NCBI GenBank assembly: GCA_965248835.1
Contig: CBDFLJ010000002.1
Location: 1,792,001-1,856,000, forward strand
DNA: 64,000 nt
From: Alphaproteobacteria bacterium
GTDB lineage: Bacteria > Pseudomonadota > Alphaproteobacteria > MPNO01
Direction of reading: 5' to 3'
Shown here: positions 1-64,000 of the stretch, in pieces
Layout of the letters: each line of letters starts with the position of its first letter
Position numbering within the stretch: the stretch's first letter is position 1
Notes under the pieces: model-generated
Databases searched by the model: none
What the model was told of the DNA's origin: nothing
The model's input: the letters and a program-made list of their open reading frames with translations, nothing else
Position numbers and translations under genes: made by a program

Positions 1-713
1 GTGTCAAGCTTGGCAGAGGCGAGCAACCCCCCTGCGACCGCGACTGCGCCCGCCGCCGCCGCACCGGCGGCCATCTTCTCGGGGCTTGAGGCAAAGCGCC
101 GGACTGTCGCCGCCGGTATGATCAGCAACGCGACGATCAGCAAAACCCCGACGATCTTGATGGCGGCGGCGATTACCGCCGCCACGAGGATCCCGAACAG
201 CAGGCGCGCGCGCTCCGGCCGCAATCCCGCCACCGTGGCCAGATCGGCATTGACGGTCGCCGCCAGCAGCGGGCGCCAGATCCACCACAACACTCCCAGC
301 GCGACCGCGCCGCCCACCCAGATCACAGCCAGATCGATGCGTGATACGGCGAGAATATCCCCGAAGAGCAGCGCCCGCAGGTCGAGCCGCATGTTGGGGA
401 AGAAGGACAGGATGACGAGGCCGAGGGCGAGCCCGCCATGGGAGAGCAGGCCGAGCAAGGTGTCGGTCGGAAGCGTGTCGCGCCGTTCGAGATAGAACAT
501 CACCAGCACGACCATGGAGGCGGTGACAAATATGCCTATCGCCAAGTGAAGGTCGATCAGAATGGAGATCGCAACGCCGAGCAGGGCCGAGTGCGCAATC
601 GTCTCGCCAAAGTAGGCGAGCCGCCGCCAGATGATGAAACATCCCGCCGGTCCGGTGACGAATGCCAGCCCGATACCGGCGAGCAAGGCGCGCACCAGGA
701 AATCGTCCAGCAT
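1..713 (-). CDS. znuB: Zinc ABC transporter permease (partial, runs off window start)
   Basis: Read manually from ATG 713: MLDDFLVRALLAGIGLAFVTGPAGCFIIWRRLAYFGETIAHSALLG; follows znuC; not in the ORF track because there is no stop in the window. Confidence 0.92.
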   Translation of the reverse strand, partial: MLDDFLVRALLAGIGLAFVTGPAGCFIIWRRLAYFGETIAHSALLGVAISILIDLHLAIGIFVTASMVVLVMFYLERRDTLPTDTLLGLLSHGGLALGLVILSFFPNMRLDLRALLFGDILAVSRIDLAVIWVGGAVALGVLWWIWRPLLAATVNADLATVAGLRPERARLLFGILVAAVIAAAIKIVGVLLIVALLIIPAATVRRFASSPEKMAAGAAAAGAVAVAGGLLASAKLD

Positions 714-716
714 GGT

Positions 717-1409
717 TCAGCCCGACGACACGCCGCCGTGATGCCCGGTAGCGAGCGCAGAGCCGCCTGCGGCATGGGTCGGCTCGTCATGTTCGTGGGG
801 CACCAGGACCACCAGATCGTCGCCGGTATACACGGCCTTTTCAATGTCATGGGAGATCAACAGGACACCGCAGTCGAGATCGCGGCGGATGTCTTCTATC
901 AGTTCAAGGAGCACATCCGCTCCGGCGGTATCGACGCCCTGGGCCGGTTCGTCGAGGATCAGCAGATCGGGCCGGTGAATCAGTGCCCGAGCCAGCAGCA
1001 GCCGTTGGAGCTCGCCGCCCGACAGAGTCGTGACCGGCGGGTCGCCGAGTCGTTCCAGACCGACGGCGGAAAGTGCGGCGTCAATGTCGCGGGCAGCGAA
1101 ATGGCCGGTCAGCGTCATCAGACGGCGCAGGGTCAAGGGCAGCGTAGGGCTCACCGCCAATCGCTGCGGCACATAGCCCACCTCCAGCGACGGCGCCCGC
1201 TCGACCGTCCCCTCGTCGATGTCGATCAAGCCAACGACGGCCTTCGCACAGGTCGACTTGCCGGCGCCGTTGGCGCCGATCAGATAGACCAGCTCGCCGC
1301 GAACCACCTTGAGGTCGACATGACGGATGATCCAGCGTTCGCCGCGCCGCACGCCGATGTCGCGGGCGCTGACAAGCTGGCGGGAACCGCCGGGCTGCGC
1401 GTTTTCCAT
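717..1409 (-). CDS. znuC: Zinc ABC transporter ATP-binding protein
   Basis: Walker A GANGAGKST, LSGGELQR signature, LDEP; start uncertain (1409 or slightly upstream). Confidence 0.92.
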   Translation of the reverse strand: MENAQPGGSRQLVSARDIGVRRGERWIIRHVDLKVVRGELVYLIGANGAGKSTCAKAVVGLIDIDEGTVERAPSLEVGYVPQRLAVSPTLPLTLRRLMTLTGHFAARDIDAALSAVGLERLGDPPVTTLSGGELQRLLLARALIHRPDLLILDEPAQGVDTAGADVLLELIEDIRRDLDCGVLLISHDIEKAVYTGDDLVVLVPHEHDEPTHAAGGSALATGHHGGVSSG

Positions 1410-1652
1410 GGTCACATCTTCTGCGGGAGCCGGCGCGCAGGATTCCATTGCGACGCAGCGCCCACACTTATCGCTGAACCGCGCCGCGTGGAAGAAACGC
1501 ACGCGGCAGCTTGCATGGCCATGGTTGTCCCAATTCGAACGCGGGGTAAAGTGATTATCAGGCCGGACGCTGTCACACGAGTCACCGTATGAACAGCGAG
1601 GCCGGACACGAGATCACCGTGACTATTCCCGCGCATTTATGGAGATACACCC

Positions 1653-2696
1653 ATGGGTCGTCCATCGCCGATGCTGCGACGCTTCCGTCTCGCGACCGCC
1701 GCGGCGGCGTTCTTCAACTGCGCGGTCGCCGGTCCTGCGGCAGCCGACGGCGCCGTTCGGGTCGCGGCCTCGATCAAGCCGGTGCATTCGCTGGTGAGCG
1801 CCGTGATGGCCGGCGTGGGCGAGCCTCGCCTGATCATGCGCGGCGCTACGTCACCGCATACCTTCAGCTTGCGTCCGTCCGACGCTGCCGCGCTTGAGGA
1901 TGCCGACGTCATCTTCCTGATCGACGAGTCAATAGAGACCTCCCTCGCCGGCCCGATCGACACGCTCGCCGGCAACGCCCGGGTGATCACGTTGTCCGAG
2001 GCGAAGGGCCTGGTCCGCAGGCCGTTCCGCGAGGGAGGAACGTTCGAGGCCCACGACCATGGCAACGACGATGACCACGGGCGCCATGAAGGCGAGGAGC
2101 ACGCCGGAGAGCGGCCGGCCGCGCACGGGGACGATGACCGCGACGCCGATGAGCACGCTGCGCTCAACATGCACATCTGGCTCGACCCGGTGAACGCCGG
2201 AGCGATGGCACGCATGATCACCGGCACTCTGTCCGAGGCCGACCCCGCCAATGCGGCGATGTATGCGGCCAATGCCCTGGTGCTCCTCCGCCGGTTGGAC
2301 GAACTGACTGCCCAGATCTCCGCGGAGGTGGCTTCGGTCCGCGGCAAGCCGTTCATCGTATTCCACGACGCCTACCGGCATTTCGAGGATCGCTTCGGCC
2401 TGACCGCCGCCGGCTCGGCCGTGGTCAGCCCGGAACGATCGCCCGGCATCCGGCGCATTCTGGAGCTCCGCGGCAAGGTGCGCGACCTCGGCGCGACCTG
2501 TGTGTTCGCCGAGCCCCAGTTCGAGCCGCGCCTGGTCAACACCATCATCGAAGGCACGCCGGCACGGGCCGGCACCGTCGATCCGTTGGGCGCCGCCATA
2601 GAGAGCGGACCCGAGTTGTACTTCACGCTCCTGCGCAACATGGCTGCATCGTTCAAGGACTGCTTGGTTTCGGCAGGTCGGGGGCGAAACGAATGA
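1653..2696 (+). CDS. znuA: Zinc ABC transporter substrate-binding protein
   Basis: Signal peptide, SIKPVHSLV, SPH, His/Asp-rich loop, HIWLDP, FHDAY; divergent from znuCB. Confidence 0.93.
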   Translation: MGRPSPMLRRFRLATAAAAFFNCAVAGPAAADGAVRVAASIKPVHSLVSAVMAGVGEPRLIMRGATSPHTFSLRPSDAAALEDADVIFLIDESIETSLAGPIDTLAGNARVITLSEAKGLVRRPFREGGTFEAHDHGNDDDHGRHEGEEHAGERPAAHGDDDRDADEHAALNMHIWLDPVNAGAMARMITGTLSEADPANAAMYAANALVLLRRLDELTAQISAEVASVRGKPFIVFHDAYRHFEDRFGLTAAGSAVVSPERSPGIRRILELRGKVRDLGATCVFAEPQFEPRLVNTIIEGTPARAGTVDPLGAAIESGPELYFTLLRNMAASFKDCLVSAGRGRNE

Positions 2697-2859
2697 AGAA
2701 AAACCGAGCCGATGCGCATAACCGTATCCGAAGCCGTCCCGCTCCTTGCGGTGGAGGAAGCCCGCGCGGATACGCCGCTGATCTCACAAATGCAGGATGG
2801 GCTCCGGCGTAAAATGATTCCGTTCTAAGATGCGCGATTGAGACGGCGAGGGAGAGGTC

Positions 2860-3735
2860 ATGGAGAACATCCGGATCGGCGATGTCGAGGTCGCAAGCAT
2901 CATCGAGCGCACCGGACCGTGGCGGGATCCGACGGCGATGTTTCCGACCGCCGAGCGGGCGCTGATCGACCGGCATCTGGCCGAGATGCCCGACTACGTC
3001 TACGACGCGGTGCAGGATCTCCTGGTGATCACCTATCAGACCTTCGTCCTGCGCACGGGGCGGCACACCATCCTGATCGATACCTGCGTCGGCGAGGACA
3101 AACCGGCCCGCGGCCCGAAGCTCGACTATCCCAAGAAACCCTGGCTCGACGGGTTTTCGGCGCTCGGGCTGCGCTTCGAGGACATCGACTATGTCTTTTG
3201 CACCCACCTGCATGTCGATCACTGCGGCTGGAACACGCGCCTGGTCGACGGGCGCTGGGTGCCGACCTTCCCCAAGGCCAGATACGTCTTCAGCCGGCGG
3301 GAATACGAATTCTGGGAGGCCGAGACCGCCAAGGGAAGCGATCCGCCGGGCGAGGTGTGGCGCGATTCGTGCCTGCCGGTGCTCGAGGCCGGCCAGGCGC
3401 TCCTGGTCGATGACGACTACGCGCTCGACGACAGCATCTGGCTGACACCCACGCCCGGCCATTCACCGGGCCATGTCTGCGTCAACGTCAAGTCGGGCGC
3501 GGCAAGGGCGATCTTCACCGGCGACCTGATGCACCACGCGCTGCAGTGCCGCGAGCCGCACTGGTGCTCATGCTTCTGCTACGACGAGGCGGGCTCGACC
3601 GCCTCGCGGCGCAAGATCCTCGAGGCGGTGGCCGATACCGACACGCTGGTCATGCCGTGCCACTTCCCCGGTCCGACCGGCGGGCACGTGCGCACCCAGG
3701 GCGCTGCGTTCCGCTACGCGTTCCTCGATGGTTGA
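2860..3735 (+). CDS. MBL-fold metallo-hydrolase
   Basis: THLHVDHCG, PGHSPGH, GDLMH motifs; GAGAGG RBS. Confidence 0.9.
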   Translation: MENIRIGDVEVASIIERTGPWRDPTAMFPTAERALIDRHLAEMPDYVYDAVQDLLVITYQTFVLRTGRHTILIDTCVGEDKPARGPKLDYPKKPWLDGFSALGLRFEDIDYVFCTHLHVDHCGWNTRLVDGRWVPTFPKARYVFSRREYEFWEAETAKGSDPPGEVWRDSCLPVLEAGQALLVDDDYALDDSIWLTPTPGHSPGHVCVNVKSGAARAIFTGDLMHHALQCREPHWCSCFCYDEAGSTASRRKILEAVADTDTLVMPCHFPGPTGGHVRTQGAAFRYAFLDG

Positions 3736-3797
3736 GCGCGGCGCCGGTTGGCACACGAGATAGAACGAAGTTGGTTGACCAGGAATTGACCCCGCTC

Positions 3798-4199
3798 ATG
3801 GCGGTTGATCCACGCGACGGCCCGCCGGTTCCGCCGACGCTTTTCCACATCTGCCGGCGTCAGGATTGGCACGCCGCTGCGGACAGCGGCCGGTACGGCG
3901 GCACGGCGGTCGACCGCCGCGACGGGTTCATCCATTTCTCGACCGCGGCACAGCTTCCGGGCACCGCCGCGCGCCACTTCGCCGGCATGGACGGGCTGAT
4001 CGTCCTGGAGGTCCGCAGCGCGGCACTCGCCCCTGCGCTCAAGTGGGAACCCGCACCGAACGGGACCCTTTTCCCGCACCATTACGGCGCGATCGCGGCA
4101 AGCTGGGTGGTCGCGGTCCACCGGCTCGAATGCGGCGCCGACGGCGCGCATCGCTGCGAATTTCTCGTGCCCGAGAGCGCTCGGGACAGGGCGGAATAG
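3798..4199 (+). CDS. DUF952 domain protein
   Basis: FHIC...W, DGFIHFST, LKWE, FPHHYG; start uncertain. Confidence 0.8.
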   Translation: MAVDPRDGPPVPPTLFHICRRQDWHAAADSGRYGGTAVDRRDGFIHFSTAAQLPGTAARHFAGMDGLIVLEVRSAALAPALKWEPAPNGTLFPHHYGAIAASWVVAVHRLECGADGAHRCEFLVPESARDRAE

Positions 4200-4393
4200 A
4201 GGCGAATGTCCGTCGATCGGGCCGGGCTTGCGGTGGTCCCCGCGACCATGCCGGCGGCCAAATTTAGCGGCATCCAAGCCGCGCTGCGATGCAATCATCT
4301 TCGGCCGGACCGGGCATGGACGTGCGCCCGGCGGTGTGGCCGGTAGGCCGGATTTGGGCGTAAGAACAGAATGATAGCGACAGGAGGCATATC

Positions 4394-5413
4394 GTGAGCG
4401 GTCTTGTAATCTCGGCGCGGACGGGCGTTGCAGGCTTAGCGATGCTCTGACTGGCGCACGTCGCCGGCGGTGCGGCGGCGCAGAAATACGACATGAAGAT
4501 CGGCTTCGTGACGGTGAACGATTCCCAACACGAGTCGGCCAAGATCTTCGCCGAGAAGATCAAGCAGCGCACCGGCGGCGAGGTCGGGGTACGGATCTTC
4601 CCGCTCGCCCAGCTCGGCACCATCCCGCGCCAGGTCGAGGGCATCCAGCTCGGCACCCAGGAAGGCTTCCTGTCCCCGCCGGGCTTCTTTGTCGATCTCA
4701 ACCCGGCATTCCAAGCCCCTGACGCACCTGCGCTTTTCAAATCGCAGTTGCATCAGCACAGAACGCTCAACCACCCCACGGTGCGCGACAAGTTCCTCAG
4801 CCTGGCCGCGCATGCAGGCGTTATCGGCAACTACACCTGGTCGGCCGGTGCGACGGCGGTGGCCTCGCGCAGGCCGATCAAGACGCTCAAGGACTTCCGC
4901 GGCATGAAGATCCGGGTGCTGGCGACCAAGATGGAGACCGCGGTGCTGGCCACCGTCGATGCGACGGGGATCCCGATGCCCTATTCGGAGGTGCTGCCGG
5001 CGCTGCAGCGCAATGCGCTCGACGGGGTGCGCTCGGGAATCATCGTCATTGGGCCGTCCAAGTTCTATACCGTCGCCAAACACATCTACAACGAGAAGTC
5101 GGGCTTCATCCCGAGCGCCTTGTGGATGAACAGGGGCTGGCTCAACAAGCTGCCCGCCCAGCACCGGGCGGCGATCTTCGAGACCGGCAAGGAGATGGGC
5201 GACATCACCGGGAAGATCGCCGTGGAGATCACCGCACGGTGGGAGAAGCTTTAGATCGAAAAGGGCGGCACGTTGACCGAGCCGACTGCGGCCGACCGTG
5301 CCGAACTGTTCCGGCGGGCGCGCCCGCTGGGGGACGAGTATTTGGGCACCAATCCCAAGATCAAACCGATGTACGAGCTGATCAAGAAGGCTGCGGCGAT
5401 GACCGCCGGCTGA
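4394..5413 (+). pseudogene. TRAP substrate-binding protein DctP with two in-frame stops
   Basis: AGGAGG RBS then GTG 4394; in-frame TGA 4448-4450 in the signal peptide and TAG 5252-5254; DctP-like frame continues to TGA 5413. Confidence 0.82.
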
Positions 5414-5575
5414 GACCGATCGCGGACGCGCCGGGATTCCGTCCGAGGCCGGACCAAACGCTCCGAAGGACGGCTTGCGCGCAAGGAACCGCCGGCTCGA
5501 GGGCGCCCGGCGCAACCGGCAGAAACGGGTTGGCTGCCCGATCCTGCATGGCCGTTCGGAAACCTGGCGCGCCCG

Positions 5576-5603
5576 GTGTCGCATAAACCACTTTATGAGG
5601 CAC
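5576..5603. other. dif/Xer-like tyrosine recombinase core site (11-6-11)
   Basis: GTGTCGCATAA-ACCACT-TTATGAGGCAC; arms 9/11 inverted-complementary. Confidence 0.5.
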
Positions 5604-5748
5604 CGATCGAAGGGCTCGCCAGGAAGGCGGCCCACCCTGGAGGCATGCCGATGTTGTAGCTGGGCCGAAGGTTGTGAGGCGAGCCGTGCAGGCTGAGAAA
5701 GCTGTGGACTTCGTGCCACGTATACCGTTGTGTGAAGCGTCCGCACAT
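5593..5748 (-). pseudogene. SOS response-associated peptidase (SRAP) N-terminal remnant
   Basis: MCGRF...PSYNI start typical of SRAP, then homology is lost; 51 aa only. Confidence 0.8.
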
Positions 5749-5897
5749 GGCTACGAGACTATCGGCCTTTCGCGACCTCACCCAGCTTGTTCCATGAAGA
5801 GACCACGGTGCAGGCGCTTAAAGAGCCCGGCGAGACGGCGCGTTCGAAGTCCCAACTCTGGGCGCAGATGGACGAACGGAGGCGCTAGGTTGTTCGT

Positions 5898-8800
5898 CTA
5901 TTCGGCCGCTACGCGGAATAACCTTTGAAACCTAGCGTCGGTCTCTAGATGCGGCATTGCTGCTCTCATCTTCTCGAGCATCACGCGAAGCGCGTGCAGA
6001 TGTTGAGGTTGCACCCCGTCCTGCCCCACCACTCGGTCGAGAATCTTAAGCGTCACCTCCGGATGCGTTCTGGGCGGTTCGCTGTCGTGAAGGCGATATA
6101 GGTCTCCTTGCGTGGGTTGCAGGTAGTTCAACGACCAGGCGGCTGCTTCTGGAAACGCGTCGCCACACGCCCCACCACTCGGTCGAGAATCTTAAGCGTC
6201 ACCTCCGGATGCGTTCTGGGCGGTTCGCTGTCGTGAAGGCGATATAGGTCTCCTTGCGTGGGTTGCAGGTAGTTCAACGACCAGGCGGCTGCTTCTGGAA
6301 ACGCGTCGCCACACGCTGCGAGCATATTCAGCATGCCTTTCGACGTCGCGGCCGTATTGCGGGCGGCTGCCGGTGGCCAATATCTCTCAAGCCACGGACC
6401 TACTTTCTCGCGCCAGACCTGTGCTTGCTCGGCAGCTTCGCCGGTCAGGCGTTGCGTCAGGCACTCGAGGACTGTTTTCAAGTCTTGCTCCGTCATCGAG
6501 TTCGCAACGCTGCGGCGCTCCTCTTTCGTCAGCTCATTGGGTGCTTCAAGGCAGATCGCCATGAAGATCATCGTGAGATTGTGCTTTGTGCGCGCGCCTA
6601 CCTTGCCGTCTCTCAGTGCTTCGAGGAACGGCTCCTTGATCGCCTGGAGCAGGTCGGGTCCGATAGTCCGGGACCATCCGTAGGCGTACCAGAGATTGGT
6701 CGCCTCCGCCGAGACCTCCAGGCTGAGAAGCGGTATTAGCTGTCTCTTCGCCCAATCCTGGTCCACCGCAAACAAGTACGGCAATCGCGTCGCGAGCATC
6801 ACGCGGCCGAGGTGTCCGCGCGGGTTATCAGCAATCGCATCGAAGTACGGGCGCACAGGTGCCGGCAGGCCATCGCCTGCGCTTGGTTCGTACTTCAGCA
6901 GTCGAAACACCGCTGCATCTGCCAGTTTTCCTGCCGAATCATTCAACGCATCGGTGATCGGGTCGTTCGAATCGACAATCTCGGCGGGTTCTCCCATGCC
7001 GAGCGCGTTCCATGCCTTTGTCCAAAGTGTTTCGACTTCCTGCTCTCGGTCCGTCTCGTACGTGTTCGCTAGTCCCTTCACGAACTCCGCCGCTGCCGAC
7101 CCGACCCCGGCAAGGAGTTCGTCAGGCGCCTTGGCAAGAATGTGGGCTACATGTTTCTGCAATCTGGCATTGGGCTTCCGCCGTTCAGCCGAATTGGCAG
7201 TGGTCCACAGGACCCACTGCCAGTACATTGGGGGCCATTTGTCGTCGGACGTCAGCCGCCGTAGCGCCCGCACGACCTTCACCGGCTTTGCCGCCGCAAG
7301 CCCGCGAAATGCATCTTGTTGAATGCTTTCGTTCTCGAGCGCTGCAGCGACATCGTCGACGTTTGCATCGAGCAGATCCTCCGGCGCCAGTTCCTCCTCG
7401 CCGATCCATCGTGCAGCGCCGTGCCATTTTGTGAACTCGTCCCGCTCGATGGGTTCGCCTTGAGGCGGCGGTTGGTATTCGCTGGCCAGGTTCATGGCCT
7501 TCCTGTCGAGCCGTGCTCCCGATGAAGCGAGCTTGTGAAGGCGCAACGCTTGCTCTCTGCGGATCCGCTCGTCGTAGCCAGGTGGCAATGTTCTTGGCTT
7601 AGTCCTCGGTCCCGCGTGAATGGCTCGCACTATTTCGGTGCGCAGGCTGCGCGGCAGCCGTGACCCTGCCCGTCGAAGGAAGCGCAGCGTCTCGCGGCGA
7701 AGTTCGCTCTCCCATATACCGGGTCTCCGGCCCGCGATGAGCAGCTTTTTCGCCAAGTGGATGTCGGACTTCGGATTCTCGGTAAGGGCGTGAAGAGCCT
7801 GTCTCCGGAACAGTAGCTGCTTCGACAGCGCCCAGCGGTGTAATAGGTTGGCTGCTCGCGCTCTGTCGCTCCCTGCCAACGCTCGATAACCGTCGCGAAC
7901 CAAGTCGATTAGGTGGTTCAATCCTTTCTCATCCTCATCGTGACGTGGATTCTGGTCATGCGCGGCAATCGAAGGTCGGTAGAGGGATGAATCCGGATAG
8001 ACCCCATCAACCTCCTGCGCCAGAGCCAGGGCCTGGTCCAGATAACCTGTCAGCGTTTCCGCGTGTCGTGACAGAACATTTTCCTTCTCGAGAATTTTGT
8101 TGATCTGGTACCGGGACTCCTTATCGCTGACCGCAAGCTTCAGATGACCGCACGCCTCGATGGGTGGAACTGGGCGGTTCTTGCCTTCAACGTGCCGCTC
8201 GAACTCCAGGCGCGGCGCGGGGCCGGGGGCCACAGTGAGCCGCGGCGCCATGCTCTCGACTGCCGCATCTTCGATGCATCGACGCTCCGTGTCCCAGGCG
8301 GCTCTTGCATGCTGGCTGGCGATGAAGAGGAACTTCGCCGTTTCCTCCGGATCCTGGTTCGCGAGGACGGTCCACAGCAGCCTCAGCCTCGGCGCGATCT
8401 TCCTGGACGGGTCGCTTAGATTTGCTTGCACCGAGCTTCGCAACTTCGGGTGCATGTGCCCTCCGCTTCGCAGCACCCAGGCGAGGACCTGGGGCACGTG
8501 CAGATGGCGCGCTATCCAGAAAGCAAGGTGCCCCCTCGTCTTGTCGAGGTTGTTGGGATTCTGTGACTCAAACCCGCTGCCCACGAGCCGCACGAAGATG
8601 GGTGCTTGGTCCCCTGCGCCCGGGTTTGCGTTCGCAGGAGCGCATTGGAGCAACCCCCTTTGCGTGAACATCTCAAGCCACATCTCAATCTTCGGATAGT
8701 CGTTTTCATCCACGATGGGAGGGTTGTAGGCCAGCGCCTCTAAGGCAACCGGGTCTCCCAACGCCCAGATCATTCGTTCGACCACGGGATCGTTCGGTCC

Positions 8801-9748
8801 GGCGGGCATTTTGGAAATTCCATTGAGGGCGATTTTGGAACGGGCCTCGAAGGGGTCGTTTCGGACCCGCGCCCACTCCGTCAGTGTCTCGGCGAGGAGA
8901 CGGTGACCGTCCGAACGATCATACAGGATCGGTTCGACGTTCTTTGCGAGCCATCCATTCCGTGCTCTCTCGATCCCCTCGGACGAGCCATCGTGATCGG
9001 CAAAGGCGTAGGCTTTCTCGATTCGCGCGCCTTTGTCGCGTTCCGCGGCCAGCGCATCGACCAAATAGGCCATCACTGGATCACTGACGCTGTAGCCCAC
9101 GAAGAGGACGGTGAATTCGCGAAACAGTTCGGCGACAAATCGTGCCGCCCATCGCTCGGTCAGATATGCACGCCCGAAGTCCGCTGCCGTGAGGACCAAG
9201 TTCGAGCCGTCGTCCCCTTCGACGATCCGTCCATGCAGGTGCACTAGACTCGACCAGCTGTGTCGCTTCGGCACAGGCAGTTTGGGAGCTGCGTCAACGA
9301 GGGGTTTGACCGGCACAGCTTCGACAAATCGGTTGTCGAAGTTCGTGGTTATCAGGCGAACCCCGTGTTCGGTTCGACCCAGTTCGATCAGTGCCCTGTG
9401 AACACTGAGTTCACCGGATGGCGGTTTCGAGAGGCGTTCGATAACCGTTCGCCGCAGTGCCTGGGGTCCGAGACGATTCGGTCGCTCCAGTAAACCAAGC
9501 GCCTTATCGAAAAACGGCCGTCTACGGTTTTCGTTTGGCTCATCACAGTCGAGGGCCTCTGCCTCGACCGCGTCGGGGATCATGCCGTTCTTGGCGTATA
9601 TGTGCTTTACGAGTTCTGCGAAGCTGGGAAGTTTGGAGTTCCGATCCATCGAGACGCCGGCGCCGCAAAAGAAGACAACGTCGCCGCTGTCGGCCTCATT
9701 CATGACGCTGACGGGAATTGTTGGACCGTTGGACACCAGTTCAGGCAT
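5898..9748 (-). CDS. dsr1: Dsr1-like anti-phage SIR2 NADase, C-terminus frameshifted by a tandem duplication (as-is ORF 6128..9748)
   Basis: NGPTIP...VVFFCGAGVS, TTNFD, HLHG, FGRAYLTERWAARF, FVGYS; about 1.2 kaa; native C-terminus lies in 5898..6131. Confidence 0.82.
6025..6316. repeat. Exact 146-bp tandem duplication (6025-6170 / 6171-6316)
   Basis: Identical copies CCCACCACTCGGTCGAG...CGCCACACGC; 2-bp GC microhomology at the junction. Confidence 0.97.
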
Positions 9749-9787
9749 GACGGGTATTCTCCACTCTCCGGCGTGCGAGAAAGAAGT

Positions 9788-9997
9788 TCATCGAGCAACC
9801 GAGAATAACTTCATAGAGTTGGCGTCCAACTCCGGCTCATCCCATCTCCGGGCGACCGTCTCCCAGCGACCTATCGCGTCCTGAAAGCGCAGATCGTCGG
9901 CCAACAGGTGAAACGCGTACAGCCAGTTGACGACCTGCTTCATCAGATCGCGCACCGTATCGGCCATTCGGGGAATCCAATGCCTAGGGAGATGCAA
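9788..9997 (-). other. Short ORF of unknown function directly upstream of dsr1 (possibly a gene remnant)
   Basis: 69-aa ORF on the same strand as dsr1; no recognisable motif. Confidence 0.3.
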
Positions 9998-10550
9998 TGT
10001 ACGAATTCCGCAGTCCCATCGTGGCTCCGATACGTCTTTCGCGCTCCCGTTCCCACGCCGCGACCGGATCGGACTCGTGCCATTTCAGCAATTTGGCCTG
10101 TGCCATTCTCACTTTCACTCCATACCGGTCCGCCATATAGAGCATCGCTCGGGCAATCTCACCCCGAACGCCATCTGCGGGCTCAGACACCTTCGGCCGG
10201 CCTCCCACCTCAAAATCACACGCTCCATACTCCCGCGTCTCGCCCTCGACAGCGCCGAACGAGTGAGCGGAACGATCGCCGTTCACCTCGCCTCCGGCCG
10301 GAAAGAGGTTGTGGGGGTCGGTGTAGGCCGCCATGAACGCAGGATCCACGCCTCGCTTGGCGCAGCATTTCCGGCTCTTGAACGGCGTGCCGTCCGACTT
10401 CACGCAGAGCCCGGGACCCTCGGTCCAGCATGAACGCTCCCGCCCGAACCAGGACGCCGGCACGACGTGTTCCCACTCGATGCGATCGGAGCATCTCTCG
10501 TTGCTGCGGGCCTCGAGACTGCAGGCCACTCGGTCAATGTCGCCGCCCGA
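9984..10550 (-). pseudogene. Endonuclease I (EndA/Vvn family), N-terminally truncated
   Basis: IEWEHVVPA, HNLFPAGGEVNGDRS, RGEIARAMLYM; no signal peptide; joined to a dctP fragment. Confidence 0.85.
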
Positions 10551-10767
10551 GCTGGCCGGCGGAGAAGACCCGCACGTCGACCCGGTTGCCGATGCGCCGC
10601 TCGACGTTCTTCTCGAAATTGATCATCCACTGGTGGACGGTGTCCTTGATCGTCACCGAACCGATCTTGATCTCGATCTTGTCCTTGGCCCACGCGCCGG
10701 ACGCGAGGACGAGCGATGCCGCGAGGTAGGCGACGAGCGTGCGAGTGGGGGTGAGGATCGACTTCAT
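10534..10767 (-). pseudogene. TRAP DctP N-terminal fragment
   Basis: Signal peptide then IKIG...VDVRVFSAGQLG, then stop at the endA junction. Confidence 0.78.
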
Positions 10768-10938
10768 TCTCCATTAGCGGACCGATCCCCGGGGCGGATC
10801 GTGCGCGACGTTCCCGGCGGAGGAACGATGACATCGTGGGCGAGGCCGGCAAATTTCGCCCCTTCTCCGGCGCGGTTGACTTGCCGAACGGGGTTGCTAC
10901 CGTTGCCTGGAGCGAACCGTTCTGGAGGTCCGCGGTCG

Positions 10939-11667
10939 ATGCGCTGCCTGGTATTTCTCGCAACCTGGCTGCTGGCGAGCGCCGCCTGGGCCCAAACCTG
11001 CGGCCAGATAAAAGTCGCCATCGACGCCCCCGGCCTCGATTGGTCCACTGAAAACGAGTTCCGCGAACGCTTCGTCGCGGCGGCGAACAAGGTTTGCGAA
11101 TGGTGGGGGCCGACTTACACGAAGGGATTCGAAATCGTTGTCGACCGCTATCGCGGCCCTTCGATGGCGCTGGTCCCGGCCTGGCGCGGCAGCCGTGGCA
11201 GTATGATCTTCCGTTCCCCACGCGTCCGGCAATCGGCCTCTGCGATCGTCCACGAAGTCACCCACGTTCTGGCACCCAACGCGAATCGGTTCCTTGCCGA
11301 AGGCTTGGGGGTTTACGCGCAGGAAAAGCTGCGCGGCCAGGCTGCCTTCCCGAATTTCGGACGCGACCTGCATCGGGAAGCCGCGAAGCTCGCCGAGAGC
11401 GCAGATATCGCCGAACTGGAGCGCTATGCGACCCCGAAGCGCCTCCGGTCCGGAGCGTTTGACGAGCGTGAAGCCTATATCGTCGTCGGATCCTTCGTCC
11501 GGTATCTGATCGAGACCTACGGGCTGGAGATGTTCCGAGAACTCTACGCCCTGACGCCTCTGGTCCCCCGGGGACGGGACGCCGGCGACCCCGGTCGCTG
11601 GGACAGGATCTACGGAAAATCGCTGTCGGCGCTCGCCCGGGAGTGGAAGTCGATGCTCAAGAAGTAA
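10939..11667 (+). CDS. Secreted HExxH (gluzincin-like) metallopeptidase-like protein
   Basis: GGAGG RBS, signal peptide, HEVTH...FLAEG. Confidence 0.75.
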   Translation: MRCLVFLATWLLASAAWAQTCGQIKVAIDAPGLDWSTENEFRERFVAAANKVCEWWGPTYTKGFEIVVDRYRGPSMALVPAWRGSRGSMIFRSPRVRQSASAIVHEVTHVLAPNANRFLAEGLGVYAQEKLRGQAAFPNFGRDLHREAAKLAESADIAELERYATPKRLRSGAFDEREAYIVVGSFVRYLIETYGLEMFRELYALTPLVPRGRDAGDPGRWDRIYGKSLSALAREWKSMLKK

Positions 11668-11789
11668 GGGAGACCTCCCGCCCTGGCCCGCCGTTTCGCC
11701 ATAAGCGGGACCCGGTCGGTTTGAAGCAGGCTGTGTCGGCCTGCGCCGACCATGACGCGCTGGGGCGCGGCGGGGCCGGCGCGGCCTCG

Positions 11790-11875
11790 CCGCCAACATC
11801 GCTGGTGCGCCTGGAAGGTCCGCCTCATCCACGCCTCCAACCCGGGCTGGGACGACTCGTTCGAGACGCTGCCTC
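11790..11875 (+). pseudogene. GIY-YIG nuclease C-terminal remnant
   Basis: RWCAWKVRLIHASNPGWDDSFETL resembles the W-R-x-WK-x-x-LI-x-x-x-NP-x-W-x-D tail of small GIY-YIG proteins. Confidence 0.45.
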
Positions 11876-12026
11876 CCACCGTAAGACGCAGAACCATCGG
11901 TGCTGAGGGGCGTTACGGCCGTTGTCCGGGAGTTCCGGCTCTCCCATGCGCAGGTGGAATCCCTATTTGCCGCCGCGCCGGTCCGCATTCTCTACGCGGT
12001 TGACAGACCGGCGCCGGACACGGGAC

Positions 12027-12503
12027 TTACTTCGCCCGGTCCGTCGGGGACGGGTTTCCGTGGCTCAACTTGGCCGCGACGCAAGATTGCACGATTTCCC
12101 ACGTTTTTCTCCAGCGGGATCGTTTCGTCCATGCCGAATACCAGACCGCGCGGTCGTCGACGACAACGGCCCATCGCGGCGCCCCACTCTTGATCTTCAG
12201 CGTGTCGCGGACCCATTTCAGGTCTTGCGGCCATCGCGAATCGTAGGCGGTATCCCTGTAGGTATAGGCCGCGACCTGGCGCCACTTGATGTGCCTCCAT
12301 TCCCGACTGGCCTCGATTCTTGCCATGTGACGATTGTACCAGGCGAAGCACGGCGGGCAATTCCAGGCCGAGATGTAGACGACGGTGATTTTCGAGTCCG
12401 GCCTGACATGGGGAGTACACGTGTCCAACTCGGCAGAATCGGACTTCGTCTGGACGAACAGGATCGCCGCGCCCAAAACGCTTGCCAACAGCATTCTGAA
12501 CAT
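12027..12503 (-). CDS. Exported thioredoxin-like CxxC protein
   Basis: AGGAGG RBS, signal peptide, SAWNCPPC, GAPRW. Confidence 0.7.
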   Translation of the reverse strand: MFRMLLASVLGAAILFVQTKSDSAELDTCTPHVRPDSKITVVYISAWNCPPCFAWYNRHMARIEASREWRHIKWRQVAAYTYRDTAYDSRWPQDLKWVRDTLKIKSGAPRWAVVVDDRAVWYSAWTKRSRWRKTWEIVQSCVAAKLSHGNPSPTDRAK

Positions 12504-12639
12504 CGTCCCCTCCTAGTCTACGGTCCCATTTTGGCCGCGATCTCTTCAGTAGCGCGGCACCTTCATCGAGCTGACACTGCATTTTACTTCATATGCAGGC
12601 GTCGGGGAAAGATCGCAGCGGGGCAATGGGCTTTCCTTT

Positions 12640-12952
12640 CCGTTATGGTCGGACGCAGAGCGCAGCGAGGCCTTGCGGGCCTCGGCGTCGAATCTCCAGG
12701 GCCGGATCGGCCGGTTGCTGACCGCGATCAAGGAAGGCATCGATCCCAAGAAGGCGGCCGCAGCCTGGTGCCACAGCGCTGGCCGATCCCGAGCAGCGGC
12801 GCCAGATCCTCCGCCGCCTGGGCGATCTCCTCCCATCCCGGCTGTTCCGCCGTCCTCGGCAGGTGCTCCAGAAACCGCTTGCCGGCCGCCTCCAGCACGC
12901 TCAGGACGGACACGTGCTGGATGCCCGTGTCGGGCCGCCACACTCGGCACAA
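12640..12952 (-). pseudogene. Plasmid replication protein RepC C-terminal remnant (frameshifted)
   Basis: VLEAAGKRFLEHLP...WEEIAQAAEDLAPLLGIGQ then (other frame) LWHQAAA; RepC-C-like pattern. Confidence 0.55.
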
Positions 12953-13073
12953 GTGGGCGGCCCTTCTGATTCAGCGATCAAATCCGACGACTCGCGAGGC
13001 AACCCCGCCGTTGCCCCGGAGCTTGCCAAGCTTCACTCGCGATTCTAGGGTACCGAGGAGTCGGATGAAAAAC

Positions 13074-13150
13074 TGGCGCGCCCGGCAGGATTCGAACCTG
13101 CGACCTGCGGATTAGAAGTCCGCTGCTCTATCCGGCTGAGCTACGGGCGC
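13074..13150 (-). tRNA. tRNA-Arg(UCU)
   Basis: GCGCCCGTAGCTCAGCCGGATAGAGC...CTTCTAA...GGTTCGAATCC...GCGCCA; 77 nt. Confidence 0.97.
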
Positions 13151-13241
13151 GTGGCGGCATCTGCGGCCGTTTCTACACCACCACGGCCGGGGCCGCATCC
13201 TTCTTGGGCGCCCGCCCGGCCGTGACCGGAAGACGGTGAAC

Positions 13242-14366
13242 ATGGCCGAAGATCTCCTTGCGTTCTCGCCCGACTATGCGGCGGCCCGCCAAAAATTCCG
13301 ATCCGCGGCGGACCGGGCCGACGCCGGGCTGGAACGCTACGACCACCCGGCGGTCGGGCCCGGCGGCGTGGCGCTGTCGACCGATGTGGCGACTCTCGGT
13401 GCCGCCGATGCGAACCGGGTGCTGCTGGTCAATGCCGGCACCCATGGGGTCGAGGCCTTCGCGGGCTCGGCGATCGAGATCGCCTTTCTCTCCGCCGGTC
13501 ACCGGATCCCGGACGATGTCCGGGTGGTCCTGATCCATGCGATCAACCCGCACGGCTTCGCCTGGCTGCGCCGGGTGACCGAGGACAATGTCGATCTGAA
13601 CCGCAACTTCATCGACCACGCGGCCGCCCGTCCGGCCAACCCGGAATACGCTGCGCTGCATCCGCTGATCTGCCCGGCGCGCCGGGACGAGGAGAGCCTG
13701 GCGCAAAGCCTGCGCGTCCTGGAAGACTATGTCGCAAGGCACGGCGCGTTCGCGCTGCAGTCGGTCCTCACCCGCGGCCAGTACGACCACGCCGAGGGCA
13801 TCTTCTACGGCGGCACGGCGCCGACCTGGTCGAACCGGACTTTTCGGGCGATCGCCGAACGACATCTTTCCGGTGCCCGCCTGATCGCTTTCATCGACCT
13901 TCACACCGGGCTCGGCCATTACGGTGCTGCGGAGATGATCGCCGGGGCGAGCGCGGAGACGCCCACCGGAAGGCGGCTGCGCGCCTGGTACGGCGATGCG
14001 CTGACTTCGCCCTCCGCCGGCACCTCCTCGTCTGCGCCGTTGCGCGGGGTGATCGCGAGCGCGGTGCGGGCAGCAGCCGGCGGCGCCGACGTGGTCAGCG
14101 CGACGCTCGAGTTCGGCACCTACCCGGTGCGGGTGGTGCTGGATGCGCTGCTGGCCGACAACTGGGTCCATGCCCACGGCGATCCGGAAAGCGCCGAGGG
14201 GCGGGCGATCAAGGCGCAGACGCGCAAGGCGCTCTTCCCCGACGAGGACGACTGGAAGGAATTGGTGCTGGTCCGCGGCCGCCAGATCCTTGGCCACGCG
14301 TTGGCCGGTCTGGGCGCGGACCGGGACCCGGCGCTCAGACCAGAAACGCGCGGACCGCCGCGATGA
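13242..14366 (+). CDS. DUF2817 / M14-family metallopeptidase
   Basis: GTHGVE, NPHGF, NVDLNRNF, DLHTGLG. Confidence 0.88.
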   Translation: MAEDLLAFSPDYAAARQKFRSAADRADAGLERYDHPAVGPGGVALSTDVATLGAADANRVLLVNAGTHGVEAFAGSAIEIAFLSAGHRIPDDVRVVLIHAINPHGFAWLRRVTEDNVDLNRNFIDHAAARPANPEYAALHPLICPARRDEESLAQSLRVLEDYVARHGAFALQSVLTRGQYDHAEGIFYGGTAPTWSNRTFRAIAERHLSGARLIAFIDLHTGLGHYGAAEMIAGASAETPTGRRLRAWYGDALTSPSAGTSSSAPLRGVIASAVRAAAGGADVVSATLEFGTYPVRVVLDALLADNWVHAHGDPESAEGRAIKAQTRKALFPDEDDWKELVLVRGRQILGHALAGLGADRDPALRPETRGPPR

Positions 14367-15174
14367 AGTCCTCCGGGTTGTCCTCGAAGACCATGTGCTC
14401 GGCGCGCTCGATCTCCACCAGCCTCGCCTCGGCGATGGTCTCGATCATGCGTTGGGCGACGTCACGGTCGAGGATGTCGGTCTCGGTTGCGCGCACGACG
14501 AGGGTCGGACAGGTGATCTTCTCCAGGGCTGGCCACAGGTCGAGCGGCGGGATCGGATCGCCGCGCCGCCGCGCCTCGCGGATCTCGCGGTCATACCGCC
14601 AGCCGATCCTGCCGTTGGGCAGCGCACGGGTCGCGTAATATTCGCGCCGGTGCATGACCGACGCCGACGCGTAGCGGTTGAACTGCGTCATGTAGGCGAT
14701 CGCATCGTCCAGCGTGTCGAATTCCTCGGGGACGTCGATCAGCTCCTTGGCGATCCGCTGGCCGCCCTTCGGATTGACCTGGGGCCCGAACTCGCTGAGG
14801 ACGAGCTTGTCCAGCATGTGCGCATGCGTGTCGGCGAACGCCATCGCGTTGCGCGCGCCCATCGAATGGCCGATCAGGATGAATTTTTGCAGCCCGACAG
14901 CGCGGCAGAAACCCACCAGGTCGCCGACGAAGGCATCGACGCCGTAATCGCCGTCGGGCGCCCAATCGGTGCCGCCGCGGCCGCGCTGGTCGAGCGCGAG
15001 CATGTGGAAATCCGCACTTAGCGCCGCCGAGACGTCGTCCCAGGAATGGGCGTGACCGCGCAGCCCGTGCAGCAGGACGACCGCGGTCTTGGCCGAGTTG
15101 CCCCAGTCCAGGTAGTGCATCTTCAGACCGCCGATGTCGACGGTGCGGTCCTGCGGCTCGATGACGGTGCTCAT
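14335..15174 (-). CDS. Alpha/beta hydrolase
   Basis: LLHG, DQRGRG, GHSMGA, late His. Confidence 0.9.
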   Translation of the reverse strand: MSTVIEPQDRTVDIGGLKMHYLDWGNSAKTAVVLLHGLRGHAHSWDDVSAALSADFHMLALDQRGRGGTDWAPDGDYGVDAFVGDLVGFCRAVGLQKFILIGHSMGARNAMAFADTHAHMLDKLVLSEFGPQVNPKGGQRIAKELIDVPEEFDTLDDAIAYMTQFNRYASASVMHRREYYATRALPNGRIGWRYDREIREARRRGDPIPPLDLWPALEKITCPTLVVRATETDILDRDVAQRMIETIAEARLVEIERAEHMVFEDNPEDFIAAVRAFLV

Positions 15175-15193
15175 TGCGCCCCCGATCGGTTGT

Positions 15194-15502
15194 TCAATGG
15201 GTCCAGCTCCCGGTGCGGGTGTAGCTGAAATTCTCGGCATAGGTCTTGGGCGCGATCTTGCGCTCGCGCGCCGGCTCGACCTCGTAGCTCAGCCCATGGC
15301 GCTCGGCGAACGCCACCGCCTCGCCGCTGGTGGCGAACTCGAGCCTGACCTGGCACCGCGTGTCGCCGCGGCCGGCCCAGCCCATCAGCGAATCGCGGCG
15401 CTGGGCAAGCTCCGTGGAGAACTCGAGCACCCAGGCCCTGGTCCGGGCCCGGCCGGACTGCATGGCCGTCTTGGCCGGCCGATAGATCCGCACCTCGCTC
15501 AT
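15194..15502 (-). CDS. ETC complex I subunit (NDUFS4-like)
   Basis: RIYRPAKTAMQSG, DSLMGW, YAENF. Confidence 0.92.
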   Translation of the reverse strand: MSEVRIYRPAKTAMQSGRARTRAWVLEFSTELAQRRDSLMGWAGRGDTRCQVRLEFATSGEAVAFAERHGLSYEVEPARERKIAPKTYAENFSYTRTGSWTH

Positions 15503-15604
15503 CCGATCCTCCGCGTGGTTCCTGCCGGCGGTGCGACGCAACCGCGCGATCCAACTCAAGGTTAGGCGCAAAAGCGTCTGCGATCCAAGCCCCGGAAACT
15601 CGGC

Positions 15605-16594
15605 TCAACGGTTGACCCGCGCCATACCGTCCTCGGGATAGCGCGTGCCCGAAGCCGCGCCCACGGGGAAGGCGGCATTCAGCGCCTGGAGATCGGCGGG
15701 CGCAAGGGCGATCTCCGCTGCCGCGATGTTCTCTTCGAGGTGCGCGCGGGTCTTGCAGCCGGGGATGGGAAAGACATGCTCGCCCCGGTGCAGGAGCCAG
15801 GCCAGCGCGACCTGCGCCGGGCTCACGCCGAGCCCGCCGGCCAGAGCCTCCAGGGTGTGGACCAGCGCACGGTTGGCGGCGAAGTTCTCTCTTTGAAAGC
15901 GCGGGAACTTCGAGCGGATGTCGCCTTCGGGCAGGTCCCCGGACGCGGCGAACGCGCCGGTCAGGAAGCCGTAGCCAAGCGGCGCATAGGCCATCACCGC
16001 CATGCCGGCGTCCTTGCAGGCCGTCAGATGACCGTCCTCGGGATCGCGCGACCACAGGGAATATTCGATCTGCAGCGAGATCAGAGGATGGACCGCGGCC
16101 GCGCGCCGAACGGTCGCAACTGCGGCTTCGGACAGGGCGATGAACCGGGTCTTTCCCTGTTCGGCCAGCCGGGCCATCGCACCCACGGACTCCTCGATCG
16201 GCACCGAAGGATCGACCCGCGACAGGCAGAACGCATCGAGCGCCTCGATGCCGAGGTCCTTCAGCGACTGCTCGCACACCGCACGCAGCCGCTCCGGCGC
16301 GCCGCTGCCGTGCGCGTGGCTGCGCCCGCCGCGGTCGCGGATCGAGCCGGTCTTCGAATGGATGAAAACCCGATCGCGGCGGCCGCGGACCGCGCGCCCG
16401 ATCAGGCGGTGATTGTGCCCCTGCCCATAGCTGGCCGAGGTATCGAGCAGCGTGATCCCGCGCTCGACCGCACGGTGGATGGTGGCGATCGACTCCGCGT
16501 CATCGGCCGCCCCGTAGGCCCCCGACATCCCATAACAGCCGAGCCCGATCCGCGAGACGGCAGGCTCGCCCAGCCCGAACGGCCGATAGTCCAA
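15605..16594 (-). CDS. Aldo/keto reductase
   Basis: IGLGCYGMS, DTSASYG, QIEYSLW, PIPG. Confidence 0.92.
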   Translation of the reverse strand: MDYRPFGLGEPAVSRIGLGCYGMSGAYGAADDAESIATIHRAVERGITLLDTSASYGQGHNHRLIGRAVRGRRDRVFIHSKTGSIRDRGGRSHAHGSGAPERLRAVCEQSLKDLGIEALDAFCLSRVDPSVPIEESVGAMARLAEQGKTRFIALSEAAVATVRRAAAVHPLISLQIEYSLWSRDPEDGHLTACKDAGMAVMAYAPLGYGFLTGAFAASGDLPEGDIRSKFPRFQRENFAANRALVHTLEALAGGLGVSPAQVALAWLLHRGEHVFPIPGCKTRAHLEENIAAAEIALAPADLQALNAAFPVGAASGTRYPEDGMARVNR

Positions 16595-16645
16595 TCCGTT
16601 ACCTATGTCTTCGGGTCGGAACGTGCTCCGAGCCTCTGATTGAAT

Positions 16646-16722
<77 letters not shown>

Positions 16723-16795
16723 GACCCTGCAACCGCCCGGGTTTTAAGGTGAATCGCGCCGCCCCGCAACTCACCGGTGCGGGTGGGCGCCGGGC

Positions 16796-17092
16796 TCACG
16801 CGGTGCCTTGCGCCGGGCCGCCGAGATTGTCCTCGGCGATCCTGAGCTCGATGTCATCGAGCAAGCGGCCGAGCGCGGTCTCGACATCGTCGCGCTTGAA
16901 GCCTTCCTCGAGCAGGACCCCGAGCAATTCCGCAGCGCCGTTGAGCGCGACCGAGTAGCGCGGCAAGTCGTTGTTGACCTCCCAGGCCGCCGCCGCCGGC
17001 AGCAGGGCGATGTGGACCAGGTCCTGCGCGCGGCACACCGGACAATGCTCGCCGGGGTCGTGCTCGACCAGGTCTTCCAAGGTGATCTTCAT
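16796..17092 (-). CDS. Hypothetical protein with HCPVC motif
   Basis: GGAG RBS, MKITLEDLVEHDPGEHCPVC; protein-like composition. Confidence 0.65.
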   Translation of the reverse strand: MKITLEDLVEHDPGEHCPVCRAQDLVHIALLPAAAAWEVNNDLPRYSVALNGAAELLGVLLEEGFKRDDVETALGRLLDDIELRIAEDNLGGPAQGTA

Positions 17093-17246
17093 GCGAACCG
17101 CTCCGCTCCGGCCGAAGGTCGAGCGGCGATCATAGCAGCAAGTCGGTAAATCTTCGCGCGTGATCGTCCCGCATGGCAGTTCCGGACCGGCTTCCATACT
17201 ATGCGGTGCGCCGCCGCACCGACGGCGTGCTTGACAAGGTATCTGA

Positions 17247-17918
17247 ATGGCTCTCTCCAACGAATTGATCCCAAACGAAATTCATCGCTATCTCGTGGCC
17301 CATTCGGTGCGCGAACCCGAGCCGTTGCGCGGGCTTCGCGAGGCCACCGCGCTGCGGCCCGATGCGGAGATGCAATCGCCGCCGGAGGTCGGCCAGTTCC
17401 TGGCACTGCTGGTCGAACTGACTGGTGCGCGCAAAATCCTCGAACTCGGCACGTTTACCGGCTACGGCACGCTGGCCATGGCCCTGGCGATGCCGGCGGA
17501 CGGGCGGATCGTCGCCTGCGACGTCAATGTCGATGCGCATCGGCTGGCTCGCCGGTTCTGGGGTGAGGCCGGCGTGGCCGGCAGGATCGAACTTCGGGTC
17601 GGCGAATGCGCCGATGCGATCGCCGAACTGATCGCCGAAGGCTGTGAGGCGAGCTTCGATTTCGCCTTCATCGACGCCGACAAGCCGGGCTACACCGACT
17701 ACTACGATGCCTGCTTCACCCTGCTGCGGCCGGGCGCGCTGATGGTTTTCGACAACGTGTTCATGCGGGGCGCGGTGGCGCAGCAGACACCCGGCCGGCG
17801 CTACACCGCGGCGATGCAGCGCTTCAACCGGCGGCTCCACGCCGATGAACGCATCTCGCTGTCGATGCTTCCGCTCGGCGACGGGTTGACCCTTGCCCGC
17901 ATCCGCCCCAGAGCGTGA
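17247..17918 (+). CDS. SAM-dependent O-methyltransferase (caffeoyl-CoA OMT-like)
   Basis: LELGTFTGY, FIDADK, DN motifs. Confidence 0.92.
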   Translation: MALSNELIPNEIHRYLVAHSVREPEPLRGLREATALRPDAEMQSPPEVGQFLALLVELTGARKILELGTFTGYGTLAMALAMPADGRIVACDVNVDAHRLARRFWGEAGVAGRIELRVGECADAIAELIAEGCEASFDFAFIDADKPGYTDYYDACFTLLRPGALMVFDNVFMRGAVAQQTPGRRYTAAMQRFNRRLHADERISLSMLPLGDGLTLARIRPRA

Positions 17919-18005
17919 CGCCGCCGCGTTGACCAGTATCGGAGCATGGTCCGCGCGCCGGGTTGAGCCGCGATATTGGGACGCCGGTGCGCCTGACCGA
18001 AACGT

Positions 18006-18548
18006 TCAGACGGCGTCCGCCGCGATCCCGAAAGTGTCCTCGCGCCAGGCGTCGACCTCGCGGAAGCTCGGATCGCCGCCGAACCGCTCGCGTGTGACGC
18101 GGTCGATCCCGGCGTCGTCGAGCGCGAAGTCGAGCACCTCACGCTGCGGCTGGACGACGTAATACGGCGTGTCGATGAACACTTCCAGCCGGTTGCCCTC
18201 CGGGTCGCGGAAATAAACCGACCAGGCGTTGCCGTGATCGACCGGGTCGATATCCTCGACATCGTGCGCGACGAGGTGCTCGTAGTATCGCCGCAGTTCG
18301 GTGACGCTTGCGAGCTTGAGCGAGATCTGGTTGATCACGTTGAACGAGCCCGCGGGCCGTCCGGGCACCAGAACGATCTGGTGATGATCGCTCGGGTTGC
18401 GGCTGAGGAACAGGAGCTCGGAGTCGCGGAACGGGCCGCGATCGGTGACCTGGAAGCCGAGCACATCGGTATAGAATGCGGCCACGGCCTCGATGTCGGT
18501 GACGTGAAGGCCGATATGGCTCATCGTCCAGCGCGGCAGTTCGCTCAT
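18006..18548 (-). CDS. VOC/glyoxalase family protein
   Basis: SHIGLHV, FY..VLG, HHQIVL, YFRDPEGNRLE. Confidence 0.9.
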   Translation of the reverse strand: MSELPRWTMSHIGLHVTDIEAVAAFYTDVLGFQVTDRGPFRDSELLFLSRNPSDHHQIVLVPGRPAGSFNVINQISLKLASVTELRRYYEHLVAHDVEDIDPVDHGNAWSVYFRDPEGNRLEVFIDTPYYVVQPQREVLDFALDDAGIDRVTRERFGGDPSFREVDAWREDTFGIAADAV

Positions 18549-18710
18549 CCCTCGTCCTTCCCAGGAGCCGTTCCAGATCCGCTATCCTAAAGTACGACCG
18601 TGCCGGCGCGAAGGCATTTACGCGGCCCGCCCGGGCTTCTATAGCTTGGGCTCGGGGAACCGTCCCGCCGGAACGGCCCGGGCGGTGCCGCATCCGCAAA
18701 CGGAGGTGAG

Positions 18711-19310
18711 ATGAAGCTTTACTACACCAAGGGCACATGCTCCATCGCGCCGCACGTGGCGCTGCGCGAGGCCGGGGCGAAGTTCGACCTCATCGCCGTC
18801 GATCTGCGGGAAAAAAAGCTCCCAGACGGCAGCGACTATCTGGCGATCAACCCCAAGGGCTATGTGCCGTTGCTGGAGCGCGACGACGGTCAACGTCTGT
18901 CGGAGTGCGCCGTCATCCTGCAATACGTCGCCGACCAGAACCCGGATTCGGGCCTCGCGCCGCCGGCCGGATCCGACGACCGCTACCGGCTCCAGGAATG
19001 GCTGAGCTTTGTCGGCGGTGAGCTGCACAAGGGCCTGCCGCCGTTGTTCCTGCCGACGGTCCCGGAGGAGATGCGACCGGTCGCCCGCGCGCGGCTGACC
19101 ATTCGGATGAACTTCCTCGACCAGGCGCTGGAAGACAGGCAATGGCTGATGGGCGACGGCTTCTCGGTGGCCGATGCCTATTGCGGCGGCATCCTCAACT
19201 GGACCAAGCCGGCCAAGTACGACCTGTCAGAGCACCCCAACGTGGCGGCCTACTACGACCGGTTTTGCGCGCGGGACGCGGTCAAAGCGGCTCACGCCGC
19301 GGAAGGCTGA
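18711..19310 (+). CDS. gstA: Glutathione S-transferase (beta class)
   Basis: MKLYY..GTCSIAPHVALRE, NPKGYVP, ELHK. Confidence 0.92.
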   Translation: MKLYYTKGTCSIAPHVALREAGAKFDLIAVDLREKKLPDGSDYLAINPKGYVPLLERDDGQRLSECAVILQYVADQNPDSGLAPPAGSDDRYRLQEWLSFVGGELHKGLPPLFLPTVPEEMRPVARARLTIRMNFLDQALEDRQWLMGDGFSVADAYCGGILNWTKPAKYDLSEHPNVAAYYDRFCARDAVKAAHAAEG

Positions 19311-19950
19311 CGCTCGCCCGTCCGTCGTGGACGATCCTCAGCACCGCGCCGTCGATCCGGCCGAGAAACCGGTCCAGGCGCGGCTGCTCCAGCGCCATGG
19401 CGCTGTAGAGGCTGAGCATGTCGAACCGGGCGGACGGCGCGCAGGTCCGGATCAGCGCAGTCTTGAGGATCCGCCGCAACGGGCGCCGCACCATCAGGCG
19501 ATCGAACCACCACGGAGAGCCGAGCGTGGTCACCGCCAGGCAGTGCTTGAGCCCGTCGAGCCGGGGCGTGATGCGCCCGCCGGGCTCGCTCGGGTGATCG
19601 AACGCGGCACCGGGCGCCCAGACCCGATCGAACCAGCCCTTCATCAGCGCCGGCAGCCCGAACCACCAGGTGGGGAAGACCAGGACCAGTATCTCGGCGC
19701 GCTGCAATTGGGCGATGTGCGCGCGCACGGCGGTGTCGTCGAACGCGCCGGTGAAATAGCCGGTTCGCTCCGCCGCCGACAGCGGAGCGTCGAAGCCGGT
19801 CTGGTAGAGGTCCAGATGCTCGATCTCGATCGGATGGCCGGCGAAGGTCTGTTTGACGCGGGCCACCAAGTGATTGCACAGGCTGTCGGCCAACGGGTGG
19901 CACGAAACCAGCAGACACCGGCGCCCGCTGTTCGAAAGGCTCTCGGTCAT
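19282..19950 (-). CDS. NAD(P)H-dependent oxidoreductase (flavodoxin-like fold)
   Basis: HP...S, DLY, FPTWWFGLPALMKGWFDRV. Confidence 0.9.
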   Translation of the reverse strand: MTESLSNSGRRCLLVSCHPLADSLCNHLVARVKQTFAGHPIEIEHLDLYQTGFDAPLSAAERTGYFTGAFDDTAVRAHIAQLQRAEILVLVFPTWWFGLPALMKGWFDRVWAPGAAFDHPSEPGGRITPRLDGLKHCLAVTTLGSPWWFDRLMVRRPLRRILKTALIRTCAPSARFDMLSLYSAMALEQPRLDRFLGRIDGAVLRIVHDGRASVSLPRREPL

Positions 19951-20051
19951 TCTCGCACCTGTGCCGTGGCCGTTTCGGGCGAGACTAGCGCAATCTCGGC
20001 TTCGGTGGAATTCGCTCCGGCTGGCCGGTGCGAGCCTGATGAGGATCAAAG

Positions 20052-21017
20052 ATGACGGTGAAACTCGGATATCTCCTGCCCACCCGGGAACGGATCATGG
20101 TGGGGGTGCACGAGACCGCGCGCATCCTGGAGCTCGCCGAGACCGCGGAGGCGGTCGGGCTGGACTCGGTCTGGATCGGCGATTCGCTGCTCGCCAAGCC
20201 GCGTCACGAGCCGCTGGCGTTGCTCGCAGCCATCGCCGGGCGGACCCGCCGCATCACGCTGGGTACGGCGGTGCTGCTGCCGATGCTGCGCAACCCCGTG
20301 CTTCTCGCCCACCAGGCGGCAACGATCGACCAGATCAGCGAAGGCCGCCTGATCCTCGGCGTCGGCGCCGCACGCGACGTGCCGGCGATCCGCGCCGAAT
20401 TCGAGGCCGCCGGGGTGCCGTTCGAAAAGCGCATCGGTCGGATGCTGGAGGGCGTGCGCCTGTGCCGCGCGCTATGGACCGGCGAGCCGGTCGACTGGCG
20501 GGGCCGCTGGACGTTGGAGAACGCGGTGTTGGCGCCCCTGCCCTTCCGGAAGGGCGGCCCGGTGATATGGGGCGGCGGCGGGGTCCCGGCCGCGCTCAAG
20601 CGCTGCGCGCGCAACTTCGCGGGCTGGTTCCCCTCCGGCCCCGGCGGAGGCGCCGAATGGGGTGCGAGCTGGACCGAGCTCCTGGGATACGCCGCCGAGG
20701 CAGGGCGCGAGGAATCGGAGATCACCGGTGCCGCCTACATCACCGTGGCGGTCAACGACGACCGGGGCGAGGCCGAAGCCGAGCTTGACGACTACCTGTC
20801 GCGCTATTACGGCCGGCCGGCCGTAAAGATCAGGTCCGAACAATACGCCTTCGCCGGCGACCGCGCGGCGGTGACCGCCTGGCTCAACGGCTTCGTGGAG
20901 AACGGCGCCAGCCACCTCTGCGTCCGCTTCACCGGGTCGGACGACGCGCGGCAGATCGCGATGCTGGCCGAGATGGGCCGGTCTTTCGGGTGGGATGGTT
21001 CGGCAACGGTTTGCTGA
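20052..21017 (+). CDS. LLM-class flavin-dependent oxidoreductase
   Basis: GLDSVWIGD, LGTAVLL, GRLILGVG. Confidence 0.9.
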   Translation: MTVKLGYLLPTRERIMVGVHETARILELAETAEAVGLDSVWIGDSLLAKPRHEPLALLAAIAGRTRRITLGTAVLLPMLRNPVLLAHQAATIDQISEGRLILGVGAARDVPAIRAEFEAAGVPFEKRIGRMLEGVRLCRALWTGEPVDWRGRWTLENAVLAPLPFRKGGPVIWGGGGVPAALKRCARNFAGWFPSGPGGGAEWGASWTELLGYAAEAGREESEITGAAYITVAVNDDRGEAEAELDDYLSRYYGRPAVKIRSEQYAFAGDRAAVTAWLNGFVENGASHLCVRFTGSDDARQIAMLAEMGRSFGWDGSATVC

Positions 21018-21306
21018 ACCCCCTCTTGAAATCCCGATTTGGGAATTTGGTGTCTGGCTGGAAATGAATTGAGTGATTTCAGTGCGTTGTGTTTCGATGG
21101 TTGTGGATCAACAAACATCGAAACACAACATGTGGAATGAAATCACGCGCCCGAGCTATGCGCGCGATGGGCTGCGCTATGCAAGCGAAGTGACGGGCGA
21201 GGCGTGGGCGCTTCTCGAGCCGCTGTTGCCTGCGGCCAAGGCGTTGGGCCGGCCACGGACGACGGATCTGCGTGAGGTGGTGAACGCGATCGTGTACATG
21301 CTGCGT
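21016..21306 (+). mobile_element. IS5-family left end and transposase N-terminal fragment
   Basis: AT-rich leader; ATG 21130 MWNEITR..YARDGLRYAS...GRPRTTDLREVVNAIVYMLR; left end approximate. Confidence 0.8.
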
Positions 21307-21636
21307 GAGCGTGCTGTCCGCCCCTCCCCGCCTGGAAGACAACCACTGGGTCATCGTCGGCAGGAACCCCGCGCGCATCTCACCGACCTCCAGAAGCCCT
21401 GGCGCCGCATCCGGGCCCGGGCCGGGCTCGACGACGCGCGAATCCATGACCTTCGTCACAGCTTTGCGTCCAGGGTCTTGGCCCTTGGCGAAAGTTTGCC
21501 GATGATCGGCAAGTTGCTCGGCCACACCCAGGTGCAGACAACCGCGCGGTACGCGCACCTCGCAAACGAGTCCGTGAAGGCATCCGGCTCACGCGTGGGC
21601 GACAGCATCGGCCTTCACATCGCTGGCGACGGATAA
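21307..21636 (+). pseudogene. Tyrosine integrase C-terminal fragment
   Basis: RIHDLRHSFAS...LLGH...TTARYAHL; N-terminal half missing. Confidence 0.88.
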
Positions 21637-21773
21637 AGTTAGGGTTCCTCATACGCCCCCGCGTGCGACGCCGACCAGCGCGGTAGGGCCAACGCGGAAC
21701 AACGACTCAGTCGATCCCCTGTCTGTGCCCTTGCGATAGGCCTTCTCTCAGTTGGGTCATTCCGGCCTTGCGG

Positions 21774-21793
21774 ATAGTCCATTTATAGACTAT
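21774..21793. promoter_or_regulatory. Palindromic candidate operator of the TA operon
   Basis: ATAGTC-CATTTATA-GACTAT, 20 bp upstream of the antitoxin start. Confidence 0.55.
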
Positions 21794-21813
21794 ATTGTCT
21801 TTAGGACACATAT

Positions 21814-22230
21814 ATGGAGCCTTCCATGACTGCACAAGCACGTCTGGCAACGGCGTTTGACCGCAAGGGCCTGTCTGGCCCGGCGTTGCGCACGTTCTTT
21901 CGAATCGCAGATCTCTGGAGCCTCTCGGTCGAGGAACAGATGACCCTACTCGGGCTGACAGCTCGATCGACCTTCTTCAAGTGGAAGAAGGACTCGAACG
22001 CTGTTCTGCCAAAGGATACGTTGGAGCGCATTTCCTACATCCTGGGCATCTACAAGGCACTTCAGCTCCTGCTCCCCGACGAAAAGGCGGCCGATGAATG
22101 GGTGAAGCGTCCGAACGCCGCACCACTGTTCGCTGGTCGGTCTGCTCTTGACCGGATGTTGTCCGGCCAGGTGGCGGACCTCTTCGTCGTACGGCAATAC
22201 CTCGACGCACAGCGGGGTGGTTGGGCATGA
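21814..22230 (+). CDS. MbcA/ParS/Xre antitoxin
   Basis: Xre-like HTH, ERISYILGIYKAL, W..RPN..PLF.G, VRQYLDA. Confidence 0.92.
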   Translation: MEPSMTAQARLATAFDRKGLSGPALRTFFRIADLWSLSVEEQMTLLGLTARSTFFKWKKDSNAVLPKDTLERISYILGIYKALQLLLPDEKAADEWVKRPNAAPLFAGRSALDRMLSGQVADLFVVRQYLDAQRGGWA

Positions 22231-22922
22231 CGTTGCCGGTTGCCCGCATCGAATGGAAGCCGTGCTGGCGGATCATCCCCAGCCGGTTTCCGCCCATTCA
22301 GCTCTTCGAGCGGGTGACCGATCCGGACGACCTTGAAGCGATCTTCGAGTTGGACGCGCTCACGAATCCCAGGCTTCGTGAAGAGGCTGGCGATATCGAA
22401 CTCGTACCGCCCGAAGACCGCATCAGTGGGCCCGGGACCTCCGTCATCATGGCAACTTTTACCCATCTGAACCCGAACGGCAGCCGGTTCTCGGATGGCA
22501 CTTATGGTGTTTTCTATGCCGCGAACGACCTCGACACCGCCATTGCCGAAACCAAGCACCATCGCGAGCGGTTCCTGAGCGCCACGGCCCAGGAGCACAT
22601 GGAACTGGACATGTGGGTCAATATGGTTGACCTCGACGGAGATCTGCATGACCTGCGCGGCCAGAAGGCCGCCCAGCCGCTCGTCTACCACAACGACAAC
22701 TACTCAGCGGGCCAGCATCTGGCGAGAACCCTGCGCGAGGCCGGGTCAAACGGGATTGCCTATGACAGCATCCGCCGGACAGGGGGCGAATGTGTCGCCG
22801 TGTTCCGACCTCCCCTTCTCTCGAACGCCCGCCAGGAGCGGCACCTCTGCTACGTATGGAACGGACTTCAAATTGTCACGGTCTACGAGAAAAGAGAATT
22901 CGGCGCCGACGGTAAGTCGTGA
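22227..22922 (+). CDS. RES domain toxin (NAD+ phosphorylase family)
   Basis: ATGA overlap with the antitoxin; RIIPSRFPP, SRFSDG.YGVFY, AET, YDSIRR. Confidence 0.92.
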   Translation: MTLPVARIEWKPCWRIIPSRFPPIQLFERVTDPDDLEAIFELDALTNPRLREEAGDIELVPPEDRISGPGTSVIMATFTHLNPNGSRFSDGTYGVFYAANDLDTAIAETKHHRERFLSATAQEHMELDMWVNMVDLDGDLHDLRGQKAAQPLVYHNDNYSAGQHLARTLREAGSNGIAYDSIRRTGGECVAVFRPPLLSNARQERHLCYVWNGLQIVTVYEKREFGADGKS

Positions 22923-23037
22923 CCTTCGTGTGAGGCACGTGTTGACAAGCACCCAGAACGCGACCTTGCAAGCCGATGTGGTGCAGGCCAAACGTCGGGC
23001 CGCCGACCGGCGGCCGGCAAACCGGGTTGCATCCCGG

Positions 23038-23541
23038 CTAGGGCGCATCCCATGGCCGCCAACGGGGTATCCAACGCGGCACGTTCGCCTTGTAGCGTCG
23101 ATAGTTTTCGCCGAACCGCCGTTCGAGACCCGGCTCCTCGACCAATGAGAAATAGAGCGTGTTGACGAGGAAAAAAACAAGCATCCAACCGGCCAGATGC
23201 CACGAGCCAAAGAAAAGCGACTCGGCACCGAGCATGAAAACCACACTCGTGATCATCGGATTTCGAACATGGCGGTAGGGCCCGCGAACAACCAGACGCT
23301 TCGGCGGATCCCATGGCGCAGGTGTACCCTCGCCGGCGGTCAGAAATAGCCTGACCGTCCAGACGGCAAAAACGAGTCCGGTGACAGCCAGAATAATGCC
23401 GATCCAGAACCTGGGTTGTGCGAGTCCCGCCGGCGCTATGGCCGCTGGCGAGTCGACCAAAAGCCATAGTATCGCGCCCGGAATGAAGACGAGGACCGTC
23501 CCCGGAAGGATGATGATAGTCTTGATGAGCTGCAGATTCAT
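23038..23541 (-). CDS. Isoprenylcysteine carboxylmethyltransferase/PEMT family membrane protein
   Basis: GTPAPWDPP..LV..GPYRHVRNPM, EE..L..RFGE.Y..Y. Confidence 0.9.
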   Translation of the reverse strand: MNLQLIKTIIILPGTVLVFIPGAILWLLVDSPAAIAPAGLAQPRFWIGIILAVTGLVFAVWTVRLFLTAGEGTPAPWDPPKRLVVRGPYRHVRNPMITSVVFMLGAESLFFGSWHLAGWMLVFFLVNTLYFSLVEEPGLERRFGENYRRYKANVPRWIPRWRPWDAP

Positions 23542-23708
23542 CCGGGTCCCTGATGAAATGTCGTCACGATTGTTGCGGACGCCGTCATGAAAGCACCGCC
23601 GACCCAAATCTACAGATCCGACACTTCGGTAATACGATAAAGCCGATCAACAAGGCGAACGGCCGGCGCGGAATCCTCTGTCAAACGGGGATAAAGAAAC
23701 CGGTGCCA

Positions 23709-23744
23709 CAATTCACCCAATTCACCCAATCCAACGAATTCAAT
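23709..23744. repeat. Degenerate 9-bp tandem repeat (CAATTCACC x2 plus two variants)
   Basis: caattcacc caattcacc caatccaac gaattcaat at the probable island edge. Confidence 0.5.
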
Positions 23745-24906
23745 CCAGCTTCGGTTGGAGCCGATCGAGTGCGTGCGACAGGGTTTCGGGATCGGCGGCG
23801 AAGCACAGCCTGAGCCGGCCCTCGCCTTCCACGCCGAAGGCGCGCCCAGGCGCCAGGCCGACACCGGCGGTCTCGATCAACTCGCGCGCGAAGGCCAGGC
23901 TGTCGCGCACGCCGTCGACCGCGAAGAAGGCATAGAACGCCCCGTCGGGATGGGGCAGCCGGACCCGGCGCATGGCTCCCAACCGCTGGACCACCAGGTC
24001 GCGGTTCCGCCGGTAGCGCTCGAGGATCTGCTGGACGAACGGCTCGCCGTCCTCGACCGCGGTGACGCCGGCATGCTGGACGAAAGTCGTCGGGCCGGCC
24101 AGGTTGTACTCGTTGAGCTTGGCAAAGCTCTCGCCCAGTTCCGGGGCGTGGGTCAGCCAGCCCAGCCGCCAGCCGGTCATCGACCAGGACTTCGAGAAGC
24201 TGTTGATGACGATAACCCGGTCCTCGGGCTCGGCGATGTCGAGCATCGAGGGCGCGCGCGGGCCATTGAAGGCGAGCCGGATATAGACCTCGTCGGCGAC
24301 CACGTAGATCCCGCGCGGCCGGCACCATTGGAGCAGCGCGTGCTGGTCCTCGGCGGTCATCACCCAGCCGGTCGGGTTGGCCGGCGAATTGACGAACACC
24401 GCCACGGTGCGCTCGTCGCATGCGGCGAAGACCTTTTCCACATCGAGCCGCCAGCCGCCGTCCGCTGCGACATCCAGCGCAACGATCCGCGATCCGCCAC
24501 CCATCACGTGGATGGTCTCCACGCAGTTGGGCCAGACCGGACCCACGGCCACCATGTTGTCGCCCGGCGCCACCAGAAGCTGGGAGACCAGCATGATCGC
24601 GCTCATCCCCGAGGCGGTGACGGTGATCCGCTCGACATCAATCGGCCTGTCGTGAAGGGCGCTGACATAGCGCGACAGCGCGGTCCTCAGCGGCGGGATG
24701 CCGCGGTTCTGGGTATAGAAGACGTGATCGGCCGCCAGCGCCCGGTTCGCCGCCTGCTTGATGAAATCGGGCGTCGGCGTGTCCGGCTCGCCGAACCACA
24801 GCGGGATCACGTCCGCCCGGCCCATATTGTCGTCGGCTACCGCACGGATCAGCGATCCGCCAAGCTCGGCGATCTCCGGGCGCATGAGCCGGCGCATATC
24901 GACCAT
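23740..24906 (-). CDS. PLP-dependent aminotransferase class I/II
   Basis: GEPD, NSPANPTG, DEVY, SFSKSWSMTGWRLG. Confidence 0.93.
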   Translation of the reverse strand: MVDMRRLMRPEIAELGGSLIRAVADDNMGRADVIPLWFGEPDTPTPDFIKQAANRALAADHVFYTQNRGIPPLRTALSRYVSALHDRPIDVERITVTASGMSAIMLVSQLLVAPGDNMVAVGPVWPNCVETIHVMGGGSRIVALDVAADGGWRLDVEKVFAACDERTVAVFVNSPANPTGWVMTAEDQHALLQWCRPRGIYVVADEVYIRLAFNGPRAPSMLDIAEPEDRVIVINSFSKSWSMTGWRLGWLTHAPELGESFAKLNEYNLAGPTTFVQHAGVTAVEDGEPFVQQILERYRRNRDLVVQRLGAMRRVRLPHPDGAFYAFFAVDGVRDSLAFARELIETAGVGLAPGRAFGVEGEGRLRLCFAADPETLSHALDRLQPKLD

Positions 24907-25006
24907 CGGCCTCTCCCGAATGTTCTCCCGCCGATCCAGCTTAGACGCCGGGACCGGCAATGAGTAGGGTTCGCTCATAGCACGAGCCATTTCGGGAAGC
25001 GGGGCG

Positions 25007-25933
25007 GTGAAGGCGATCCGGATCGAACGCCACGGCGGCAGCGAGGTGATGGACCTGGCCGAGGTCGCGCTGCCCAGGATCGCGCCGGGCGAGGTGTTGG
25101 TCGCCGTCAGCGCCGCCGCGATCAACCCGGTCGACTGGAAGATCCGCGAGGGCCTGCTCAAGGACCGGTTCACGCTGCGCATGCCCCATGTGCTGGGTCG
25201 CGATTTCGCCGGCGTCGTCGCCGCGACCGGACAGGATGTCCGGCGATTTGCGGTCGGCGATCGGGTCTGGGGAGCCGCGCCCGGCACCCGCTGGGGCAGC
25301 CACGCCGAGTACCTTGCCGTCGCCGAAGACATGGTCGGGCGCGCGCCGGAGGCGCTTTCCGATGTCGAGGCGGCGGCGATGCCGCTGGCCGCGCTGAGCG
25401 CGCTTGCCGGAATCCAGGCATCGGGGCTGGCCGCGGGCGAGCGCATCCTGATCCATGCCGGAGCCGGCGGGGTCGGTGGGCTCGCCATCCAAATGGCCAA
25501 GCACCGCGGCGCCGAAGTCGCAACCACCGTCGGGCCGAGGAACATGGACTATGTGCGCGCCCTCGGCGCCGACATCGCGATCGATTACCGGGAAGGGGAT
25601 TTCGCCGCAGCGATCAGCGATTGCGATGTCGTGCTGGATACCATGGGCGGCGAGGTCCACCGCCACTCGTTTGCCGTCCTCAAGCCGGGCGGACGGCTCG
25701 CCTTCCTGATCGCAGCCCCGTTAGACAAGACCCCGCCGCGTGCCGACATCTCGGTGATGCACGCCCGCGTCTCCTACGACAACGAAAGCCTCGAACGCAT
25801 CGCGACGATGGTCGAGGCCGGCGCGATCGCCCCGCAGGTCGAAACGACTCTGCCGCTGGAGCGCGCCGTCGAGGGCTATGACTTGAGCCGCACCGGCCAT
25901 GCCCGCGGCAAGATCGTCCTGACCATCCGATAG
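25007..25933 (+). CDS. NADP-dependent MDR oxidoreductase
   Basis: INPVDWK, GRDFAG, AGAGGVG, GHARGKIVL. Confidence 0.92.
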   Translation: MKAIRIERHGGSEVMDLAEVALPRIAPGEVLVAVSAAAINPVDWKIREGLLKDRFTLRMPHVLGRDFAGVVAATGQDVRRFAVGDRVWGAAPGTRWGSHAEYLAVAEDMVGRAPEALSDVEAAAMPLAALSALAGIQASGLAAGERILIHAGAGGVGGLAIQMAKHRGAEVATTVGPRNMDYVRALGADIAIDYREGDFAAAISDCDVVLDTMGGEVHRHSFAVLKPGGRLAFLIAAPLDKTPPRADISVMHARVSYDNESLERIATMVEAGAIAPQVETTLPLERAVEGYDLSRTGHARGKIVLTIR

Positions 25934-25954
25934 GAACCGCAAGGGAGCTTTGAC

Positions 25955-26788
25955 ATGCCAAGACGGATCGAACACGCCTGCGTTCTCACCGAGATCGATG
26001 AAGAGGGCATCGCCTGGGTGAACTTCAACCGCCCGGAAAAGCGCAACGCCATGAGCCCGCAGCTCCATTACGACATGGAGGCGGTGATGATGGAGATCGA
26101 GACCGATGAGGAGGTCAAGGTCACCGTGCTGACCGGCGCGGGCGAGTCGTGGAGCGCCGGGATGGACCTGCGCGAGTATTTCCGCGCGACCGACAAGGAT
26201 CCGACCGCGCAGTTCCGCTCGTTCACCGCGAACCGCCACTGGAGCTGGGATATCCTGTCAATGTCGCGAAAGCCGACCATCGCGATGGTCAACGGCTATT
26301 GCTTCGGCGGGGCGTTCATCCCGCTTTGCGCCTGCGACATCGTGATCACCGCCGAAGATGCAGTCTTCGGCCTGTCGGAGATCAACTGGGGCATCCTGCC
26401 AGGGGGGATCGTCTCCAAGGTGATCCAGGACTTCCTCGCCCAGCGCGATGCGATCTTCTATGCGATGACCGGGCGGACCTTCAACGGCACCCAGGCGGTC
26501 GAGATGAAGCTCGCCAATATCGCCGTGCCGCGCGACCGCCTGAAGGACGAGACGCTCGCGCTGGCCCGCGAGCTGATGGAAAAGAACCCGACCGTCCTCG
26601 GCTACACCAAGCAGGCGGTCAAGGCGGTACGCCAGATGGATGTCGACATGGCCTACGAATACCTGCGCGCCAAGTCGTTCGCCCTGCGCTTCGCCGATGC
26701 CGAGGACACCCGCGAACGCGGCATGACCGAGTTCCTGGACAACAAGACCTACCGCCCCGGCTTCGCCCCGGTGGGCAAGGGGTCCTGA
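25955..26788 (+). CDS. ech: p-hydroxycinnamoyl-CoA hydratase/lyase
   Basis: NRPEKRNAMSP, WSAGMDLREYFR, GYCFGG, SEINWGI.PGG, FLD.K.YRPG. Confidence 0.9.
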   Translation: MPRRIEHACVLTEIDEEGIAWVNFNRPEKRNAMSPQLHYDMEAVMMEIETDEEVKVTVLTGAGESWSAGMDLREYFRATDKDPTAQFRSFTANRHWSWDILSMSRKPTIAMVNGYCFGGAFIPLCACDIVITAEDAVFGLSEINWGILPGGIVSKVIQDFLAQRDAIFYAMTGRTFNGTQAVEMKLANIAVPRDRLKDETLALARELMEKNPTVLGYTKQAVKAVRQMDVDMAYEYLRAKSFALRFADAEDTRERGMTEFLDNKTYRPGFAPVGKGS

Positions 26789-26827
26789 CGCCCGATATCG
26801 GCATGGTATCAGGCGCCGAAGCGGGCC

Positions 26828-27742
26828 TCATCCTCCCGCGGTTTCGGCAGAAGGTGCCGAGGACGCCACGGCGGGGCGCTGCCGGCGGTCGGATTCGGTC
26901 TGCGCGATGAAGCTGCGCCAGACTGGGGCGATCCGGGCGCCCTGCAGATCCGACACCTCGGGGTAGGGAACCACGTTGAAGACGCTGTCCCATTCCGCGC
27001 GCGTCATCACCGGGTCGTGGTAACGCGCGTTCGGGAGAAGCCGGTGAATCCTTTCTGCCGCTTCGGTCGGGTGGACCGGATCACAACCGCCGGTCACCAC
27101 CGCGGGAACCTCGATCGATGCCCATTGCGCCTCGCTCGCGCGGCAGCCGGCAGTCGGCAGGTCGCCGCTGGTGGTGAAGAACGCCTCCCAATAAGCCCTT
27201 TGGCGGACGAACCGGTGCGGCTCCATGGCCAGCAGGCGGTTGCGGTTGGCCGGGTTCCGCCTGATCGAGGCGGCGAACAGCGGTGTCTCGGCGACCGCCT
27301 CCATGCCGTGCCGCAGCGCCGCCTGTATGTAGGGCCGATAGATGCTTCGGGGCAGACGCTCGGCCGGCACCTCGCCGCCCGACGGCCAGGCGAGCATCAG
27401 CCCGCGAACCAGCTCCGGGTGCTTCAGGCACAACAAGGGGCTCGTCCGGCAGCCGGCGTATTCACCGACATAGCAGGGCGCGATGCCGAGCTCTCGGATC
27501 AGCGCGGCGAGTTGATCCGCCCACAAATCCGCTTCCGAGCCGTCGCCTTGGATCACCACGCTCGCGCCGCCCTCGGTGTTCGAGCGGTCCCAGGTCACGA
27601 CGCGGCAATCGCGGGCGAGCTCGGCTGCGACCACGCGCAGGACATCGCCGCCCCATCTTCCGCCGGGCGTCAGCACGACCGGAACCCCCTGGCCGCGCGC
27701 CTCGTATTCCAGATCGTAGCCGTCGAAAGAAAGTTGGGCCAT
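26828..27742 (-). CDS. Alpha/beta-fold hydrolase, atypical nucleophile motif
   Basis: LTPGGR, WDR, GEYAGCR in place of GxSxG, DPVHP. Confidence 0.8.
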   Translation of the reverse strand: MAQLSFDGYDLEYEARGQGVPVVLTPGGRWGGDVLRVVAAELARDCRVVTWDRSNTEGGASVVIQGDGSEADLWADQLAALIRELGIAPCYVGEYAGCRTSPLLCLKHPELVRGLMLAWPSGGEVPAERLPRSIYRPYIQAALRHGMEAVAETPLFAASIRRNPANRNRLLAMEPHRFVRQRAYWEAFFTTSGDLPTAGCRASEAQWASIEVPAVVTGGCDPVHPTEAAERIHRLLPNARYHDPVMTRAEWDSVFNVVPYPEVSDLQGARIAPVWRSFIAQTESDRRQRPAVASSAPSAETAGG

Positions 27743-27797
27743 TGCGGCTCCTCGGGTCCGGTTGCCGGCCGCATCGAACCGGCAGGCGGCCGCAGGG

Positions 27798-29102
27798 CTA
27801 CGCGCGATCCGGCGCGCAACCGTGCAGGGCGTTGCGCTGAAGCGCGACCTCGACATGGGGCCGGATGTCGATGATTTCCGCGCTCGCACCCTGGTCCGTG
27901 GTGGCGAGCGCAACCGGGCCGCCGCCCTCGGCGTTCAACTGCCAGACCTCGGGCATCAAATCTGGTGGACGTTTCCATTCCGTCATCGGTCTGCCGGCGA
28001 GCATGGCGTCGAGCTCCCTGCGATAGAGTCTGCGGATGGCGATCACGCCGGCGTCGCCGCGGCCGAGATGCTCCGCGGCTCGGTTCGCGACCGTGCCCTG
28101 CCCGACTTGGGCGATGTCGTCCTGCAGGCGCACCAGGTCGACCCGGCCGCGGTCCACGTCCTGGAGGCTCATCCGGCCGCCGAGGATCGCTCGGCAGACC
28201 TCCTGGTGCGCAAGATCGATGGCTGCGCACCGGCGCGCGCGGCGCTCCTTGAACCGTCGCGCCGCCTCACCCTTGACCGGGACCCGGTGCAGGCTGAACT
28301 GGATGTGCCGCGCGTCGTCGATCGGGACCCACCAGAACAGCGATTCCTGCCAGCCGATGTCGCGTTCGGTCGGCAACGCGGTCATGTAGAAGACATTGGG
28401 CATCCCGAACTGCTGGACCCTGCGCGCCCCGTCCGGCCGCTTGAACGTGTAGGTGACGCCCCATTCGGATTCCTCGGCCACCAGGCGCCGGCCCAACCCG
28501 ATGCCGCCGAAGGATGCCGGGTTGTCGGAATGCACGAAGCCGACATGGCTCATGTCCAATGCGTTCTCGACGTTCTGGAATTGGTTGCACTCGCGCAGGT
28601 AGGAATCGATTTCGACGAGCCCGTCGAAGCGTTCGAACATCGGAAAAAGCGGCAGGTCGGGCGGCGTACCCTCGCCCAGGAACGCGAACACCAGCCCGAG
28701 ATACTCGCGCGTCGGCCAGGAGCGGATGCGAATCTTGTGGGCAAACTCCGACTCCTCGGCCGGCTGCTCGATGCAGCGGCCATCGCTTGCGAATTTCCAT
28801 CCGTGATAGAAGCAGCGCAGCCCCTCCCCTTCGATCCGGCCGGCCGAAAGCTGCGTCCCGCGATGCGGGCACCTTCCGTCGACGAGATGGATGCTCCCGT
28901 TCTCGCCGCGGTAGAGCGTCAACAGCTCGCACATGATCTTCAGCGGAACCGCCTGGCCGGGCTTCAGGTCCGTGGAATGGTAGACCGGCTGCCAAAACTG
29001 CCGAAGATAGGCGCCGGCTGGCGTCCCCGGGCCGGAGAGCGTGAAGTCGCTCCGGTCGGATTGCTGGAAGGACTGCGGCATCGGCCGGGAATCCGGGCTC
29101 AT
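27798..29102 (-). CDS. Rieske oxygenase alpha subunit (phthalate 4,5-dioxygenase/LigX-like)
   Basis: GPGTPAG.YLR.FWQP, CPHRG...CFYHGW, ENALDMSHVGFVH. Confidence 0.9.
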   Translation of the reverse strand: MSPDSRPMPQSFQQSDRSDFTLSGPGTPAGAYLRQFWQPVYHSTDLKPGQAVPLKIMCELLTLYRGENGSIHLVDGRCPHRGTQLSAGRIEGEGLRCFYHGWKFASDGRCIEQPAEESEFAHKIRIRSWPTREYLGLVFAFLGEGTPPDLPLFPMFERFDGLVEIDSYLRECNQFQNVENALDMSHVGFVHSDNPASFGGIGLGRRLVAEESEWGVTYTFKRPDGARRVQQFGMPNVFYMTALPTERDIGWQESLFWWVPIDDARHIQFSLHRVPVKGEAARRFKERRARRCAAIDLAHQEVCRAILGGRMSLQDVDRGRVDLVRLQDDIAQVGQGTVANRAAEHLGRGDAGVIAIRRLYRRELDAMLAGRPMTEWKRPPDLMPEVWQLNAEGGGPVALATTDQGASAEIIDIRPHVEVALQRNALHGCAPDRA

Positions 29103-29132
29103 TGTCTCGGCTCTCCCTCTCGACCTCGACGA

Positions 29133-30734
29133 TCACGGGCGCTTGAGCGCGCGCAGGTCATGGCAGCCTGCAAGGCCGCGCGGGTCGCCGCCGGCTTCGG
29201 CCAGCGTGACCTTGCGGACCTTGTTGGTCGCGGTCATCGGCAATGCATCGACGAACATCACATAGCCCGGCGCCTTGTAGTAGGCGAGCCGCGCGCGGCA
29301 CCAGGCGAGCAGGTCCTCGGCGGTCTCCCGCGTTGCCTCGCCCCCCGGCGGCGGGACGACGAAGGCCATCACCTCTTCGTCGCGCAGCGCATCGGGCACG
29401 GCGATCACCGCGATTTCGGCCACCGCGTCGTGGGCGCCGAGCACGGTCTCGATCTCGAGCGCGGCGATGTTCTCGCCGCTGCGCCGGATGATGTTCTTCG
29501 AGCGGTCGACGAACGCGAGCGAGCCGTCGGCGGTCCGGGCGACGATGTCGCCGGTATGGAACCAGCCGCCCTCCCAGGACGCCTCGGTGGCCGCGTCGTC
29601 CTTGTAGTAGCCGGCGAAGAATCCCCGCCGCGGTGCGGCGGCCGAATTGCGCACCAGGAAGTGGCCGGGTGTGCCGTTCGCGCATTCGGCGCCCGCCTCG
29701 TCGACGACGCGGACCTCGCAGGTGCGCGGCCTGCCGAAATTCCGCGTGCCGACGTGGCGCGGCTCGCGGTCGGCCGACAGGGTCGCACCGGACCCGGTCT
29801 CGGTCATTGCCCAGGCCTCGATCAGCGCGAAGCCGAACCGGGCCTCGAAGGCTTGGTGGTGGGCCGGATCGAGGTTGGCGCCGAAACCGAACCGGACCGC
29901 ATTGTCGCGGTCGTCATCGCGCGCCGGCAGTCCCATCAGGATCGCCGGCATCACGCCCAGATAGTGGATGATCGTCGCCGCGGTCTCGCGCACGTCCGCC
30001 CAGAACCGCGAGGGGTGGAACCGGTCGAGCTGCACCACCGTGTTGCGGCTCATCATCATCGCGGTGCTCGAGCACGCCATCGCGTTGATGTGGAACATCG
30101 GCAGCGGTGTCAGCAGCCGGTCCTCGCCCGGCCGCACCCGCGCCAGCAGACCCTGGTCGAGATACCACTGGCCCAGCCCGGTGAAATAGGCGTTGGTGAG
30201 CATGCAGCCCTTGGGGCGGCCGGTCGTGCCCGAGGTGTAGAGCAGCCCGCACTCGCTGTCGGGTCCCGGCCGGCCGGCGTGCGGTGGCCGCGGCGCGGCG
30301 GGGAATTCGGCCGCTTCGGAATCGATCACCGGCACCTTGGCCTCGCGGTCCGACGCCGCGGCGACATCGTCCGTGCGCTCGGCGATCGACACCGCCAGCA
30401 CCGAATCGCTGTGCGCCAGGAGATACGCCGTCTCGTCGACCTGATGGTAGGGATTGATCGGCACCACCGAGACACCGAGCGCGTTCAGCGCGAGCCAATG
30501 GATGAAATAGTCCGGCCGGTTCTCCAGCAGGATCGCCACGCGGTGGCCGTGGCCATAGCCGGCCCGCGCGTAGCGGTCGCGGCAGGCCTCAACGCGCGCC
30601 AGTAGGTCCTCGTAGCTCAGCGTGACGCCGGCGGGCGCATAGGCCGCCGCGGCGCCGGGCGGGATCACCAGGAACGGGTGGGAAGGTGCCGCGCGCGCCG
30701 AGGCAACGAAGGCATCGAAGACACTGTCGGGCAT
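29133..30734 (-). CDS. AMP-binding acyl-CoA ligase (CaiC-like)
   Basis: YTSGTTGRPKG, AMTETG, WFHTGD, RRSGENI. Confidence 0.92.
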   Translation of the reverse strand: MPDSVFDAFVASARAAPSHPFLVIPPGAAAAYAPAGVTLSYEDLLARVEACRDRYARAGYGHGHRVAILLENRPDYFIHWLALNALGVSVVPINPYHQVDETAYLLAHSDSVLAVSIAERTDDVAAASDREAKVPVIDSEAAEFPAAPRPPHAGRPGPDSECGLLYTSGTTGRPKGCMLTNAYFTGLGQWYLDQGLLARVRPGEDRLLTPLPMFHINAMACSSTAMMMSRNTVVQLDRFHPSRFWADVRETAATIIHYLGVMPAILMGLPARDDDRDNAVRFGFGANLDPAHHQAFEARFGFALIEAWAMTETGSGATLSADREPRHVGTRNFGRPRTCEVRVVDEAGAECANGTPGHFLVRNSAAAPRRGFFAGYYKDDAATEASWEGGWFHTGDIVARTADGSLAFVDRSKNIIRRSGENIAALEIETVLGAHDAVAEIAVIAVPDALRDEEVMAFVVPPPGGEATRETAEDLLAWCRARLAYYKAPGYVMFVDALPMTATNKVRKVTLAEAGGDPRGLAGCHDLRALKRP

Positions 30735-30742
30735 CGCCGTTC

Positions 30743-31528
30743 TCAGGCCTGGTCGAGATATTCGCGCAGGGCTTCGGGCGAAGGCTTGGCGAAACGCGCC
30801 CTGCGCGAGATGGCGATGCCGTCGGCCCGGCGCAGCTTGACCGCCGCCTCGGCGAGCTTGAGCAGTACCGAGACTCCGTTGAGCACCGGCGCGCCGCCGA
30901 CCCTGAGGTCGGGGTCGCCGCACAGCAGCAGCATCGGCAGCCCGCCGGCGGGGATCAGAATCTCGGCACCGGCTGCCAGCAACGGCTCCGCTTCGGCTTC
31001 GAACTGCGCCAGGACCGCCGCGCGTGCGGCCGGGTCCCGGAAGGCGGCCATGTAGTCGGCCGGCGAGGTCCTTACCGCCCGCACGCCGGCCGAGCGCGCC
31101 TCCAGCCCCTGGAGCCTGATCTGATCCTCGTGCCAGGGAACGTAAATCGGATCGATGGTGATCAGCCCGAAGCGGTGCCCGAGCAGGCAGGCGTAATGCA
31201 TCGACGCCTCGCCGAGACCGAGCACCGGGATGTCGACCGCCGACTTGACATCGACGATCCCACCCTCCTGGAAGTGGCCGACGGCAAACCCGTCGAAGCC
31301 TTCGCGCTCGGCCTGCAGCGCGTTGCGCAGCACCTGGCGGGCGCAGCGCGCCTCGGTCAAGCGGTGAAGCTGGGTCGAAGGCGGCACGATCCCGCGGATC
31401 CCGATCTCGGTGGCCGGATCGGCAATGCGCTCCAGATGCGCCTTGAGGATCTCGAAATAGGGACCGTGGACCTCGGGGTCGATGAAGCTCTGGTACCACA
31501 GGCGGATCGGACGGTCGTCCTGGGTCAT
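30743..31528 (-). CDS. Asp/Glu/hydantoin racemase family protein
   Basis: AEREGFD, VDIPVLGLGEAS, GAEILIP, PVLNG; canonical catalytic Cys pair not evident. Confidence 0.82.
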   Translation of the reverse strand: MTQDDRPIRLWYQSFIDPEVHGPYFEILKAHLERIADPATEIGIRGIVPPSTQLHRLTEARCARQVLRNALQAEREGFDGFAVGHFQEGGIVDVKSAVDIPVLGLGEASMHYACLLGHRFGLITIDPIYVPWHEDQIRLQGLEARSAGVRAVRTSPADYMAAFRDPAARAAVLAQFEAEAEPLLAAGAEILIPAGGLPMLLLCGDPDLRVGGAPVLNGVSVLLKLAEAAVKLRRADGIAISRRARFAKPSPEALREYLDQA

Positions 31529-31720
31529 GGCGGTCCCGTTGTCGGCGATCGGGCGGTGAAGTCTAACGCGCCCTGGTCCGTTAGAGTACCGGTGCGAAAC
31601 CGATATCCTATGGGACTGCCGTGACGCTCAAGGGCGCCGAGCGCGCCGCAAAACCGCGCTCGAGAAGGAGGATCTGCAGCGCCGGCAGCGCCACCGCGGT
31701 CATTGTCGAGATCGGCGGGC

Positions 31721-33244
31721 CTATTGGCCGATCCTGCCGCGCCGCATGCGGCTCGCCGCGACCAGGGCGTCGAAGTCCCGCTCGACCGTCTCATTGAGCG
31801 GCGAGGAGCCGTCATCGGGCAGGTCGAGATGGAGCCGACCGTCCTCGACCCGCAGGCGCGAGCGCTCCAGGATGTTGCCGGCCCCGCCGCTGACCCTGAA
31901 TGCGAGTCCCAGCGCCTGGCCGACGATCTCGCCGCGGCGCAGGTTGCGCTTGGACATCAGCCGGTAGACCGGCTGGACCTCCGGCTCGGCCGGATCGCCG
32001 CCATAGCGGATAAAGGCGACGAAGGCGAGGAACGCGCGCGCTTCGTGTCCGAGCCCGGCGAAGGGAAACCGCAGCAGCCGGTTGAAGGTCTGGATCGCAC
32101 GGTAACCCGGATGCTCGCGCCAACCGACATCGGCCAGGTGGCAAGCGACCAGCCGCAACCGGCGGCGGCCCTGATGGCGGCCCTCGAACAGCGGCTCGAT
32201 CCAGTCGAACAACACCTTGCCGGTGGCGCCGAAACGCGCCTCGCGCGCGGCCAGCGCCTCGGCTGCGACCATCACCGGGTCCAGCGCTCGTTCCGGCTCG
32301 CTCAACCGGGTGAACAGGAAGCCCTCGCGCAGGCCCTGGGCGGAGAACACGACCCGGTTGGTTGCTGAAGCGGCGAGCACTACGCGCATCAGGTCGCTGG
32401 CCAGCGGCAGAGTGTCGCGCCTGCGGCGGGCGATGCCGGGGATCCGATATAGCGAGCGCGGGCTTAGCGAGGCGATCAGGTCGGTGATATCGCGCATGTC
32501 GGCGGCCGACATCGCATAGCCGTCGATCATGTGCAGCGGATGGCCGGTATGAGCCATGTGCAGCCGTGCAACCGCGCGCCAGGCGCCGCCGACCGGATAG
32601 AAAGTCCGCCCCTTGCCGCCGCGCAGCCAGTCGATCTCGGAGACCGCGCCATCGATGCGCTCGAGCGCGCCGGCGCGGTCCGCCGCGTGCCCGGCGCGGA
32701 GCCGGAGGATGCCGAGCGGCAAGGTGGTGTGCCGGCGCAGCGCACCGTTGTGAACCTCGATCAACTCCAGGCTGCCGCCGCCGAGGTCGCCGATGATCCC
32801 ATCGGCGTTGGGGATCGCCGAAATCACGCCCAGGGCCGAGATACGCGCCTCGTCCTCGCCGGTCAGAACCGTAACGGGCTCGCCGCAGATGCGCAGCACC
32901 TGCTCGGCGAAGTCCGCGCCGTTGACCGCATCGCGCACCGCCGCGGTAGCGATCAACGAAAGCTGCCGGACACCCATGCCGCGGGCGAGCCGGCTGAACC
33001 GATTGATCGAGCGCAGCGCCTCCTCGATCGCGGCCGGGCTCAGGCGGTCGGCGCGCTCGAGGTCGCGGCCCAGCCCGCAGAACGCGCTCTCGTTGAACAT
33101 CACCAGCGGCGCCCGCGAGACACCGTCATAGACCACGAGCCTGACGGTGTTCGATCCGATATCGACGACACCGACGGGCCGCCCGGCAGCCACCCCGGCA
33201 TCGCTCCCGGGCGCGGCACCGAACATGCGCGCCGGTTCACTCAT
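31721..33244 (-). CDS. ppx: Exopolyphosphatase Ppx/GppA
   Basis: VDIGSNTVRL, ATAAVRDA, DLGGGSLE, HD-like C-terminal domain. Confidence 0.94.
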   Translation of the reverse strand: MSEPARMFGAAPGSDAGVAAGRPVGVVDIGSNTVRLVVYDGVSRAPLVMFNESAFCGLGRDLERADRLSPAAIEEALRSINRFSRLARGMGVRQLSLIATAAVRDAVNGADFAEQVLRICGEPVTVLTGEDEARISALGVISAIPNADGIIGDLGGGSLELIEVHNGALRRHTTLPLGILRLRAGHAADRAGALERIDGAVSEIDWLRGGKGRTFYPVGGAWRAVARLHMAHTGHPLHMIDGYAMSAADMRDITDLIASLSPRSLYRIPGIARRRRDTLPLASDLMRVVLAASATNRVVFSAQGLREGFLFTRLSEPERALDPVMVAAEALAAREARFGATGKVLFDWIEPLFEGRHQGRRRLRLVACHLADVGWREHPGYRAIQTFNRLLRFPFAGLGHEARAFLAFVAFIRYGGDPAEPEVQPVYRLMSKRNLRRGEIVGQALGLAFRVSGGAGNILERSRLRVEDGRLHLDLPDDGSSPLNETVERDFDALVAASRMRRGRIGQ

Positions 33245-33261
33245 CGCCGTAGGGTCATCGT

Positions 33262-35454
33262 TCAGGCCGATTCCTTCACCTGACCCTTGTGCACCGCGCT
33301 GCCGCGTCCGGAAAGACTCGGGTTGGTCATGAAGTAGTCGTGCGCGCTGAAGGCGCCTGCTCCCGCCTCGACCCGCCGGTACCCGCCATCGGCCTCGAGC
33401 TCCCAGCTTTGCGCCTGATCGAGCATGTTGGCCTGCATGATCCGGCCGAGCACCTGCTGATGGACCGTCCGGTTGATGACCGGAATCAGCGTTTCGACGC
33501 GCCGGTCGAGGTTGCGCGGCATCCAGTCGGCCGAGGAGATATAGACTTTCGCCTGCGGCGAACCGCTCTCGTGACCGGCGCCGAAGCACACGATCCGGCT
33601 ATGCTCGAGGAACCGGCCGATGATCGACTTGACGCGGATGTTCTCCGACATGCCGGGCACGTTCGGACGCAGACAGCAGATACCGCGGACGACGAGATCG
33701 ATTTCCACACCGGCCCGGGAGGCGGCGTAGAGGCGGTCGATCACCTCGCCGTCGACCAGGGAGTTCAGCTTGGCGAGGATCCAGGCCGGTTTTCCGGCCC
33801 GCGCGTTGTCGATCTCCTGGTCGATCAGCCCCAGCAGGGTCTCGCGCAGGTTGATCGGCGAGACCGCGATGTGCTCGGTCCTGCCCGGCTCGCCGGTGCC
33901 GGTCATGTAGTTGAACAGTTTCGCCGCGTCGCGGCACATCGTCTTGTCGCACGTAAAATACGACAAGTCGGTGTAGATCCGCGCGTTGACCGGATGATAG
34001 TTGCCGGTCCCGAAATGAACGTAGGTCTGCAGGCCGTTATGCTCCCGGCGAACGACCAGCGACACCTTGGCGTGGGTCTTCAACCGGACGAAACCGAAGA
34101 CCACCTGGGCGCCGGCCCGTTCGAGGTCGCGGGCCCAGCGGATGTTGCGCTCCTCGTCGAAGCGGGCCTTGAGCTCGACCAGGGCGGTGACCGACTTGCC
34201 GGCCTCGGCGGCGTCGAGCAGCGCGCGGACGATCGGCGAGTTCTCGCCCGTCCGGTAGAGCGTCTGCTTGATCGCCACCACGTCGGGGTCCTCGGCCGCC
34301 TGGCGCAGGAACCGTGCGACGACATCGAAGCTTTCATAGGGGTGATGGACGATGATGTCCTTCTGGCGGATCGCCGCGAAACAGTCGCCGTCATAGTCCT
34401 GGATGCGCTCGGGAAAGCGCGGCGTATGGGGCTTGAAGACCAGATCCGGGCGATCGCCCACGATGAGCTGGCTGGTCTCGGCCAGCCCCAGCAGGCCGTC
34501 GACATCGAAGACGTCCTCGTCGACCACGCCGAGGCTGTTGATCAGGAAGGTGCGGAGCTGCGGCGGCACGTCGGCATTGATCTTCAGCCTGATCACCGAG
34601 CCCAGCCGGCGCTTGCGAAGCAGCTCCTCTGACTCGCGCACCAGGTCCTCGGCCTCCTCCTCGATCTCGATATCGCTGTTGCGGATGACCCGGAAGACCC
34701 CGATGTTGCGGATCTCGAAGCCGGGAAAGAGTTGATCGAGGTAGATCTGCACGATCTGCTCGAGCGCGATGAACGCGGCCTTTCGCGTCGGCAGCCGCAC
34801 GAAGCGGTCGATCGCCGGCGGCAGGGCGACCAGCCCGGCCAGCTCCTCCTCGTCGCCGGGCCGTTTCATGCTAAGCACCAGCGAGAAGCCGAAATTGGGG
34901 ATGAACGGAAACGGATGCGCCGGATCGATCGCGACCGGGGTCAGCACGGGAAAGATCTGGTCGATGAAATGGCTCGATAGCCAGGCGCCCTCCTCCGCGC
35001 CGAGATCTTCGGGATCGAGCACCTCGATCCCCGCCTCGCCGATCGCGACCCGAAGGTCGCGCCAGCAGCGCTGCTGCTCGCGCATAAGGACATGGGCGCG
35101 TTCATTGATCGCTTTAAGCTGGGCGCTCGGGGTCAGGTCGTCCTGGCTGGGGGTGGTGACGCCGGATTCGACCTGGCCCTTGAGGCCGCCGACCCGGACC
35201 ATGAAGAACTCCTCCAGATTGGCCGCGGAGATCGACAGGAACCGGAGCCTTTCCAGCACGGGATGAGCGGGGTTCCAGGCCTCTTCGAGAACCCGCTCGT
35301 TGAAGGCGAGCCAGGACAGCTCGCGGTTTATGAATCGAGCCGGGCTGGCGAGCAACGCCGCCCCGTCGGAATATGCCGAGACGGTCGAGGCAGGCTCGAC
35401 CACGTCGACCGGCGCGTCTACCATCAACTGGTCATCCCGATCTGCGTCATCCAT
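33262..35454 (-). CDS. ppk1: Polyphosphate kinase 1
   Basis: [32 protein letters not shown]. Confidence 0.96.
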
Positions 35455-35570
35455 GGCGATCGATCACAGCAGCCCCAGTGGCACGGAAGGGTTTATATTT
35501 TCGTGACGATCGTCAAGCCGCGCCTGGTCCCCGAAGCGATCTCCGGCGCTCGCGAACCAAGTGGAAGGTC

Positions 35571-36140
35571 ATGCGCAGGCTCTATCTGCTAAGGCACGCG
35601 AAGTCCGACTGGTCCGATGGGATCCTGGAGGACTTCGACAGACCGCTGTCCGAGAGGGGCCGGCGTGATGCGCCGCTGATCGGCGCCTACCTCGCCGCGT
35701 GCGCGGCGTCACCCGGGCTGGTGCTGTGCTCTTCCGCACGGCGCACCGTCCAGACTTGGGATCTCATCGGCCGCCGGCTGGACGGCGCACCACGGTGCGA
35801 ACTGCGCGAAGACCTCTATCTCGCCACACCGGACCGGATCATCGCCGCGATCCGCAGCGTCGACGAGGCGGCGGACTCGATGATGCTGATCGGGCACAAT
35901 CCGGGCATCCACGCCGCCGCGGTGAGCCTGGCTGCCGCGGGCACGGATCGTCTGGTCAGCCGGATGCGTCTGAAATATCCGACCGGGGCTCTGGCGGTCA
36001 TCGACTTCGAAACGGCGCGCTGGGGCGATATCGGGCCGCGGGCGGGATCGCTGGAGAGCTTCGTGCGGCCAAAGGATCTGCGCGGTCCGGATGCCGCCGC
36101 CCGGCTTGCGCGTGGCCGCCGGTTGGCCGAGACTTCCTGA
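35571..36140 (+). CDS. sixA: SixA-like histidine phosphatase
   Basis: LLRHAKSDW, DFDRPL, IGHNP. Confidence 0.88.
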   Translation: MRRLYLLRHAKSDWSDGILEDFDRPLSERGRRDAPLIGAYLAACAASPGLVLCSSARRTVQTWDLIGRRLDGAPRCELREDLYLATPDRIIAAIRSVDEAADSMMLIGHNPGIHAAAVSLAAAGTDRLVSRMRLKYPTGALAVIDFETARWGDIGPRAGSLESFVRPKDLRGPDAAARLARGRRLAETS

Positions 36141-36166
36141 TAAGAATTGTTCGACGGAGCCCGCGA

Positions 36167-37411
36167 ATGCACCCGGTACAACTGTTTTGCTGGCACTTCA
36201 TGGCCTACCCCTACCTGCCGGCGGACTTCGACGAGCGCTACGACACCGGCTGGGTGACGGTGCCCAACGCGCTGTGGGACCGCGAAAGGACCGACGGCCT
36301 CTATCAGGACTATATCGACCAGCTCGTCTACGGCGAGGAGCTCGGCTTCGACGGGTTGGTGCTGAACGAGCACCACCAGAACATCTACGGGTTGATGCCC
36401 TCGCCCAACGTGATCGCCGCGGCGCTGACCCAGCGGACCGACCGGGCGAAGCTGGTGGTCCTGGGCAACCTGCTGCCGCTGCACCTCAACCCGCTGCGGG
36501 TGGCCGAGGAGTACGCGATGATCGATTCGATCAGCGGCGGGCGCCTGATCGCCGGGTTCGCGGTGGGCGGCGGTCCGGAGGCCTACAACTACAATGTCCC
36601 CTCGCCGCAGTCGCGCGGGCGGTTCTACGAGGCCATCGACCTGATCATCCGGACCTGGACCGAGGACGGCCCGTTCGAGCACGAGGGGCCGAACTACCCT
36701 TTGCGCTACGTCAACATCTGGCCCAAGCCGCGGCAGGTGCCGCACCCGCCGGTCTGGGTGCCCGGCAGTTTGAGCACGGAAACCATGACCTTCTGCGCCC
36801 AGCGCGGCTTCGACTATTTCCTGTCCTCACGCACCCATGGGGCGGCGACCCGCATGGCGCGCGAGCGGTTCTCCGCGATCCTGAACGACCATGCAGACAG
36901 CTACCATCCGTTCCGGATGGGGGTGCTGCTGTCGGTCTATGTCGCCGAGACGGACGAGCAAGCCAAGGCGGAATCCCGCGAAGGGGTCTGGTATTTCCTC
37001 AAATACTGCCTGAAGGGTCATTTGCGCCGTATCGGCCGGACGCTGACATTCGGGGCGGGCGTGCCGTCCCAGTCGGTCTCCTCGTGGGAAGCGTTCCTCA
37101 GGAACTCGACGCCGGGCGCACCCATGCTGGGCGATGCCGACAGCTGGGAGGAGCTGGAGCAGATGGCATCGATCATCGTCGGCAGCCCGGCCACGGTGAT
37201 CGAGCGGCTGTGGCCGCTGATCGAAGAGGCGCGCGTCGGCAACCTCTTGATCCAGTTCCATTTCGGCAACATGGACGGCGATCTGGCGCGCGAGAGCATG
37301 CGGCTGTTTGCAACCGAGGTCGCGCCGGAACTGCGCGCGCGCTCGGCCGCCCTGTTCGACCGCGAGTATCCGATGCTGCAGGATCTGCCGGCCGCCGGTG
37401 CGGCCGAATGA
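36167..37411 (+). CDS. LLM-class flavin-dependent oxidoreductase
   Basis: GFDGLVLNEHH, PLRVAEEYAMID..SGGRL. Confidence 0.92.
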   Translation: MHPVQLFCWHFMAYPYLPADFDERYDTGWVTVPNALWDRERTDGLYQDYIDQLVYGEELGFDGLVLNEHHQNIYGLMPSPNVIAAALTQRTDRAKLVVLGNLLPLHLNPLRVAEEYAMIDSISGGRLIAGFAVGGGPEAYNYNVPSPQSRGRFYEAIDLIIRTWTEDGPFEHEGPNYPLRYVNIWPKPRQVPHPPVWVPGSLSTETMTFCAQRGFDYFLSSRTHGAATRMARERFSAILNDHADSYHPFRMGVLLSVYVAETDEQAKAESREGVWYFLKYCLKGHLRRIGRTLTFGAGVPSQSVSSWEAFLRNSTPGAPMLGDADSWEELEQMASIIVGSPATVIERLWPLIEEARVGNLLIQFHFGNMDGDLARESMRLFATEVAPELRARSAALFDREYPMLQDLPAAGAAE

Positions 37412-38226
37412 CCGGACGGGCGATCACGCTGAGCAGGGACCGCACGGTGTGGCTGGCCGAGGCCGGCAGCGGCCTGCCCCTGGTCTATCTCCACGGCATC
37501 GCGGACGTCCACGGCGCGGCCTTCGACCTTCTGCCCTTCCACCGGGCGCTTGCCCAGGGCTGCACGGTCATCGCACCCGCCCACCCGGGCTGCGCGGAGA
37601 CCACCGAGGACGAGACGATCGAGACCATCGACGACCTGGTCTTTCACTATCTCGAGGTGCTGGACGCGCTGGATGTGGATGCGTTCGAGCTGGTCGGCGC
37701 GTGCATCGGCGGATGGATCGCCGCCGAGATCGCCATCCGCCACCCCGACCGGGTGCGCGGGCTTACCCTGATCGGCGCCACCGGGCTGTTCGTCTCCGGC
37801 GCGCCGATCGCCGATGTGTTCTGGGAGACCCACCCGACCGACGGCGTCTCGCTCGCTCCGCTGCGCCGGCTGTTGTTCGGCGACGGCGATTGCGATGCCG
37901 CGCGGGCCATGTTCCCCGACATGCGCGGCGAGATCGACCAGGAGCTGTTGCGCTACAAGCTCTTCCGCTTCGCATCGCGGATCGGCTTCAGCCCACCCTA
38001 TCTCTACAACCGGTCACTGGTCGACCGTCTGAGCCGCTACCGCGGCCCGTCGCTTGCAGTCTGGGGCGCGGACGACCGCATGGTCCCGCGCAGCCATGCC
38101 GAGACCTATGCGCGGGGGTTGGGTGATGCCCGGCTGGAGATCGTTGCCGACGGCGGCCACAGCATCCATGTCGAGCGGCCCGAAGAGGTCGCGGCACTGG
38201 TCGAGGCCTTCCTCGCGGCCCGATGA
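37408..38226 (+). CDS. Alpha/beta hydrolase
   Basis: YLHG, GACIGG, WGADD, GGHSIHVE; ATGA-coupled to the LLM gene. Confidence 0.88.
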   Translation: MTGRAITLSRDRTVWLAEAGSGLPLVYLHGIADVHGAAFDLLPFHRALAQGCTVIAPAHPGCAETTEDETIETIDDLVFHYLEVLDALDVDAFELVGACIGGWIAAEIAIRHPDRVRGLTLIGATGLFVSGAPIADVFWETHPTDGVSLAPLRRLLFGDGDCDAARAMFPDMRGEIDQELLRYKLFRFASRIGFSPPYLYNRSLVDRLSRYRGPSLAVWGADDRMVPRSHAETYARGLGDARLEIVADGGHSIHVERPEEVAALVEAFLAAR

Positions 38227-38729
38227 TCAGGGCCTGCACCCGGGCCGATTTCGAGCGCACGCTCGCCATCATCAACGCGGCCGCCGAGGCCTATCGCGGC
38301 ATCATCCCGGCCGATCGTTGGCAGGAGCCTTACATGCCGGCCGAGGCGCTGGCGCACGAGATCGAAGCGGGCATCGCCTTCGACGGCTACGAGGTGGAGG
38401 GGCCGGGACTCGTCGGCGTGATGGGAGTCCAGCCGGTCCAGGACGTGACCCTGATCCGCCACGCCTACGTCGATCCCGGCCATCAGCGCTCGGGCATCGG
38501 CTCGTCGCTGCTGCAAGGGCTGCTGCGGCGCCAGGACATGCCGGTCCTGATCGGCACCTGGGCCGCGGCGACCTGGGCGATCGCGTTCTACCGCCGGCAC
38601 GGGTTCACGCTGATCCGAGAGCCGGAGAAGTCCGCCCTGCTGCGGCGTTACTGGACTATCCCCGAGCGCCAGATCGAGACCTCGGTGGTGCTGGCCGATC
38701 CGGTATGGTGCGCGCGGGCCGATGGCTGA
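38223..38729 (+). CDS. GNAT N-acetyltransferase
   Basis: YVDP.HQRSGIGS motif A, FYRRHGF. Confidence 0.9.
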   Translation: MIRACTRADFERTLAIINAAAEAYRGIIPADRWQEPYMPAEALAHEIEAGIAFDGYEVEGPGLVGVMGVQPVQDVTLIRHAYVDPGHQRSGIGSSLLQGLLRRQDMPVLIGTWAAATWAIAFYRRHGFTLIREPEKSALLRRYWTIPERQIETSVVLADPVWCARADG

Positions 38730-39936
38730 GCCGCCGGTGCTGATCGCGGGCGCCGGGCCGGTCGGGCTGATGCTGGCGCTCGGGCTCGCCAGGGCGGGCC
38801 ACCCGGTCGAGGTCTTCGAGGCCCGTCCCGATCAGCACGACCAGCCGCGGGCCGCGACCATCCACCCTTCGACCCTCGACATGATGGACGACTACGGCCT
38901 GTACGCGGAGATCGAGCCGCAGGGCCTGGTCGCGCCCATCGTCCATTATTGGGACCGCGCGGCCGACGCGCTGATCGCCGCGTTCGACCACGCGGTGCTT
39001 GACGGCGAGACCCGCCATCCCTGGGTGTTGCAGTGCGAGCAGAACAAGATCGAGCAGTCCGCCTACGACCTCCTGCGCGCATTCCCCCACGCCGCGGTCC
39101 ATTTCGCAACGCCGCTGGTCGGGCTGAGCCAGGGCCCGGACGCGGTGAGCGCGACGGTGGCGGGTCCGGACGGCACCACACGCACCGTAAGCGGCCGCTA
39201 CCTCGTCGGCTGCGACGGCGGCAGATCGGTGGTGCGCGAGACCCTCGGCATCGCCTTCGAGGGCTTCACCTATGCCGACCGGGCGGTGATCATCGGCACG
39301 CCGTTCGACTTCATGGCAGCCAAGGGTTATGCGCTGCGCAACTACTTCTCCGACCCTGACCAGTGGGCCAACCTGTTCAAGATCTCCTGGACCGGCTCGC
39401 CCGGGGTATGGCGTCTGGTGCTGCCGACGCGGCCGGAAGAGCCGGAAGAGGAGATCCTTTCGCAGGCCGGCCTTCAGGAGCGGCTGCAGCGCTTCCATCG
39501 GCTCGACGGCGATTACGAGATCACGCTGGCGAACCTCTATACCGTCCACCAGAGGGTCGCCGCGGACTTCCGCAAGGGACGGATCGTGCTGGCCGGCGAT
39601 GCCGCGCATATCAACAGCCCGATCGGCGGGCTCGGCATGAACACCGGCCTCCACGACGCGGTGAACCTGGCGGAGAAGCTGGATCGGTTGCTGCGCGGCG
39701 AGGCCGAGGACGCCATTCTCGACCGGTACACCCGCCAGCGCCGCCATGTCGCGCTTGCCCACACCAAGGCCCAGACCATGCGCAACAAGCAGCGGCTGGA
39801 GGCCCGCGACCCGGCGGTCCGCAAGAGAAACCACGACGCGTTGCGCGCGGCGTCGCGTGATCCGCCGCGCGCCAAGGCGTTTCTGATGCGAACCGCCCTG
39901 ATCGACGGCGTCCGCGAAGCCGCGCTGATCGAATAG
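38722..39936 (+). CDS. FAD-dependent monooxygenase (MhpA-like family)
   Basis: GAGPVG, GCDGGRS, AGDAAH...GG.GMNTG. Confidence 0.92.
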   Translation: MAEPPVLIAGAGPVGLMLALGLARAGHPVEVFEARPDQHDQPRAATIHPSTLDMMDDYGLYAEIEPQGLVAPIVHYWDRAADALIAAFDHAVLDGETRHPWVLQCEQNKIEQSAYDLLRAFPHAAVHFATPLVGLSQGPDAVSATVAGPDGTTRTVSGRYLVGCDGGRSVVRETLGIAFEGFTYADRAVIIGTPFDFMAAKGYALRNYFSDPDQWANLFKISWTGSPGVWRLVLPTRPEEPEEEILSQAGLQERLQRFHRLDGDYEITLANLYTVHQRVAADFRKGRIVLAGDAAHINSPIGGLGMNTGLHDAVNLAEKLDRLLRGEAEDAILDRYTRQRRHVALAHTKAQTMRNKQRLEARDPAVRKRNHDALRAASRDPPRAKAFLMRTALIDGVREAALIE

Positions 39937-40046
39937 CGCCCCGGGCGGCGCTTCGGGCGGCGCACCGACGATGGTTGCCGCGGACCGGCGGCGTGCCCAA
40001 TATGCCCGGGTCCCGAACGACACGGAATGTTTCGCCGGAGGTGCGC

Positions 40047-41621
40047 ATGAGCGGTGGGGTCGTGCCCGAAGGCTACCGGGTCTATCCGCCCAGGGTGAAC
40101 ATGTATGCCGAGACTGTGGGGCGTTCGATTGCCGCCGGCTGCGGCGCGATGCCGGCCCTGGTCTGGGACGGCGGCGCGCTGACATACGACGCGCTCGACC
40201 GGGCGGTCGGGCGGGTCGCCGCCGGGCTCCTTGAAGCCGGTCTCAACCAGGGCGATACGATCCTTCTGCGGTCCAACAATCGGCCGGAATCTCCGATCCT
40301 GGCGCTCGCCGCCTTTCGGGTGGGCGCGGTGGCGGTGATGTCGAGCTCGCTGCTGCTCCAGGACGAGGTCGGGTATCTCCTGGAGAACTCCGGCGCGCGG
40401 TTCGCCGCAGCGCCGGCCGATCTCGCCGCACCGCTGGCGGCGCTGCTCGCCGGGGGCGCGCTCGACCGGCTGATCGTGGTCGACGGGCCGGCCGAGACCC
40501 CGGGCCAGATCCCCTACGCGTCCTTCGAGACCAGGGAGCCGATCGGATGGACGGCCGATACCGAGGCGATGGCGCCGGCCTTCATGGTCTATTCATCGGG
40601 CACCACGGGCCGGCCCAAGGGCATATTGCACGGCCACCGCTGGGCGATCACGCTGGGCGATCCGGTGGTGCTGTACAACGAATACGAGCCCGGTGACGTG
40701 ACGATGACGCCGGGCGAATTCAGCTTCATGGGCACTTTCGGCAACAACTTCATCGGCCCGTTGCGCGCGGGCGCAACGATTGCGCTCTATTTCGGGCGCA
40801 CCACCCCCCGCGCGGTCCTCGAGGCGGTGGCGCGGTTCAAGGTGAACAAGTTCCTGAGCGTGCCGACCTTCTACCGCCGGGTGCTGGCCGAGCCCGGCGC
40901 CGAGGACGGGCTCGACCTTTCGGCAGTGCGCTTTTTCACCAGCGCCGGGGAGTCGCTCGGCTCCACCGTGCCCGAGCAATGGTCGCTGCGCTTCGAATTC
41001 CCGATCTACGAGATCTACGGTGTTTCCGAGGTCATGACATGCATGGCCAACACCGCCTACGACGAGGTCAGGTGGGGCTCGATGGGCAAGGCCTTGCCGG
41101 GCTATCGGATGGCGATCATGGACGACCGGCTGGAGGAGGTCGCAGTCGGCGAGCAGGGCCGGCTGATGATCCACCGCGACGATCCCGGCATGTTCCTGTG
41201 CTACCACAACCAATGGGAGAAATGGCAGGCCGCCCACAAGGGTGCGTGGTACGACACCGGCGACGTGATGCGCCAGGACGAGGACGGCTATTACTACTAC
41301 CTCGGACGCAAGGACGACCTGTTCAAGTCGCGCGGCTATTTCATCTCGCCGCAGGAGGTGGAGAACGCGCTGCTGAAGCATCCGGCGATCGCCGAGGCCG
41401 CGGTGATCGGCATCCCGGACGATGCCTACGGCAACCGGATCGCGGCCTTCGCCAGGCTCGCCGGCGGCAGCGCCCCGTCGGCGGCGCTGAGCGAAGAGGT
41501 GCTCGCCCAGACCGCTCGGCGGCTTGCGCCCTACAAGCTGCCCAAATCGCTGGCGTTCCTCGAGGAGATCCCCAAGAACGCGGTCGGCAAGATCCTGCGC
41601 AGCGCGCTGCCGAGACAGTGA
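40047..41621 (+). CDS. Acyl/aryl-CoA synthetase
   Basis: YSSGTTGRPKG, YGVSE, YDTGD, GKILR. Confidence 0.92.
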   Translation: MSGGVVPEGYRVYPPRVNMYAETVGRSIAAGCGAMPALVWDGGALTYDALDRAVGRVAAGLLEAGLNQGDTILLRSNNRPESPILALAAFRVGAVAVMSSSLLLQDEVGYLLENSGARFAAAPADLAAPLAALLAGGALDRLIVVDGPAETPGQIPYASFETREPIGWTADTEAMAPAFMVYSSGTTGRPKGILHGHRWAITLGDPVVLYNEYEPGDVTMTPGEFSFMGTFGNNFIGPLRAGATIALYFGRTTPRAVLEAVARFKVNKFLSVPTFYRRVLAEPGAEDGLDLSAVRFFTSAGESLGSTVPEQWSLRFEFPIYEIYGVSEVMTCMANTAYDEVRWGSMGKALPGYRMAIMDDRLEEVAVGEQGRLMIHRDDPGMFLCYHNQWEKWQAAHKGAWYDTGDVMRQDEDGYYYYLGRKDDLFKSRGYFISPQEVENALLKHPAIAEAAVIGIPDDAYGNRIAAFARLAGGSAPSAALSEEVLAQTARRLAPYKLPKSLAFLEEIPKNAVGKILRSALPRQ

Positions 41622-41631
41622 GCGCAGCCGC

Positions 41632-42402
41632 TTACCAGATCTCGTCCGGGCGCGGATATTCGACCGGGTTGCCCGCGTGATAGACCGGCGCGCGCTTTTC
41701 CAGGAACGCGCTCAGCCCTTCGGCGCAGGCCTGCGTGCGCGACAGCTCCAGCACCCGGTCGATCTCCAACCGCATGTCCTCGGGATTGCGGTCCTTGTTG
41801 CGGTACAGCCGAAGCGTTTCCTTGGCGAACTTGAGCCCGCGGGTCGGATATGACGCGATCCGCCCGGCCCAGGTAAGAGCGGTGTCCATCAGCGCATCGG
41901 CCGGCACGACCTTGTTGGCGAGCCCGATGCGGTGAGCCTCCTCGCCGAGCACGAACCGGCCGGTGAGGATCATCTCGGCCGCGCGGGCGTAACCGATGAT
42001 CTTGGGCAGCACCCGTGGCGAAGCCCACTCGCTCATGAAGCCCGCCGGCACGGCGATCTCGGAGAGCTTCGCGCGATCGGAGACGATCCTGAGATCGCAG
42101 CACAGAGTGAACTCGAACCCCATACCGACGCACACCCCGTCGATCGCAGCGATCGTCGGCATCGGCAGGTCTTCCCACTTGCGGCAGACCTGCTGAGCGA
42201 CCAGGTGGTGATGGTCGTTCATCCACCAGATCACCATGTCCATATAGGCGCCGTCGAGGCCATGGGTTTCCTCGGGGCGCTCGAGCGGGGCGGTCTCGAC
42301 CTTGAGGTCGCCGCCGCCGGAAAAGTTGCCGCCCGAACCGGTCAGGATCACCGCGCGCACGCGCGATTCGCGGATGTCGTCGACGATGCGATCGAGCTCC
42401 AG
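41632..42402 (-). pseudogene. Enoyl-CoA hydratase/isomerase, 5' truncated
   Basis: LELDRIVDDIRESRVRAVILTG..FSGGGDL; N-terminal NRP...NA segment absent and an in-frame TAG lies just upstream. Confidence 0.75.
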
Positions 42403-42538
42403 CGCCGGCGCGGCGGCCCGCGCCGGGATCCGACCAGACTACCGGTTCGGCCGCGGCGGTTCGACGCGCCGCATCGCGTTGCGGCGGCGCGATCTTTCGC
42501 CCGGGCTCCGAAGCAGACAGGACAATGAAGGACAAAAG

Positions 42539-42571
42539 GGGACGTCGTACTTTTTCAAAAAACTGCGTCCC
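42539..42571. repeat. Imperfect inverted repeat at the left island edge
   Basis: GGGACG-TCGTACTTTTTCAAAAAACTG-CGTCCC. Confidence 0.5.
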
Positions 42572-42647
42572 GAACTGGCGAAACCGCCGGCTTGACTCAT
42601 CGGAACTGTAAGATTCTATTACCATGTGTCGGATTAAGGAGGTGCCC

Positions 42648-42953
42648 ATGGATCCCACCGCACTGAAAGGTAAGCTGATCGCCGTCCTCGGCCAGATTCA
42701 GGCCGACAGCGGCCTCGAGTGCCCGGCACTGACCGGCGCCACCAAGCCGATCGAGAACCTGCCCAAGTTCGACAGCAAGGTCTGGCCTGTCGCAATCACG
42801 ATCCTTGCGACCGAGATCGGCGCGACGATCCCGAACGACGTGAACATCTTCGTCGACGAGACGACCAAGCTCCCACGCTCCATCGACGAGACAGCCGTCT
42901 TCGTCTCCGACTTGCTTAGGAAGCAAAGCGAGCAGGAAGCGGCTGCGGCATGA
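42648..42953 (+). CDS. Divergent acyl-carrier-protein-like protein
   Basis: AAGGAGG RBS; 101 aa; ENLPKFDSKVWPVAITILATEIGATIPND aligns by eye to ACP [28 protein letters not shown] (Ser43); acpS in the same cassette. Confidence 0.7.
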   Translation: MDPTALKGKLIAVLGQIQADSGLECPALTGATKPIENLPKFDSKVWPVAITILATEIGATIPNDVNIFVDETTKLPRSIDETAVFVSDLLRKQSEQEAAAA

Positions 42954-43315
42954 CCAAACTCGATTCCGCCAAGCGGGCCCAGATTGCCGAGCGCCTGAAA
43001 GAGGCGCGCAAGCTTGCAGGCCTGTCACAAGGCCATGTCGCCAAGATGCTCGGCCTGCATCGCCCCTCCGTCAGCGAGATGGAAGCCGGCAACCGCCGCG
43101 TCTCAGCCGACGAGCTCGCCCGGCTTGCCGAGATATATGACGTCAGCGTCGTCTGGCTGCTTGGCGAGGCGCCCGAGACACTTGACGCCCAGGACCCGCG
43201 GCTTGAGCTCGCCGCGCGCGAACTCTCAAAACTCAAGCCCGACGACCTGGAACACCTGCTCAAGCTGTTGGCCGCCCTGCGCAGCGATTCCAACGCGACT
43301 GGAGGTGATCGCTGA
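42950..43315 (+). CDS. XRE-family HTH regulator
   Basis: RLKEARKLAGLSQ..VA..LGL.RPSVSEMEAGNR; ATGA overlap. Confidence 0.93.
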   Translation: MTKLDSAKRAQIAERLKEARKLAGLSQGHVAKMLGLHRPSVSEMEAGNRRVSADELARLAEIYDVSVVWLLGEAPETLDAQDPRLELAARELSKLKPDDLEHLLKLLAALRSDSNATGGDR

Positions 43316-44217
43316 TGAACGTGATGCGCACCACCAAGCCCAGCTTCAACCGCCGCGCCCTGGCGACTCAAGCAATGCAGGCCGCCACGGCCACGCGGGC
43401 GAAGGCCGAGCTCGACCAAGCCGGACCGATCTGCATCTACGGGCTGTGCGAGACGCTGGGCATCGTGGTGCGCTTCAACAACATCAACATGGAAGGGATG
43501 TATCAGCGCGGCCTTCCACCACGCATCCATCTCTCGGCACGAAGGCCGCTGCCGCGGCGCACCTACAATTGCGCGCATGAGCTCGGTCATCACGTGTTCG
43601 GCCACGGCTCGTCGATCGACGAACTGCGCGAGGACGCCAAGGCGCAGCCTTGGGAAGACCCAAAGGAGTTCCTGGCCGACACCTTCGCTGGCTTCATCCT
43701 CATGCCGATCATTGGACTGCGCCGCGCCTTCTCGGTCCGGGGTTGGACGCCGGAAACGGCGACGCCGGCGCAGATCTTCACCATCGCTTGCGAGTTCGGC
43801 GTCGGGTACGCGACGCTTCTAACCCACCTCTCGGCAGGCGTGAACATGTTGTCGCGCGGCCGCGCCGCCGCTCTTCAGCGGATCACGCCCAAGGCCCTGC
43901 GCACGGATATCCTCGGTGCGTTGACGCCCGAGCCGCTGATCGTCGCCGATCACCATCGCACCGCGCCCACCTTGGACGCAGAGGTCAAGACGCTGCTTCT
44001 GCTGCCGCCCGGCGCCAAGGTGACGGGCGGCGGACTCGCCTTCGAGCGCGACCTCGCAGCCGGACGCCTGTTCCGGGCGGTGAAGCCAGGGATCTTCCAG
44101 GCAAGCGCCGGTGACTGGGCAGTCTTTGTGCGCCTAGCTCCGGTCCAGAAAAACGAGCCGCACGGCTATGTCGGTCTGGCGCAATACCGGCATCTGGAGG
44201 AGGACCCGGATGAGTAA
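43315..44217 (+). CDS. ImmA/IrrE family zinc metallopeptidase
   Basis: AHELGHH, E..ADTFAG.ILMP; TGATG overlap. Confidence 0.92.
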   Translation: MNVMRTTKPSFNRRALATQAMQAATATRAKAELDQAGPICIYGLCETLGIVVRFNNINMEGMYQRGLPPRIHLSARRPLPRRTYNCAHELGHHVFGHGSSIDELREDAKAQPWEDPKEFLADTFAGFILMPIIGLRRAFSVRGWTPETATPAQIFTIACEFGVGYATLLTHLSAGVNMLSRGRAAALQRITPKALRTDILGALTPEPLIVADHHRTAPTLDAEVKTLLLLPPGAKVTGGGLAFERDLAAGRLFRAVKPGIFQASAGDWAVFVRLAPVQKNEPHGYVGLAQYRHLEEDPDE

Positions 44218-45064
44218 GGCCAGGAATCTGGTGGCGCCGCCGCCCCTGGTGATCGACGACACCAATCTGTCGCGCGCCTGGGCACGGCTGCTTCTGCAGG
44301 TTCTCGACGGCGCCGGCACGGAGGTCGCCCCGTTAATCCTGAGCCTGAGCGGCTTCGCCCAAAACGGCGCCGCCGTCGAAGACCCTGCGGTGCGCCAAGC
44401 CCTCGATCAGCTGCTCAAGCGCAAGGGCCGAATCGTGGTCGAGAACGTCGCGTTCACGATCTTCCCACAGGGGCTCTGGGAGATGTCGCGCGGCGACCGG
44501 ACTCGCCTTTTCGCCCGCTATCGCGCGACATTCCCGCGCTGGCAGGCGATGAACCGCAGGGCCAATGGCCGCGGCCTGTATTTCGAGCGCATGGTCATGT
44601 ACGGGCGCGGCCCGTGCGACGGCAATCAACTGGAGTGGATCTTGTCTCAATTCAATTCCCGGAAGGGCGTGCGCCGTTCGATGCTTCAAGCGACCACCTT
44701 CGATCCAGGCCGCGACCACGTCGCCAGCGCGCAGCTCGGCTTTCCGTGCCTGCAGCAGGTGAGCTTCGAGCCTACCGCGGCCGGGCTCGTTACCAACGCC
44801 TTCTATGCGACCCAGCAGATTTTCGACAAAGCCTATGGCAACTATCTCGGCCTAGCCCAGCTCGGCGCCTTCATGGCCCGTGAGATGGGCATGTCGCTCG
44901 CGCGCCTGAACGTCATGGTCGGGGTCGCCAAGCTCGACCGGATCAACAAGAGCGATGCCGATCTTGTCCCGCTGGTCGCAGCCGCTCGGGCCCTCGTATC
45001 GCCGCCCACTGCCCCGGCGCCGCGAACGCCTATCTCCACTGCGAGCGCCGGAGCAACGCTTTGA
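44210..45064 (+). CDS. Divergent thymidylate synthase-like protein
   Basis: YFERM, NQLE, FPCLQQVSF (catalytic Cys), KAYGNY. Confidence 0.82.
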   Translation: MSKARNLVAPPPLVIDDTNLSRAWARLLLQVLDGAGTEVAPLILSLSGFAQNGAAVEDPAVRQALDQLLKRKGRIVVENVAFTIFPQGLWEMSRGDRTRLFARYRATFPRWQAMNRRANGRGLYFERMVMYGRGPCDGNQLEWILSQFNSRKGVRRSMLQATTFDPGRDHVASAQLGFPCLQQVSFEPTAAGLVTNAFYATQQIFDKAYGNYLGLAQLGAFMAREMGMSLARLNVMVGVAKLDRINKSDADLVPLVAAARALVSPPTAPAPRTPISTASAGATL

Positions 45065-46203
45065 ATGCGAGGTCGCCCAAAGTCCCCAAGAAACGTCCGC
45101 GAGGCCGTCCCCGGAAACCTCGTCCCAGCGCAGTCAACGCATCGCTCCCGATGGAGCTGCCCTTCGCGGTTCGGCCCGCGGCGCCCGCGCCGATCATCCT
45201 GCGCCACCTTGCGCCAGCCACAGTGTCCGAGGTTTATGAGAACTATTGGCGCTTCGCCGCCGAAAGGCAGGCGGTGTTTTTCCGCCGTGTGCGCGGCGAG
45301 ACTCGCCCATGGACGGACAATCCGGTGCTGGCGATTTACAAGTTCACCAACGCCTACCGCGCGTCCGACCGCGTCAGCCAGTATCTCATCCGCCATGTCA
45401 TCTATCGAGACGATCTACCCAAGTCACCGCTCGAAGTGTTCTTCCGCATCCTGCTGTTCAAGCTGTTCAACAAGATCGAGACCTGGGAGCTCCTCGAAGG
45501 CGCGCTCGGCCCAATCACCTTCGAGGACTATCGCTTCGCCGCCCATGACGCCGTGCTCTCGCGCGCGATGCAGACCGGACGTCGCATCTACTCGGCCGCG
45601 TACATCATGCCGCCGGGCAGCCGCTCCTTCGGGCGATCGGCCAAGCACCAGAACCATCTGTTGCTGCTCGAACGCATGATGGCAGATCGGCTTGCCGAGC
45701 GATTGGCCCAGACCCGCACCATGCAGGAGGGCTTCGAGAAGCTGCGTGCCTACCCAACGATCGGCGACTTCCTCGCCTACCAATTCATCACCGACATCAA
45801 TTACAGCGAACTCACCGATTTCAGTGAGATGGACTTCGTCATACCCGGCCCGGGCGCGCGCGACGGCCTGCGAAAATGCTTCGTCGATCCGGGCGGCCTG
45901 AACGAACCCGAGCTCATCCGGCTGATGGCCGACCTGCAAGAACAAGAGTTCGAACGGCTGGGCCTCGACTTCCAATCACTCTGGGGCCGCCGCCTCCAGC
46001 TGATCGACTGCCAGAATCTGTTCTGCGAGGTCGATAAATATGCGCGCGTGGCGCACCCGCAGATCGCGGGAAAGACCGGCCGTGTACGCATCAAGCAGAA
46101 GTTCGTTCCGACCTCGGAGCCGATCGGTTTCTTCTACCCCCCCAAGTGGAAGCTCAACAACAAGATCCGCGTCGCCGCGCTGCAGCGCGCTGCAGCCACG
46201 TGA
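45061..46203 (+). CDS. aGPT-Pplase clade 1 / '5-hmdU DNA kinase helical domain' family base-hypermodification protein
   Basis: FAAERQ.VF..R...PWT.NPVL..YKFTNAYRASDR, IG.FLAYQF..D.NY, GPGA..G, QN.FCE.DKY; TTGA overlap; alternative start ATG 45151. Confidence 0.85.
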   Translation: MNARSPKVPKKRPRGRPRKPRPSAVNASLPMELPFAVRPAAPAPIILRHLAPATVSEVYENYWRFAAERQAVFFRRVRGETRPWTDNPVLAIYKFTNAYRASDRVSQYLIRHVIYRDDLPKSPLEVFFRILLFKLFNKIETWELLEGALGPITFEDYRFAAHDAVLSRAMQTGRRIYSAAYIMPPGSRSFGRSAKHQNHLLLLERMMADRLAERLAQTRTMQEGFEKLRAYPTIGDFLAYQFITDINYSELTDFSEMDFVIPGPGARDGLRKCFVDPGGLNEPELIRLMADLQEQEFERLGLDFQSLWGRRLQLIDCQNLFCEVDKYARVAHPQIAGKTGRVRIKQKFVPTSEPIGFFYPPKWKLNNKIRVAALQRAAAT

Positions 46204-46220
46204 CGCCGAAGGAGACGCGC

Positions 46221-47117
46221 ATGGATTTCAACGGCTATCAGAAGGAGGCGCTGCGCACCGATCGTGTGCCCGCGCGCGACGATGCCACCTCGTTGATCGT
46301 GCCCATGCTTGGCCTTGCCGGCGAAACCGGACAGCTACTCAGCGAATACAAGAAACACTTGCGCGACGGCGAGGCACATCGCCTATTCAAGGACCGCGTG
46401 TCCGAGGAATTGGGCGACCTGCTCTGGTATATCGCCAACGTTGCCAGCAAGTTCGATCTCTCGCTCTCCGACATCGCAGCGGCCAACTTGGCCAAGGTCA
46501 AGCAGCGCTGGGCGAGCGAGCGCGCCGAGCCGTTAACCTTTGACGCCGAGCTTCCCGAACGCGAGCGCCTGCCGCGCCGGTTCGAAGTCGAGGTGATCGA
46601 TGTCGAGGGGGGTGCGCGCCAGCACGTGCGGCTCCTGATCGATGGCAAGCCGCTTGGCGCGGAGCTCACCGACAACGCGTACGATCCCGACGGTTATCGC
46701 TTCCACGACGTCTTCCACTTCGCCTACGCCGCCGTGCTTGGCTGGTCACCAATCACGCGGGGGTTGCTCCGGCGAAAGCGCAAGAGCCGACCGCTGCTCG
46801 ACGAGGTGGAGGACGGCGGCCGCGCGGCCGTCATCGAAGAGGGCGTGGTGGCGCTCACGTTCGACTATGCGCGTCGCCATCACTTCCTCGACGGCGTGGC
46901 CGCCCTCGATTTTCAGTTGCTGCGCACGATCAAGGACATGACGTCCCATCTGGAAGTACGGCGATGCACCACCGGCGAATGGGAGCAAGCCATTCTGCAG
47001 GGCTTCGACGTGTGGCGTGTGGTGCTCGCCGCGCGCGGAGGCCATATCGCCGTCGATCTGGGCGCCCGGCGCATCACCTTTCTAGGCCCGTCCGCCGGTC
47101 AGGAACCGCGCGCATGA
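46221..47117 (+). CDS. MazG-like nucleotide pyrophosphohydrolase with MazG C-terminal domain
   Basis: LGLAGETG, EELGDLLWY, NL.K, LTDNAYD.DGYRFHDVFH, EDGGRA; AAGGAG RBS. Confidence 0.9.
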   Translation: MDFNGYQKEALRTDRVPARDDATSLIVPMLGLAGETGQLLSEYKKHLRDGEAHRLFKDRVSEELGDLLWYIANVASKFDLSLSDIAAANLAKVKQRWASERAEPLTFDAELPERERLPRRFEVEVIDVEGGARQHVRLLIDGKPLGAELTDNAYDPDGYRFHDVFHFAYAAVLGWSPITRGLLRRKRKSRPLLDEVEDGGRAAVIEEGVVALTFDYARRHHFLDGVAALDFQLLRTIKDMTSHLEVRRCTTGEWEQAILQGFDVWRVVLAARGGHIAVDLGARRITFLGPSAGQEPRA

Positions 47118-47503
47118 GCCTCCGCACCCAATGCGAGAACGCTCGCCATCGCCACGCCGCCGGCATGGCTGATGCTGAGCCGCCAAGCGGTCACTCCCAA
47201 CGCCGTGGCGGCCTTCGCCGCGCCGCCCGAAAGTCGGACCTCCGGCGCCGCGCCCGGCGCGCGTTGGATCATCACATCGGTGAAGGCGACCCCTGCCCCG
47301 AAGCCGGTGCCGACCGCCTTGAGCACCGCTTCCTTAGCGGCGAACCGCCCCGCCAGGCGCTCGATCCGATCGACCCCATCGCCGATCTCATCCAGCTCGG
47401 CTTGCACGAAGCAACGCGGAATCAGTGGGTCGCGCGGATCCTCTATCCACCGCCGCATCTCGGCGATGTCCACTAGGTCAATGCCGTGTCCGACGACGTT
47501 CAT
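47099..47503 (-). CDS. acpS: Holo-ACP synthase (4'-phosphopantetheinyl transferase)
   Basis: GHGIDLVDI, LAGRFAAKEAVLKA.GTG, LSISH; GAGGA RBS. Confidence 0.93.
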   Translation of the reverse strand: MNVVGHGIDLVDIAEMRRWIEDPRDPLIPRCFVQAELDEIGDGVDRIERLAGRFAAKEAVLKAVGTGFGAGVAFTDVMIQRAPGAAPEVRLSGGAAKAATALGVTAWRLSISHAGGVAMASVLALGAEAHARGS

Positions 47504-47596
47504 AAGACCCGTTTTTCCTCGAGGCGACACATGAATGGGGCCCCAACGCTCGGGAACGCCGTGAATCAATAATAGAGAGCAGGGGGAAACAAAGCG

Positions 47597-48349
47597 ATGA
47601 CCAAGCTGCCAGCCATGTTCTGGAGCGGGGAGACCCTCAGCGAACGGCTCAAGACGCTGATAGACCCGTTCGTCTCCGGACGAGTGGATTGCGCCGCTTA
47701 TACGCTTTCGATCGGCCCGGAAGTCTATGTGTCGCCCAACGACCAGACCGCCGATCCGACCACGGTCACGATCCGCAAGCTCAGCGAGGGAGAGGCGTTC
47801 ACCATCCCGCCCGGCCAGTTCGCCTTCCTGCTCACCGAGGAGGTCGTCTCCGTCCCAGCGGATGCGCTGGCCTTCATCTCCATTCGAGCGAAGACCAAGT
47901 TCCGTGGTTTGGTCAACGTATCCGGGTTTCATGTTGATCCTGGCTATCGCGGTCAGCTGACGTTCGCGGTCTTCAACGCCGGTCCTGTGCCAGTCCACCT
48001 CAAGCGCGGACAACCGACATTCCTGATCTGGTACGCGAGCCTCGACCGCGAGACCGCCTTCAAGAAGGACGGTACGATTCACAAGGGCATCGATCCCGAG
48101 CTAGTAACGGCCGTCGCCGGCGAACTGCAATCCTTCGCCGGCCTCTCCAAGAAGATTGAGGACGTCGACAAGGCGCTCCGCGACCGCGTCCATGCACTTG
48201 AAAAGGAGCAGACCGGATACCGCGTCATCGGCGCGGTCGCGTTGGCGCTCATGATTGCGCTGACCGTGAACTGGCTTACGGACAGCATCCCGTCTCGTTC
48301 GGCGCCGCCCCCGCAGGCAACATCGCCGTCGCAAGCGCCAACTCAGTAG
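47597..48349 (+). CDS. Dcd/dUTPase-fold protein with C-terminal coiled coil and TM helix
   Basis: IPPGQFA..LTEE, HVDPGYRG.L...FN; hydrophobic VIGAVALALMIALTVNWL near the C-terminus. Confidence 0.85.
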   Translation: MTKLPAMFWSGETLSERLKTLIDPFVSGRVDCAAYTLSIGPEVYVSPNDQTADPTTVTIRKLSEGEAFTIPPGQFAFLLTEEVVSVPADALAFISIRAKTKFRGLVNVSGFHVDPGYRGQLTFAVFNAGPVPVHLKRGQPTFLIWYASLDRETAFKKDGTIHKGIDPELVTAVAGELQSFAGLSKKIEDVDKALRDRVHALEKEQTGYRVIGAVALALMIALTVNWLTDSIPSRSAPPPQATSPSQAPTQ

Positions 48350-48737
48350 ATCGCCACGTCAACCTCGATGGCAGCTCGTCCGACGGGCCTGTCCGGCCCC
48401 GTCGTTCCGCCACGGCGCGCGCCAGCAGGATCGTCAGGCATTGCCAGTGCCCGGCAGCATTCTACCCTTGGCGGTCACGCCGCCGAGATCGGCGTCAATC
48501 GAGATTCCGCCGACGTTGAGGCCCGCCCCATCCCTGCACGCCCTAACGGATACGACCGCCCGGATTGGCGGACGCAGAAAACGGCCGCTGCGGCAGGAAA
48601 CCGGTCGGCTGCACACTCCGCCCCACCCCTCGGCCGAACGAATCCACGGCTTGTCCGAACGAATGCGCCTGTCGCGCGCTCGAATGCGTTGGAATTGAAT
48701 GAATCCGCTTACGGTCTGCTTACGTTACGGCGTTGGA

Positions 48738-48785
48738 TCATCGAACCGAGTCGCGCGTCAGATGCGCGTAGCGCGCCGTCGTCTC
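48738..48785 (-). pseudogene. Tyrosine integrase extreme C-terminal remnant
   Basis: GAGACGACGGCGCGCTACGCGCATCTG... = ETTARYAHLTRDSVR*, the same motif as QTTARYAHL at 21.5 kb. Confidence 0.65.
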
Positions 48786-49856
48786 GGTCCGTCGGATGGA
48801 TCACCACGCCGCGCCCGCACAGATCGATCAGTTGATCGACCATGTGCGGGACGTTCTCGAGATAGTAGGCCCGGCCGAAATCGACGAAGATGTTGTTGGG
48901 CTTATAGAGCCCGCCCGGGGTGAATATCCCGGTTTCTTCGGCGGCGAGCGTGAACGCCCGGCAGGTTTCCCGAAAGCGCACCAGGTCGGCAACCTGGGAT
49001 TGCACGATCGGTGCGGCGTTGGTCCCCAGACTCTCGGTCACAAGAACCGCCAGACCCGCAATCAGCTCCGCATTGATGACGTGACGGGTCTGGGTCTCGA
49101 TATGGATCCAATCGAAGATCCGCTGCGGGTACGGCATCGCATGGTCGAGGTTGCCGAGAGGCCGGACACGGTCCCAGGGGATCAGCACGTCGTCGAAATA
49201 GGCCATGCTGCCGAGTTCGTCGCCTTGGCTCGATAGCGGCCAGTCATATTCGCTCGCCCCGTCCAAAGCGTTGGAACGCCGCGTCACATGGGTGATGTTG
49301 GGATGGTTGACCGGCACCATCGCGAAGACCTCCTGCTCGGGCACGGCTCCCGGCTTCCACAAGATGCCGACCTCGATCTCGTTGGCAAAGACGACCATCG
49401 GCGCGATGGCGCGATCCTGGCTCCGGAGTTCATTCCAGCAATCGCGGATGTTCTGGGCGAAGGGGCCGTCCTTGCCGAAAACGGTCTGCGCCTCCCAGAC
49501 TTCGGGGTCATCGACCAGGGTGAACATGACTGTGTTGGTGCTCCCCGGCGGGCGGGTCCACACCTGGGAGTGACACCAAAAGAACTCGTGTCAGTTGCGC
49601 CGGGCGAGGACGTCTTCCTTCGAGCGCGGCAACATCCAGTGCTTGGCCCGACACTCGCCGTCTTCGTCTGGTGCCGCGGATCGCGGTGCAAATCGTAGTA
49701 GCGCGCGATCATGGCGGCACAACCGCGCGTTTTGGGGTGGGTCGTCAGATCTTCGATTCGTTCACCGTCGCAATAGACGTTCCGCCCGTCTCTGATCGAG
49801 TCGAGATATTCTTCGCCGGTCCGCTCCCTTGATATGCATTTGGTTTCTGGCGACAT
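48786..49856 (-). pseudogene. 4-hydroxyphenylacetate 3-hydroxylase (HpaB/TftD) family, disrupted
   Basis: RTGEEYLDSIRDGRNVY.DGE....THP, FDDVLIPWDRV; frameshifts and a stop near 49570-49660; 3' end replaced by the integrase remnant. Confidence 0.85.
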
Positions 49857-49927
49857 CGAAATGTGTCGTCGATTTCGGGTATAGATTGCCAAGCCCAAAG
49901 TCCAGGATAGTAGCCTGAACTTAAGGC

Positions 49928-52024
49928 CTATTCGACCGTATCCGGCTCGGTTTCGAAGGTGATCAGGTAGTTGTCCAGGCGATCGACGTTCACGCGGTCG
50001 CCGGGGCCGACGACGACGGTGGTCGTCGCCTCCTCGATGATCGCGGGGCCGTGGAAGCTCTGGCCGGGGCGAAGATCGGCGCCGCTGTAGATCGGCGTGT
50101 CCAGAAAGCCCGCGGCGGTTCCGGTGTGGACCGGGCGCCGACCGGACGGCTCGGGCGGGTCCTCGGTGGTCTCCAGCACCACGTCGCGCAGCGGCGGCAG
50201 AGTGCCGATGCCGACCACCCGCAGCTTGGCGACGATGATCCGTCCGCCCGGGTTGGTGTGGCCGAACTGGCGGTCGTATTCGGCCTCGAAGGCTGCGCGA
50301 ATCTCGTCCTCGCCCGCGTCGGCGGCGGCCAGCAGCACGCGCACGTCCCACTGCTGGCCCTCATAGTGCAGGTCGAGTTCGTGCTGGAACCGGGTATCGC
50401 CGGGCTCGAAGCCCTCGCGGCGCAGGGCATCGGTCGTCTGGCGCTCCAGTGACGCGAACCCGGCGGCAACCGCCGGGCCGACCGCGCCGTCGAGCCGGTG
50501 CATCAACACCTGGACGAAGTCGCGGCGCACGTCGGCGTGCTGCATCCCGATCGCGCAGAAGGCGCCCGCCTGGCGCGGCACATAGACCGCGCGCGCGCCC
50601 AGCCGGCGACCGACGCTGGTACCGTGCATCGGGCCCGCGCCGCCGCAAGCGATCAGCATGAACCGGCCGGGGTTGTAGCCGCGCTGGATCGAGATCCGCT
50701 CGACGGCATGGAGCAGGTTCTGCTCGACGATGCGGATGATCCCGACCGCCGCCTCGGCCCGGTCGATGCCGAGCGGTTCGGCGATCGTCTCCTCGATCGC
50801 CTGCTCGGCGGCGGCGAGATCGAGGTTCACCGAGCCGTCGGCATAGGGTCCGGGCCGCAGCCGACCGAGCACCAGATGGGCATCGGTCACCGTCGGCGCG
50901 GTTCCGCCCAGCCCGTAGGCGGCGGGTCCCGGCGCCGCGCCCGCGCCCTGCGGCCCTGCGAACATCATGCCGGCCTGATCGATGCCCGCGATGGTGCCGC
51001 CGCCGGCGCCGACGGTATGGATATCGACCGAGGGCGTGACCAGGTCGTAGTCGTTGACCGAGAGCGCATCGGTGATCGCCACCCTGCCCTCCGACATCAG
51101 CATCACATCGCAACTCGTCCCGCCGATCTCCATGCTGACCAGGTTGGTCTCGCCCAGGCCGCGGGCGAGATGGGCCATCGCGCCGACCCCGGCGGACGGA
51201 CCGGACAGCAGCAGGTTGACCGGCTGCTCGATGAGCTGGTCGAGCGAGGCCGCGCCGCCGTTGCTCTGCAGCATCAAGAGCCGGGTCTTGAGCCCCATCT
51301 CGGACAACCGGTCCGACAGGGCGTGCAGGTAGGAGGCCACGCGCGGCATCACGTAGGCGTTGACCACCGTGGTCGAGCTGCGCTCGTACTCGCCCATGAT
51401 GGGCACGATCTCCGAAGAGACCGAGATCCACGGGCAGACGTCCTCCTCGCGCAAGATTTCTGCGGCGGCGCGTTCGTGGACCGGATTGATGAAACTGTTG
51501 ATCAGGCAGATCGCCACCGACTCGACGCCCTCGGCGCGGAAGGCCGCCGCGGCCGCGCGCACGTCATCGACCGAAAGCGGGGCGCTCTGCGTGCCGTCGG
51601 CATCGATCCGCCCGCGCGCCGGCAGGCGCAAATACCGTGGCACCAGCACCGGCGGATAGGGGGTGCGATGATCCCACGGGTCCTTGCGCAGGCCCCGCCG
51701 CGCTTCCAGGCTGTCGCGGAACCCCGCCGTGGTCAGCAGACCGACGCGCGCGCCCTTGGCTTCGAGCAGCGTGTTGGTCGCAACCGTCGAGCCGTGCAGA
51801 AAAAACGCGCACTCGCCGAGGAACGCCGCGGTCGATAGACCCAGCGCCTGGCATGCGCGCTCGAGCGCGGCGATCACCCCGCGGCCGGGGTCCTCGGTCG
51901 AGGACGGTACCTTGAAGACCTCGGTATGGCCCTCGGCGTCAGCGACCACCAGATCGGTGAAGGTGCCGCCGACATCGACGCCGACGCGCCAGGGCGGGCT
52001 TTCCAGGCTAAGATCGGCGTTCAT
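49928..52024 (-). CDS. Hydantoinase A / oxoprolinase family
   Basis: GVDVGGTFTD, LLSGP.AG, GAGGGT, PTVTDA. Confidence 0.93.
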   Translation of the reverse strand: MNADLSLESPPWRVGVDVGGTFTDLVVADAEGHTEVFKVPSSTEDPGRGVIAALERACQALGLSTAAFLGECAFFLHGSTVATNTLLEAKGARVGLLTTAGFRDSLEARRGLRKDPWDHRTPYPPVLVPRYLRLPARGRIDADGTQSAPLSVDDVRAAAAAFRAEGVESVAICLINSFINPVHERAAAEILREEDVCPWISVSSEIVPIMGEYERSSTTVVNAYVMPRVASYLHALSDRLSEMGLKTRLLMLQSNGGAASLDQLIEQPVNLLLSGPSAGVGAMAHLARGLGETNLVSMEIGGTSCDVMLMSEGRVAITDALSVNDYDLVTPSVDIHTVGAGGGTIAGIDQAGMMFAGPQGAGAAPGPAAYGLGGTAPTVTDAHLVLGRLRPGPYADGSVNLDLAAAEQAIEETIAEPLGIDRAEAAVGIIRIVEQNLLHAVERISIQRGYNPGRFMLIACGGAGPMHGTSVGRRLGARAVYVPRQAGAFCAIGMQHADVRRDFVQVLMHRLDGAVGPAVAAGFASLERQTTDALRREGFEPGDTRFQHELDLHYEGQQWDVRVLLAAADAGEDEIRAAFEAEYDRQFGHTNPGGRIIVAKLRVVGIGTLPPLRDVVLETTEDPPEPSGRRPVHTGTAAGFLDTPIYSGADLRPGQSFHGPAIIEEATTTVVVGPGDRVNVDRLDNYLITFETEPDTVE

Positions 52025-52171
52025 GGTCTCGTCGCGCGCCGTCGGGGGGTTCCGCATGTGCGGCGAGACTAAGCGAGTGGGCCACACCACGCCAGCCGGA
52101 CCGGCCGAAATGAAGATCCATGCCAACGGAATCACTTCAACCGCCGGATCGACGGACCCGGGGGCAGACCG

Positions 52172-53224
52172 ATGAGCCAGCCGAGACTTGCCAATTTCTG
52201 GCACCCGATCGCGCCGATCGAGGAGATCACCGCCGCCCCGCGCCCCTATACGCTCCTGGGCGAGAGGATCGTCGCTTTCCGCGCGGGCGAAGGGGTGAGC
52301 GTGTTCCAGGATTTGTGCATCCATCGCGGCACCGCGCTGTCGCTCGGCAGCCTGGAAGGAGACAGGCTGGTCTGTGCCTATCACGGCTGGCAGTTCGACC
52401 GCGCAGGCAGATGCGTCCATATCCCCTCGTTGCCCGCGGGTGCGGCCATCCCGCACAAGGCGCGCCTGGTCGCCTACCATGCGGAGGAGGCCAACGGGCT
52501 GGTCTGGGTCGCGCTCGACGAGACCGTACATCCGGTCCCGGGCTGGACCGACGACGCCTGGAGCAACCCGGACTACCGCGTTTTCCTTGCCGGCGACTAT
52601 CTGTGGAACGCTTCGGCAGGGCGGGCGATCGAGAACGCGATGGACCTCGCCCACCTCAATTTCGTCCATAAGGGCCTGACCGAGCTCGGCGACGGCCCGG
52701 TGGTCAAGCCCCATGACGTGCCCGAGGTGGAGCACGGGCTCGTATACGCCTATGAGGACGGCAGGCTCCGGCGCGAATACACGCTCTACGCGCCGTTCAC
52801 CCTGCACGACAAGAAGCTGGTCATCCGCGCCGATCGCGGCGGCACGTGGTCGGAAGCCGGCGAGCCCCGCGAAGGCGATGCTTCGATCCTGTCGTTCATC
52901 GCCTCGCCGGTCGATGACACGCATTGCCGGTTCTTCGTCTTCATCGCGCGCAACCACGCCCTGGATGTCGATGACGCCGCGTTCAGCAAGGGGCTCGATG
53001 AGATCATGGAGCAGGACCGCATGATCGTCGAAAGCCAGCGGCCCGAGGCGCTGCCGGTCAGCCTGCGCGAGGAGCTGCACCTGAAGGTGCCCGACGCGGT
53101 CGCGATCGCCTACCGCCGGGTGCTCGGCCGCATCGGCGCGAGCGGTTCGTTCACCCCCCGGGCTGCAGCGGCGGGCGGCGCTGGAGCAGGCCGGCCGCCG
53201 TCTCGAAGGCGTGGGCGACCCTGA
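52172..53224 (+). CDS. Rieske oxygenase alpha subunit (VanA-like O/N-demethylase family)
   Basis: CIHRG...CAYHGW, ENAMDLAHLNFVH, QD..IVESQRP; 3' end overlaps the amidase by 74 bp. Confidence 0.9.
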   Translation: MSQPRLANFWHPIAPIEEITAAPRPYTLLGERIVAFRAGEGVSVFQDLCIHRGTALSLGSLEGDRLVCAYHGWQFDRAGRCVHIPSLPAGAAIPHKARLVAYHAEEANGLVWVALDETVHPVPGWTDDAWSNPDYRVFLAGDYLWNASAGRAIENAMDLAHLNFVHKGLTELGDGPVVKPHDVPEVEHGLVYAYEDGRLRREYTLYAPFTLHDKKLVIRADRGGTWSEAGEPREGDASILSFIASPVDDTHCRFFVFIARNHALDVDDAAFSKGLDEIMEQDRMIVESQRPEALPVSLREELHLKVPDAVAIAYRRVLGRIGASGSFTPRAAAAGGAGAGRPPSRRRGRP

Positions 53225-54554
53225 GCACCGTCGCCTCGTCCCAGTGCCGGCCGGCGATCTGGGCGCCGATCGGCATGCCGTCGGCAAAGAACCCGGCGCG
53301 CACCACATGGCAGGGATGGGCGGTGAGGTTGAACGGGATGCCGATGGTCGGCACGTCGATATAGGGAAACGGCTCGGTGTCGTCGAACGGCGGCGTGGGC
53401 GTCAGCATGCCGGTGGTCACCACCACGTCGCAGCGGGCGAGCACCGCTTCGAGCTCGGCCAGGAGCTCGGTGCGCCGGCGCTGGGCCTGGATGTAGTCGA
53501 CCGCGCGGAACAGACTCCCCAGCATAAGCCGGTTGCGCGCCAGCCTGCCGTAGGTCTCCCATTGGGTTTGCAGCCGGTCCTCGTGGATCGCGAACGCCTC
53601 GGCCGGAACCAGAACGCGGCCCGCGGCGTGCCAGTCCATCAAGGACGAGACCTCGACGGTCTCGACCTCGGCGCCGAGCCCGGCGAGCACCGAGCCCACG
53701 GCGTCGACGGCGGCCACGATCTCCGGCGGGGCGGCGAAGTCGCTGGTGTAGAACTGGCGGATCATGCCGACGCGCAGGCCAGCCACGCCGTCCTCGATCC
53801 CCGAGACATAGTCCGCCACCGGCACGCGAGCGGTCGTGGGATCGCGCGGATCGTGGCCGGCGATCGCCTGCAGCATGATCGCGCAGTCGTGGGTGGACCA
53901 GGCCATCGGCCCGACGCAGTCGAAGGAATAGGTGAGCGGCATGTCGCCATGGGCGCTGACCCGGCCGATGGTCGGCTTGAGCCCGGCAATGCCGCAGAAC
54001 GCGGCCGGCAGGCGGATCGAGCCGCCGGCATCGGTGCCCAGCGCGCCCAGGCACAGCCCGGCCGCGACCGCAGCCCCCGAGCCGCTCGACGAGCCGCCGG
54101 TCACGCGCGCCGTGTTCCACGGGTTGAGCGCCGGCGGAAACGGCGGTTCGTGCGAGGGCCGGCCGCCGAAGGTGAACTCATAGGTGTTGAGCTGGCCGAG
54201 CAGGACCGCGCCGGCCTCCTTGAGCCGGACGATCACGGTCGCATCCTCGTCCGCCTCGAAGTCGATCATCACCCTGGAGTTCGAGGTCGTCTTGTGGCCT
54301 TTCCAGTAGAAAACGTCCTTGAGCGCGATGGGGATGCCGTGCAGCGGCCCGCGGTCGAGGCCGCTTGCGATCTCCTCATCGGCGGCGCGGGCAGCCGCGC
54401 GGGCCTCGTCCGCCAGCACCACGTGGTAGGCGTTGATATCCGGATCGATCGCCGCGATGCGGGCGAGACAATGCTCGGTCAGATCGCGGGCGGACAGCGT
54501 GCCGGCGCGGATCGCCGCGGCCGCCTCGGCAATACCGGGAAGTTCCGGGCTCAT
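53151..54554 (-). CDS. Amidase signature family protein
   Basis: GPLHGIPIALKD, GGSSSGS, GTDAGGSIRLPA. Confidence 0.94.
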   Translation of the reverse strand: MSPELPGIAEAAAAIRAGTLSARDLTEHCLARIAAIDPDINAYHVVLADEARAAARAADEEIASGLDRGPLHGIPIALKDVFYWKGHKTTSNSRVMIDFEADEDATVIVRLKEAGAVLLGQLNTYEFTFGGRPSHEPPFPPALNPWNTARVTGGSSSGSGAAVAAGLCLGALGTDAGGSIRLPAAFCGIAGLKPTIGRVSAHGDMPLTYSFDCVGPMAWSTHDCAIMLQAIAGHDPRDPTTARVPVADYVSGIEDGVAGLRVGMIRQFYTSDFAAPPEIVAAVDAVGSVLAGLGAEVETVEVSSLMDWHAAGRVLVPAEAFAIHEDRLQTQWETYGRLARNRLMLGSLFRAVDYIQAQRRRTELLAELEAVLARCDVVVTTGMLTPTPPFDDTEPFPYIDVPTIGIPFNLTAHPCHVVRAGFFADGMPIGAQIAGRHWDEATVLRVAHAFETAAGLLQRRPPLQPGG

Positions 54555-54751
54555 TCCGTCTCGCCCCGCGGCGGTCCGGGAACGAAATGCGGCAGCGTGC
54601 GCACTTCCCAGGTCCGGCCGGGATGGCGCGTCCGTCGGGCGAGCTTCATCAGCGCGCCATAGGCCTTGCGCAGATCGGCCTTCTCGTCGTCCCGCACCGG
54701 GACGCCCGAGGCCTTTATCAAGGCCTGGAACAGCTCGTCTTCCGCGCTCAT
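54551..54751 (-). CDS. Small GatC/AtzG-like amidase partner
   Basis: 66 aa, GGAG RBS, ATGA-coupled directly upstream of the amidase. Confidence 0.6.
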   Translation of the reverse strand: MSAEDELFQALIKASGVPVRDDEKADLRKAYGALMKLARRTRHPGRTWEVRTLPHFVPGPPRGETE

Positions 54752-54860
54752 GGCGATCTCCCCGCAGCAGGCCTCGATTTTCGCACGGCCGGCGTGGTCT
54801 ATCCAACCCGAGCGGTTTGGCCGATGATCGGCATGCGGTGATCCGCCAGGGAGCCCAGCC

Positions 54861-55397
54861 ATGACCGAAATCCTCGCCCGTCATCCGCGCGCCGCAGCGG
54901 TCCGCGACATGGGCGTCGCCGAGATCGCCAGGCGTTACGTCGCCCACTTCAAGGACCGCAAGCCCGACTGGGCGGCGTTCGCCGATGCGCTGATCGACGG
55001 CTACCGGCGCGCCCAGCACCGGTTCATCGGCAACACCTCGGGCAAGGCCGCCGCGGATGCCGATGTGATCCCGGCCGGCAACTTTACCTTGTCGGTGATG
55101 TACGTCCCGCCGGGCGAAGGCAACGCACCCCACACCCACGAGGCCGAGGAGGTCTTCTTCGTCCTGCAGGGCCACCTGACGGTCTTCTTCGATGAGGAGG
55201 ACGGCGAACATGTCGAGGTCAATCTCGGGCCCTGGGACTGCGTCAGTTGCCCGGCGGGCGTCATCCACGGCTACCGCAACGACACCGTGGAGCCGATCTA
55301 CATGCAGGTGATGCTGGGTACCGGCAAGAAACCCGACCTGATGGGCTATGCCGACCAATCGCTCTACGACAGTCGGGATGCGCATATCCGGGATTGA
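54861..55397 (+). CDS. Cupin domain protein
   Basis: PHTHEAEEVFFVL.G, PAGVIHG. Confidence 0.9.
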   Translation: MTEILARHPRAAAVRDMGVAEIARRYVAHFKDRKPDWAAFADALIDGYRRAQHRFIGNTSGKAAADADVIPAGNFTLSVMYVPPGEGNAPHTHEAEEVFFVLQGHLTVFFDEEDGEHVEVNLGPWDCVSCPAGVIHGYRNDTVEPIYMQVMLGTGKKPDLMGYADQSLYDSRDAHIRD

Positions 55398-55473
55398 ACC
55401 GGCGGCCAACCCCGAAGGTCCTCGGGCGGGCCGCAGCTTGCCCGGCAAGCGCCCGGCGCTGTAGGTTCCGCCG

Positions 55474-55908
55474 GTGAACATTCCCGCCGCAGACCCCATT
55501 GCCTGGATCGTCGAGAGCTTTCGCGCCACCCCGATCACCACGCTGCTCGGCGCGAAGCTCCGGTCGTGGGATGAAGAGGCTGGGCTGATCGTCACCGAGT
55601 ACGACGGCAAGTCCGAATTCTGCAACCTGATCGGCACTATTCAGGGCGGCATCCTGACCGCCATGCTGGACAACGCGATGTCGTTCGCGGCCCTCGCAAA
55701 GTTGGGCGAGGACTTTCGAGTGCCCTCGCTCGAGGTCAAAACGAGCTACATCGCCGCTGCGCGGCCCGGCAGGCTGGTCGGCGAGGGCAAGGTCGTCCGC
55801 GCCGGCCGCTCGATCGTGTTCCTGGAAGGCCGGCTGTTCGACGAGGAGGGCACGCTGATCGCTACCGGCAGCGGCACTTCGATGGTCCGCAAGCACGCGC
55901 GGCCCTGA
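55474..55908 (+). CDS. PaaI family thioesterase
   Basis: N..GTIQGG...MLD hot-dog motif. Confidence 0.9.
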   Translation: MNIPAADPIAWIVESFRATPITTLLGAKLRSWDEEAGLIVTEYDGKSEFCNLIGTIQGGILTAMLDNAMSFAALAKLGEDFRVPSLEVKTSYIAAARPGRLVGEGKVVRAGRSIVFLEGRLFDEEGTLIATGSGTSMVRKHARP

Positions 55909-55998
55909 ACCGGCGGCCCGACCGGCGGGGCGGATTCAATTTCCGGTACCGATGGTTTAGTCTCGCGCCCGTTCGCAATACGGCCGGGGAGAGCCGCC

Positions 55999-56277
55999 AT
56001 GCTTTACGCGCTGCACATGATCGACAAGCCGGGCGTCCTGGAAAAGCGCATGTCCGTCCTGCCCGCCCACCAGGAGTATCTCAAGAACGCGCCTATCGAG
56101 GTCGTGATGTCCGGTCCTCTGCTCGCCCAGGACGGCGAGTCGATCGTCGGCAGTCTCTACCTCGTCGAAGTCGCGGACCGGGCCGATATCGACACTTTCC
56201 TCGACCAGGATCCGCTGGCCAACGCAGAAGTGTGGGACCGGATCGACATCAACCGCTTCCATCGCCGGGTCGGCTGA
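55999..56277 (+). CDS. YciI family protein
   Basis: H..YL, SGPLL, GSL, DP. Confidence 0.88.
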   Translation: MLYALHMIDKPGVLEKRMSVLPAHQEYLKNAPIEVVMSGPLLAQDGESIVGSLYLVEVADRADIDTFLDQDPLANAEVWDRIDINRFHRRVG

Positions 56278-56289
56278 GGGCGGCGCGGC

Positions 56290-57405
56290 TCACGCTTCCA
56301 GGAACGGATAGTCGGTGTAGCCTTCCGCCCCGCCGCCGTAGAAGGTTTTCTTCACCGGCTCGTTCAGCGCCGCGCCGACGATCAGCCGCTTGGGCAGGTC
56401 GGGGTTGGCCAGGAACAGCTTGGCATAGGCTACGAGATCCGCCTCGCCCGCGGTCAGCACCGCCTCGCCGCGGTCGCGGTCGTAGCCGGCATTGACGATC
56501 AGGACCCGGGAGAACGCCCGGCGCAGCGCTCCGAACAGCGGCGCCCGGGCTGCCATGAACGCCGCGGCGGCCGCCTCCGGGCCGGCCGCGCCCGGCGCAT
56601 CGGCCTCCACGACATGGAGATAGGCAAGGCCCAGCTCGTCGAGGGCCGTCGCCAAGGCCAGGAATGTCGCGTCCGGATCGCTGTCGGCCATGTCGTTGAA
56701 GACCTGGAAGGGCGAGATCCGATACCCCACCCTGTCCGCACCCCAGACTTCGACCACGGCCCCGGCGACCTCCAGCGGCAGCCGCAACCGGTTCTCGATC
56801 GTCCCGCCGTAGCGGTCGGTCCTGCGGTTGGTGCCGTCGCGGGTGAACTGGTCGAGCAGATAGCCGTTGCCGCCGTGCAGTTCGACCGCATCGAAGCCTG
56901 CGGCCTTGGCGCACTCGGCGCCGTGGCGGAACTGAGCGAGGATCCCGGCGATCTCCGCGGTCTCCAGCGCGCGCGGGGTCTCGAAGGGCTTCATCCCTTG
57001 ATCGGTGAAGGCATCGCCCGCCGCGGCGATCGCCGATGGCGCGACCGGCAGCGCGCCGCCCGGCTGCATCACCGAGTGCGAGATCCGCCCGACGTGCCAG
57101 AGCTGCAGCACGATCCGGCCGCCGACGCCGTGCACGGCGTCGGTCACGCGGCGCCAGCCGGCGATCTGCTCGGGCGAATGGATGCCGGGCGTCGCCGGAA
57201 AGCCCACGCCCTGCGGGCTGACCTGCGTCGCCTCGGTGACGATCAGCGCCGCGCTTGCGCGCTGCATGTAGTATTCCACCGCCAAGGCGGGCGGGACGTT
57301 GCCCGGTCCGGCGCGGTTGCGCGTCATCGGCGCCATGACGACCCGGCTGGACGCCTCCAGGGGCCCGATGCGGATCGAGCTTGCCAGCGTCGCCGGCTCG
57401 GCCAT
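56290..57405 (-). CDS. Alkene reductase (old yellow enzyme, NemA-like)
   Basis: MAPMTR, QLWHVGR, ELHGGNGYLLDQF, NPDL, GYTDYP. Confidence 0.94.
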   Translation of the reverse strand: MAEPATLASSIRIGPLEASSRVVMAPMTRNRAGPGNVPPALAVEYYMQRASAALIVTEATQVSPQGVGFPATPGIHSPEQIAGWRRVTDAVHGVGGRIVLQLWHVGRISHSVMQPGGALPVAPSAIAAAGDAFTDQGMKPFETPRALETAEIAGILAQFRHGAECAKAAGFDAVELHGGNGYLLDQFTRDGTNRRTDRYGGTIENRLRLPLEVAGAVVEVWGADRVGYRISPFQVFNDMADSDPDATFLALATALDELGLAYLHVVEADAPGAAGPEAAAAAFMAARAPLFGALRRAFSRVLIVNAGYDRDRGEAVLTAGEADLVAYAKLFLANPDLPKRLIVGAALNEPVKKTFYGGGAEGYTDYPFLEA

Positions 57406-57484
57406 GGCGGGTCTCCCGGGAGTGCGGACTGCCATCTGGTATGATGGCGGCAATCTTATCGGCAGCGGTGCGGGGAGCCAAAGG

Positions 57485-58459
57485 ATGATCGATGCGGCAT
57501 TGGTGGGGCTTGGCTGGTGGGGCCGCCAGCACCTGGACTCCGTCCAGGGCAAGAGCGATCGGCTGCGCTATGTCCGCGCCGTTACGCTGGAGCCCGAGGC
57601 GGCTTCCGGCCTGGTTGCCGGCCATGGAATCACCGTGTCGACGGATTACGACGACGCGCTCGCCGACCCGGCGGTCGCCGCCGTCGTGCTGGCGACGCCG
57701 CATTCGCTGCACGCCGATCAGGTGGCAGCCGCCGCAGCCGCCGGCAAGCACGTCTTCTGCGAGAAGCCGTTCACGCTCACCAAGGACGCGGCCGAGGCCG
57801 CGATCGCGGCCTGCACGCGCGCCGGGCTCGCGCTCGGGATCGGCCAGAACCGCCGCTTCTGGCCCTCGATGAAAGAGATCAAGGGGATCGTCGCATCAGG
57901 CGAGATCGGCACCGTGATGCATGTCGAGGCCAACTACAGCCACGACATTCTGGCCGAGGTCCCCGCGACCGGCTGGCGCGCTTCGCCCGAGGAGGCGCCG
58001 GCCGCCGGCATGACCGGCATGGGAGTCCATATCACCGACGCCTATATCGACATGATCGGGCCGATCGCCGAGGTGCACGCCTTGTGCGTCGACCGGACCC
58101 TGGGCCGCGCGGCGGGCGATACGGTCTCGGTGCTGCTGCGCTTCGCCGACGGGCCGACGGGCTATCTCGCCAGCACCTTCAAGACCGCCTTCATCTGGCA
58201 TTTCCGGGTGCTCGGCTCCGAGGGGATCGTCGAATCCCGCGGCGAGCGCGACGTCAGCGTCACGCCGCGAAAAGGCGAGCCGAGAAGCTACATGCTCGAG
58301 CCCGTCGATTCGGTCCGCGCCGAGATCGAGGCGTTCGCCGATGCCATCGAGGGCAAGGCCCCCTACCCGATCCCGGCCGATCAGATCATCCACAACGTTG
58401 CGGTGCTCGAGGCCATTTTCGAGTCCGCAGCGACGCGGCGCACGGTGACGGTGCGCTGA
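57485..58459 (+). CDS. Gfo/Idh/MocA oxidoreductase
   Basis: GLGWWG, AGKHVFCEKP, GVHITD. Confidence 0.92.
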   Translation: MIDAALVGLGWWGRQHLDSVQGKSDRLRYVRAVTLEPEAASGLVAGHGITVSTDYDDALADPAVAAVVLATPHSLHADQVAAAAAAGKHVFCEKPFTLTKDAAEAAIAACTRAGLALGIGQNRRFWPSMKEIKGIVASGEIGTVMHVEANYSHDILAEVPATGWRASPEEAPAAGMTGMGVHITDAYIDMIGPIAEVHALCVDRTLGRAAGDTVSVLLRFADGPTGYLASTFKTAFIWHFRVLGSEGIVESRGERDVSVTPRKGEPRSYMLEPVDSVRAEIEAFADAIEGKAPYPIPADQIIHNVAVLEAIFESAATRRTVTVR

Positions 58460-58465
58460 TCGAGC

Positions 58466-59254
58466 TTAGACCATCTCAAAGAACCGCTTGAGCGCGGCGT
58501 TGAATTCCTCAGGCTTTTCCATCGACGAGATATGGCCGGCCGGCGACAGCGCGACGGTCTCGGTTCCGGGGATCATAGCGGCGATGCGCCGCATGTTGTC
58601 GGCCGGCGTGCCGATGTCGTCGGCGCCGGCGATGAATAGCGTGCGGGTGGTGATCTCGCCCAGCCGCGGCTCGAAGGCGAGGGTCTGGAGCGCCCGGGCG
58701 CAGCCGACATAGCCCGTCACCGAGGTGCCGGCGACCATGGCGCGCAGCTTTTCTAGCACCGGCGAGCCGGACTCGAAGAACGGCTTTGAGCACCAGCGCT
58801 CGACCGTCACTCCGGCAAGCGCGTCCATGCCCTTGTCCTCGGCGAGCGCGACGCGGCCGTTCCAGGCGTCGGCATCGGCCGGCGGCATGTCGGCGCGCGA
58901 ATTGGCGATCACCAGGCTCAGCAGTCGGTCGGGGTGGTCGATGCCCAGCCCCATCGCCGTCATACCGCCGATCGACAGGCCGACGAAATGGCTTTTTTCG
59001 ATGCCGAGCGCGTCCCACAGCCCGATCACGTCGCCGATCAGCATGTCGAACGTGTACGGCCCGTCGGGCGCGTCGCTGCCGCCGTGGCCGCGCTTGTCGT
59101 ATCGCAGGATGTGAAAGTCCGCCTTCAGCGGCTCCACCTGGGCGTCCCACATGTGCAGGTTGGTCGCCAGCGAGTTGGAGAAGGTGAGCCAGGGCTTCCC
59201 CTCGGACCCTTCGATCTCGCAGTTCAATCCGATGCCGTTCACTGTGACTTTCAT
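58466..59254 (-). CDS. pcaD: 3-oxoadipate enol-lactonase-like hydrolase
   Basis: SNSLAT...WD.Q, YDKRGHG.S, GLSIGG. Confidence 0.8.
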   Translation of the reverse strand: MKVTVNGIGLNCEIEGSEGKPWLTFSNSLATNLHMWDAQVEPLKADFHILRYDKRGHGGSDAPDGPYTFDMLIGDVIGLWDALGIEKSHFVGLSIGGMTAMGLGIDHPDRLLSLVIANSRADMPPADADAWNGRVALAEDKGMDALAGVTVERWCSKPFFESGSPVLEKLRAMVAGTSVTGYVGCARALQTLAFEPRLGEITTRTLFIAGADDIGTPADNMRRIAAMIPGTETVALSPAGHISSMEKPEEFNAALKRFFEMV

Positions 59255-59299
59255 GATGATCCCATCCTGTTCGCTGGAGCATGTTCGGACCGTTATGGA

Positions 59300-60358
59300 T
59301 CAGTACCCGCGCGCCCAGTCTATGACGTTCTCAAGCGGCCGGCCGGCGAGATAGGATTCGAGATTGCGGCACAAGAGATCCATGGCGCCGGCTCTGGTTG
59401 CGGTGTCCGCGCCGCCGGAGACATGGGGCGTGATCAGCACGCGCGGGTCGCTCCATAGCCGGTCGTCGGGCGGGCCTTCAAACTCGCCCTCATAGACGTC
59501 GAACCCGACCCCGCGCAGCTTGCCTTCGGCAAGTGCGGCGATCAGCGCGGCCTCGTCGATGATCTCGCCGCGCGCGACGTTGACCAGCACCGTGCCGGGA
59601 CGCATCGCCGCGAACGCCGTCCGCCCGATCAGCCCTTCGGTGTCGGGCGTCCACTGGCAGCAGACCGCGACGAACTGCGCACGGCCGAGGAGGTCGTGGA
59701 GACCTTCCGGTCCGCGGATCTCATCGAACCCGGCCGGCGGAGCACTGCCCGCTTCGCGGCGCGTGCCCACCACCCGCATCCCGAGCGCGGCCGCAAGCCG
59801 CCCCACCTCGCGCCCGATGCCGCCTACACCGACGATACAAGCCGTCTTGCCGGCAAGCTGCACCGGCTGGTACGCGCTTGCCTCGAACAGCCGCGCCGAC
59901 CGGTCCCCGGCAGCGCGGTGCAGACCGCGGGCGAAGTGCAGAAAGCATGCGATGACATATTCCGCCATCGGCAGGTTGGCGGCGTATCCGCGCCCGGTCG
60001 TGACCACGACGCCGCTCCCCCAAAGATCGCCTTCCCTCTGATTGCTCGCCCCGGCGGGCTGCTGATGCACCCACTTCAGCCGCGGCGCCCGGGCGCGCAG
60101 ATCGAGCGGGAACGGGAACGTCACAACCGCGATCTCGGTCTCGGCCAGCAACGAATCCCGCTCGGCGCGCGTCCCGCTGCCCATCGAGCCGGTCGGCAGA
60201 AACCGCTCGGAGGCCGCCTTGGGCCAGGTCCGGCGGATCTCTCCGTCGAACCACCCGGCGGCCTCAACGACGCGAAGCCTCGGGTCCAACGATTCGATCC
60301 GCACCTTGTCTGCGGGCGCGACCGGCACGAGGAAAAGGATGTTGATCGGATGGTCCAT
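59300..60358 (-). CDS. D-2-hydroxyacid dehydrogenase
   Basis: GVGGIG, NVARG, DVYEGE, TPHVSG. Confidence 0.9.
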   Translation of the reverse strand: MDHPINILFLVPVAPADKVRIESLDPRLRVVEAAGWFDGEIRRTWPKAASERFLPTGSMGSGTRAERDSLLAETEIAVVTFPFPLDLRARAPRLKWVHQQPAGASNQREGDLWGSGVVVTTGRGYAANLPMAEYVIACFLHFARGLHRAAGDRSARLFEASAYQPVQLAGKTACIVGVGGIGREVGRLAAALGMRVVGTRREAGSAPPAGFDEIRGPEGLHDLLGRAQFVAVCCQWTPDTEGLIGRTAFAAMRPGTVLVNVARGEIIDEAALIAALAEGKLRGVGFDVYEGEFEGPPDDRLWSDPRVLITPHVSGGADTATRAGAMDLLCRNLESYLAGRPLENVIDWARGY

Positions 60359-60547
60359 GGCGGCGCACTGTGACAAGGCACGACGGCACCGGCAATAACG
60401 GCGCGGCGATGAACTTCGTATGGCGCTTCGGTATCGACGGCGGCGCGACCGGCAAGGTGATCTATTGACGGCGCTTTCGCGCGAACCCGATAATCGGCCG
60501 CCACGTTGGCCGCGGTGCAGGGAGCCAGAACGCGCGTGAACCAGCCA

Positions 60548-61060
60548 ATGGAACCCCGGTTGACCGCGTGGCTGCGCATTCCTTCCGATGCGTTGGCAAC
60601 CATCGCCGGCGTGCTGATCGTGGTGATGATGATCCATGTGTCGGCCGACGTGTTCGGCCGGCTGGTGCTCGGCGAGCCGATTCACGGCACGCTCGAGATC
60701 GTTGCCGGTTATTACATGGTCGCCGTCCTGTTCTTGCCGCTCGCCTATGTCAGCCGCGGCGAGGGCCATATTTATATCGAGCTGTTCACCCGCAAGCTGC
60801 CGCCGCGGCTGCTCTCCGGAATCGATGCCGGCGCGGCGCTGTTGACCCTCGTCTATGTCGCTTTGATGGCCTGGCAGAGCGCGGCCGAGGCGCTGATCCA
60901 GACCGAGGACGGCGAGATGTGGGAAACCGCCGACGATCTGATCATGATCTGGCCGAGCCGCTGGCTCATTCCCGTCGGCTGCGCGTTGATGGCGATATTC
61001 TTCGCCCGCCTCGCGCTGCGGCATACCCGCCGGGCCCACGAGCGGGCAGGTCTGGGGTGA
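60548..61060 (+). CDS. dctQ: TRAP transporter small permease
   Basis: Four TM segments, ADVFGR, HI.IELF; start uncertain. Confidence 0.9.
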   Translation: MEPRLTAWLRIPSDALATIAGVLIVVMMIHVSADVFGRLVLGEPIHGTLEIVAGYYMVAVLFLPLAYVSRGEGHIYIELFTRKLPPRLLSGIDAGAALLTLVYVALMAWQSAAEALIQTEDGEMWETADDLIMIWPSRWLIPVGCALMAIFFARLALRHTRRAHERAGLG

Positions 61061-61097
61061 GCCGGTTGCGGCGATCGGCGCGGCCGACTGGGCTTCG

Positions 61098-62405
61098 ATG
61101 ACCTCGCTCGATATCGGCTTCGTCGGCATCGGCGCGGTGATCGTCCTGATCTCGCTCCGGGTTCCCATCGGCGCCGCGCTGGGGCTGGTCGCCCTGGTCG
61201 GAATCGCCAGCATCCGCAGCGTCGATATCGCCTTTTCGGCGCTGCGCACCACCCCCTTCGAGTTTGCCGCCCACTGGTCGCTCTCGGCGATCCCCATGTT
61301 CCTGCTGATGGGCGCGATAGCCTATCACTCGGGAATCGGCACCGCCTTGTTCAACGCCGCCCGCGTATGGGTCGGCGCTCTGCCGGGCGGGCTCGCGGTC
61401 GCCGCCACCTTCGCCTGCGCCGGCTTCGCGGCGGCCTCCGGCGCCTCGATCGCCACCGCCGCGGCGATGGGGCGCATCACGATCCCGGAGATGCTGCGGA
61501 TCAACTACGACAAGGGTCTGGCGGCCGGGGTCGTGGCCAGCGCCGGAACCCTGGGCACGCTGATCCCGCCGAGCATCCTGATGGTGCTTTACGGCATCTT
61601 CGCCGAGGTCTCGGTCAGCAAGCTGTTCATCGCCGGCATCCTGCCCGGAATCCTGACGGCGATCGTCTATAGCGGCATGATCATCGTGCGCTGCCGCATC
61701 AACCCGGATCTCGCGCCGACCATCGATTTCGCCGCGACATGGCGCGAGCGGTTCACGTCGCTCAAGGACATCTGGCCGCTGGCGGTACTGGTGATCGGCA
61801 TCATCGGCGGGCTGTATACCGGCGTGTTCACGGCGACCGAGGCGGGCGCCGCAGGCGCCGCCCTGGCCCTGGTGATCGTCACCCTGCAGGGACGGATGAC
61901 CATCGAACGGCTCAAGGCGAGCGTGCTCGAAGCACTGAGCAGCACGGCGCGGATTTTTTTCGTGGCGGTAGGCGCGGTGCTGCTGACCCGGTTCCTCGCC
62001 CTGACGGGCGTTCCTACCTTTCTCGCCGATGTCATAGGCGGCTGGGCGGGCGATCCGCTGCTTTTGGTGATCTCGGCCTCGCTGGTCTATGTCGTGCTCG
62101 GGATGTTCCTCGACCCGCTCGGCGTGATGCTGCTGACCCTGCCTTTGTTCCTGCCGATGTTCATGGCGCTCGACCTCGACCTGATCTGGTTCGGGATCCT
62201 GGTGATAAAATATCTTGAAATCGGTCTGATCACCCCGCCGGTGGGCATGAACGTCTATGTCATCAAAAGCGTGGTCGGCGATCAGATCGAGCTCGAGACG
62301 ATCTTTAAAGGCGTGGCCTGGTTCCTCGTCTGCGATGTCGTCGTGATCGCGCTGATCGTCGCCTTTCCCGACATTGCGCTCCTTCTGCCAAGCATGATGA
62401 AATAG
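61098..62405 (+). CDS. dctM: TRAP transporter large permease
   Basis: AIPMFLLMG, LIPPS, ITPPVGMN. Confidence 0.95.
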   Translation: MTSLDIGFVGIGAVIVLISLRVPIGAALGLVALVGIASIRSVDIAFSALRTTPFEFAAHWSLSAIPMFLLMGAIAYHSGIGTALFNAARVWVGALPGGLAVAATFACAGFAAASGASIATAAAMGRITIPEMLRINYDKGLAAGVVASAGTLGTLIPPSILMVLYGIFAEVSVSKLFIAGILPGILTAIVYSGMIIVRCRINPDLAPTIDFAATWRERFTSLKDIWPLAVLVIGIIGGLYTGVFTATEAGAAGAALALVIVTLQGRMTIERLKASVLEALSSTARIFFVAVGAVLLTRFLALTGVPTFLADVIGGWAGDPLLLVISASLVYVVLGMFLDPLGVMLLTLPLFLPMFMALDLDLIWFGILVIKYLEIGLITPPVGMNVYVIKSVVGDQIELETIFKGVAWFLVCDVVVIALIVAFPDIALLLPSMMK

Positions 62406-62450
62406 GCAATGACCGAGGACCCCGCCAACAACGAATTGAGGGAGGATCGA

Positions 62451-63572
62451 ATGGTTCACCAACGGACTCTATGGGCCGGCGCTCTGCTCGCCGCGGGCTT
62501 GACTCTGGCCGGAAACGCCGTCGCCAAGGAGCTGATCTTCGGCAGCGCGCTGCCGCCGCAGCATAACGTCAACAAGCTGGGGCTTGCGCCGACCTTGGCG
62601 GCGATCGAGAAGAAGTCAGGTGGATCGCTCAAGTGGAAACTGCTTACCGGCGGCCAGCTTTTCGGCTTGCGCGCGTCCTTGACCAGTGTCGGCGGCGGCA
62701 TGGCCGATGCCGGAATCATCATCCCGAGCTTCGTCCAGTCCAAGCTGCCCCATGTCTACACCATCGTCGACATGGCGATGTTCGCCGAGGACGGCGTGGT
62801 CGCGGCGGCCGCGGCCGCGGAAACCATCTTCCATGACTGCCCGGAATGCCTGGCCGATTTCAAGAAGCAGAAGACGGTGCCGCTCGGGTTCTACGCCCTG
62901 ACCACCTATCACCTGATGTGCAACACCAAGGTTACCAACCTCGCCGAGGTCAAGGGTAAGCGCATGCGGACCTCGGGGGCCAATGGCAGATGGGCCAGGG
63001 CGATGGGCGGCACACCGATCCAGATGAGCGGCGCCGACATGATCGAAGCCCTCCAGCGCGGGCAAATCGATTGCACGATCGGCCCGTTAGGTTGGATCAA
63101 AGCCTATTCGATCGCCGAGTACATCACCCATGTGATCGATTTCCCGATGGGTAATTTCGCCGCCGCCGGGCATTTCGTGATGAACCGCGCGGCCTGGGAC
63201 GGGCTGACCCTGGCGGAGAAGAAGATCATGATCGAAGCCATGCCCAATTCCGGCGCGATGGCCTCGATCGACGGCTACGCGCGCGACGAGAAGACCGGCG
63301 CCGACATGGTCCGCAAGCGCGGCGCGGTGTTCAGCAAGGGCGGCAAGGAGTTCCAGGACCTGATGGAGCAGCACCGCGCCAACGAGTTGACCACCATCAT
63401 CGCCGCCGCCAAGAAGCGGCGGGTCAAGAACCCGGAGAAGGTGATCGAGGCTTACCGCGCCAATGTCGCGAAGTGGCAAAAATTGCTGGAAGGCAAGACC
63501 CGCGATACCGCGACGATCAGGGATCTGCTGTGGACGGAGATCTACTCCAGGATCGATCCCGCCACGCTGTGA
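62451..63572 (+). CDS. dctP: TRAP transporter substrate-binding protein
   Basis: GAGGA RBS, signal peptide, GKRMR, EALQRG.ID. Confidence 0.9.
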   Translation: MVHQRTLWAGALLAAGLTLAGNAVAKELIFGSALPPQHNVNKLGLAPTLAAIEKKSGGSLKWKLLTGGQLFGLRASLTSVGGGMADAGIIIPSFVQSKLPHVYTIVDMAMFAEDGVVAAAAAAETIFHDCPECLADFKKQKTVPLGFYALTTYHLMCNTKVTNLAEVKGKRMRTSGANGRWARAMGGTPIQMSGADMIEALQRGQIDCTIGPLGWIKAYSIAEYITHVIDFPMGNFAAAGHFVMNRAAWDGLTLAEKKIMIEAMPNSGAMASIDGYARDEKTGADMVRKRGAVFSKGGKEFQDLMEQHRANELTTIIAAAKKRRVKNPEKVIEAYRANVAKWQKLLEGKTRDTATIRDLLWTEIYSRIDPATL

Positions 63573-63644
63573 TCGCCCGGTAATCCGAAGCCCGGCGGCG
63601 CGGCCGAGCGTCGGCCGCCGGGTTGCGCGCACGCGGAGCGGAGA

Positions 63645-64000
63645 ATGGACCACGACCCGATCATCCTCGCGCTGACCCAGAACCGGCTCGACCACATCTC
63701 CCACCAGATGGGCTGGGTCATGGTGCGCACCGCGCGCAGCCCGATCTTCAGCCAGGCGCACGACTTCTCGTGTTTCATCGCCGGTCCCAACGGCGAGGTA
63801 GTCAGCCAGGCCGACGGCATCCCGATCCATACCGGCAGCGGCGGGTTCGGGGTGCGCGCCATCCTGCGCGACTTCGCCGACGTGATGGAGGAAGGCGACG
63901 TCTATCTGCTGAACGACCCCTGGGCGGCCGGCGGCAACCACCTGCCCGACTGGGTGATCGCACGGCCGGTGTTCGTCGCCGGCAGCTTCGTCGGAATGAC
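63645..64000 (+). CDS. Hydantoinase B / oxoprolinase family (partial)
   Basis: MDHDPIILALTQNRL...RTARSPIF...DFS...NDPW..GNHLPD; runs off window end. Confidence 0.9.
   Translation, partial: MDHDPIILALTQNRLDHISHQMGWVMVRTARSPIFSQAHDFSCFIAGPNGEVVSQADGIPIHTGSGGFGVRAILRDFADVMEEGDVYLLNDPWAAGGNHLPDWVIARPVFVAGSFVGM

Follow-up and report, generated by a model that had tools for sequence, protein, structure and literature searches.

An open reading frame at positions 47597-48349 (+) of the 64,000-nucleotide stretch of DNA analysed here (the window) encodes DCD-TM, a Dcd/dUTPase-fold protein whose family has lost the Glu of dCTP deaminases as well as the motif-I Asp. It is the last gene of an eight-gene, 5.8 kb cassette (42590-48349) that is probably a putative anti-phage system, and we tentatively propose that the protein is a non-deaminase trimeric nucleotide receptor and the membrane effector or sensor of this cassette. 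A preliminary description of the window had looked at the gene in isolation, but it belongs to a conserved mobile unit, and this context is the main determinant of what DCD-TM means.

The open reading frame starts with ATG, codes for 250 amino acids and carries a coding signature (GC3 0.78 versus GC2 0.46). Residues 1-150 (47597-48046, +) form the Dcd/dUTPase-fold core, delimited by Pfam, alignment, an AlphaFold2 model and Foldseek. Residues 12-140 match Pfam PF22769, "dCTP deaminase-like" (E = 2.6e-16; 60.5 bits against a cut-off of 27), and Foldseek matched the model to structures of Dcd, Dcd-Dut and archaeal dUTPases with a probability of 1.00 (E-values of 8e-13 for 4xjc and 3e-11 for 1xs1). 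With E. coli Dcd (1xs1/1xs4), DCD-TM shares the fold (TM-score 0.67-0.78 on the target) and the trimer interface, as predicted. By profile, the best matches among solved structures were archaeal Dcd-type monofunctional dUTPases, namely Thermococcus pacificus 8y1w (3.3e-21) and P45 9ln0 (5e-21). The models for specific enzymes stayed below threshold: DCD-TM scored 72.4 bits with the NCBIfam Dcd equivalog TIGR02274 (cut-off 92.8) and 24.3 and 17.9 bits with the NCBIfam dut models (cut-offs 102.55 and 103), and no PADLOC family, including the defence dCTP-deaminase system, matched it at E <= 0.01.

In an alignment of DCD-TM with E. coli Dcd (1xs4/2j4h), IRAKTKFRGL lies opposite GRSSLARLGL and LTFAVFN opposite IVLEFYN, and the residues A98, F102 and A124 therefore stand in place of Ser111, Arg115 and Glu138. 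The Asp of the DPG motif is retained as D114, within HVDPGYRG, together with the ...FN motif and a basic residue (R97) at the position of R110. This agrees exactly with the preliminary description, which had read the protein as a Dcd fold without catalytic Ser, Arg and Glu but with DPG. Glu138 of E. coli and Glu145 of M. jannaschii are the catalytic Glu of dCTP deaminase, and PDB entries for E138A/D and E145A/Q variants indicate that these residues have been probed. A further difference from the E. coli enzyme is a Thr (T36) for the Asp of VDL, a column which we take to be motif I of dUTPases and in which the Asp of YDL/VDL is present in all 3 aligned enzymes (4xjc, 8y1w and 9ln0).

When these columns were counted over 132 representative sequences of the DCD-TM family, Glu was found in 0/132 at the deaminase position (Ser in 65, Ala in 53, Gly in 11 and Thr in 3), and the motif-I column likewise held no Asp in any of the 132 (Thr 69, Arg 17, Glu 12, Gln 9, Lys 6 and others). 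The motif-II Ser, corresponding to Ser111, is Ala in 86, as in DCD-TM itself, Ser in 34 and Thr in 11. The motif-III Asp that contacts deoxyribose (D114) is kept in 128/132, which also bears out its retention as first noted, and so are K/R97 (128/132), K101 and H112 (130/132 each) and N127 (132/132), with K/R97, K101 and K/R103 preserving basic residues at the phosphate-binding positions. The invariant core of the family comprises G40, I70, Q74, K101, G104, S109-H112, G119 and N127, and the invariant residues peculiar to it that lie at the predicted interface between subunits are Q74, N107, S109, G110, F111, H112 and N127. The resulting pattern T/R-K/R-A-K-H-D-A/S is identical across the four cassette architectures, and the family motif GL[VI]N[VI]SGFH reads GLVNVSGFH in DCD-TM. 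Because they are found family-wide, the lost residues and the transmembrane (TM) helix described below are not a matter of chance. Relatives are named "dCTP deaminase" or "deoxycytidine triphosphate deaminase" in their source annotation, and since the catalytic Glu is missing from every member examined, this public name is almost certainly wrong for the family. Judged by its residues, DCD-TM would not be a dCTP deaminase and is probably not a canonical Mg-dependent dUTPase either.

Alignments to Dcd proteins and dUTPases do not extend beyond residue 155, and the C-terminal part contains no P-loop-like motif. It begins with a lid/linker (residues 151-179; 48047-48133, +), delimited by conservation and by packing in the trimer model, in which residues 147-157 lie against the neighbouring subunit; conservation is moderate at I165, G175 and S179, and a basic residue occupies position 157 in 92/124 sequences. 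S179, at the N-terminal end of the stalk helix, was considered as a phosphopantetheine acceptor and dropped, because Thr occupies this position in 15/132 sequences and the cassette protein orf109 is a better carrier candidate. A coiled-coil stalk follows (residues 180-209; 48134-48223, +), defined by the model helix and its heptad contacts: the AlphaFold2 model built on a 48-row alignment (mean pLDDT 91.8) shows residues 180-230 as one unbroken helix, which substantiates the helical linker proposed earlier. It was used instead of a single-sequence model, which was discarded (mean pLDDT 36.3).

Hydrophobicity and family conservation then delimit a single TM helix at residues 210-228 (48224-48280, +; VIGAVALALMIALTVNWLT; Kyte-Doolittle 19-residue mean 2.09), practically where the preliminary description had put a hydrophobic segment (about 48224-48277). 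It had regarded conservation of this segment as a point on which its proposal could fail, and a hydrophobic segment follows the core in 122/132 family sequences and in 75/81 complete open reading frames from fetched genomic loci, conserved in presence and position, not in sequence. Lys and Arg are commoner before than after the helix in 90/121 sequences and, by the positive-inside rule, the predicted topology is N-in, C-out. The extracytoplasmic tail (residues 229-250 plus the stop codon; 48281-48349, +) is recognised by its family-wide composition, rich in Pro (13.7%), Ser (11.5%), Ala (10.7%) and Thr (8.3%). Within the window cassette, a hydrophobic segment was noted only in DCD-TM, the other seven proteins being known by their domain content.

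The trimer that the preliminary description had envisaged is predicted by ESMFold2, with an ipSAE of 0.80 for the homotrimer versus 0.00 for the best of 3 controls; in a benchmark, the ipSAE mark was reached by 20/30 proteins solved as one-chain pairs and by 1/23 solved as single chains. Separate trimer runs agreed in at least 90% of contacts, with a partner pLDDT of at least 77. The head interface, in which D114 touches residues 32-34 of the neighbouring chain and A124 touches residue 102, may be model memory, because Dcd trimers have already been solved. The retained pocket residues K/R97, K101, H112, D114 and N127 all fall within this predicted interface. The new part of the prediction is the heptad-spaced inter-chain contacts over residues 183-226, which along the stalk fall at 183/184, 187, 190/191, 194/195, 198, 201/202, 205 and 208/209. 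From these models we infer a trimer whose cytoplasmic heads would form three inter-subunit pockets for pyrimidine deoxynucleotides, and whose stalks would run as a three-helix coiled coil into a three-helix TM bundle, N-in and C-out.

The cassette encodes, in order, the carrier-like orf109, an XRE regulator, ImmA, a TS-like enzyme, HMUDK_hel, MazG-MazG_C, an AcpS-like protein and DCD-TM, thus joining modified-pyrimidine metabolism to immunity-type genes and lending substance to the link with immunity and modified nucleotides suggested at the outset. The XRE-family HTH regulator (42950-43315, +; Pfam HTH_3, 1.6e-14) and the ImmA/IrrE (M78) metallopeptidase (43315-44217, +; Pfam Peptidase_M78, 8.3e-15; PADLOC capP, 5.9e-10) each occur in 62/82 loci. 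They are followed by a divergent enzyme of the thymidylate-synthase superfamily resembling pyrimidine C5 hydroxymethylases (44168-45064, +; TS-like in 69/82 loci), which matches NCBIfam TIGR03283 at 3.6e-9, under the model cut-off, and weakly matches the CMP 5-hydroxymethylase 5b6d (E = 0.021); the alignment places the FPC cysteine on the VAC cysteine of 5b6d. The next two genes encode HMUDK_hel, a "putative DNA base hypermodification protein" (45061-46203, +; Pfam PF18723, 1.2e-110; 68/82 loci), and a MazG pyrophosphohydrolase fused to MazG_C (46146-47117, +; Pfam MazG_C 5.9e-77 and MazG 6.9e-5; 56/82 loci). An AcpS-type 4'-phosphopantetheinyl transferase lies divergently from DCD-TM (47099-47503, -; Pfam ACPS, 9.7e-14; TIGR00516, 68.3 bits with a threshold of 59.8); it belongs to the cassette and is not a housekeeping gene, because it is found in 50/82 loci and its position and orientation are constant in the window type. 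PADLOC gave no match for DCD-TM or for the TS-like, HMUDK_hel, MazG and AcpS-like proteins.

The product of the first gene, orf109 (42624-42953, +), is small and conserved and is probably a divergent carrier of phosphopantetheine; we offer this assignment as a lead only. Among 18 aligned homologues P47, S51 and W54 are invariant within LPKFDSKVWP, and 11 of 30 ESM Atlas matches fall in a set in which 23% of cluster members carry PF00550 PP-binding (score 0.93). The Pfam PP-binding model reached E = 0.052 in 1 of 18 members of the family, and a profile search of the PDB returned chance-level matches only (E >= 1). Translation of orf109 may in fact begin at the ATG at 42648. Upstream, conservation delimits a putative promoter/operator (42591-42622, +) in which a CTTGAC box precedes the palindrome GTAAGATTCTATTAC (42608-42622); the arrangement CTTGAC...GTAAGATTATCTTAC is kept in the window and 21 window-type loci. 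The palindrome occurs once in the 64 kb window, upstream of orf109 only, against 0.14 occurrences expected by chance, and is a candidate XRE operator. A separate conserved box, AATAATAGA, lies upstream of DCD-TM, and a search for an operator common to this region and the orf109 promoter found none. In the window type, DCD-TM seems to be transcribed from a promoter of its own and not as part of the operon under operator control. Consensus scans for promoters and terminators gave no more matches than chance, and Rfam returned 0 matches at E <= 0.1 over 41500-50500.

At least 511 of the 185,579 species genomes in the collection carry the family, as captured by the GL[VI]N[VI]SGFH pattern; they belong to several phyla, and the family also occurs on plasmids. 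None of the 50,697 phage records contained full-length DCD-TM (at least 80% query coverage), and only ordinary Dcd-core homologues occur there. The whole cassette is syntenic in the window order in 37/82 fetched loci. DNA homology with the cassettes of other genomes is confined to 42581-48366, beginning at 42581-42608 and ending at 48210-48366, and the flanks are not conserved between genomes; the cassette moves horizontally as a unit. Its composition varies. In architecture B the DCD-TM gene lies inside the operon, and therefore the term "constitutive receptor" is not valid for all types. Type D cassettes (6/82 loci) carry DCD-TM without XRE/ImmA, and at variant loci DCD-TM is found near TIR, Nmad2 and SLOG genes, or near caspase and pYEATS genes; in P. 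syringae-type loci it is joined with HMUDK_hel, a ThsB-like TIR and Nmad2. A search for fused forms yielded only 2 longer proteins, one of 472 aa with no additional domain and one with IS110 transposase domains (PF01548/PF02371), named "IS110 family transposase", that looks chimeric and was rejected as a fusion. An apparent DCD + M78 fusion (P0106) proved to be a deletion chimera, a truncated ImmA joined to the start of DCD-TM.

In the TM effectors of CBASS, Pycsar and type II Thoeris, a cytoplasmic domain that binds a small molecule is coupled to TM helices, and the enzymes that could make the ligand are encoded adjacently. DCD-TM has the same design, with a Dcd-fold domain that would bind the ligand, but differs in its Dcd/dUTPase trimer fold and its single C-terminal TM helix per protomer. 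A Dcd-family domain is also used in immunity by the defence dCTPdeaminase system of DefenseFinder/PADLOC, which Tal and colleagues reportedly found in 2022 to deplete dCTP; depletion by deamination is not expected for DCD-TM, because the catalytic Glu is missing. A supplement row shows an association of that system with a kinase, whereas DCD-TM has no kinase-like domain.

A further comparison is offered by the DefensePredictor study (PMC13092281), which describes DS-4, a system of TS, dNMP kinase, HMUDK_hel, TIR/NDT-like and Nmad2 components that protects E. coli from phage. HMUDK_hel and TS-superfamily components are common to DS-4 and the window cassette, but DS-4 as described there lacks the DCD-TM, MazG-MazG_C, XRE/ImmA and AcpS-like genes, and the window cassette lacks the TIR, Nmad2 and dNMP kinase. 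The same study lists a member of the DCD-TM family, WP_002991659.1, as a "Predicted novel defense gene" (mean log-odds 5.05), annotates predicted systems of similar kind with a "dUTPase" domain, and names Burroughs et al. 2015 as having predicted domains of this sort in defence. Full-text searches on the family and its cassette type turned up no experimental study and, apart from DefensePredictor, no account of a Dcd-like protein with a TM helix; Burroughs et al. 2015 or Iyer et al. 2013 may describe the neighbourhood. Finally, an account of phage thymidine hypermodification (PMC8989533; 5-hmdU, 5-HMUDK, aGPT-Pplase/AADT) describes clusters with dUMP hydroxymethylase. The cassette has families of 5-hydroxymethyl-pyrimidine enzymes, and this neighbourhood, in common with these pathways, but is cellular or plasmid-borne, controlled by XRE/ImmA and devoid of a P-loop kinase or aGPT-Pplase domain.

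In the mechanism that we tentatively favour, DCD-TM would be the membrane-resident nucleotide receptor of the cassette. Phage infection or DNA stress would cause ImmA to remove the XRE repressor, and the TS-like, HMUDK_hel and MazG enzymes would then produce a non-canonical pyrimidine nucleotide. DCD-TM would bind this nucleotide, or one made by the phage, and closure of the lid (residues 150-179) would act through the stalk on the TM bundle, perturbing the membrane or relaying a signal so that infection is aborted. Several observations weigh against this proposal. A lone TM helix in each protomer, not conserved in sequence, suits a plain anchor equally well, the strongly conserved polar pocket (K101, H112, S109, N107 and Q74) would be in keeping with a new catalytic site as well, and the closest solved relatives by profile, 8y1w and 9ln0, are true enzymes although they too lack the Glu. 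Moreover, DS-4 works without any DCD-TM, some variants carry TIR and Nmad2, which could be the effector instead, and PADLOC holds no matching model for the protein.

The main rival, which we regard as possible but somewhat unlikely, is that DCD-TM is a membrane-tethered, dUTPase-like (d)NTP pyrophosphatase trimer acting on dUTP, dTTP, dCTP or the modified dNTP of the cassette, with the TM helix serving for localisation only. Such an enzyme would feed dUMP or another dNMP to the TS-like enzyme, or would be a safeguard that clears leaked toxic product. Its best PDB profile matches speak for it, being archaeal monofunctional dUTPases with Met in place of the deaminase Glu, as do the retained motif-III Asp and basic phosphate-binding residues and the TS-like enzyme alongside in 69/82 loci, which would need dNMP. 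Phage 5-hmdU pathways also cluster with dUMP hydroxymethylase (PMC8989533), and the "dUTPase" label in predicted systems (PMC13092281) and the replacement of DS-4's TS and dNMP kinase by DCD-TM and MazG-MazG_C in P. syringae-type loci point the same way. However, 8y1w and 9ln0 keep both the motif-I Asp (in YDL) and the motif-II Ser (in RSS), of which the first is missing throughout the family and the second is Ala in most members, including that of the window; they are also soluble proteins of about 155 aa, with neither stalk nor TM helix. DCD-TM appears to lack the dUTPase-type C-terminal motif and ends in a stalk and TM helix, its dut scores are far below cut-off, and the MazG of the same cassette is already a pyrophosphohydrolase. 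The rival also leaves the conserved TM helix without explanation. The membrane-anchored dUTPase offered as an option in the preliminary description is accordingly possible but weakened: the family keeps the motif-III Asp, lacks the motif-I Asp and mostly lacks the motif-II Ser.

An elaboration of the receptor proposal, which we consider unlikely, is that DCD-TM is the first immune receptor to use the dUTPase/Dcd fold, binding a 5-substituted pyrimidine dNTP, in a system that employs a carrier protein in nucleotide chemistry. The ligand would come from the TS-like, HMUDK_hel and MazG enzymes or from a DNA-modifying phage; lid closure (150-179) would re-register the coiled coil, which is continuous with the TM bundle, and the membrane barrier would collapse in abortive infection. 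A phosphopantetheinylated carrier, formed by orf109 and the AcpS-like protein, would be used in the nucleotide chemistry, and we know of no defence system in which this is the case.

It is improbable, in our judgement, that DCD-TM is a regulatory or scaffold pseudo-enzyme, a trimer that holds XRE, ImmA, the carrier-like protein or an enzyme at the membrane until a nucleotide cue arrives, in the way that trimeric dUTPases bind the Stl repressor. Lost catalytic residues beside a conserved pocket would fit such a role, as would the XRE/ImmA linkage in 62/82 loci, the occurrence of the dUTPase-Stl complexes 7pwx and 8p8o among the fold matches in the PDB, and a window-type gene with its own promoter outside the operon; but type D cassettes have DCD-TM without XRE/ImmA, and the sole apparent ImmA-DCD fusion is a deletion chimera and not a domain fusion. 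That DCD-TM is simply a housekeeping dCTP deaminase, the reading suggested by automatic annotation and the Pfam DCD match, is hardly credible given the family-wide absence of the catalytic Glu, the sub-threshold TIGR02274 score, the TM helix, the mobile cassette with unconserved flanks and the restriction of the family to so few of the genomes searched.

Our preferred reading of DCD-TM as a receptor and membrane effector or sensor thus concerns a family that marks a compact 5.8 kb cassette spread over phyla and onto plasmids. This cassette unites damage- or phage-responsive XRE/ImmA control, 5-hydroxymethyl-pyrimidine enzymes, a phosphopantetheinyl transferase together with a protein that is probably a carrier, and one membrane protein. 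Phage protection has been shown for the distant cousin DS-4 only, and the DCD-TM family itself has one machine-learning prediction. Deciding between receptor, effector and tethered pyrophosphatase would show by what means defence cassettes that modify nucleotides kill or signal, and the answer could reveal a new ligand-gated membrane module derived from a housekeeping enzyme fold.

The open reading frame at 47597-48349 (+) is a real gene with an ATG start, a 250-residue product and a coding signature in its base composition (GC3 0.78 vs GC2 0.46). Residues 12-140 of this product, which we call DCD-TM together with its relatives, match the Pfam family PF22769 'dCTP deaminase-like' (E 2.6e-16), and the protein scores below the cut-off of the NCBIfam dCTP deaminase equivalog (72.4 vs 92.8 bits) and far under those of the NCBIfam dUTPase models. 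Alignments against E. coli Dcd (phmmer and profile) pair GRSSLARLGL with IRAKTKFRGL and IVLEFYN with LTFAVFN, placing A98 at Ser111, F102 in the Arg115 column and A124 at Glu138. The ORF and the residue observation of the preliminary description, that the catalytic Ser, Arg and Glu are lost while the DPG motif is kept (its Asp is D114), are thereby confirmed. An additional loss had been missed: where the three aligned enzymes (4xjc, 8y1w and 9ln0) all have the Asp of a YDL/VDL motif, the window protein has T36.

Of 5146 candidates from a word-index search with DCD-TM, 3947 proteins passed E <= 1e-3; the 120 top-ranked ones were 78-100% identical and mostly of about 250 aa. An exhaustive search of 50%-identity representatives gave 2686 clusters at this threshold, of which 491 reached E <= 1e-30. 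We aligned the query with 131 of the 150 best representatives (215-330 aa; 19 fragments or chimeras were dropped; n = 132). Glu never occurs in the Glu138 column (0/132; S65/A53/G11/T3), nor Asp in the T36 column (0/132; T69/R17/E12/Q9/K6), and the Ser111 column reads A86/S34/T11. Near-invariant in the numbering of the window protein are N127 (132 of 132), S109, G110 and F111 (131 each), K101 and H112 (130 each), D114 (128) and Q74 (127), and position 97 is basic in 128/132. As aligned, DCD-TM is without Glu138, Ser111 and the superfamily motif-I Asp; deamination and canonical Mg-dependent dUTP hydrolysis would not be expected of it, and the annotation 'dCTP deaminase' is misleading.

AlphaFold2, uninformative from the single sequence (pLDDT 36), gave with a 48-row alignment a model of mean pLDDT 91.8 and pTM 0.75, in which a Dcd-like beta core (1-150) is followed by a short helix (167-174) and an unbroken helix (180-230) comprising the stalk and the TM segment. 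In a Foldseek search of the PDB, Dcd, Dcd-Dut and archaeal dUTPase structures matched it at probability 1.00 (top matches 4xjc, 8e-13, and 8y1w, 1e-12). The solved sequences nearest to the family profile are archaeal Dcd-type monofunctional dUTPases (8y1w, 3.3e-21; 9ln0, 5e-21), with B. halodurans Dcd-Dut (2e-15) and E. coli Dcd (1e-10) scoring less well. These archaeal enzymes also lack the deaminase Glu, having Met instead, so the loss of Glu alone is no proof of lost catalysis; they do, though, retain RSS and YDL. Three copies of DCD-TM in ESMFold2 reached an ipSAE of 0.80 vs 0.00 for the best of three controls, a mark attained by 20/30 solved one-chain pairs and 1/23 solved single chains, with contact agreement between runs of at least 90% and partner pLDDT of at least 77. 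Since Dcd trimers have already been solved, the predictor may simply be reproducing their head interface; what is informative in the model is the heptad-spaced contacts at residues 183-226, which describe a predicted three-helix coiled coil running on through the TM segment. The nucleotide sites of the Dcd/dUTPase superfamily sit in the inter-subunit interface, and the one predicted here holds the family-invariant residues 95-98, 101-106, 108-116, 124 and 126-131. DCD-TM has the Dcd fold with a conserved pocket at the predicted trimer interface.

The hydrophobic segment that had been noticed beyond the Dcd core lies at residues 210-228 (bases 48224-48280; Kyte-Doolittle 2.09). With a 19-residue Kyte-Doolittle mean of at least 1.6 as criterion, such a segment follows the core in 122/132 family sequences, a median of 63.5 residues beyond it, and in 75/81 complete ORFs from fetched loci, with all cassette types represented. 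Conservation extends to the presence of the stalk and TM helix but not to the sequence of the TM segment. Because Lys and Arg are richer N-terminal than C-terminal of the helix in 90/121 sequences and no N-terminal hydrophobic segment occurs in the family (0/132), DCD-TM would be tail-anchored, with a cytoplasmic head and an extracytoplasmic tail; the tails are rich in Pro, Ser, Ala and Thr.

In the window, DCD-TM is preceded by seven genes: orf109, a 109-aa ORF (42624-42953, +), an XRE HTH gene (42950-43315, +), an ImmA/IrrE peptidase (43315-44217, +), a divergent thymidylate-synthase-superfamily protein (TS-like; 44168-45064, +), an HMUDK_hel protein (45061-46203, +; 1.2e-110), MazG fused to MazG_C (46146-47117, +) and an AcpS-type phosphopantetheinyl transferase (47099-47503, −). 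DNA similarity to the cassettes of other genomes is confined, starting at 42581-42608 and ending at 48210-48366, so the cassette is a 5.8 kb block that moves as a unit, with DCD-TM as its last gene. Slightly lower G+C at 42500-50000, which covers the cassette and its right flank (0.59-0.67, flanking DNA 0.67-0.73), would fit DNA that was acquired; the cassette adjoins neither an integrase or transposase gene nor a tRNA gene, the closest tRNAs lying at 13074 and 16646. Directly to its right, an HpaB-like (4-hydroxyphenylacetate 3-hydroxylase) gene at 48709-49820 (-) is broken, with HpaB_N profile positions 1-63 in one frame (within ORF 49284-50351) and positions 185-268, together with a C-terminal domain truncated at 122/202, in a second (48709-49563); this gene at the cassette border has decayed. 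With orf109 and the AcpS-type gene, this is a nucleotide-modification cassette with its own phosphopantetheinyl transferase. The orf109 product, with an invariant Ser within LPKFDSKVWP, resembles a divergent carrier protein (score 0.93 for the Atlas PP-binding set; Pfam PP-binding E 0.052 in 1/18 members).

Upstream of orf109, a CTTGAC box and a palindrome (42591-42622) are conserved in the window and 21 loci sharing its gene order (type A). The palindrome, of consensus GTAAGATTATCTTAC, reads GTAAGATTCTATTAC at 42608-42622, occurs once in the window and is probably an operator for XRE that overlaps the promoter. The divergent AcpS-like and DCD-TM genes are separated by a 93-nt spacer that is devoid of this palindrome and has a conserved AATAATAGA box of its own, some 25 nt ahead of the ATG. 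We infer that, in type A, neither of these two genes depends on the XRE-controlled operon for its expression.

A genome scan with the family alignment and the pattern GL[VI]N[VI]SGFH found 511 relatives in a collection of 185,579 species. Among the best 80 of these 511 loci, tblastn with the window proteins detected HMUDK_hel in 67, ImmA in 60, MazG in 55, TS-like in 54, XRE in 53, AcpS-like in 48 and orf109 in 38. With variant queries and two plasmid loci added, the 82 loci held TS-like (69), HMUDK_hel (68), carrier-like ORF, XRE and ImmA (62 each), MazG (56), AcpS-like (50), C1 peptidase (25), UDG (9), TIR (6) and Nmad2 (6) genes, and 3/82 had no scored partner. The DCD-TM gene belongs obligately to nucleotide-modification cassettes, of which we distinguish four architectures with an identical pattern of pocket residues. 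Type A (37 loci) has the gene order of the window, reversed AcpS-like gene included; type B (15 loci) has a C1 peptidase and two genes of no known function, no MazG, and DCD-TM inside the operon, where its independent expression is impossible; type C (8-9 loci) has UDG and MazG and no HMUDK_hel; and type D (6 loci) has a ThsB-like TIR and Nmad2 and no XRE or ImmA. In type C the uracil-DNA glycosylase takes the place of HMUDK_hel beside MazG-MazG_C (e.g. L081, an Acuticoccus plasmid, 9015-9689), hinting that uracil or a derivative in DNA may be part of the mechanism. In other cassette types, ImmA ends in a chagasin-like Inhibitor_I42 domain and the next gene encodes a papain-family C1 peptidase (L052, L061, L071, L042; L081 7591-8316; L082 5936-6586), a putative protease/inhibitor pair in the regulatory module.

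By record title, the best 80 loci come from Alpha-, Beta- and Gammaproteobacteria, Acidobacteriota, Binatia, and Gemmatimonadota-type and Planctomycetota MAGs, and a single Actinomycetota MAG, whose member is 88% identical. Binning errors in the MAGs are possible, but the loci also come from isolates, among them Bradyrhizobium, Afipia, Sphingomonas and Pseudomonas syringae. Members occur on nine plasmid records, and no phage record of 50,697 covers at least 80% of the query. One 436-aa metagenome protein (P0106), a truncated ImmA joined in frame to the DCD-TM start, is a deletion derivative without TS-like, HMUDK_hel, MazG and AcpS-like, showing that cassettes decay in nature.

In Pseudomonas syringae pv. 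cilantro (L026, 8001-14662), DCD-TM, HMUDK_hel, MazG-MazG_C, a ThsB-like TIR and Nmad2 stand in a row, adjacent to genes for a SLOG-cluster2 protein and a further TIR protein on the opposite strand. This defence-island-like setting is a bridge to DS-4, validated in E. coli by DefensePredictor and composed of TS, a dNMP kinase, HMUDK_hel, a TIR/NDT-like protein and Nmad2 (PMC13092281). That paper also draws attention to systems, predicted but unvalidated, with aGPT-Pplase, MazG, MazG-C ('predicted nucleotide kinase'), dUTPase, NMAD and UDG domains, crediting Burroughs et al. 2015, and its table of uncharacterised clusters lists WP_002991659.1 (283 aa, 'deoxycytidine triphosphate deaminase'; predicted_defensive = 1, mean log-odds 5.05, 'Predicted novel defense gene'). 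This protein has the DCD-TM family motif and, by eye, the stalk and hydrophobic segment. Our full-text searches turned up no experimental work on the family; Burroughs 2015 and Iyer 2013 may describe the neighbourhood.

Since the family retains several basic residues as well as the Asp that contacts deoxyribose, we infer that the pocket still binds a pyrimidine deoxynucleotide. Our tentative preference is for a receptor, effector or sensor, because DCD-TM is the only protein of the window cassette noted with a hydrophobic segment, being also the only one scanned for it, would be pre-positioned through its own promoter in type A, and has a lid (150-179) running straight into the rigid stalk and TM bundle, a geometry suited to relaying ligand occupancy to the membrane. 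The main rival, somewhat less probable, is a tethered pyrophosphatase with a site rebuilt from K101, H112, S109 and N107, in keeping with the closeness to Glu-less archaeal dUTPases and with the replacement of TS and dNMP kinase by DCD-TM and MazG-MazG_C in DS-4-like loci; it would either supply the TS-like enzyme with dNMP or clear away product that has leaked. A scaffold or regulator is improbable, and an ordinary Dcd, given the residues lost, hardly credible. The original proposal of a nucleotide-sensing effector is partly supported, in its fold, lost residues and conserved TM helix, and needs re-framing: DCD-TM is not a lone effector. The cassette is widespread and mobile, yet experimentally untouched, and DCD-TM is its signature membrane subunit.
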